A stretch of 34,389 nt of DNA, taken from positions 1 to 34,389 of IMG/VR virus record IMGVR_UViG_3300017653_000213; one strand, given 5' to 3'. Under the pieces are notes generated by a model that worked only from the letters and a program-made list of their open reading frames with translations, had not been told where the DNA came from and ran no database searches. Each line of letters starts with the position of its first letter. Position 1 is the first letter of the stretch. Positions 1 to 34,389 of this stretch are shown in pieces. Source of the stretch: a virus. Taxonomy: Duplodnaviria; Caudoviricetes. The translations under genes and the position numbers were made by a program.

Positions 1-2469
1 TTAAATAATCTTTTGAAGCTCGCTCCATGACCTTCCATACATTCTCGCATGACGTAAGGTTAAAAATGAATTATCATGCCTTTCTTCCTTATTAATAGGT
101 GGCAACATATGAACCATAAACGCATGTAAAGGCTCTTTTGTGTTTAATATTGCAATAGCATAATGTTTTGGTGTCATTAATGCTTCTTCTATTGTAAACG
201 TTGGTTCTAGTCTTTCCTTAGCCATTTCAAATGTCTTCTTGTGATCATTTGCAAATAAGAATTGATTCACACCACCAGCAATTAAATTATCCTGTAAATG
301 TTGTGGGAGTTTACCCCAATGATGGAATGCAAAGATACTTCCTAAACGTTCTTTTCTACCTTCAGTAGCTATTCTACCTATTAATTTAGATAAACCTTCA
401 CTTTGTACCTGTTCAGGTTCATTGAATATCATAAAGCATCCATGACGCTCTTTATCCTCATTACTCATTAACATTCTTGTCATAATTACTTTTAATGTTA
501 TCCAATGTGCTAAAACGTTTGCTGAATTTCCTAATACTCGTTTTGGAATACGTATTATTATTGTCTTTCCTTCTTTCATCCACTGTTCAAAATCAACTTG
601 TGGAAGTGGAGGTTGTGCGAATATGTCAAATAACGTATCATCACCAAAGAATGTATTTAAACGGTCTAGTATTGGATCACATTTGTTTCCAACATCATCA
701 TTAGTACCCCAATTCAATAAATCTTTTGATAGACGATAATTACCTTCATTCATTAGCTCTCTTGCTCTCTGTTCCCTATACTTTTCATCTTCAATTATCC
801 TTTTAATATCAAACAATGAACCTTTAGCTGCCTTACTTGCTTCAGTTAAATATTTCTTTGAACGTGCTAATCCTTCTATTTGCATAAAGTCAATCATTTC
901 TAATGCAAATCGTGAACCGCCTTTACGACCTAATTTTTTGATAACTTCAGACAAGTCTAATGGAACAATCCACTCTTCATTAGTGAAATCTAAATCAATA
1001 ATCTTCTCAGCTGGAAGTAAATCACGAATACCATCAGCCATGCCCCTATGACCTTGTTCGCCTATCCAGTCTGGAATAATGAATGAAATACCTTTTTTAT
1101 TACCTTCATATACAAAGTTTTGAATTGCAGTATCTTTCCCTGAACCTTGCTTACCTACGAACGTATAACCACTATAGAAATCGTCCTTATTCTTATATTG
1201 TAAAGCAACAGGTATTTCCCTATCTTTGATTTCAGCATGACCTATCATCAAGTTATTAGGATTTTGTAACTCTTCTGGAATAGCAACTTCAACACGTTTC
1301 TTTACATTTAGTTCATCTGAGTAATTTAATTGTAATTCTCGGTTAGGCATCATTAATGCAAGTTTACTCATTTCATCCGTACTAACTAAATTAACATTTG
1401 GATCATGTTTTGTACTATAATCCAGTTTTAATGAATTCAATTCATCTATGATTTTCTTTTTCTTCTTTTTACTATTTATTTTTACACCAGTTAATTCATT
1501 AGTTTCAGTTAAATCTTGCATTGATAATGCTAATGATTCTGATATCGTATCTCTAGTTAATTTGTCTTCTGAATGTGCTACAACTCGAATATGTGAACGG
1601 AATACAGGCAAGTTACCTTTTTCTTTACTTATTTTTGATGTACCAATTTCATCTTCAAGTGAATAAGCTTTTTCTATAATTTTGTTATTTTCAAATTTTT
1701 CTTTACTTTTGAAGAAAGCATTCTGAAATGCATTAAAGACATCCGTTACAAAACTAAATAATTCATTGATAATAGCTGTGATTATTACTTTAATTGATGT
1801 AACTATTCGTTTACCGCTAATTGTTGCCCTTTGTGGTACTTTACCTTTATGAGCCTTTTCGTATGTCCACTGTGCATTTCTAACCCACTTATTACGATTT
1901 TCTACCTCATTACAAATTGAAAATCTTGCAATATCACCGTCATATTGTAATTCATCAACAGCGTTTAGAAGTCCTGAAATTGGTATCTTTGTATCTTGTG
2001 TACTTGAATTAAGCGAAAATATGTCATGTCTTAAATAACGTAACTCTTGAACAATAGTGTTTTCAATTGGTATCTGTAATTCTTCAATACTCGCTTCTTT
2101 GAAAGTTACATCCATTTTGTTCTCAATTTTTCTTTTCAACTTTTCAGCTTGATATTCACTAGTTGCAACATAAAACTCTATTGATTTTTTACCGTCATCT
2201 TGCTTAAAAATAATATCAAACCAGAATTGATCCTTTTCACGAAATGTAAATTTAAATCCCTTTCTATCTATACGTGTACTTGGCTTTTCGTACATTTCGT
2301 ACATTTTGTAAATCATTTTCCATAAACGTTTATTATTTTGAGTTACATTCGCATGAGGAATGATTCTATACACTTTCATTTCGTTTGGTACATATTCGAA
2401 AACTTTATTTACTACCTTCTTAACATTTAACTTAGTGAATCCTTCTTTTAATGTATCAACGTTTAACAT
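1..2469 (-). CDS. VirD4/TraG/HerA-like P-loop ATPase (822 aa)
   Basis: Walker A FVGKQGSGKD, degenerate Walker B FMIFNEPEQ, and EGRKERLGSIFAFH resembling the coupling-protein EGRK motif. Confidence 0.75.
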   Translation of the reverse strand: MLNVDTLKEGFTKLNVKKVVNKVFEYVPNEMKVYRIIPHANVTQNNKRLWKMIYKMYEMYEKPSTRIDRKGFKFTFREKDQFWFDIIFKQDDGKKSIEFYVATSEYQAEKLKRKIENKMDVTFKEASIEELQIPIENTIVQELRYLRHDIFSLNSSTQDTKIPISGLLNAVDELQYDGDIARFSICNEVENRNKWVRNAQWTYEKAHKGKVPQRATISGKRIVTSIKVIITAIINELFSFVTDVFNAFQNAFFKSKEKFENNKIIEKAYSLEDEIGTSKISKEKGNLPVFRSHIRVVAHSEDKLTRDTISESLALSMQDLTETNELTGVKINSKKKKKKIIDELNSLKLDYSTKHDPNVNLVSTDEMSKLALMMPNRELQLNYSDELNVKKRVEVAIPEELQNPNNLMIGHAEIKDREIPVALQYKNKDDFYSGYTFVGKQGSGKDTAIQNFVYEGNKKGISFIIPDWIGEQGHRGMADGIRDLLPAEKIIDLDFTNEEWIVPLDLSEVIKKLGRKGGSRFALEMIDFMQIEGLARSKKYLTEASKAAKGSLFDIKRIIEDEKYREQRARELMNEGNYRLSKDLLNWGTNDDVGNKCDPILDRLNTFFGDDTLFDIFAQPPLPQVDFEQWMKEGKTIIIRIPKRVLGNSANVLAHWITLKVIMTRMLMSNEDKERHGCFMIFNEPEQVQSEGLSKLIGRIATEGRKERLGSIFAFHHWGKLPQHLQDNLIAGGVNQFLFANDHKKTFEMAKERLEPTFTIEEALMTPKHYAIAILNTKEPLHAFMVHMLPPINKEERHDNSFLTLRHARMYGRSWSELQKII

Positions 2470-2470
2470 T

Positions 2471-2806
2471 TTAATTCACCGATAAAATAGCTAATGATAA
2501 TCCAGTGAACCCTCCAAAAATCCCAACAGTTTTTAATACTCTACCACCTAACATCAGTATGATTGATGTTCCCATTGCCGCATATCCAACCAAATCAGGT
2601 AACATTAATAAAATTCCGTTCCATACATCCCACAATGTTGGTGCTAATACTTCACTTACTATATGACCTGTTATTTCTTGATCCTGTTCGCCAATCCAAT
2701 TTTCAACTTTGTCTGTTCCTTTTTGTAACCAATGAAATGGATTAAACCATTCTAACGGAATGTAAATATAATCATCAGATGCAACAAATTTTTCTCCACC
2801 TACCAT
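2471..2806 (-). CDS. Membrane protein of the conjugation-like module
   Basis: Two C-terminal hydrophobic helices; strong RBS GGGAGGT. Confidence 0.7.
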   Translation of the reverse strand: MVGGEKFVASDDYIYIPLEWFNPFHWLQKGTDKVENWIGEQDQEITGHIVSEVLAPTLWDVWNGILLMLPDLVGYAAMGTSIILMLGGRVLKTVGIFGGFTGLSLAILSVN

Positions 2807-2818
2807 TTGATTACCTCC

Positions 2819-3202
2819 CTATCCCTGTATTGATTTTAACCAATCACGAATATTCAACGCATTTCGAGAAATCGTATAACCAACTGCAACGCAAATCATT
2901 AATTCAATACCTTTTGAACGATGACCGAACATCCATGAAATACCTGCTGCTCCAATAATTCCAGCAGCTAACCAATCCGTGATTATCAAAAATTGTGCAA
3001 ATACGTTAGCAAATGTATCTGCATATGCAACAACAGGTAAAACAATTGCAGAAATTGTAATTGGAAACGCTTTAGATAATAGGGTAGATTGATAAAGTTT
3101 CTTCTTACTTTCAATTATTAGTGGTTCTTTTTTCATTTCGACTGTTTTCTTCGAAAGTTCTAATCTGCTGTAACTTTCAGTTAAACTCTCAAAGTTGAAC
3201 AC
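2819..3202 (-). CDS. TrbC/VirB2 pilin-like membrane protein
   Basis: Signal-like segment ending AYA followed by two hydrophobic helices separated by a short basic loop (HRSKG). Confidence 0.55.
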   Translation of the reverse strand: MFNFESLTESYSRLELSKKTVEMKKEPLIIESKKKLYQSTLLSKAFPITISAIVLPVVAYADTFANVFAQFLIITDWLAAGIIGAAGISWMFGHRSKGIELMICVAVGYTISRNALNIRDWLKSIQG

Positions 3203-3423
3203 TAGATATCACCCCACATCTTTTTGTTAACATAATTAGCTACTCGTTTTGCACCGCTACCTGCTTTTTTCGCTCTGTTTTTTAAAAACTCCCCTTCCTC
3301 ACGAGCTGATTCACTTAATGCTTTGCCAATTCTTTTTGTAGTTTTAGCTACTTTCTTTGAAGTGTTAACCGCCTTTTTAACCTTACGAGCCTTCTTTTTT
3401 GTTTGCTTAATGAATCCAAACAT
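3202..3423 (-). CDS. Small, highly basic hypothetical protein
   Basis: 73-aa Lys/Arg/Ala-rich ORF with RBS GGGAGAG; stop overlaps the next start. Confidence 0.65.
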   Translation of the reverse strand: MFGFIKQTKKKARKVKKAVNTSKKVAKTTKRIGKALSESAREEGEFLKNRAKKAGSGAKRVANYVNKKMWGDI

Positions 3424-3438
3424 TTAGCTCTCTCCCTT

Positions 3439-3468
3439 GTATAAAATGATTTTCACAAGGCAAAACTA
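3439..3468 (+). promoter_or_regulatory. Sigma-F-type (forespore) promoter
   Basis: GTATA-15 nt-GGCAAAACTA fits the B. subtilis sigma-F consensus GYWTA-15-GGnnAnAnTW. Confidence 0.6.
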
Positions 3469-3499
3469 CAGACAATATAACAATGAGAGGATGGACAAA

Positions 3500-3565
3500 A
3501 TGCATATTGTAATTGGTTTAACTGTTGGGGTTCTTCTTGGAATTTTCGCTAATACGATTGGCTAA
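3500..3565 (+). CDS. 21-aa hydrophobic peptide MHIVIGLTVGVLLGIFANTIG
   Basis: RBS GAGAGGA 8 nt before ATG, downstream of the sigma-F-like promoter; one TM helix with GxxxG repeats. Confidence 0.55.
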   Translation: MHIVIGLTVGVLLGIFANTIG

Positions 3566-3814
3566 TTGTTGTTTTAATTGATCTAATGATGATTGTTGAG
3601 GCTTTGTTTCGATTGTCTTCTTAATAGTTACATTTTTAGAAGGTACATCAATTCCATTCTTCTTCATGTCTGCTACAATTAGTTTTTTAACATAACCACT
3701 AAAATTTCTACGTTTAACATAATCAAGTATTGCAATATCAACTACTTTCGTTTTGTTGAACGCTACTGGTTTAGAAAACCGTGTTTTATCATTTGTCATA
3801 ATATCACTCCTCAA
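3518..3814 (-). CDS. Ribbon-helix-helix-like DNA-binding protein (probable start ATG 3799)
   Basis: SKPVAFN strand followed by helices (NFSGYVKKLI); RBS GAGGAGTG before 3799. Confidence 0.55.
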   Translation of the reverse strand: MRSDIMTNDKTRFSKPVAFNKTKVVDIAILDYVKRRNFSGYVKKLIVADMKKNGIDVPSKNVTIKKTIETKPQQSSLDQLKQQLANRISENSKKNPNS

Positions 3815-3976
3815 AATACGATATGAGCGATATTATCGTTTTATGCATAAAAAAAGTCGATTCTTGACCGACATGAAGTAGAAAAGCTAATAGCACTGCG
3901 TTGCTATCTAGCTTATGCACACAATATGAATAAAATGCAAGTCCATCAAATAAAATTTAATACGCTTTTCAACATA

Positions 3977-4008
3977 AAAAAATCACGTTAAACTACAACG
4001 TGATTTTA
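3977..4008. terminator. Intrinsic terminator after 4025..4492
   Basis: AAAATCACGTT-loop-AACGTGATTTT, with the longer T-run on the minus strand. Confidence 0.7.
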
Positions 4009-4024
4009 ATTATTTATTCTTAGT

Positions 4025-4492
4025 TTAATTTGTTATTTCTGCTGAAACTGGAATTGGAGTATTGTCTACCGAACCAATTAATTCTTCAAAATACTTTGTT
4101 TCCCCAGCATCTAATTGTACTGACATTGCTTTTACTCTTATTAATTCACCATATTCATCAAAAAACGCAATGTTAATTACACTATCAACAGGTACTGACA
4201 ATAAATTTTTTAACGAACCTAAACCCTTAACCAATGTGCCATCTACTCTAGCTGAGAAATCCGATAAATAAAATGGATCAAGTTCATTTGTAGTAGCTGA
4301 TACACTAGAGTAATCGCCACTCTCTATTGCTTCAATTTTATTATCCAAATAAGCTATTCTATCTTGTATTACTTTTCTTTTTTCATACTTTTGATATTCA
4401 CCAATACCAAAGTAAAGAACTATACATCCAATTAATACACTAGCCACTATTACTAATGTTTTTTTATGTTTCCTCATTTCATAACCCCTCAT
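4025..4492 (-). CDS. Membrane-anchored moron protein with FxLYD-like Ig fold
   Basis: N-terminal TM helix, coiled coil, then NIAFFDEYGELI...LDAGETKYFE; own extended -10 TGTGGTAAAAT at about 4508-4518. Confidence 0.6.
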   Translation of the reverse strand: MRGYEMRKHKKTLVIVASVLIGCIVLYFGIGEYQKYEKRKVIQDRIAYLDNKIEAIESGDYSSVSATTNELDPFYLSDFSARVDGTLVKGLGSLKNLLSVPVDSVINIAFFDEYGELIRVKAMSVQLDAGETKYFEELIGSVDNTPIPVSAEITN

Positions 4493-4531
4493 TTATCCTT
4501 TAGGGATATTTTACCACATTCGGATATAATA

Positions 4532-4648
4532 TCATTGATTCTCTTTCTCAATTTTTCGTAAAATTAACTTCTTGAAATATTCATTTAAGTTTATTTTACC
4601 TGAGTGTGTAGGTTTAATTATTATTGGTTTAAATGTTTTTTTACGCAA
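4532..4648 (-). CDS. 38-aa basic hypothetical peptide
   Basis: TTG start with GGGTGA RBS; MRKKTFKPIIIKPTHSGKINLNEYFKKLILRKIEKENQ. Confidence 0.4.
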   Translation of the reverse strand: MRKKTFKPIIIKPTHSGKINLNEYFKKLILRKIEKENQ

Positions 4649-4709
4649 TTGCTATTCACCCACTTTTAATTGATAGTGGTATTATTACCAATAGTAAAAA
4701 AGTTAAGTA

Positions 4710-4750
4710 AAAAAAAGAATAGGGGTACGAAATTTCATACCCCTTACTCA
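4710..4750 (-). terminator. Terminator after endolysin
   Basis: AGGGGTA...TACCCCT stem followed by a T-run on the minus strand. Confidence 0.75.
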
Positions 4751-4757
4751 ATATGTA

Positions 4758-5435
4758 TTACTTCAGCTTACGATTTAAATAAGCTAATGCATAACTCAAT
4801 AATTTCACATCATCGTATGAATCAATATCTTCATGCTTATCTGAAAATAATTTTTCAGCTACACCTTTTTTAATCATTGCTTTAGCTTCAGCTCTACCAG
4901 TTATATTTAAAAATTCTTGTGACATATCCTCAACTTCTTTCTTTGGCTCTAAATTCGACTTAATCATCAGAATAAAACTACTCCAAGGAATAACCGTTCC
5001 ATTTCTCATGTTACGTGGGCAATTTTTACCGCTATAGTAATTGTGCTGAACTACATCATTGATTGTTAAGTTTTCTTCTTTTAACACCATAGCTACTAAT
5101 TCAGCAGTATTTTGAACTGCTTTTTTATAATCACCATCACTATTTACGCAAATTTCAATATGTATTGCTTCATTATTACCTTTCGTAGAACCTGCTGCCC
5201 AACAACGTATTGAATGATCAAATGATTGTACTGCTTCTTTATCATCTACTGTATAGTGCCAACTAGCTTCCCTACTGTTTCCATTGGCTTGTAATCTTCC
5301 ATGTGCATTTGCAGTAGCTGTTGGTCTAGTATTATCTGTTTCATGGATACATATTTTTTTACGTGAATTTCCTTTACCATAAGTAACTTTATCGGCAATT
5401 GTGGACGATACTAAATGTTTTCGAATAGTAACCAT
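4758..5435 (-). CDS. Endolysin, N-acetylmuramoyl-L-alanine amidase (Amidase_2)
   Basis: ICIHETDN, ASWHYTVDD, IHIEICVN, VVQHNYYSGKNCP motifs (XlyA/CwlA-like). Confidence 0.95.
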   Translation of the reverse strand: MVTIRKHLVSSTIADKVTYGKGNSRKKICIHETDNTRPTATANAHGRLQANGNSREASWHYTVDDKEAVQSFDHSIRCWAAGSTKGNNEAIHIEICVNSDGDYKKAVQNTAELVAMVLKEENLTINDVVQHNYYSGKNCPRNMRNGTVIPWSSFILMIKSNLEPKKEVEDMSQEFLNITGRAEAKAMIKKGVAEKLFSDKHEDIDSYDDVKLLSYALAYLNRKLK

Positions 5436-5701
5436 TATTTATCACCTTTTGGCTTATCATAATTTAAAGCTTGGTTACTATCACTTACTCCATTTGTTGT
5501 AGGATCGATGATAATTCCTAATAACGCTAGGATACCAAGTATTGTTTCTGATAAAGCAGTTACTTGTTCGTTATAAACTTTGATATCTAAACCGAAAAGT
5601 TCAGCTATTTGATTTGCTAAAACTAATAATAATGCAACCATTGACACCCAAAATTGCTTATGTTGAAGACGTACTTTCCAATTAATCTTCAATGCTTTCA
5701 T
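5435..5701 (-). CDS. Holin, phi LC3 family
   Basis: INWKVRL...two TM helices...GIIIDPTTNGVSDSNQALNY. Confidence 0.92.
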   Translation of the reverse strand: MKALKINWKVRLQHKQFWVSMVALLLVLANQIAELFGLDIKVYNEQVTALSETILGILALLGIIIDPTTNGVSDSNQALNYDKPKGDK

Positions 5702-5711
5702 CTCCCTTTAC

Positions 5712-6038
5712 TCAAATGAAATTTAAAATTAATGCTATTAAAGCTATTAACCATCCACCCCAAAGTCTTATTGCTTCAAGAGTTGAGTTTCTACCCTTTG
5801 CATGTGATTCAATATCCTCTACTTTATCTTTTACCTCATCAACTATTTCACGTAGTCCGTTGTATTGTTTAATAAGTGTTCTTGTCTCTAGCATTTCACT
5901 TCTTAACGCTTGAATCTGTTCAAATAATTCTTTATTCGAATACCATTCTTCAGTCATTTTCACACCTACTTTCAAATAAAATTGCACTGCTAGGTACAGT
6001 GCATTTCTCAAAATAAAAGCATAAATAAAACCCTTCAC
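5712..6038 (-). CDS. XhlA-like lysis-associated membrane protein (probable start ATG 5957)
   Basis: Coiled coil plus C-terminal TM helix directly upstream of the holin. Confidence 0.6.
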   Translation of the reverse strand: MKGFIYAFILRNALYLAVQFYLKVGVKMTEEWYSNKELFEQIQALRSEMLETRTLIKQYNGLREIVDEVKDKVEDIESHAKGRNSTLEAIRLWGGWLIALIALILNFI

Positions 6039-6051
6039 TAAATGTGAAAGG

Positions 6052-6234
6052 TTAGACTGTTTCTGCTATTGGCGTAATCGATAGAATTGTATTTTTATTA
6101 AGAATTGCACCGCCAAGGTTAACAAATAGAACTTCACGATTGTTAAGTGTTTCTGTAAATGCGGCAGTATCAAAACCTTCTACACCTGCTAAATTAATTG
6201 TTTGTCCATTGTTTAATTGTACTTGATAATTCAT
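6052..6234 (-). CDS. Small hypothetical tail-associated protein
   Basis: 60 aa with RBS AAAGGAG; followed by a hairpin terminator at about 6025-6052. Confidence 0.7.
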   Translation of the reverse strand: MNYQVQLNNGQTINLAGVEGFDTAAFTETLNNREVLFVNLGGAILNKNTILSITPIAETV

Positions 6235-6253
6235 ATCTATCTTCTCCTTTTAA

Positions 6254-7102
6254 TTAGTTTATTGAATTTAATGAGTCTCTTAATCCATTGATGTCACTTG
6301 CATAAATAATTTCTCCACTATTCCTATAAATTGGAATACTAGTTGAAGGATTCATTACGTTAATAGCATTTCTTGCTTCATTGTATTGTGTAGCAGTAAA
6401 AGAATTACCACTGTACGCTCTTGTAAATGTGTAATCACTTAAATTTCTATATGAGCGAAAATCATTAATTTTAGTACATAAATCATTCCATTCACTTGCT
6501 GTTAAATTGAAATTACCACCACTTGATTTAGTAGTGTACCAAGAAAAACTCGATGGTTTACCTTTTGGAGTTGTTGCAAAATCATAATTAGACCAATTTG
6601 ACCAACCTCCACCGCTTGTATAAGCCCTCACATTTGCATAATAAGTTGTACTTGGTGATAAACCTGTCCAAGTGTATGAGGTTGCATAAATGTAGAGTGA
6701 CATTGAAACAGGTGAATAGATTGCTAACTCATAATATTCAGCACCTACACTATTCCAAGAAAAGTAGATACTTGAACTTGAAGTAGCACTCATACTAAAT
6801 CCAGTTGGTGTTGAAGTTTGTGGTGGTGTATCTGTACCAGTCCATTTAGGATCAGCTGGATACCATGTACCTTTGAAGTTTGCTTCACCTTCAATGTAAT
6901 ATGAAGTTCCTGGTGTTAATCCATAAAATGTATAGTTACCACTGTCATATCCTGTGTATCCTGATTGCACACTCACATTAACCCAAGAACCATAATCAAT
7001 TCTAAATCTAAATCCACTATAGGTATCTTGTGGAGAGCCTAATCCTTTAATATCAACTGTAATAGATGTTGTGGTTGTACTTATCGTACTTACGTATGCC
7101 AT
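6254..7102 (-). CDS. Fibronectin type III domain tail protein
   Basis: Two FN3 signatures (YTFYGLTPGTSYYI; YTWTGLSPSTTYYANVRA). Confidence 0.8.
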   Translation of the reverse strand: MAYVSTISTTTTSITVDIKGLGSPQDTYSGFRFRIDYGSWVNVSVQSGYTGYDSGNYTFYGLTPGTSYYIEGEANFKGTWYPADPKWTGTDTPPQTSTPTGFSMSATSSSSIYFSWNSVGAEYYELAIYSPVSMSLYIYATSYTWTGLSPSTTYYANVRAYTSGGGWSNWSNYDFATTPKGKPSSFSWYTTKSSGGNFNLTASEWNDLCTKINDFRSYRNLSDYTFTRAYSGNSFTATQYNEARNAINVMNPSTSIPIYRNSGEIIYASDINGLRDSLNSIN

Positions 7103-7112
7103 TTATTACACC

Positions 7113-8744
7113 TCACCCAAACCTTGCCGCTGGGGCATTATTACCCCAACTAACACTAACCGCATCTAACACTAGATATTGTGCTGAGATTGTCAATGTT
7201 GAACCGCTATTTGAAATCCTATTCGAACCACCAAATGTGATACCCTTAAAACTTCCATCAGCGGAAGAACCAAGTTGTAACTCATTTGCAACATTGGTAA
7301 TACCAATTAAATTAATCTTACTAGCACTTATCGTAACACCAGCAGCAGTCTGATTAATCATCGACGTAATTGTATTACCATTGTAATCACTATAAGAGAC
7401 CTTGCTTGAAATCTGATTAGCTGTTTGTGTTATAGATGATTCTGCATTCGATACACGTTGATTTAATCCACCAATTTCTGTAGTTTGACTACTAACAGTA
7501 GACTGAATTTGATTTTGAGTTTGCGTAATCGATGAGATACTTTCATTAATTTCAGTGATTGTTCCATTGATGGTTGTCACTTTACCTTCAACTTCAGAAC
7601 GAATTTCAGCAGCAGTTTGAGTGATTTTTGATTCAGTTTCTGTTTCTAAATCCACTACACTCTGTTCAATTTCACCTGCACGTATTTCAATTTTTGCAAT
7701 TGAACTATTTACTTCTTCAACTTCCATTGTTATACGTTCATTGGTTTGTTCAAATCGACTTCGAGTTTCTTTCTTGTTTTGATCAATTTCGACTTTTTGA
7801 GAAATGAGAATATCAGTGCTTGATTTTGATACAATATTTCCTAGAATAACTTTTGTGGTGACAATTTCACCATTTAAAATTTCTCTTGTTTGCTTTAGAA
7901 TACGAGTTTGAAATTCAATATTCATAGGTTCATAGATTAACCAAACTCTTTCACCCAACTCTTTCTCGGTTAATTCAATTACATCCATTTCAAATGAAAC
8001 TTCAGGATAATCAATTAACTTTAATTTTAGATATTGAGTCATTGTTTCAGGTTGTGTAAAACGGTCATCTATAACAGGTTCATCAATTCTTATTCCAATT
8101 TGAGGATTTTCAGCAATTTGTGATGTGTATGTAACAACTAATCCATTTGCACCAAATCCAGTAATTTGTGTTTTAAGTTTTGTAGTATCTACTTTTTTTG
8201 ATAGAGTTTTTACATTATGTGCAAAGCGATATTGAGCATTATTTTCACCACCAATTTGTTTGGTGAAATGGATAATTTTATTAGGAAGGATTTCATATTC
8301 ACATTCAAACGCTATGCAAAGATTATTTACTAAAGTAAGGATATTAGCATTTCCATAGTTTGCAATAAACACACTATCTGAAATATCAGTTGTGAATGTC
8401 CATCCAGTGCCACTAAAAACAAATGAAGCAAACTCAGCTAAGGTATGTGTTCCACCATAGATCTCATCATGTCGTTGATTTGCTAAATCAAAGAAAGTGT
8501 TAATTGCTGTTACTTTTTTACTGAAACGATTTTCATTTAATTGTTTAACTCTAAAATCAAAACCATCAACGGTGACAATAGATTCTTCTTGTAACAATTC
8601 GTATGCAGGATTATCTTCATAATTAAAAGAGGTAAATGAAACTTTATGACTCCCATTCACCTCTTTTTCAATCTGTAATGACTGTATGTAATTTAATGGT
8701 TCAACTTGTGAACCATTTTGTACGATTAGCAAGTTTTCACCCAC
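7113..8744 (-). CDS. Tal/hub tail protein (prophage endopeptidase-tail family) with coiled-coil spike
   Basis: EKEVNGSHKVSF, YRFAHNVKTL, KTQITGFG, DDRFT motifs; ITQTA coiled-coil repeats; probable start TTG 8732. Confidence 0.85.
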   Translation of the reverse strand: MGENLLIVQNGSQVEPLNYIQSLQIEKEVNGSHKVSFTSFNYEDNPAYELLQEESIVTVDGFDFRVKQLNENRFSKKVTAINTFFDLANQRHDEIYGGTHTLAEFASFVFSGTGWTFTTDISDSVFIANYGNANILTLVNNLCIAFECEYEILPNKIIHFTKQIGGENNAQYRFAHNVKTLSKKVDTTKLKTQITGFGANGLVVTYTSQIAENPQIGIRIDEPVIDDRFTQPETMTQYLKLKLIDYPEVSFEMDVIELTEKELGERVWLIYEPMNIEFQTRILKQTREILNGEIVTTKVILGNIVSKSSTDILISQKVEIDQNKKETRSRFEQTNERITMEVEEVNSSIAKIEIRAGEIEQSVVDLETETESKITQTAAEIRSEVEGKVTTINGTITEINESISSITQTQNQIQSTVSSQTTEIGGLNQRVSNAESSITQTANQISSKVSYSDYNGNTITSMINQTAAGVTISASKINLIGITNVANELQLGSSADGSFKGITFGGSNRISNSGSTLTISAQYLVLDAVSVSWGNNAPAARFG

Positions 8745-8903
8745 TTTCTATCATTTTTTATAAAATACCAGTAATTTAATGACAATATTTTCTACTTTGT
8801 GTATTGAAAATGCTCGAAAATGCAAATGTAATTCCATTAAAATTACTCTTTTAATTGAACTCAATTTTCACAATAAAATATGTTGATATAATATTGTAAA
8901 GTT

Positions 8904-8942
8904 AAAAAAATACCCTCAACACCAAAATAGGGGAGAGGGTAT
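8904..8942 (-). terminator. Terminator inside the tail operon, between RBP and Tal
   Basis: ATACCCTC...GAGGGTAT followed by TTTTTT on the minus strand. Confidence 0.7.
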
Positions 8943-8975
8943 ATGATAATATTTTGTTATTTAGTTATGTATTTA

Positions 8976-9003
8976 GTTACTGCACAATATGAGACGATTA
9001 CGT
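8976..9003. other. Putative site-specific recombination core site (RBP 3' boundary)
   Basis: GTTACT-GCACAAT-[ATGAGACG]-ATTACGT directly after the RBP stop codon. Confidence 0.45.
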
Positions 9004-9004
9004 A

Positions 9005-10954
9005 TTATTGATAATCAAAATCTATTGTTTTTATTTTCCACGCAACCTGAGTACCTGCATCAAAAGTAATTGCACTAGTTGTTGGATTAGTTAATCTAAG
9101 TCTACCAACGCCCGCATTCCTCATAGTGAAGGAATAAGACACACCGTTAGGCAACGCAAAAGTTGGATTTGCAAAGACTAATGCATAAGCAGAAACATCT
9201 AACAAATTGACAGTAAATTCTGTAACAGAATTAGCAGCTAGTGTACCAACCGTTACAGTCACATCAAATTCTTTCAGTCCGTTTAGTTTAATCCATCTAC
9301 TACCATTATATTTATATGTCCCTTTATTTCTGACATCCGTTGCAGAACTGTAAAAATAGGTATCATCTTCAAGTGGCGTTAAAGACGTCGGAATAACTGT
9401 CGATTTTAAATCTCCGGTCAATGATAGAAATCTAGCCGCGGTCAGTCCATTTATCACAACATTAATATCACTGTTATAACTTCTGAGACGGATATTTGCA
9501 CCATCGTATAAGTGTAATGTTCTAAGTGGTGTAGTTATTTTGGAATTTGATAAATAAATACTAACCTTATTGACAGATGAAACCAAAATATTTGTGTTTA
9601 TTAGACTATTATTGATAAACACATCGGTTCCATCTGTGTTTGCTCCGTCAAGGTAAATTAGCATAGATGACACAGCATCCACTTTTAAATTAGAGATAAA
9701 CAGACTTTTTAATGACTTTGCTGTTGGATATATTAGAGAATTGACTGCACTAGAATTTAGCTTTATGTTACTGTCTTTGAAAATTAATTGGTCAAGGATT
9801 TCTGACGCTGTATTGTCAATGCGAACAAGATAATTTGTTGCTTCTGTACCTGCACTAGCAATAACATCAATATCTTCTAAAACAACTTTACTCATATTGC
9901 ATTTTTGCAACAAAATGGGTCTTAAACTGTCTGATTGTTTAATTTTAAGTTTTTTAATCGTTATGTCCCCACTTATTGCTCCAATGCAAAAATAAGATTG
10001 AGAACCACTTATTTTTACGTCTATATTTTCAAATACCACATTTTCAAGCTTTGTATCTTTTAAACAAGGGTTCGGAGTTGCTTGATCTTCTTTCATAATA
10101 TAAACAGGGTAAATAGTGGCATAACCGCTAAGATTTTTAAAGTATAGATTTTTAAATATACTTTTACCATCAATTCCACTACCAACCATTTTAATTAATT
10201 CATCTGTTGTTTCACCACCATATACATTTTCAACTCTTACATTTTCAATATTCCCTGTCTGGCCTAATGAATATCTTGGGTAATCCCCCATCGTAAAGGA
10301 TATTAAATCATCATGAGTCACACCTGATATATCTTCGATGGTGATATTATTTAAAGGTGGTTGAAAATGTAAACCATCACTTTCATTGTTTATATTTATT
10401 TTTCGGAAAGTCCCTTTATTTATATCAGTAATTAAAAAAGCATACTTCCATTCATTACCGATGTCCTCAATGTTTTCGATAGTTAAATTGTCAACCCCAC
10501 GAAAGACAATTCCTATGCCGGGATTTGATTGAGGATTAGTAGACATGTCACCGGACGAAATTGGATTGCCTACATTGTTTAAATCCCATGTACCACCTTT
10601 GACTGTTATATTTTTATTTCGTGTGTTCGTGGTATGACCTTTATTAACTAAGATATGATGGTTTGTTCCATCTTTTTTCTTTAATTTAACTCCCGGCATT
10701 AGTTCCAACTTTGTATCACTATCGATATACAACCTACCTGTTAAAAACGTTCCCGGTGTAATGATTCTCACCCAACCTTTTTTATCTAAGGCAGACTGAA
10801 TTTTTGCAGTAGCATCTTCACCATCGACTAATTTTACATCTGTCACAATTTGTGCCAATTGCGAACTAACTTCATTTAACTGTTGTCCATGATTTACTAC
10901 TTCATTAACAAATTCTTGGTCAATCATAGACTTATTAATTCTTTTTAAAGCCAT
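9005..10954 (-). CDS. Receptor-binding protein/tailspike with pectin-lyase-like beta-helix
   Basis: DATAKIQSALD, NITVKGGTWDLN, SDGLHF...NNITIEDISGVTHDDLISF (GH28-like parallel beta-helix). Confidence 0.85.
   Translation of the reverse strand: MALKRINKSMIDQEFVNEVVNHGQQLNEVSSQLAQIVTDVKLVDGEDATAKIQSALDKKGWVRIITPGTFLTGRLYIDSDTKLELMPGVKLKKKDGTNHHILVNKGHTTNTRNKNITVKGGTWDLNNVGNPISSGDMSTNPQSNPGIGIVFRGVDNLTIENIEDIGNEWKYAFLITDINKGTFRKININNESDGLHFQPPLNNITIEDISGVTHDDLISFTMGDYPRYSLGQTGNIENVRVENVYGGETTDELIKMVGSGIDGKSIFKNLYFKNLSGYATIYPVYIMKEDQATPNPCLKDTKLENVVFENIDVKISGSQSYFCIGAISGDITIKKLKIKQSDSLRPILLQKCNMSKVVLEDIDVIASAGTEATNYLVRIDNTASEILDQLIFKDSNIKLNSSAVNSLIYPTAKSLKSLFISNLKVDAVSSMLIYLDGANTDGTDVFINNSLINTNILVSSVNKVSIYLSNSKITTPLRTLHLYDGANIRLRSYNSDINVVINGLTAARFLSLTGDLKSTVIPTSLTPLEDDTYFYSSATDVRNKGTYKYNGSRWIKLNGLKEFDVTVTVGTLAANSVTEFTVNLLDVSAYALVFANPTFALPNGVSYSFTMRNAGVGRLRLTNPTTSAITFDAGTQVAWKIKTIDFDYQ
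10843..10870. other. Putative site-specific recombination core site (RBP 5' boundary, encodes VSSQLAQIV)
   Basis: Minus strand GTTAGT-TCGCAAT-[TGGCACAA]-ATTGTGA: 7-bp inverted arms with an 8-bp spacer. Confidence 0.5.
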
Positions 10955-10987
10955 TCTTCTTCCTCCTTAATATTATTGTGAAAAAAT

Positions 10988-11059
10988 AAAAGTTTGTGAA
11001 ATTCCGAATCTCGAAACCCTTGATACACAAGGCTTTGAAAATCCATTTCACAAACTTTT
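10988..11059. repeat. 72-bp nested inverted-repeat element
   Basis: Perfect 15-bp IR AAAAGTTTGTGAAAT/ATTTCACAAACTTTT enclosing CCTTG-ATACA-CAAGG. Confidence 0.8.
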
Positions 11060-11096
11060 TGCGATATTTTCTTATAAAAGGAATATTTTAATGTAA

Positions 11097-12029
11097 TTAT
11101 TGATAGATTACTTCAACGTCCAAACCTGCTACTAAAGGTTCAGAAACAGTAAAGGATTTGTTGGATGTCTCAGTAAAATTAAGAGGATAATATTGTCTTA
11201 CGCCACCAATAATGACTTGTAATCTGTTTTGACCAGTTACATATGTACCATTCAAAGTGAATAGAGTTTGACCTGCATTAGATGTAAAAGTTTCTACTCT
11301 GATAGGATACCATCCAGCATCTAATACATCTTGAACAAAATTTCCCTGTGATTTTGCATATTCAGCTTGTTCTTTGGCATAATTCGCTTGTGTTGTAGCG
11401 TTTGTAGTAGCAGTATTTATTGATGTCATTTGATTATCAAAAGTGGATTGTCTTTCATTTTCCGCTAATTCTCTGTTGTTCTCGTTACTTTGTCTAACTG
11501 ACTCAGCATTTTTTCTTGAATTCTCATTATTATCTCTAGTAGTTTCTTGTGCAGTAACAGTTGTATTAAGATCATTTATATCAGTGGTTGCCTTTTCAGC
11601 ATTAGCTAATATTGTAGGTGCTTCACCTAGTACCAATTCAATTAAAGTTTGTTCGTTTGTAGAAGGAACATAATCTATTACTGGATCTTTCAATACTTTA
11701 AAACTAAATGGTAAAGTCGACACTCGTCCCTCTGCATCATATAACTGTATTGCAGCCTTAACTCTTCCAACCACTTCTAATTCTGTAGTACCAAGATTGA
11801 ATGTTACTTGATTAGTAGCTGTTTTAGTACCTAAAGTCATTACTGATGTTTTATCAGGTCGTACACTTGCGAGTGTAAATGTAGTAACATTTGATAAATC
11901 GTATCTTTCATCATCATCATAAATATTCAAAATGAATGTAACTTCATCGTTCTGAGTGACTACTGGTTCATTCATGTAATTACTTTTTTTAAAGTCTACA
12001 TCAAGTGTAAATGTATTAGTAATTGACAA
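11097..12029 (-). CDS. BppU-family baseplate upper protein
   Basis: N-terminal BppU-like domain (TQND...RPDKTSV...GRVKAAIQLY), coiled-coil ENERQ repeats, C-terminal beta domain. Confidence 0.85.
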   Translation of the reverse strand: MSITNTFTLDVDFKKSNYMNEPVVTQNDEVTFILNIYDDDERYDLSNVTTFTLASVRPDKTSVMTLGTKTATNQVTFNLGTTELEVVGRVKAAIQLYDAEGRVSTLPFSFKVLKDPVIDYVPSTNEQTLIELVLGEAPTILANAEKATTDINDLNTTVTAQETTRDNNENSRKNAESVRQSNENNRELAENERQSTFDNQMTSINTATTNATTQANYAKEQAEYAKSQGNFVQDVLDAGWYPIRVETFTSNAGQTLFTLNGTYVTGQNRLQVIIGGVRQYYPLNFTETSNKSFTVSEPLVAGLDVEVIYQ

Positions 12030-12044
12030 TTATTTCACTCCTTT

Positions 12045-12796
12045 CTACAAATAATAAAAGCGTGTGCTTATTTCAAGTTCAAATGAACCTGTAGCACCGC
12101 TTACAGTAAAGTTATTATTTCCTATATCTAACGTAATTATCTTTTTATTCGTATCTGCAAAAATACTACTATAGTTTTTACTTGACGTTATCCCTTGTAA
12201 TGTAATCATTCCCCATCCTCAATATCACCGTAATATTTAAAACTATCACCAGTTGTATTATTAGTGATAGTTAGGTTACTTGAAGCCCCACTAAAAGTAA
12301 TTTTAGTTTCAGCATGTTTACGAGGATCAATAATTACATTACCTTCATTTTTAAAAGTAAATACTTCACTAGTGAATGTTTTTTTAACAAAATTTATAGT
12401 TTCAGAATAACCTTGTAAACATGTCAATGGAACACTGAATGTTGATACACTCGTTCCAATTATTTCAGGTGTCCAATTATCTAAATAACACTTCCAAACA
12501 ATACCCTTACGATAAGATTCTTCAATATAAAACTCTTTTCCACTTCCTAATAGAGCATATAAATCATACTTTTGTTTCAGGGAATCTTCATATGTACTTT
12601 CAACTGTCATGAAATCAGCAGTTAATGAACGGGGGTTTAATTCCTTATTTACAACAATTGAACCCCCACCATCAATCTTTTGAGTATCCATAGTGTAGGA
12701 AGGTGAAGGGATAGTTAATTTTATACCAAACAATCCAAGTGCTTCTAAATTAATTTTATTACCATCTAAATCATACAAGTTTAATCTATTTATCAT
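12045..12796 (-). pseudogene. Distal tail protein (Dit), split by a 1-nt frameshift into 12206..12796 and 12045..12209
   Basis: The 196-aa ORF stops at DIEDGE*; the -1 frame continues MITLQG...IITLDIGNNNFTVSG...RFYYL*, a typical Dit C-terminus. Confidence 0.75.
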
Positions 12797-14908
12797 CCCA
12801 AACTCACTCCCTTCATAATTGCATCAATACTCATGTTTTCATATTGTTTTCCACTAATGATATCGACAATAGATTCACCTATCATTTTTCCGTCCATTAC
12901 ATTTTGAATGACCACAAATTGTGGTTGATTATTTAGTATTTGTTTTGTTTTATCATGAGGATGTACTTTTGCACCTCTAGGAAGTTCTACTAATTCAGCA
13001 CCTTGTTCACCAACAATAGCAAGTCCACCTTTAAAGTAATCAGTACCTTTTGCTAACATTGGAATTTTAGGGATATTAATACCCCACTGCTGACCTCCAA
13101 AACCTGGTCAATTTTGTTATCGTAAAGGCTCTTTATCCTTTACTTCTGCATGTTTCCATACAGTTCAGACTATATCTTCACTCATTTATAGAGTGGTTGG
13201 CGCTCGTGGATATTTCACCATATAATAAAACCGCTTTTATAAGCGATTAATACTTAGGTTACTTTATCTAGTCGTTACACCTTCCTAGCGTTTCCGTCTA
13301 GGCTTGGCTCGGAATTGCCCTCGTCTTTACGTTAGGGCTTCCCCCGAATTCACCAACTTTATACTGAGCTACCTTTTATTTAACCCAGTCTGGAATACTA
13401 ATGGATAATGAATTCAATCCGCTTATTACTGAGTTGATCATAGAAATAACTGCATTTAACGGGGTCTTAACTGCTGTACTCACACCGTTAAAAATTCCTG
13501 TGAACGTTGATACAACACCACTCCAAGCTTTAGACCAATTCCCTGAGAATACACCAGAAATAAAGTCTGTAATTCCATTAAGTACAGGTTTAAGTGTATT
13601 GTTCCAAAATCCACTAATAGCACTAAATGACGTAGATACAGCTTTACCAATTGCAGAAAATACAGTTTGGAATGTTGGTAATAATACAGTTTTTATAACC
13701 GTCATAACTGTATTGAAGATAGGTTGTAAAATATTAATCCATACAGTTTTTATTAAATTAAAAGCAGTTTGAACAACATCTTGTATTGTTTTGAACCCTG
13801 ATTGAAATGCAGGTAATAAATCATTCATAATTACTTGAATAATAGTCATTAACGCTGGTTGTAATATTGTATTCCAAACATCAACAATCCAATTAAATGT
13901 GTCTTCAACTATTTTTGCAAATGCCTTAAATGTTGCTTCATTATCCGTATACCATTGTTGAATTGCTGTAATGAAAGTTTGGATTCCAAGAATAATTGCA
14001 TTAAAAATTGCTGATATTGTTGCTTCGTTCTCTGTGTACCATTGTTTAATAGCGCCAATGAAGTTATTAATCCATTGAATACCTATTTGAATTCCAGTTG
14101 ATAATACTGTAAATACGGTATCTATAACGAGTTGGATCGTTGGCATATTTGCAGTTACCCAATCTAGTAATCCTTGAAACATAGGCATTAATCGAACACC
14201 GACTTCAGTTAGAACTCCACTAAATGTATTTTTGACTTTTTCCCAACCTAGTCTAAAATCTTCAGCTTTTTTTAATTGTGCATCATCAATTACATTTGCA
14301 CTATTCTTCATGTTTTCAAGTTCTTCAGCAGTCATATTTAAAACAGGTGCAAGTTCTTCACCAGTTGTTGAAAGAAACATTGTAGCAATAGCGTTACGTC
14401 TTGTAACATCTTCCATACCTTGTAATCCTGTAATTACTTCATTAAATAATTGCTCTTGAGATTTTAGTTTTCCACTTGCATCTTCAACATTTACACCTAA
14501 CTCTTTAAATATTTCGGCATTCTCACCTACTCCACTTTGAGCATCCATTGCTTTTTCCGCCAGAGCGGCAAGGTCACCAGATGCAGCTTCAACTGAATAT
14601 CCAAATGATTTCATTACATAATCCCACTGTTGGAATCCTTTATTTGACATACCAGCAACTTGAGCAAATTTACTAATTTCAGCAGTAGTTTCTAACGTTT
14701 TACCAAGAAGTGCAACCATTCCACCAACTGCTACTCCAGCACCTGCCGCAATTCCAGCACCCCACTTGGCAGCAGTTTTTATACCTGCACCAAGTTTACT
14801 GGCTAGTCCCTCGGCTTTTTCTTCGGTTTTAGCAATTGATTTATCAGCTTCTTCACTATCAACAAATATCGATCCGAATAGCTTAAATATTTCCATATCG
14901 ACAATCAC
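12793..14908 (-). CDS. Tail tape measure protein, two exons (14908/14896..13383 and 13108..12793)
   Basis: MEIFKLFGSIFVD start, amphipathic W/F repeats; removing 13109-13382 restores IPDWVPGFGGQQWGINIPKIPMLAKG...IVGEQGAELV. Confidence 0.93.
13109..13382 (-). ncRNA. Group I self-splicing intron (274 nt, no ORF)
   Basis: P1 ACUGGGU/GCUCAGU with U.G at the 5' splice site, P3 GUUGGUG/CGCCAAC, P7 GACUA/UAGUC (AAGAUAUAGUC S element), P8 CACUC/GAGUG, P9 with GAAA loop, terminal omega-G, in-frame exon junction. Confidence 0.95.
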
Positions 14909-15145
14909 CTACTTTCTATATTCCGTATTGTTTAAGATTGCCTTAACATCATTTAGAATTTCTTCTACACTTTGATGATTTTGTTCGATTTTATTATTTT
15001 TTATAGGTTGATAAAATTCTTCAAATGGCTTATATGTCTCTTTTGTCATATGCTGATATTGCATTAACCACATTTGCCATGCTTTTTCTTCTTGTTTCTT
15101 TTCAAATGCAGTAATAATTAAATCCATTCCATCTTCAACAGGCAT
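14909..15145 (-). CDS. Tail assembly chaperone, frameshift-extension (gpT-like) part
   Basis: Its frame is open back to the slippery site at 15226-15232; lies just before the tape measure gene. Confidence 0.8.
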   Translation of the reverse strand: MPVEDGMDLIITAFEKKQEEKAWQMWLMQYQHMTKETYKPFEEFYQPIKNNKIEQNHQSVEEILNDVKAILNNTEYRK

Positions 15146-15207
15146 TTCTAAAATAAAATCAGAATTATGATAACGTGAAAAAAGCAGGTCATAAAACTCA
15201 GATGAGT

Positions 15208-15543
15208 CTATTTCCCTGCTAATTGTAAAAAAGTTGCTAAACCTTTTTGACTTTTAAATTGATTAATAATTTCTACAGTGTCCTCAATAGAAAGTTCATC
15301 AAATTGATTTGCTTCAATTCCAACTAACTCAGCTAAAAATGTGTTTACTTCATTTTGAGCAAAATGTAAATTTTCTAATGCATTTTTAATTAATTCAATA
15401 AAGAATAATTGTCCTGCTTGTTCTTGAGATTTACCTTTAAATTTGTTTAAATCTAATGTGATTTTCACATCTAACTTCTTAAGAATTTTTGACATTGTAT
15501 AAATATCTTTCGTTTTTAACGGTCTCATTTCATATTTACTCAT
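15208..15543 (-). CDS. Tail assembly chaperone (gpG-like)
   Basis: Between the major tail and tape measure genes; ends ATFLQLAGK over a slippery heptamer. Confidence 0.85.
   Translation of the reverse strand: MSKYEMRPLKTKDIYTMSKILKKLDVKITLDLNKFKGKSQEQAGQLFFIELIKNALENLHFAQNEVNTFLAELVGIEANQFDELSIEDTVEIINQFKSQKGLATFLQLAGK
15226..15232 (-). promoter_or_regulatory. Programmed -1 ribosomal frameshift site T TTT TTA
   Basis: X XXY YYZ heptamer in the correct phase; the -1 frame reads FTISREIDSSEFYDLLFSRYHNSDFILEMPVEDG without a stop. Confidence 0.8.
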
Positions 15544-15590
15544 TTATATTCTCCTTTGTATTAAATAAAAAAAGAGGACTATCATAGTCC

Positions 15591-16202
15591 TCAAGGTTGT
15601 AATAAAAATGTAGGGTAATAAATTGCAAATGGTGGTGTATCTAAATCACTTGCATCAAAGTGTCCTTCGAATTCAAGAGCAATTACTGTTTCCCCTTTGT
15701 CTGAAGTTGTTAAAGTTAATCCATTTGTATTAATTGCATTGTACACTTGAATTATAATCGGATCTTCACTACCTGAATACGTTCCAACAAAAGTGATGTT
15801 TGAAATATAATCATCTAATTCAATGACATTTTTCCCTTTGATTCCATGATACATCAATTGGTCATTGTCAGTTTCCGTACTAACTAAAGCTTTTTTAAGT
15901 ACCGACTCTGTAACTTCAATGATATTTGCACTCATTTTAACTTCCCAACTATCAATCACTTCTAATCCTTTTGTTTTTCCCATTAATCCATCAACTTCAA
16001 TTTGACGAATGGCAGGAATGGCAGAAAATGAACCACCACCACGAGTTGCACCAAGCAACTTTCCACCTTCTTTTGCTGATTCAAATGTATCTGTTCCCAT
16101 TGTGTAATTTACAAAGAAAGCACCAGCATCCAATAATAAATTCTTTGGTGTATCTGCTGTATAACCTGTTTTTTTAGCCAATCTAATCACTCTCTCTTTC
16201 AA
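15591..16202 (-). CDS. Major tail (tube) protein
   Basis: TPKNLLLDAGAFFVNY...LLGATRGGGSF...PPFAIYYP; position; probable start TTG 16181; hairpin GAGGACTAT/ATAGTCCTC follows. Confidence 0.88.
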   Translation of the reverse strand: MKERVIRLAKKTGYTADTPKNLLLDAGAFFVNYTMGTDTFESAKEGGKLLGATRGGGSFSAIPAIRQIEVDGLMGKTKGLEVIDSWEVKMSANIIEVTESVLKKALVSTETDNDQLMYHGIKGKNVIELDDYISNITFVGTYSGSEDPIIIQVYNAINTNGLTLTTSDKGETVIALEFEGHFDASDLDTPPFAIYYPTFLLQP

Positions 16203-16554
16203 AATATTTAACTTCGAAAATTAATTTTCTTCTTTTTATTCTTGGATTGTTATCTTCTAAATCGAAAAGTCTGTTTGAACGGTAAACAGAAATCTGAATA
16301 TGTTCATCAATATAAAAGTATCTGTTTAACCCTCTCCAAATTGTTGATGATAATGTTTCTAAATCAGTTGTATCTTCTCTGTTATCCCAAATATCAACAT
16401 CCATCACGAATATTTCTTGATGTTCATTGGTAAATGAATTAGGAAAAGTGAATACAACATAAGGAAAAAGAGTATCTTCTGGTGATTGTTCAAAATAAAC
16501 ACTAGAATGATACTCTTTAAGTTTCCTCATTATCGCTTTTCTAAGATAAATCAT
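16183..16554 (-). CDS. Tail terminator/completion protein
   Basis: VYFEQSPEDTLFPYVVF...DVDIWD; directly before the major tail gene. Confidence 0.8.
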   Translation of the reverse strand: MIYLRKAIMRKLKEYHSSVYFEQSPEDTLFPYVVFTFPNSFTNEHQEIFVMDVDIWDNREDTTDLETLSSTIWRGLNRYFYIDEHIQISVYRSNRLFDLEDNNPRIKRRKLIFEVKYFERESD

Positions 16555-17024
16555 TTATCTTCACCATTTTCATTTCCGACTTGCTCATTTTCATCAATTA
16601 ATGCTTGTGCCTTTATTTCATCTTCTATTGCTGATAAATATTGTGCTTCTATTCTTCTAATCTCGTCTATATTCTCGAAAACTGTATCCCTCAAAATGTT
16701 CCTAGCAGGTTGTCCATGTGTACCAAGCTCCCCTTTTACCCCGTACCATGTATCATGCTTGAAACCTATTTGTAAGTCACCTTCCCACTTTCTCAACCAA
16801 TATTGAGTGGATTTGTAAAGACGTTTATTCTTTTTCATTCCAGGAAGTTTCTTTAACTTTTCAATCATGCGTTTTCGTATAAACTTTGCGATATCTCTAA
16901 GTGCAGCACGACTTAGTTCTTGAATTGTGTATTGTACACGATCAACATTTGAAGTAAATTCAACACCATCTTTTGTAACCTTAGTTACTGATTTAGGCAA
17001 TGCCATTATTAACAACACCTTCAC
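16551..17024 (-). CDS. HK97 gp10-like neck protein (probable start 17006)
   Basis: WYGVKGELGTHGQPARNILRDTV motif. Confidence 0.8.
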   Translation of the reverse strand: MKVLLIMALPKSVTKVTKDGVEFTSNVDRVQYTIQELSRAALRDIAKFIRKRMIEKLKKLPGMKKNKRLYKSTQYWLRKWEGDLQIGFKHDTWYGVKGELGTHGQPARNILRDTVFENIDEIRRIEAQYLSAIEDEIKAQALIDENEQVGNENGEDK

Positions 17025-17316
17025 AAATCAATTCGAGCGTCTCCCCTTTTTCAAACGTCCGAATGATTGAATATGTTTTGTTATTAAATTTAACTTTTGG
17101 TTCATTCTCGTATTCAAATGAATAGATTTCAAACGTTAATTCAGGTTTAAGTCCATTTGTCTGTGCTTGATAAAATTCAGATTGTCGAATTGACTTTTTA
17201 TTAGCAAATACCATTTTTTCATTTGGTACTTTTATTACATCACCAATATCGTTTGTAGTAGAAGTTTCACTAATTAAATAGATTACATCACTAAATGCTG
17301 ACATTATAATCACCAC
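16993..17316 (-). CDS. Head closure/head-tail adaptor (SPP1 gp16-like)
   Basis: VFANKKSIRQSEFYQA...GLKPELTF...YSIIRT. Confidence 0.85.
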   Translation of the reverse strand: MVIIMSAFSDVIYLISETSTTNDIGDVIKVPNEKMVFANKKSIRQSEFYQAQTNGLKPELTFEIYSFEYENEPKVKFNNKTYSIIRTFEKGETLELICEGVVNNGIA

Positions 17317-17566
17317 TTAAAACAAGATGTGTTTTTAATAAATCATAAGAATTCTGAAACTTTTCACTGTTTTCGTTATAACCAAAATGTGCCTTACAAT
17401 AGATTGTTACTGCACGAATAATTAAAGGATCAGTTTCATCTTGTTTAACAACACCACTAATTTTCAAATCAATTAATGCACTGTCAATTAAATCTGAAAT
17501 CTCATCATCAAAAGCATTATTACTAATACGTAAAGATTTTTTAATCTTCTCTAACATCTTCCTCAC
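17291..17566 (-). CDS. Head-tail connector (gp6/gp15-like)
   Basis: LEKIKKSLRISNNAFDDEI...DPLIIRAVTIYCKAHFG. Confidence 0.88.
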   Translation of the reverse strand: MRKMLEKIKKSLRISNNAFDDEISDLIDSALIDLKISGVVKQDETDPLIIRAVTIYCKAHFGYNENSEKFQNSYDLLKTHLVLSGDYNVSI

Positions 17567-17777
17567 TCACTTTCTTTTTGCGAGTGTTCCTCTTAATAGG
17601 TAGCTTTCCCTCAACTTCTACTTTCTTTAGTGATTCAACTTGTTCATTTGGAATAATAAAACCCAGTTTCCCTAGTTCATTCACACGTTCATAGTTTTCA
17701 GAAATATAGAAAGAGCCAAGCATGTAAAACATGCCCGACTCTTTATCAGTAAATACTTTAACTACTTGATGTTTCAT
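17541..17777 (-). CDS. Small post-capsid hypothetical protein
   Basis: VVKVFTDKE...ERVNELGKLGFI; position after the capsid gene. Confidence 0.7.
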   Translation of the reverse strand: MKHQVVKVFTDKESGMFYMLGSFYISENYERVNELGKLGFIIPNEQVESLKKVEVEGKLPIKRNTRKKKVSEEDVRED

Positions 17778-17795
17778 TATGTATCAAATCCTTTA

Positions 17796-18986
17796 TTATA
17801 CAGTTGGTGTTAAGATAGAGAATGCTTTCTCATGAGTAACGTTACCATCTACAATTGTGTAAGCTGAGAATCCAGTTTTACGAGCTTTAAGGTTGCGTTC
17901 TGATTCAACTGCAATTGTTTGATTAGTATTTACAACATAACCTTTCGCATTACCAATGATAAGTGTACCTTCTGGAACAGCACTGTCCACTTTCACAGGG
18001 AATCCTAACACACGACCTACACCACCAGAAACTGTATCAGCAATAAATAATGGACGACCATTTTTATCTAATACATTAGCAAGTACATTCCATACAGTAG
18101 AGTTAGAAGCATAAATAACTGTACCTGCAACGTGTTTAGCACCAATTTTAGCTACTGCACCTGTTAAATCTTCATATGCTAAACCAGTTGCTTGAGCATA
18201 AGTAGATTGTTGAGAAGCTACACCATTTAATGCAGTTAATACACCTGTCATTTCTTTTACTCCGTTACCACTGATTGCTTGACGACCTAACTCAGCACCA
18301 ACACGTTCAACAATTTCAGCCTTTAAGTAATCAAGGAAAGCAGGAACTGACATTGCATCTAATTTGAATGATACCTCAATGTATTTAGATACTTCTTTCG
18401 CACCTAATTGAACTTCAACAAATGTGTTTACTTCGTTTTCTGTTTCTTCTGATTCTAAATAACCTTTTGCATCACCTGAAACAATTGCAGAATGTTTTGG
18501 TAAAGAAACTAAACCTTTAATAGCCATTCCTCTAGCATCTGCATAGAATGGTGCTTGTGCTTCAATCTCTGTGATGATCTCATTTAATGTAGTTGTTGGA
18601 ATTACTACACCAGTATTAGTTGTTGTGTGATTATTCATTTCAGTGAATACAGTGTTTTCTTGTTGAGTTAATTCTTGACCCATAAATGATTTAGCAAATG
18701 CTGCTTCATAGATTTTTTCATTGTTTAATTCTTGTACATTTTCAAATTTAGTCATTTCAGATAAATCCCCTTTGTTTTCAATAGTTTTGTTTTCTAAATC
18801 AATTACTTTTTGTTCTTTTAATGCGTTAAGGTTAGCAAGGTTTAATTTCACTTCTTCAAACTTTGCATCTAAATCTTCAATCTCTTTCATTTTTGCTTGT
18901 GCTTCTTCTAATGAACCTGCATTAATAAGTTCTTCTGATTCTGTAACTAATCCGTTACGTAGTTCTTGATATTGTTCTAGTTTCAT
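17796..18986 (-). CDS. Major capsid protein, HK97 fold
   Basis: N-terminal coiled-coil delta domain, GVVIPTT, DKNGRPLF, GRVLGFPV. Confidence 0.95.
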   Translation of the reverse strand: MKLEQYQELRNGLVTESEELINAGSLEEAQAKMKEIEDLDAKFEEVKLNLANLNALKEQKVIDLENKTIENKGDLSEMTKFENVQELNNEKIYEAAFAKSFMGQELTQQENTVFTEMNNHTTTNTGVVIPTTTLNEIITEIEAQAPFYADARGMAIKGLVSLPKHSAIVSGDAKGYLESEETENEVNTFVEVQLGAKEVSKYIEVSFKLDAMSVPAFLDYLKAEIVERVGAELGRQAISGNGVKEMTGVLTALNGVASQQSTYAQATGLAYEDLTGAVAKIGAKHVAGTVIYASNSTVWNVLANVLDKNGRPLFIADTVSGGVGRVLGFPVKVDSAVPEGTLIIGNAKGYVVNTNQTIAVESERNLKARKTGFSAYTIVDGNVTHEKAFSILTPTV

Positions 18987-18988
18987 AA

Positions 18989-19690
18989 TTATTTAATCCC
19001 CTTTAGTTTTAATAGTTTTAGTTGTGCCTGAAGTTTTTCAGACAATAAAAAATCCACTCCATTTGTTTGAAGTGAATCAGTTTTTGTTTTATTAAATTGA
19101 TCAATTACTGATTGTGGTAACATTGCCACTTGATATGTACTTGCTACTAATTGCAAATCACTATTACTTTGATTAGCAAACATCATTTCATCTGCAAAAC
19201 CTAACTCAATAGCCTTTTGTGGACTTAACCAAGTTTCTTTGTTCATCATGCCTAATATTTCATCATGCGATAAACCTGTTTTCAGATGATAAGCATTAGC
19301 AATAGTTTCATTAGCATTCTTTAATACTTCTGCTGTATGTTCATGACTTCGATAATCACCGCCTGAAGCAACACTTACGTTATGTATCATCATTTGACTT
19401 GTCGGACTCATTAATACTTTATCAGCACCCATAGCAATAATTGAGGCAGAAGAAGCAGCTAATCCATAAATTTTAACTGTAACTTGTCCGTTATGTTCTT
19501 TTAAAGCTGTATAAATTTCACTTCCTGCAAAGACATTTCCACCACCACTATTTACAATCACTTCAACATCTTCACCATTAACTAATTGTGAAGTTACATC
19601 ATTTGGTGAAGTTGCTTCAACACCGTAAAAGTCATATGCAGGTTTATGATCATTGCTAATAATTACACCTTTCACATCAATTCGTTTCAT
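18989..19690 (-). CDS. ClpP-type head maturation protease
   Basis: VNSGGGNVFAG, GLAASSASII, MMIHN, ETWLSPQKAIELGFADE. Confidence 0.95.
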   Translation of the reverse strand: MKRIDVKGVIISNDHKPAYDFYGVEATSPNDVTSQLVNGEDVEVIVNSGGGNVFAGSEIYTALKEHNGQVTVKIYGLAASSASIIAMGADKVLMSPTSQMMIHNVSVASGGDYRSHEHTAEVLKNANETIANAYHLKTGLSHDEILGMMNKETWLSPQKAIELGFADEMMFANQSNSDLQLVASTYQVAMLPQSVIDQFNKTKTDSLQTNGVDFLLSEKLQAQLKLLKLKGIK

Positions 19691-19720
19691 TTAATCACCA
19701 CCTTTCACAAGTAGTGAAAA

Positions 19721-20899
19721 CTACTGTTCATTAGTTCGTTCAGATTGTTTTGCAGTATCTAAACGTAGTAAATATTCATCTCCATGTTCTACTGGATGCA
19801 TATTTAAGATTTCACGAACTTCATTTGGTGACATGATACCTCTATCAACCATCTGTACAAGTTGTAATTTCGTACTCATACTTGCAAACGCTAAATTTGA
19901 ACCTTCAAAAACAATCTTGTTACCGAATGAGCGTTCTTTTCTCGTAAATAATTTACGTGTAAACTCATTTGATAATTGAACTATAATTGGTTCAATTGCA
20001 CTTTCATAAAAGGCAATCCATTCATTTTCACTGTAAGATGATTGGATAATCTTTTCATTGATATTGAAGTATGAATAAATTCTTTGAGTAGTCTTTTCCA
20101 TTTGTTCAGCATTTGGAACAAATGACTTAGGTTCAACTCTTTGAGCATCAAATTTATTATCAGTTGCAGCTGCCCCAACACTTTCAGAATCCATATTTAA
20201 AAATGAGTTCACAAATTCCTGTGTATTTTTCTTTAAGTCGTCAGGATTTAAGTTAGCATTATATTTCAATAACCATTGAACAACATTTGAATTTTTAATT
20301 GCTTTAATGATTCCTTGATCAATTGTTCCTACTACGTCCATTAAATCTTTCAACGCTTCAAAATTACTATCTCCAAAGATTTCATTGCTATTAAAATCTT
20401 GTCTTAAATGAATAATGTCAGAATAAGCAAATATTACTCGTTTACCATTTTTAAGTGTAAATCGTAAAAATAATTCACCGTTACCATTCCTCAATGCATC
20501 AACTGAATTTGCTGTAATAGGTATTAATTGTGTTGGATAACCAAAGTCATCTCGTACTATTAGAATAAATGAGTTATTATTCAATTCTAATTGTGTAACT
20601 GCCTTTTCTAATAGTTGTTGCATAGACATTAATGAATTTGGCTCTTCTAGTAAAAACTTCATGTATGGTTCAGGATTTACTTTTAAACCAGTCTTATCAT
20701 TTCTAATATGCTTTGCTACTGATTTTGAAATTGCCTTTGCTTTAACTCGAATTACAGACCTAATAACATCAGACTCATATAAATTTCCATTCCAAACAAA
20801 AAAGTTGTTAGTTGTATCATCAGTTAATAATTTATAACTGGACACACTAACAACTTTCTCACTCATATTCTTTTGAAATAAATTCCTTAGTTTCAACAT
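19721..20899 (-). CDS. Portal protein, HK97 family
   Basis: LLEEPNSLMS, SDIIHLR, GIMSPNEVREILNMHP. Confidence 0.95.
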   Translation of the reverse strand: MLKLRNLFQKNMSEKVVSVSSYKLLTDDTTNNFFVWNGNLYESDVIRSVIRVKAKAISKSVAKHIRNDKTGLKVNPEPYMKFLLEEPNSLMSMQQLLEKAVTQLELNNNSFILIVRDDFGYPTQLIPITANSVDALRNGNGELFLRFTLKNGKRVIFAYSDIIHLRQDFNSNEIFGDSNFEALKDLMDVVGTIDQGIIKAIKNSNVVQWLLKYNANLNPDDLKKNTQEFVNSFLNMDSESVGAAATDNKFDAQRVEPKSFVPNAEQMEKTTQRIYSYFNINEKIIQSSYSENEWIAFYESAIEPIIVQLSNEFTRKLFTRKERSFGNKIVFEGSNLAFASMSTKLQLVQMVDRGIMSPNEVREILNMHPVEHGDEYLLRLDTAKQSERTNEQ

Positions 20900-20908
20900 C
20901 TCACCGCC

Positions 20909-22600
20909 TTATTTAATCATGTTTAGATAATCGTTTTTATTATCTAATAAAACAACATAAGCATCTAACATAGCTGCTAAACCATCGATACGTTTACGTT
21001 GTTTGAATTTATTTGGTTGAATATTTCCATTCTTATCAATATCAATACTAGTGTTCATTAAACACCACTTTGTTATTGGATTGTTATTGTAGTTGATTTT
21101 CTTAGCACTTAATTTAGTTCCTAAATCCTGCATCGGCAACGATAATGTTCTCTTACCTTGAATAACAGGAATCATTACATTTCTACCAAAGTAATTCTCC
21201 ATATCTTCAACCCAATATTTAGCTGACCACGAATCAAAACCTAATAGGAATAAATAGATGCCATGTTTTTGTTGTATTTCTATAAACCATTCAGTTACAT
21301 ACTTTGGATGTATTGTATTTCCTTCTGTTAATCTCAATAATCCTCTTTCATGCCAAACATCATAAGGTACATTATCCTCATTAACTTTTTGTTCAAGTAA
21401 ATCTTCAGGAATCCAGTACATATGTTCATAATAAATTGTATCGTCATTAGGAATCATAAAGGCAATACATGCAGAAGTTAAGTCACCTGAACCACTAGAT
21501 AAGTCAGTTCCACCAATTGCATACTTAGGTTTCAATTCTGTTAAATCAAATGTAGCTTCATTGTTTGCTTGTTCAAATGTAAGCCAAGATTCACCAGATG
21601 TTTCTCTAATATTAAAATCCTTAGTCAATAAGTTTTTAACAAGTGTAGGATTTGATTTAGCTTTTTCAACTTTACGAGCTAATTCTTCTTGATTTTTAAT
21701 AGTTCCTAATGCTGGATTAGGTTTACACCAATTTTCAGGAATTAGCCACTCTTCACGTGAATCTAATTCATAAATAATAGGTAATACTCGATCATCTATG
21801 TACAACTTATCATCATAACCATTAATTATTTTTTCGCATTCTTCATATTTGATGTCAAAGATACCTTCACGAACTGTCCCTGCTGTAGTTGTGATAATTG
21901 ATAAAGGTTGTTCCCTTGCTGTCATACCATCAATAATAACGTCATATAAGTTTTTATCAGTAATTGCGTGGAGCTCATCAATAACGGAACAGTGAACATT
22001 GAGCCCATCCAAAGTATTTGAATCTGAAGATAATGGTTTAAATGATGAATCAGTAGAATCTGCTCTTAATTCGCCTACTAATGATTTTATACGCTTCTTT
22101 AAGGCAGGTGATTTACTAACCATTCGTTTAGCTTCATTCCAAACTATTTTAGCTTGGTCTTTTTTAGTTGCAGCACTAACTACTTCTGCACCTGCTTCAT
22201 TATCAGCAATTAAACAATATAAACTCATAGCACTCGCTAATGCTGATTTACCATTCTTACGAGCGACAATTAAAATTAATTCCCTAACTAATCGTAATCC
22301 ATCAATCTTATGTATGAATCCAAAAGTTGCAGACACTAATGCTTTTTGCCACAATTCAAGAATAAAAGGTTTACCACCAAATTTACCTTTTGAGTGTTTA
22401 CAGTAGTTCTCAATAAATTCAATTGCGTGATTTGCATGCTTGGGTGAGTATTCAAACTCATATGTATGATCATAAATTCTTCTAACTAATTCTTCATAAA
22501 CTCGTTTTACTTTCTTACTTACAATAACTTCACCATTTTGTATATTCTGATGATATTCAATGATTGGGTTATAATCTAATGGATATTTAATCACGTCCAT
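20909..22600 (-). CDS. terL: Terminase large subunit (Terminase_1)
   Basis: LELWQK, VARKNGKS Walker A, IDELHA Walker B, ITTAG, RIDGLAAMLDA. Confidence 0.97.
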   Translation of the reverse strand: MDVIKYPLDYNPIIEYHQNIQNGEVIVSKKVKRVYEELVRRIYDHTYEFEYSPKHANHAIEFIENYCKHSKGKFGGKPFILELWQKALVSATFGFIHKIDGLRLVRELILIVARKNGKSALASAMSLYCLIADNEAGAEVVSAATKKDQAKIVWNEAKRMVSKSPALKKRIKSLVGELRADSTDSSFKPLSSDSNTLDGLNVHCSVIDELHAITDKNLYDVIIDGMTAREQPLSIITTTAGTVREGIFDIKYEECEKIINGYDDKLYIDDRVLPIIYELDSREEWLIPENWCKPNPALGTIKNQEELARKVEKAKSNPTLVKNLLTKDFNIRETSGESWLTFEQANNEATFDLTELKPKYAIGGTDLSSGSGDLTSACIAFMIPNDDTIYYEHMYWIPEDLLEQKVNEDNVPYDVWHERGLLRLTEGNTIHPKYVTEWFIEIQQKHGIYLFLLGFDSWSAKYWVEDMENYFGRNVMIPVIQGKRTLSLPMQDLGTKLSAKKINYNNNPITKWCLMNTSIDIDKNGNIQPNKFKQRKRIDGLAAMLDAYVVLLDNKNDYLNMIK

Positions 22601-22982
22601 TCACGAACGAATCAAAACCATCATCCTTATCTCCATTACCACTACCATTTTCCTTAGGTAATAAATCAGAAAGTTGTTTGCATATTGCTTGATAGTTCTT
22701 ATTCATTTGTTGATACTGTCTAGCTACTGGACGTTCCCTCTCATATGGTTCAGTCTTTTCAGATTGAGTGAAAAGTTCATTGAAACCATTCAAATCTAAA
22801 TCTATTTCCATATCTTCTAATGTAATTCGCATATAAGCAGCACGTCTTATTAAGCCATCCACAACTGACAATTTATCTTTTGATACATCTTTATAAATCC
22901 TTCTTAACCTGCGTTCTTCCTTGTTAATCCTATTTTCTTTAGATACTTCCTTTTTAGTTACCATAAACATCACCTCTTTCAA
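22587..22982 (-). CDS. terS: Terminase small subunit
   Basis: Between HNH/cos and terL; LIRRAAYMRITLEDM...ERPVARQY; probable start 22964. Confidence 0.85.
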   Translation of the reverse strand: MKEVMFMVTKKEVSKENRINKEERRLRRIYKDVSKDKLSVVDGLIRRAAYMRITLEDMEIDLDLNGFNELFTQSEKTEPYERERPVARQYQQMNKNYQAICKQLSDLLPKENGSGNGDKDDGFDSFVNGRD

Positions 22983-22994
22983 TAACTATTTATA

Positions 22995-23090
22995 GGTAGG
23001 GGACTATATAAACGACTTGTGTATTTTTCGAAGGTTGCCCCATCGGTCTTTAGAACTGTCAATTTTAAAATTTTTATCGGGGGACTACCA
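22995..23090. other. Probable cos packaging site
   Basis: GC-rich GACCGATGGGGCAACCTT (minus, 23031-23048) flanked by two TAGTCCCC repeats in the HNH-terS gap, the usual cos location. Confidence 0.6.
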
Positions 23091-23134
23091 CACAAAATAA
23101 AAAAAGCCACTCAATTATTTTTGAGTGACAATAA

Positions 23135-23461
23135 TTATTCTTTCCCCAAATAAATTAAATTTCCATTCTCATCAAACGTACAATCCTTTGGAACACCATC
23201 ATTCTTCTTAAATGTTTTCTTGTTATGACATGGTAAACATAAGTATTGCAGGTTGTCATGATTTAAAGTAATATTCGGATCGTTTATATTATTAATATTA
23301 ATCTCTTCAATATGGTCAACGATGTGTCCTGTTTCAATTATCCCCTTCTTAAAACAATGTTCACATAAACCATGCACACTAACTATGTAAGCTTTCCTAC
23401 ACCTTAACCATTGTTTACTATTGTAGAATTTCTTAGCTAAATCAGTATGTTGTAAAGCCAT
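23135..23461 (-). CDS. Terminase-associated HNH endonuclease (HK97 gp74-like)
   Basis: FYNSKQW, CEHC, VDHI, NLQYLCLPCHNKKT. Confidence 0.93.
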   Translation of the reverse strand: MALQHTDLAKKFYNSKQWLRCRKAYIVSVHGLCEHCFKKGIIETGHIVDHIEEININNINDPNITLNHDNLQYLCLPCHNKKTFKKNDGVPKDCTFDENGNLIYLGKE

Positions 23462-23507
23462 TACATCACCAACTTATCACCATAATAAAAAGCACCCAAA
23501 AGGATGC

Positions 23508-24017
23508 TCACTGATAACTATTAAATGTTTCTATAATCTTATCTTTCTCAGGATGAAATTGATGTCCCATCATTACAATGTTTCCATTAGCTACTGCTTC
23601 AATCTCAAATCCATCCATATTGTATTTCCCACTACTTTGAATTTCTTTTAACGCTTCTGAATTAGGATCATATGAATAAAATTCTACATTTGCACCATTT
23701 ACTTCAATTCCAAATCCTTCAGTTGCTTTCACCATCTCAAAGGCTTTTACTGATTTCTCACCAATCGAATAACCATTGCTTTCAAAGTAGTTAACAACAC
23801 TTTCAAGTTGATTATCATTTGCTTGAGTTTGTTCTTGTTCAACCTCTTCTTCTTTTGGTTCTTCACTCTTAGTAATCACTGTATTATCATTTTGATTCTT
23901 AATCACATTTGTTTCCTCTTTACTAGTTGACTCATTACCACCAGAACATGCTGCTAATACTAACACTGTTAATGTAGCAAACATAAATAATATCTTTTTC
24001 AATGTAGTTCCCTCCAA
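23508..24017 (-). CDS. Lipoprotein moron (probable start TTG 24002)
   Basis: KK + hydrophobic stretch + lipobox LAAC, acidic linker, globular C-domain. Confidence 0.85.
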   Translation of the reverse strand: MEGTTLKKILFMFATLTVLVLAACSGGNESTSKEETNVIKNQNDNTVITKSEEPKEEEVEQEQTQANDNQLESVVNYFESNGYSIGEKSVKAFEMVKATEGFGIEVNGANVEFYSYDPNSEALKEIQSSGKYNMDGFEIEAVANGNIVMMGHQFHPEKDKIIETFNSYQ

Positions 24018-24094
24018 TTCAATTGTACTTTTAATCTACGATTGGAAATGGTAATAGTTTCAAATTCTTTAAAATAATAAGAAAAAGCGACTAA

Positions 24095-24304
24095 TTAAAG
24101 TCGCTCTGCCTCTACTTCATTGGCAAATTTGAAAATCTCAATTCTTTGTAATACAAAATCTAATTTATCTAGCACTTGTATCCTATGTTCTTCTGTGATT
24201 TCAGAATTAGTTTTATAACGTTCGATTTGTTCTTCAACATCGGCTTTAAATTGTTCTAACTTATTCATCCCCAAACACCTCCCTTTATATACCAATAATA
24301 GCAC
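24095..24304 (-). CDS. Hypothetical protein (probable start ATG 24268)
   Basis: RBS GGGAGGTG before MNKLEQF. Confidence 0.65.
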   Translation of the reverse strand: MLLLVYKGRCLGMNKLEQFKADVEEQIERYKTNSEITEEHRIQVLDKLDFVLQRIEIFKFANEVEAERL

Positions 24305-24342
24305 ATAAAAGGAAATGAATGGAATATTATTCTACTAATTTA

Positions 24343-24432
24343 CTATCTTCTATATTTTGCTGCTGATTCACAAATATCTAATATTAAATAGCTGATTAAT
24401 AAACCTGCCATCACACCTAACAAAAAACTCAT
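24343..24432 (-). CDS. 29-aa membrane peptide MSFLLGVMAGLLISYLILDICESAAKYRR
   Basis: RBS GGAGGG; single TM helix with basic C-terminus. Confidence 0.55.
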   Translation of the reverse strand: MSFLLGVMAGLLISYLILDICESAAKYRR

Positions 24433-24526
24433 TTCTAACCCTCCAGTAATTGTTTTTTTAAATATAAAAGAGGATAGTTCATAATGAACCACCCTCAATC
24501 GTTATGTATTAAAACTTATTTATGTA

Positions 24527-25069
24527 TTATTGTGCTTTTTTCCAGTCTAAATATTTAACCTGTATAGTTTGAGGACTGCAATCATATCTATCAGCTAATT
24601 TAGCATAAGTATCCATTATTTCACCATGGACGACTTCATCTAGATATTTAAAATTATGTTGTAGTTCTATTAACTCTTCTTCACTAAAACGTTTATATGG
24701 TTTAATATTTTCTCGTTTTTTAATATTCTCACTTTGCGTGATTAAAGCAAGGTTTAAGATTGAATTATCCGATTTCTTATTATTTCTGTGGTCTATAACT
24801 AGATTAAATCTTTTCCACCAGTTAACCGAAACTTCTAAAGCAGCAGCCATTACAATTTGATGCATCGATAAAGTGATCGACTTATTATCATCACTTCTTA
24901 ATGTATGATAGACGTAACCCTGTGCATTTGCTGTATTTCGCTTAAATTCACCAGTTTCCTTATCTAACACTCTACCCTGTTCAATATCCACTAAATAACG
25001 ACTAAAACCTTTCAACTCTCTTAATTCCTTTAAATCTACACCATCTAATAATTGTTCAATAATATTCAT
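24527..25069 (-). CDS. Free-standing HNH homing-endonuclease-like protein (I-HmuI/HNH_3 type)
   Basis: RYLVDIEQGRV, MHQIVMAA, VIDHRNNKKSDNSILNLALITQSEN, C-terminal HTH-like segment. Confidence 0.8.
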   Translation of the reverse strand: MNIIEQLLDGVDLKELRELKGFSRYLVDIEQGRVLDKETGEFKRNTANAQGYVYHTLRSDDNKSITLSMHQIVMAAALEVSVNWWKRFNLVIDHRNNKKSDNSILNLALITQSENIKKRENIKPYKRFSEEELIELQHNFKYLDEVVHGEIMDTYAKLADRYDCSPQTIQVKYLDWKKAQ

Positions 25070-25105
25070 TTTCTAACTCCTCCATTGTTTGTTGTAATTT
25101 TTTAT

Positions 25106-25143
25106 ATAAAAAGTCAACTACCGATTATTATGGGTAGTTGACT
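25106..25143 (-). terminator. Intrinsic terminator
   Basis: AGTCAACTACC/GGTAGTTGACT stem plus T-run. Confidence 0.8.
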
Positions 25144-25153
25144 GATTTAACGA

Positions 25154-25333
25154 TTAATTACTAAATACGTACGATAATATTAATTGTTCATCATCTTCAT
25201 TAAAGTCTTCTTTATCAGCTAAACAGACAGATACCCATGCATCACTTTTTTTGATCAACTTAGCCAGTTCTGTCTGCTTTATTTTCTTTCTCATCATTTC
25301 ACTCCTCAATTGGAGTTTTTCCTCGAAACTCAT
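25154..25333 (-). CDS. 59-aa Cro-like HTH protein (not in ORF track)
   Basis: MSFEEKLQLRSEMMRKKIKQTELAKLIKKSDAWVSVCL...; RBS AAGGTGA. Confidence 0.75.
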   Translation of the reverse strand: MSFEEKLQLRSEMMRKKIKQTELAKLIKKSDAWVSVCLADKEDFNEDDEQLILSYVFSN

Positions 25334-25459
25334 CTTAATTTCACCTTCTTTTTATAATTATTTTTTGTTGCAATCTATAATTTTTAATGATATGATTTAA
25401 GTGGGATAATACATTTAAAAATTTAATTAAAAAAATAAACATCTATTCCTCATGATATT

Positions 25460-25546
25460 AAAAAAATCCCACTACCATCATCGGTGACAGTAGAAGGACT
25501 AAAATAATATCAACAACTGGAGGAAGGGAAGCATTCTCTACTTCCC
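25460..25546 (-). ncRNA. Candidate ~87-nt small RNA/late leader with exposed anti-SD
   Basis: 5' hairpin GGGAAGUA/UGCUUCCC, single-stranded UUCCUCC, terminator CUACUGUCA/UGAUGGUAG plus U7. Confidence 0.55.
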
Positions 25547-25639
25547 TATAGTAGATGAATTTTTTGTTGACATTTCTCTTATGTATTGATATCATTAAAC
25601 TTTTAATGTATGTATTAATTTCCACCAAAGGTGACTTTT

Positions 25640-28567
25640 TTAAACAGCAATTCGGTTTCTACTTTTCGCTTTAACTTCAGCATTAATACGTTTTTTATTC
25701 TCTTCTGCACAACAAGTACATCTAACTCGATTGTTATTTTCTCCTCGATTAATGACATTTCCACAATCAAGACAATTAGTAGCTTTCTCTCGTTCAATTA
25801 GATTAATTTCAAGGTTATGTAATAACACTTCCCCAAATTTCGATTCCCATAACATAAATAAGTTTTTAGTTTTACTAGGGTATTTGACATTTCCTTCAAC
25901 ATCAATCACCTTAGTTGTCTCATACAGGTATTTAATTAGTACGTCTACTACATATGAAGGTTCATAAGTATCACCATTTTCATTTTTGATCATTTCATTG
26001 TAGAAATCATCAATTTTAGATACCTTAGCATAATTCTTCTTTCCTTTATTACCTTGCATAATTTGAGCCTGAACTTGCTTAGAATATTTATTTATCAACT
26101 CTTCATACTGGGTAATGATTTCTTCATTAATCTCAACTGCTTTGTCACTCATTAATAACGTGTAATCAAATTTATTTCGCCCACTAAAACGTAGTGTTTC
26201 AAAATTACTTTTATCAAATTGTTTGAAAATGCGATTTACTGTACTATTGTTAATTGGTTCAACCTCATCGACTTTCTTATTTTTCACAGCAATAAAGAAA
26301 TGAGGAAGTTTGATTTTCACTTGATTCTTATTCCCCTTATCGTCAACAACAATATATCCATCAATTTCTGATAATCGCTTCTTGATATCAGCATTTTCAA
26401 TCGGGATTCTAAATCCTGTTTTTGCAAAGTCTATTTCCTGATTGTTTTTGTATTTCAACAACTTCACATTCTCGATATCTTTTTCTGTTATATCATCTTT
26501 ACCTTTATTAAACACTTTTGATATTTGATTACTAATTACACCAATGTTCGCACTGAATGAATCGCATAACGTCTTATAAATTGAATCTTCATTGATTATC
26601 TGTGGTTTACCCTTTTCCATTTCATAAGCTAACGGTTTTACTTTATTCTCATCCATATGTCTCTTAGCAACCTCTATAAACGTTTCAGAAGGCACACACA
26701 CAGCAATATCTCCATCTACATCAAAGGCTAACTCAAAGGATGCAGTAGAATAAATACTCGTATAAATACCCATTGTTTTATAATACTTATATTTTCTCTT
26801 ATCCACCTTATTAGTATTAATAGAATGCTCTATGTACAAATGAGGGCTACGAAGCATGTCGATACTAATACCATTCTCGAATAACTGACATGATACCTCA
26901 TCAGCTTTTAATTGCCCCTTAATCTCTAATCCATATAACCATTCTCCGAATGCTACAACATCTGGTAAAATGTACATTGTTCTTGATCCTTCCATAATCA
27001 ACGAACCAGATTGAGCATCTTCAATTAGAGAGTCACGCACATCTCTAATTTTACTTTGTATGTACTTATCTTTTAATAATTCATCTGTTAATGATAGAGC
27101 CTTATGTATTGGACGTTTAAATTTAACATTTGCACCAGCTAAATTTAAAAGGAAATTATTATCCTCTTTCAATTCTTTTGAAGATTTTTTAACTTTCTTA
27201 TCTTTCACAATCTTGTCTGTACTTGCAGCTTCAATAATTCGATTTATGCGATTACGTGTATAAGATGTAAATTCATCTAATTCATCATCAGTTGTATTAT
27301 AAAGTGTTTGCAACATTTGATATGAGATTGTTGAGTCTGCAAAATCTTTCTTTTTTATAGATTCAATGTTACATACTGCAAACTCTGAACCATTCTCTTC
27401 AAATTTCTTCTTAAAGTCCTCAAATGAATCATAATATTTCCACATCTTCACCTGACTAGCTGTCAATATTATCTTTTTACCTTTTAATGATTGAGGATTT
27501 CCCCACACATCATTCACAGTAAATGTGTTTAAATCAATTTCGTATCCTTGTCCTTTTTGTTCTTTTGCGAATGCGATCCAGTCAAAAGGTGTAAGAAGAC
27601 CTTTTATCCAGCTAGAACGTATTTGCACGTTTCTATTGAAGTAAGAAGGTAAAATATAGCCACAACCATCTGATACAGGATTTACTAATGGTTGTTTATC
27701 TGTCATATCATCACTGTGGATAATGTCATATTTACTGTTAATATACTCATATTCAGTATCTTCAATTTTAAATTCAAAATCAGGTAGAATAAGAACATCA
27801 TTCATGTTGAAGTCTTTTCCAGTAACATCTTTCCATTCAACTGATGCTGAAGTACATAAAGCCTTATATGCAAGAAGTTTACCAATTGCAATTCCTTTTT
27901 CAATTACTTCATTACCATCTTTATCTATTTTAATGAATTCCTTATTATTAATTATGTCATCAGTTAACCCTGCAAAGAGTTTCTTTTCTATACTTTTATA
28001 AGATTCTTCCTCAACACATACAATTCGCTTTTCTCTAATTTGACCAGCAGAAGCAAAAGTAAATTTGTATAATTTATCATTGTATTTATAGCCATTGTCA
28101 ATGATTTGTTTCATCATGTCATAATGAATAACTTCAACTACCATAAATTTATCTGTAGTTTCATTTGTCTTAATACCTAACGCTCGTGTAAAGGTAGATT
28201 CAAATTGTGCTATCTTATTTTCTGTTTTTTCTAATGCTTTAGGATTTAATACCCTCACATCTGTATTCATCTTAATTTGTGCTTTTAACTCTTTTTTAAT
28301 TGCATTTAAAACTTCCTTAACTTCACCATTTCCGTACTCTTTAACGATTTTAGTGTATGTATTAGCTAACTCTTCCTTTTTGTTAAGGTATTTATTATGT
28401 AATTCTTGATTATCTTTATGACGGTCTAATTGTCCTTCAATAATGCTTAGATTATCCTTATAGTATTTAACCGTATTGTACTTTTCACGAATCTCAAGTT
28501 CTTTCTCGTTAAATAAATCATTAGTTGTAATTGAATATAAAAATACTTGTTTAGTTTGCATTGTCAT
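25640..28567 (-). CDS. yonO: YonO-like single-subunit two-barrel RNA polymerase (RdRP-related)
   Basis: Catalytic FDVDGD (DxDGD), SAGQIR, SDGCG, QIRSSWIKG, SQVKMWKYY, YQMLQTL, LRSPHL, IDFAKT, C-terminal Zn ribbon CLDC...CTCC. Confidence 0.88.
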   Translation of the reverse strand: MTMQTKQVFLYSITTNDLFNEKELEIREKYNTVKYYKDNLSIIEGQLDRHKDNQELHNKYLNKKEELANTYTKIVKEYGNGEVKEVLNAIKKELKAQIKMNTDVRVLNPKALEKTENKIAQFESTFTRALGIKTNETTDKFMVVEVIHYDMMKQIIDNGYKYNDKLYKFTFASAGQIREKRIVCVEEESYKSIEKKLFAGLTDDIINNKEFIKIDKDGNEVIEKGIAIGKLLAYKALCTSASVEWKDVTGKDFNMNDVLILPDFEFKIEDTEYEYINSKYDIIHSDDMTDKQPLVNPVSDGCGYILPSYFNRNVQIRSSWIKGLLTPFDWIAFAKEQKGQGYEIDLNTFTVNDVWGNPQSLKGKKIILTASQVKMWKYYDSFEDFKKKFEENGSEFAVCNIESIKKKDFADSTISYQMLQTLYNTTDDELDEFTSYTRNRINRIIEAASTDKIVKDKKVKKSSKELKEDNNFLLNLAGANVKFKRPIHKALSLTDELLKDKYIQSKIRDVRDSLIEDAQSGSLIMEGSRTMYILPDVVAFGEWLYGLEIKGQLKADEVSCQLFENGISIDMLRSPHLYIEHSINTNKVDKRKYKYYKTMGIYTSIYSTASFELAFDVDGDIAVCVPSETFIEVAKRHMDENKVKPLAYEMEKGKPQIINEDSIYKTLCDSFSANIGVISNQISKVFNKGKDDITEKDIENVKLLKYKNNQEIDFAKTGFRIPIENADIKKRLSEIDGYIVVDDKGNKNQVKIKLPHFFIAVKNKKVDEVEPINNSTVNRIFKQFDKSNFETLRFSGRNKFDYTLLMSDKAVEINEEIITQYEELINKYSKQVQAQIMQGNKGKKNYAKVSKIDDFYNEMIKNENGDTYEPSYVVDVLIKYLYETTKVIDVEGNVKYPSKTKNLFMLWESKFGEVLLHNLEINLIEREKATNCLDCGNVINRGENNNRVRCTCCAEENKKRINAEVKAKSRNRIAV

Positions 28568-28631
28568 TATTGATTACCTCCGAATTTTGATTTTTTATGT
28601 TATGCATTAGTAAAACTTGCTTATGTATTAA

Positions 28632-29579
28632 TTAAAGTAACTCGTATAACTCATCACAAAGGCTGTCAATTTCTTCAGGTGTTATTTCATCGACATTATC
28701 CTTAAACTTGCCCCAATTTTCTTTAGATTCACCGAATGAAGATTTAATGTTATTTGAAGGGAGCACTAAATTTCGTGCACCTTCTAAACTTTCAACTTCC
28801 TCTTCAATATTTATAGATTTCTTTTTATCTTTCCTCTTCTTGTCTACACGTTTAATTAATGGTTCGATGATGTGACCATAACCTTCTACAAATTTTTTAA
28901 CATCTTCCTCTTTAGCACTATTTAAGATATAGTGTTCGAATTTATATCCACCTTTACCATTCGGTCTACTATGAGAAGCTAAAAAGTAATGACGATTCAA
29001 TTCATAAATCATCTGATTCAGATAATCCTTATCAAATCCTAGAATTTTACTCATTCTCACAATACTCATAAATGCTTTTTCTTCCATGTTGTGTGTCCAT
29101 TTTTCAATAAGACAATACAAAGCGTAGTATTTCTCATTCAAACCTACATCCTCATACTTCTGGAACAAATCAAGTGGTACATAGATATAAAATCGGTCTT
29201 CCCCTTTTTCTCTTTCAAACTTACCAATCGGAAAAGGATTAACTGCTGTGATATGTAAGATATCCTTATCTTTCAATTCCCCTTTATCATCTAAAAGGTA
29301 TTCCCAACGTGATACATTTTCTACTTTAATAACCTTTGCAGCTTTCAATTTCTTCAACAAATCAAATATTTCAGTAGATGTATATTTTGTTTCCTTTCGT
29401 AACATTGAGATGGAAGTCATAAACGTATGTTCATTTTCCTGACCATGTAATCTAAACTTGTACAATTGAAAATATAGATTTAAACCCTTATACGTTATCT
29501 TCTGATAAACATTTTGCTTTCTATCCAATTCATCAAACCACTTACTATTAATTTTTATCGAGTCTAATGTGTAATTCAA
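28632..29579 (-). CDS. Putative replication initiator (tandem winged-helix-like)
   Basis: Two repeats of an LYxxL...TSISML / YYALY...MSIVRMSKILG wHTH pattern; adjacent to iterons; TTG start with GGAGGT RBS. Confidence 0.55.
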   Translation of the reverse strand: MNYTLDSIKINSKWFDELDRKQNVYQKITYKGLNLYFQLYKFRLHGQENEHTFMTSISMLRKETKYTSTEIFDLLKKLKAAKVIKVENVSRWEYLLDDKGELKDKDILHITAVNPFPIGKFEREKGEDRFYIYVPLDLFQKYEDVGLNEKYYALYCLIEKWTHNMEEKAFMSIVRMSKILGFDKDYLNQMIYELNRHYFLASHSRPNGKGGYKFEHYILNSAKEEDVKKFVEGYGHIIEPLIKRVDKKRKDKKKSINIEEEVESLEGARNLVLPSNNIKSSFGESKENWGKFKDNVDEITPEEIDSLCDELYELL

Positions 29580-29696
29580 AATTGATTACCTCCATGATTA
29601 AATGATGAGATTCAAATTTTAGTAATTCGCAAACTTGTTTTGTGAATTACGAGATATCACCTTATTGATTCTAATATTATTACCTTAATGATTATG

Positions 29697-29951
29697 TCCC
29701 TTATTTGCTCAATAAATCATAGTTCTTGTATTGAAAAGGTGTACCCATTACCCCAAAATATCACAGGCACTTTTTACTCAAAAATCCACAAACCATTGAT
29801 ACTATTAGGTTTATAAGCAACTTTTAAAAACGCTTGGTATATCCCTTATTTGCTGAAAATATCACGATTTTTGTAGTCAAAACTAATACACTTTAGGTAG
29901 AAATATCACACTTTTTGCAAAATGACCGTACCCATTCAGTAGAAATATCAC
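29697..29951. repeat. Iteron-like direct repeats, putative replication origin
   Basis: AAATATCAC at 29756, 29857, 29901, 29943; TCCCTTATTTGCT at 29697, 29842; GTACCCATT at 29741, 29928. Confidence 0.7.
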
Positions 29952-29953
29952 GA

Positions 29954-30133
29954 TTATTGTTTTGAGTTATATTCATCTAAAGCATTTTGTAAGGATTCTG
30001 ATTTATAGAACATTGAAAAAGTCTTATCAGTAGTTGGATTCTTAGCAACTGTTATGTAATTGATCCCTTTAATATCATGCAAGTATGAAAATAATTGTTT
30101 GTTGTAGCAGAAAAAGAAATTACTGTTATCCAT
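29954..30133 (-). CDS. 59-aa protein, DUF5659-like (not in ORF track)
   Basis: MDNSNFFFCYNKQLFSYLHDIKGINYITVAKNPTTDKTFSMFYKSESLQNALDEYNSKQ; RBS AAAGGGG. Confidence 0.7.
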   Translation of the reverse strand: MDNSNFFFCYNKQLFSYLHDIKGINYITVAKNPTTDKTFSMFYKSESLQNALDEYNSKQ

Positions 30134-30198
30134 TTAAAATCCCCTTTCTAATTTGATTAAATTTTTAACTTAAAATCTAAAAAAATATTAAATTACAC

Positions 30199-30227
30199 TT
30201 GCAACACCCCTTTCAAGATGATAAGAT
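30199..30227 (+). promoter_or_regulatory. Sigma-A-type promoter with no downstream ORF
   Basis: TTGCAA-17-TAAGAT with extended TG. Confidence 0.5.
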
Positions 30228-30380
30228 AAACATGTAATAAATTATCTACATGATATCCTGAATAAAATCTATCTAAAAGTAGATAGAGTCCATAATTAGT
30301 ATACAACATTTGCTGGATTAATAGCAAGTGTATTTCGTGTTTTATTTGTGACAATTATGTGAACATTTTAATATAGACTA

Positions 30381-30416
30381 ATAGAAGCCACTCTAAATTG
30401 AGTAGCTTCTTTTTTA
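30381..30416. terminator. Bidirectional terminator
   Basis: GAAGCCACTC/GAGTAGCTTC stem, T7 on the plus strand, G.U-compatible on the minus strand. Confidence 0.7.
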
Positions 30417-30429
30417 TTTGATTAATTAT

Positions 30430-30891
30430 TCAACCTCTTGAACGAAGTGGAGGGATTGGGATATTACCCACATTAATTATTAATTCTTCGTGTAGTTCTT
30501 CGATTCTATTAATCAATTTATCCTGTAATTGAATTAAGCTATCTCGTTCTTCTTCATCTTCCTCATTACTTAACCATTCAAATGTATCTCTCATTGTGCT
30601 GCATAATTCCCTAACACTCATATGAGGTATCTTTTCTTCTATAGAGACAGGAGCATTATTTTCATTAATAACAATTAACTTTCTGTTAATCCAATCCTTT
30701 ACTGCCCAAACTAAGTTAACCTCAATTTTATATTCACCAGCTTCAATAATTGATGTCCCTTCTTCTAATGCTTCTTTTATACCCTCAGCAATCCAGTAAG
30801 CAATTAGAGGTTGATCATTATAATATAGTTGAGTTGTACCATCATTCATAATTACACTTGCAATTACTTTTTCTTCTACTTGATTTGTCAT
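30430..30891 (-). CDS. Hypothetical early protein
   Basis: 153-aa acidic ORF with RBS AAGGGG. Confidence 0.75.
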   Translation of the reverse strand: MTNQVEEKVIASVIMNDGTTQLYYNDQPLIAYWIAEGIKEALEEGTSIIEAGEYKIEVNLVWAVKDWINRKLIVINENNAPVSIEEKIPHMSVRELCSTMRDTFEWLSNEEDEEERDSLIQLQDKLINRIEELHEELIINVGNIPIPPLRSRG

Positions 30892-31010
30892 TAATTCATT
30901 TCCCCTTTTAAATAAAATTTTTATATTCTCTCACCAGTTCATTCATGATGAGTTGTAGCTTGTCCGATAATTCTTTTGTACAGTTGCAGTTCAAATAGTT
31001 CATGTAAAGT

Positions 31011-31694
31011 TTAAGCAACTAACTCTTCCTCAGCTTCTCGAATGTACTCAGCATCAACTTCTAAATTAATAGAAAGCACTTGAGCAGTATAAACTTCATC
31101 TTCAATTTCATCTTTAAACGTAACTTTTTCAATTGAAGCATTATCATTGTTGATTAATTTAGTAACAATTTCATATGCTTCATCTTCATCATTTGCTTCA
31201 ACATCTAATAGTGTTGTTAATGAAATTAATGCAGTTTGATCCGTATCTGTTTCCATTGTGAAGATACTTGCATAAACAACTTTAAGTGGTAATTGTTCGT
31301 TTGATTTTGTGTTAATTGAAAGAACATTCTCCCCAAATGTGGAATCTAAGATTGTCATATCACCATCTTCTAAATCAAATGGTGCTGTGAAAAGTGATTG
31401 ATTTAATTCATCTACTAGTAGACTTTTATTATTGATGCCAACCCAACTGTTTAACTCAGGATGTTTAACTAGTGGATAGTTCCCCTTTGCTGCTAATCCG
31501 ATTCCTACCGATACTTCAAAAGTTTTTTTCATTTCATTTCCTCCAATTGTTTTTGTATTTTTATCTATAAAAACTGCTACATGTGTAACAGGAATTACTG
31601 AATTAATATTGCTACTATTAACTGTACCTAAGTCAAAAAAATGGTAAACATTAGAGCGTACTAAGGATTGTATCAATGTGATTTCATTTACCAC
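31011..31694 (-). CDS. Hypothetical acidic early protein (probable start ATG 31532)
   Basis: RBS GGAGG before MKKTFEV; VEANDEDEAYEIV motif. Confidence 0.7.
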   Translation of the reverse strand: MVNEITLIQSLVRSNVYHFFDLGTVNSSNINSVIPVTHVAVFIDKNTKTIGGNEMKKTFEVSVGIGLAAKGNYPLVKHPELNSWVGINNKSLLVDELNQSLFTAPFDLEDGDMTILDSTFGENVLSINTKSNEQLPLKVVYASIFTMETDTDQTALISLTTLLDVEANDEDEAYEIVTKLINNDNASIEKVTFKDEIEDEVYTAQVLSINLEVDAEYIREAEEELVA

Positions 31695-31887
31695 AAACAG
31701 AATTTCAACTTTTTTAAATTATCACATAATTTTTACTAAAAAAATTTAGTAGAACTTGTTACGTTAACCTTTAAAAACCTTGATATAAAGCCTTTTTATT
31801 GATGGTAGCTACATCTGGTCACATACTATTAGAGGTAGGTCAGCTCCATCTGGTTTATGGATTTGATAGGAACCTACTCCATGTGAA

Positions 31888-32271
31888 CTACCAATTTGGT
31901 GTAATTTTTAATTCTAATTGGTGAGAAAGAATAAACGCTGGTACAAAATTAAACTGAAAAGAATTGTAATGACTATCAAACAAAATATAAATAACATCGA
32001 ACATTGTTGAACAAATTCCAATGTGCACCATTTTTAATTGACTCTCTTCAACACTAATTTTTGTCACTGGTGAAATTAATAGTTCTTTTACCTTTTCTGT
32101 TACTTCAGAATTTGTGATTTGCTCAAGTGCATCATAGTTGAATTGATCATTTTCGAAAAATTCATTATTTTCAAATTTAGTATAAATCATATGGAAACCC
32201 CCAACATTGTAATTAGTAAAATAAAGCTTATTGTTAAATAAAAACCGTATAACAATGACATATCTGTCCAA
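31888..32271 (-). CDS. Hypothetical early protein (probable start ATG 32190)
   Basis: RBS GGGGGT; ATGA overlap with the upstream 45-aa ORF. Confidence 0.65.
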   Translation of the reverse strand: MDRYVIVIRFLFNNKLYFTNYNVGGFHMIYTKFENNEFFENDQFNYDALEQITNSEVTEKVKELLISPVTKISVEESQLKMVHIGICSTMFDVIYILFDSHYNSFQFNFVPAFILSHQLELKITPNW

Positions 32272-32324
32272 TGTGAATCTTCACCTAAAAAGTAATTATT
32301 AATTATTTTAAATATCACCTTCAT
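32187..32324 (-). CDS. 45-aa membrane peptide, first gene of the early operon (not in ORF track)
   Basis: RBS AGGAGGT; MKVIFKIINNYFLGEDSHWTDMSLLYGFYLTISFILLITMLGVSI. Confidence 0.65.
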   Translation of the reverse strand: MKVIFKIINNYFLGEDSHWTDMSLLYGFYLTISFILLITMLGVSI

Positions 32325-32344
32325 TCTTTTACCTCCTCTTGCTT

Positions 32345-32452
32345 AACTATTTACATTGTACACTTTAAAATTTACTCTGTAAACACTTTTTGTAAACTTT
32401 TTAATTTACTTTTTCAAATTGTTGTTTACATGTACACTTTTGCATATAATAT
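32345..32452. promoter_or_regulatory. Divergent switch region with operator-like repeats
   Basis: TTTAC-n2/3-GTA(A/C)A palindromes and repeated TGTA(C/A)ACTTT; plus-strand TTGTTT-17-TATAAT before the HTH gene. Confidence 0.55.
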
Positions 32453-32467
32453 TAGTGAGGTGATAAA

Positions 32468-32683
32468 ATGCAATTAACTACTGCTGAGAAGATTAAATTA
32501 ATACTTGGACGTAAGAATATGACATTATCCGATTTAGCTAAAAAGATGAATTCAACTAGACAAAATTTACATAATAAGATGACTAGAAATAACTTTAGTG
32601 AAAATGAATTAAGATTAATTTCTGAAATATTGGAAGTTGAACTTAAAATAGAGTTTGTATTATCAGATGGTGATCGTATTTAG
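32468..32683 (+). CDS. XRE/Cro-CI family HTH regulator, probable repressor
   Basis: EKIKLILGRKNMTLSDLAKKMNSTRQNLHNKMTRNNFSENEL; the only sizeable plus-strand gene, divergent from the early operon. Confidence 0.88.
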   Translation: MQLTTAEKIKLILGRKNMTLSDLAKKMNSTRQNLHNKMTRNNFSENELRLISEILEVELKIEFVLSDGDRI

Positions 32684-32691
32684 GCAATATT

Positions 32692-32726
32692 AAAAGCGTA
32701 ACCTAATATGGCTACGCTTCTTTTTA
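32692..32726. terminator. Bidirectional terminator
   Basis: AAGCGTAACC/GGCTACGCTT stem with T-runs on both strands. Confidence 0.75.
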
Positions 32727-32829
32727 TGTTTAAAATTATTTTGAATTATTTAAAACTCTTTTGTATTATTATGTATCCAGTTTAAAATTTTTAAAAATAA
32801 TTCAAAACTGTTCAAATAAGTCTTGACAT

Positions 32830-33396
32830 ATACAACCTCTTACACCAGAATGAACGCTGCTCTATGAAATAGGCGCAAAGTAGTTACCTACTATCTAAAA
32901 CTCAAAAAAGAGTAATAGACAATAAGTAACTACCCGAACTATACACCGTCATGTCGTGTCTGATGTTTCTAGTCGTCTTGTTTAGTAGGGAATTTTCATT
33001 CCACATACTCTCACGTAATTACTGTCCTACGTGTGCGATAGTCATTTAATCGCATGAGTATGTTTACCAGTGCCTTGACACTCCAGTAAACCTCCTAGCC
33101 TTTAATGGTAGCTCTCACCATTTCATCCCACTCTAAACAAGCAAAGAGTTTGACAGGGATATATTCCGTAGTTTGCGTTGTGACGGACTGCACTGACCAG
33201 TTTTGATTAACGTCCAGTTAGTGGGCAACCTAGACGGACAAACACTAAATTTAAGCGTACTTAAATAAGCCTTCTACTTGCTATTTTTTGAAAAAGGCTT
33301 TAAAATAGATTTAAATACACTTATGCTGGCAGGCATTTTTAGTGTAGTCATATTTAATTGTGGATCACTGTTGGTAGCAGTGATTCTTTTTTGTTT
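32830..33396 (-). ncRNA. Candidate large structured non-coding RNA downstream of the integrase
   Basis: Many nested helices whose G.U pairs and GAAA tetraloop work on the minus strand; no substantial ORF; boundaries approximate. Confidence 0.7.
33313..33392 (+). ncRNA. Candidate ~80-nt antisense counter-transcript
   Basis: TTGCTA-17-TAAAAT promoter (33278-33306), hairpin with UGGCAG loop, terminator with UUGGUAG loop and U-run. Confidence 0.65.
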
Positions 33397-34389
33397 TTAA
33401 ATGTCTAAATTGTTTAGTGGTGAGTGTTTCTGATACTTTCTTCCAATTTCTCTATCCGAAAAGTCTAGATAAGCCTTCATAGTTGTATTAATGTCTGAAT
33501 GACCTAAAATTCTTGATAATGTAGCAAAATCGCCAAAATTCAATAGATAATACTTCGCAAAGTTATTTCTAAGTAAATGAGGATGAACCTCTAAATCAAC
33601 ACTTCTTCCTTTTCTTCTAACAGTTGCTTCAAAGTTTGTTACATCTAGTCTTGTCCCTCGTGTAGTTGGAAAAAGATAAGGACTATCAGAAAACCTGTCT
33701 CTATATTGCATCCAACGTTTCAATTCAATTGACATTTTGTGACCGAAATAAACATATCGCTCATGACCATTTTTAGTGTTCTTAACAAGGATACTTTTAG
33801 TTTTGAAATCAATATCCTCTGGCATAAGAGAACAACATTCAGATGCCCGACAACCAGTTTCTAGGATCAATCTGAGTTGGAGCCATGTTCTATATTCATG
33901 AAAAATTGTTAAATTGAACGAGTTGAAGAAAAGTTTCAATTCTGATTCAGTTAACAGCTTTTTCTTCTTACGCTTCGGTTTAATACGCTCAATATTTTCC
34001 ATTGGATTATCCTTAATTTCACGTTCTTTTAGTAAGAAATTGAAGAATACCTTAATATTTCGTGTGTAATTAGCTATTGTAGTGTCGCTAATTGGCTTTT
34101 TATAATCTTCTCTACGTTCTGGGTAGTTAATGTTTAAAGCCTTGTCCGAAGCTGTAACAGTGTATTTCCCTCTATCTCTCAAATACTTGATATATTGACG
34201 AATATGAGAAGGTTTAACATTTGCAGCATCATCAATATTTAATTCTTGTACTAAAAAATTTCTGAAAAGTTTTAATGTTTGATCATATGATTTCATAGTT
34301 TTTAATGACAGATGTTTCGCATCACAATACAACATAAATGAGTCAATTTGTAAATCCAGTTCTGTAATTTTAGATTCAATTGAACGCAA
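33397..34389 (-). CDS. int: Tyrosine recombinase/integrase (start at window edge, possibly 5'-partial)
   Basis: SAM-like N-domain; catalytic TGCRASE, KNG, HPHLLR, LGHS, AYL. Confidence 0.95.
   Translation of the reverse strand: MRSIESKITELDLQIDSFMLYCDAKHLSLKTMKSYDQTLKLFRNFLVQELNIDDAANVKPSHIRQYIKYLRDRGKYTVTASDKALNINYPERREDYKKPISDTTIANYTRNIKVFFNFLLKEREIKDNPMENIERIKPKRKKKKLLTESELKLFFNSFNLTIFHEYRTWLQLRLILETGCRASECCSLMPEDIDFKTKSILVKNTKNGHERYVYFGHKMSIELKRWMQYRDRFSDSPYLFPTTRGTRLDVTNFEATVRRKGRSVDLEVHPHLLRNNFAKYYLLNFGDFATLSRILGHSDINTTMKAYLDFSDREIGRKYQKHSPLNNLDI

What the first reader, a model, noticed from the sequence alone, without database searches (positions are those of the whole stretch)
32830..33300. 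Large, highly structured ORF-less RNA directly downstream of the integrase
Seen: about 500 nt, more GC-rich than the flanking intergenic DNA, folding into many helices. These include an 18-bp helix 32880-32897/32916-32933 that is perfect only on the minus strand (3 G.U pairs) and a long-range helix CUUGUUUAG/CUAAACAAG (33133-33141/32977-32985) closing a multibranch domain. That domain holds a three-way junction (ACAUACUC/GAGUAUGU around CACGUA/UACGUG and UGCGAU/AUCGCA), GUUUACU/GGUAAAC, AAUGGU/ACCAUU and GGAAU-GAAA-AUUCC. Further 5' hairpins are CGUCUAG/CUGGACG and AUUUAAG-UACG-CUUAAAU. I do not recognise it as tRNA, tmRNA, an intron or a riboswitch. Inference: an unnamed phage RNA, co-oriented with the integrase. 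It could be a replication primer RNA, an integrase-associated RNA, or a partner of the YonO-like polymerase.
Basis: partly seen in the sequence, partly recalled or inferred. Interest (0 to 1): 0.88.

Follow-up and report, generated by a model that had tools for sequence, protein, structure and literature searches.

The report
Rep-replacing pseudoknotted RNA of Bacillus elements
This stretch is one member of a family of large, knotted, likely RNA structures, matching no catalogued family, that sit right behind the integration gene of bacterial phages and islands or on small plasmids with no recognisable replication gene, and it likely starts the copying of the element's DNA in place of a replication protein.

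Summary
The minus strand folds better than shuffles (z -4.4; plus strand -1.1). In 29 aligned homologs, 81 of 90 pairs show double changes, including four pseudoknots, with RNA-type UNCG and GNRA loops. No Rfam family matches; ARRPOF scores 20.5 bits (cut-off 127) and misses most homologs, so it is a look-alike, not the family. In chromosomes the RNA lies directly behind a tyrosine integrase gene (30 of 31; 26 of 29), after a leader with a predicted antisense RNA. Sister proviruses put an HTH Rep-like gene in the same slot, three behind the same leader, and one genome shows the RNA joined to a rep remnant. Homologs also occur on 7-16 kb Bacillus plasmids, most with no integrase and no recognisable Rep. 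Best reading: a ColE1-RNA-II-like replication initiator under antisense control (about 55%). Nothing shows expression or function, and many carriers encode other replication proteins. A tie to the large polymerase-like gene is not supported.

The parts
33397..34389 (-). Tyrosine integrase gene (330 aa in the window); likely source of the read-through transcript
   Evidence: PF00589 E 1.7e-29, phrog_1; closest named relatives in Lysinibacillus, Metasolibacillus, Viridibacillus, 73-79%
33255..33396 (-). Conserved leader between integrase stop and RNA core; the same leader precedes Rep-like genes elsewhere
   Evidence: Aligned in 30 homologs; leader profile hits 13 of 41 integrase loci, among them L004, L005, L009 before an HTH Rep-like gene, and a P. 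larvae plasmid before a PriCT-1 protein, E 8e-5
33278..33306 (+). Predicted antisense sigma-A promoter in the leader
   Evidence: 9 of 12 consensus matches; 9 or more of 12 in 17 of 30 homologs with a fixed search window; about 13% of random 80-nt windows score so
33312..33392 (+). Predicted 80-nt antisense (countertranscript-like) RNA, two hairpins, ending in an intrinsic terminator at 33362-33392
   Evidence: Only terminator found in 32200-34389; fold -22.2 kcal/mol; hairpin plus A-run kept by eye in the homologs; not shown to be expressed
32855..33240 (-). Core structured RNA, about 390 nt (380-473 in homologs), four pseudoknots among 16 helices
33211..33236 (-). Hairpin P1
   Evidence: 7 of 7 pairs with double changes, 91% paired
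33165..33193 (-). H-type pseudoknot 1 (33193-33191 with 33182-33180) over helix P2 (33187-33183 with 33169-33165)
   Evidence: Pseudoknot 95% paired, 2 of 3 pairs with double changes; P2 only 69% paired, alignment register poor
33125..33160 (-). Helix P3 whose loop (33141-33136) pairs long-range with 32982-32977
   Evidence: Long-range pseudoknot 91% paired, 5 of 6 pairs with double changes; inner P3 89%, outer P3 60%
33097..33120 (-). H-type pseudoknot 2 (33120-33117 with 33109-33106; 33113-33111 with 33099-33097); the stretch most like the ARRPOF consensus
   Evidence: 82% and 92% paired; ARRPOF alignment
33019..33089 (-). Pseudoknot 3 (33089-33084 with loop 33024-33019) and hairpin P5 (33082-33069), UNCG loop in most homologs
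   Evidence: 95% and 100% paired; UNCG in 24 of 29, not in the window's own copy
32989..33063 (-). Three-way junction P6-P7-P8 (P7 takes insertions of up to about 75 nt) and GNRA hairpin P9
   Evidence: 82-90% paired; GNRA at fixed columns in 24 of 29
32880..32933 (-).
   Evidence: 16 of 18 pairs with double changes, 89% paired
32823..32851 (+). Conserved convergent sigma-A-type promoter at the 3' end of the element
   Evidence: Best promoter match of the region, 10 of 12; kept in 24 of 29 homologs, spacer 16-19 nt, 19 in nine; 9 or more of 12 in 6 of 9 plasmid-type and 8 of 9 clostridial-type copies, null 13%
32468..32683 (+). XRE/Cro-type HTH repressor gene facing the RNA; common but not constant neighbour
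   Evidence: PF13443, phrog_3; similar opposite-strand HTH ORFs downstream in many homolog loci (by eye)
28632..29579 (-). DnaD_N-like protein, a probable second (lytic) replication initiator of this prophage; context, not part of the module
   Evidence: PF21984 E 2.3e-6, score 28.2 over cut-off 27; 35% identical homolog in the Rep-slot sister provirus G371

Best explanation
The element is a conserved, multi-pseudoknot structure that fills the same slot behind the integrase as a Rep-like gene does in sister elements, and it likely acts as an RNA replication initiator, a primer precursor of the ColE1 RNA II kind, for the element's free circular form. Shown: the fold by covariation, the strand, the position, the exchange with Rep-like genes, and the presence on plasmids without recognisable Rep. 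Inferred steps: (1) in prophages and islands it is made by read-through from the integrase promoter, on plasmids from its own upstream promoter; (2) an 80-nt antisense RNA from the leader limits how often the full RNA is made or folds, as RNAIII does for repR of pIP501 and RNA I for ColE1 RNA II; (3) the folded RNA would hold its 3' end on the template as an R-loop near 32855-32880, to be cut (RNase H or another host enzyme) and extended by a host polymerase; (4) the convergent promoter at the 3' end would help open the DNA, prime the other strand or make a second antisense RNA. The likely gain is that integrase induction and replication of the excised circle are tied to one transcript.
For: Structure: 86.9% of cells paired against 66.3% shuffled and 35-45% for slid partners; 81 of 90 pairs with double changes, 0 of 500 shuffles. 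Strand and RNA character: sense z lower in 28 of 30 homologs; G-T 189 against A-C 45 in helix cells; UNCG 24 of 29, GNRA 24 of 29. Slot: 7 of 7 tested ORFs that follow related integrases match phrog_1835, and five of them also match replication-initiation families; relatives of two of them lie on 20 and 44 plasmid records; three follow the same leader. Exclusion: six Rep queries hit none of 20 RNA-bearing regions nor the window, except a 32-codon remnant in G060, where the RNA's 3' end joins DNA 94% identical over 378 nt to the rep end of G372; the broadest profile finds no RNA in the fetched parts of the four Rep-slot proviruses G371-G374. Plasmids: full-length homolog on pBGN_3 (7243 bp) and B. 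cereus p4 (7375 bp), E 3e-19 with a profile built without them; 11 of 13 whole plasmids fetched carry it after iteration; the 7-8.5 kb ones have no ORF over 234 aa, no replicon type listed and no Pfam Rep family apart from one HTH_36 protein. The same leader precedes a PriCT-1 protein on a P. larvae plasmid. Precedent: ARRPOF lies in a gene-free region sufficient for Rep-independent replication of pKH9 (PMC5737381) and is the best-E family in 2 of 3 short-stretch scans.
Against: No expression, no ends and no replication assay. Many carriers encode other replication proteins: the window's DnaD_N-like gene, an AEP-TOTE primase, a ResIII-like protein and an HTH_36 protein in other elements, an HTH_36 protein on plasmid L199, a rolling-circle Rep and a DnaC-like ATPase on the C. 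perfringens plasmid. Rep-slot proviruses also hold a second initiator, so this does not separate the cases, but it removes any need for the RNA. The small plasmids share uncharacterised 167-223 aa proteins (clusters in 7-10 of 13 plasmids), one of which could be an unknown Rep. The plasmid set was found with the RNA region as query, so 11 of 13 is not an unbiased rate. The Rep role of phrog_1835 is itself inferred. The G060 junction may be a plain module swap, and its integrase frame is split. Carrier regions were 12-20 kb slices and the proviruses are 61-100% complete. No conserved sense promoter was seen in the leader.
Confidence: 0.55

Rival explanations
1. Integrase-linked RNA: a structured 3' extension of the integrase message that sets its stability (in the manner of lambda sib, recalled), or an RNA that binds the integrase and steers excision in place of a directionality protein.
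For: 30 of 31 upstream ORFs tested are PF00589 integrases; 26 of 29 copies found by the RNA model have one upstream on the same strand; no own sense promoter seen.
Against: Full-length copies on plasmids with no integrase; partner integrases are only 22-51% identical to the window's; two loci whose integrases begin with the same 50 residues and score alike carry different RNA subtypes (L055, L075); the 78% and 69% relatives L004 and L005 have a Rep-like gene instead.
Confidence: 0.15
2. Single-strand DNA origin or conversion signal: the minus strand folds as DNA during rolling-circle replication or transfer, and RNA polymerase primes the second strand from the convergent promoter.
For: Conserved 3' promoter uses the structured strand as template; some carriers have FtsK with a replication-relaxation protein or a rolling-circle Rep; the ARRPOF paper notes such plasmid motifs could act as ssDNA.
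Against: UNCG and GNRA loops and four covarying pseudoknots are RNA features (established knowledge); an antisense-type leader is not needed for a DNA signal; most carriers show no rolling-circle Rep.
Confidence: 0.13
3. A stand-alone large RNA with another role, such as a cage or scaffold like ROOL or GOLLD, an anti-defence decoy or an addiction antitoxin, merely carried in this cassette.
For: Large ornate RNAs are common in prophages (PMC5737381); ARRPOF forms dimers and has been suggested to affect host transcription (PMC12990946).
Against: Does not explain the exchange with Rep-like genes or the leader shared with a PriCT-1 gene; no conserved partner gene or small toxin ORF was seen.
Confidence: 0.14
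4. Cofactor or template of the phage's large polymerase-like protein (25640-28567).
For: The window and two other carriers (L135, L144) have the gene.
Against: 18 of 20 carrier regions lack it; G374 and G373 have that protein family but a Rep-like gene and no RNA; plasmids lack it.
Confidence: 0.03

Closest known systems
ARRPOF RNA (Rfam RF02933; Fusobacterium plasmid pKH9)
   Same: Multi-pseudoknot RNA of similar order of size on mobile DNA; a short consensus stretch around pseudoknot 2 and the loop partner of pseudoknot 3 align by eye; a junction-to-loop pseudoknot is described for ARRPOF (PMC12990946); lies in a region sufficient for Rep-independent replication (PMC5737381).
   Different: Scores 20.5 bits against a cut-off of 127.2; misses the homologs in 4 of 4 other genomes and in 20 loci; about 390-470 nt against 256; other junction topology; found in Bacillota and behind integrases.
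ColE1 RNA II / RNA I and ColE1-like Vibrionaceae replicons
   Same: A large structured RNA (about 550 nt) as the only element-encoded initiator, controlled by a short antisense RNA (PMC5703827, PMC12361487; passages). This is what the element is predicted to work like.
   Different: No sequence or Rfam match; Gram-positive hosts; four pseudoknots; second, convergent promoter at the 3' end; coupled to an integrase; R-loop and priming not shown.
pIP501/Inc18 replicon (RNAIII attenuation of repR; abstract of PMC4981023)
   Same: Antisense RNA acting in a leader ahead of the replication initiator; the leader here also precedes a PriCT-1 protein on one plasmid.
   Different: There the controlled product is a protein; here the slot holds a non-coding structure. 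No terminator-antiterminator switch could be shown by consensus folding of the leader.
ROOL and GOLLD large RNAs
   Same: Large, ornate, in prophages of Bacillota (PMC5737381).
   Different: No Rfam match at any score tried; no tRNA-array context; fixed place behind integrases.

Membership tests
ARRPOF (RF02933) | Score at or above the Rfam gathering cut-off (127.2 bits) | tested here: not met
   20.5 bits for the window; 16.9 and 13.9 for L020; none for L076 or 20 loci
ARRPOF (RF02933) | Model finds the homologs above background | tested here: not met
   In G038, G060, G336, G269 the matches (10-17 bits) lie elsewhere; the model rings weakly in 7 of 14 control genomes
ARRPOF (RF02933) | Shared pseudoknot core (H-type knot and junction-to-loop pairing) | tested here: inconclusive
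   Similar by eye to the printed consensus; no real ARRPOF sequence could be fetched
ARRPOF (RF02933) | Domain-swapped homodimer | not testable with these tools
   Known from cryo-EM only (review passage)
ColE1-type RNA-primed replicon | Large structured non-coding RNA of several hundred nt | tested here: met
   (structure; transcription not shown)
ColE1-type RNA-primed replicon | No element-encoded Rep needed | tested here: inconclusive
   Small plasmids without recognisable Rep, but uncharacterised shared ORFs remain and many carriers have other initiators
ColE1-type RNA-primed replicon | Short antisense RNA against the 5' part of the primer precursor | tested here: inconclusive
   Promoter-like site and terminator on the opposite strand of the leader; expression not shown
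ColE1-type RNA-primed replicon | R-loop, RNase H cut and DNA polymerase I extension at the origin | not testable with these tools
   Needs experiment
ColE1-type RNA-primed replicon | Sequence homology to ColE1 RNA I/II | tested here: not met
   No match among 72,556 plasmid records with the window's copy; no Rfam match
ROOL / GOLLD / OLE | Rfam model match | tested here: not met
tRNA, tmRNA, group I intron, riboswitch | ARAGORN or Rfam match | tested here: not met

The most novel reading that the evidence does not exclude
A protein-free, antisense-controlled replicon of Gram-positive mobile DNA, built on a four-pseudoknot RNA that swaps freely with Rep genes behind integrases and alone runs a family of 7-kb Bacillus plasmids; it would be the widespread, testable relative of ARRPOF and would tie excision and replication of prophages and satellites to one transcript.
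Probability: 0.4. Interest if true: 0.92.

Novelty: new variant of a known kind. Interest (0 to 1): 0.8.

Why it matters
RNA-primed, Rep-free replication is textbook for ColE1 in enterobacteria, but I found no such replicon described for Bacillota in the searches run. This family gives a candidate with natural controls: sister elements with a Rep-like gene in the same slot, and small plasmids without recognisable Rep. It would explain how untyped 7-kb B. cereus-group plasmids replicate, give the open question of ARRPOF's function a tractable B. subtilis model, add a new large RNA fold for structure work, and could yield compact vectors. It is common where it occurs: 24 of 151 sampled genomes of the host's order match the core model at E below 1e-5.

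Tried and rejected
Window RNA against phage and plasmid collections: no match; L073 copy gave only 34-nt Acinetobacter hits, taken as chance; L020 copy none; L028 copy none in phages. Pattern from the ARRPOF-like core in viral contigs: 0. Second pattern: the 1 viral hit and 8 of 9 genome hits and 42 of 45 metagenome hits were chance. The large polymerase-like protein found no relatives in viral contigs. A first single-sequence search suggested that integrase relatives lack the RNA; profiles later found L013, so that was a sensitivity limit. Model R1 also missed L013's record, so its blanks are weak. Phylum-wide R1 search gave 5 weak hits without profile support or integrase, counted as false. 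Clostridial-type copies are not found by any of the three core profiles. No RNA holder listed among public runs. No real ARRPOF member could be fetched. Consensus folding of the leader gave no structure, so an attenuator is not shown. Pairing of the 3' promoter's -35 box with the RNA's 5' part was considered and dropped: it fits only some homologs (by eye). An att or dif-like site in the leader was considered; the same leader precedes plasmid genes and the elements' ends lie upstream of the integrase, so it was dropped. Earlier scan notes: nothing relevant.

Full report
Setting. The integrase's closest named relatives are from Lysinibacillus, Metasolibacillus and Viridibacillus.

Observation. 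The minus strand of 32830-33310 folds at z -4.42 (0 of 100 shuffles), the plus strand at z -1.10. GC is 39.7% against 21-24% in neighbouring intergenic DNA. No Rfam family reaches its cut-off here; in E-value mode the best family is ARRPOF, 20.5 bits, E 0.019, cut-off 127.2.

Homologs. A pattern scan gave one true genome hit of 9, a truncated copy in Viridibacillus arenosi beside what I read as a tmRNA 3' scar (label recalled). Searching that genome's family with 32800-33340, which holds no integrase sequence, matched 43 of 370 genomes, many only over the leader; 30 loci were returned. A profile search kept 28 of the 29 new ones and 3 of 45 metagenome pattern hits, one being the window's own locus. 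Alignment A2 has 29 rows: I left out L056 (near copy of L055), L071 (partial) and L044 (truncated). Mean identity is 57%.

Structure. RNAalifold predicts 51 pairs, 46 with double changes. A 90-pair model taken from the window's sequence, with four pseudoknots, has 86.9% of cells paired (shuffled 66.3%, slid partners 35-45%) and 81 pairs with double changes, 0 of 500 shuffles. The tool warns that related sequences can beat the shuffle, and helices 3 and 4 are weak (69%, 60%), probably from alignment register. The strand is the integrase strand: lower z in 28 of 30 copies (12 shuffles each), and G-T cells outnumber A-C cells 189 to 45 in the helices counted. UNCG and GNRA tetraloops, each in 24 of 29, favour RNA over single-stranded DNA (established knowledge).

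Context. The ORF just upstream is a PF00589 integrase in 30 of 31 loci tested; the exception is the truncated copy. L062 was not sent: its integrase-like ORF ends 648 nt upstream. These integrases are 22-51% identical to the window's. A 71-position covariance model matched 27 of 151 genomes of the order, 4 of 151 of the class and 5 of 151 of the phylum at E 0.01. Of 38 loci examined, 29 were confirmed by the full-length profile and 26 of these have an integrase upstream on the same strand; 7 of the 29 were already in the training set, and the 9 unconfirmed ones have no integrase. The carriers are varied 12-35 kb prophages and satellite-like islands, with no constant partner except the integrase and often a facing HTH gene.

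Leader and promoters. Between integrase stop and core lies a conserved 140-nt leader with an opposite-strand promoter-like site (9 or more of 12 in 17 of 30; null about 13%) and an opposite-strand terminator, which predicts an 80-nt antisense RNA. A second opposite-strand promoter closes the 3' end in 24 of 29 copies and, with other -10 letters, in 6 of 9 plasmid-type and 8 of 9 clostridial-type copies. Nine copies have a 19-nt spacer, which is long for a promoter.

The slot. Among 41 viral loci with related integrases, the leader profile hits 13. In three (L004, L005, L009) it precedes a 250-275 aa HTH gene; L002 has such a gene there without a leader hit. These match phrog_1835, and five of seven tested also match replication-initiation families; relatives sit on small Bacillus plasmids. 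L013 has a divergent RNA (E 1.5e-18). About ten clostridial-type loci have a non-coding stretch that shares the leader, the first knot and a loop-to-3' pairing by eye, with covarying helices in an 11-row scan; the core profiles do not find them, so I call them a probable distant subtype. The other loci have unrelated genes or none. RNA and slot-Rep were not found together: no Rep hit in 20 carrier regions or the window except a 32-codon remnant in G060, where the RNA's end joins DNA 94% identical over 378 nt to the rep end and flank of G372; no RNA in the fetched parts of G371-G374.

Plasmids. A divergent copy led to B. cereus-group plasmids. pBGN_3 (7243 bp), p4 (7375 bp) and a 1629-bp record carry a homolog at E 3e-19 with the original profile. 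Their region matched 23 plasmid records; I fetched 11 more. Of 13 whole plasmids, 11 carry the RNA after two profile rounds (E 6e-35 to 0.004), L205 shows only a 5' piece by eye and L206 none. Printed copies keep the knots with compensatory changes by eye. The 7-8.5 kb plasmids have no ORF over 234 aa, only 'non-mobilizable' as typing, and no Pfam Rep family except an HTH_36 protein on L199 (37 of 47 cluster representatives sent, the rest scanned or named in the records). One RNA-bearing plasmid, L203, has a short tyrosine recombinase gene away from the RNA. A clostridial-type copy lies on a 13.5-kb C. perfringens plasmid that has its own rolling-circle Rep, which counts against a strict need. 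On a P. larvae plasmid the leader precedes a PriCT-1 protein.

Mechanism. A leader that elsewhere stands before replication initiators, a slot shared with Rep-like genes, and plasmids without recognisable Rep point to an RNA initiator like ColE1 RNA II under antisense control (55%). Read-through transcription, antisense control, R-loop and priming are all inferred. Rivals are an integrase-linked RNA (15%), another role for a large RNA (14%), a single-strand DNA origin (13%) and a polymerase partner (3%).

Known families. ARRPOF is the nearest look-alike: best-E family in 2 of 3 short scans, but far below cut-off, absent from other scans and weakly ringing in 7 of 14 control genomes. Membership fails; resemblance in one knot and in predicted role stands.

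Literature seen. PMC5737381: passages and section 24; its supplement could not be read and may bear on ARRPOF's neighbours. PMC12990946: passages and section 5. PMC5703827, PMC12361487, PMC2864571, PMC11109978, PMC8040213 and bioRxiv 10.1101/2024.07.17.603877: passages. PMC4981023: abstract. PMC8632094: listing only. The primary pKH9 and ARRPOF cryo-EM papers were not seen. Searches turned up no description of this family. PMC8040213 mentions 28 short candidates near integrase, sortase or phage domains in supplements that I did not open; pieces of the clostridial subtype could be among them.

Verdict. Real, conserved and uncatalogued as far as tested; best read as a new variant of RNA-primed replicon. 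Interest 0.8.

Noticed in passing
window 13146-13417 (-): Group I intron (Rfam RF00028, 86 bits) splitting the tape-measure gene into 510-aa and 88-aa frames. A weaker group I match with an HNH gene also lies between two ORF pieces, the first annotated as tape measure, on the C. perfringens plasmid L195.
   Followed up: no
L033 1749-2235: Eight CRISPR-DR3 repeats about 700 nt behind the integrase of a clostridial-type provirus, just after the putative RNA: a mini-array without visible cas genes in the stretch fetched.
   Followed up: no
L128 12262-12630 (G060) and L004 1878-2245: RNA 3' end fused to the last 32 codons of a rep-like gene, 94% identical between two elements; the G060 integrase frame is split in two.
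   Followed up: yes
L129-L134, L146, L147: 12-15 kb integrated elements with a tape-measure-like gene (label by eye), sometimes an SU10-type capsid gene, an AEP-TOTE primase or ResIII-like protein and a resolvase, but no evident tail or terminase set: possibly an undescribed satellite family of Planococcaceae.
   Followed up: partly
L193, L194, L197-L201, L204-L207: A family of 7-8.5 kb B. cereus-group plasmids with resolvase, HTH and small unknown proteins and no typed replicon.
   Followed up: partly
L110 upstream of the integrase; L056, L060, L065, L069, L072, L077, L101: Elements with this integrase subfamily sit behind the same chromosomal response-regulator gene, which I read as spo0A (label recalled); other carriers sit at tRNA genes or at what look like guaA and erpA.
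   Followed up: no
L171 (G131) and L167 (G278): Chromosomal copies without an integrase; in L171 the copy lies at a junction inside what looks like a comG pilin gene (label recalled), suggesting another recombinase or a remnant.
   Followed up: partly
window 1-2469 (-): 822-aa protein of unknown family phrog_5156, 61% identical to a gene near the RNA in L144.
   Followed up: no
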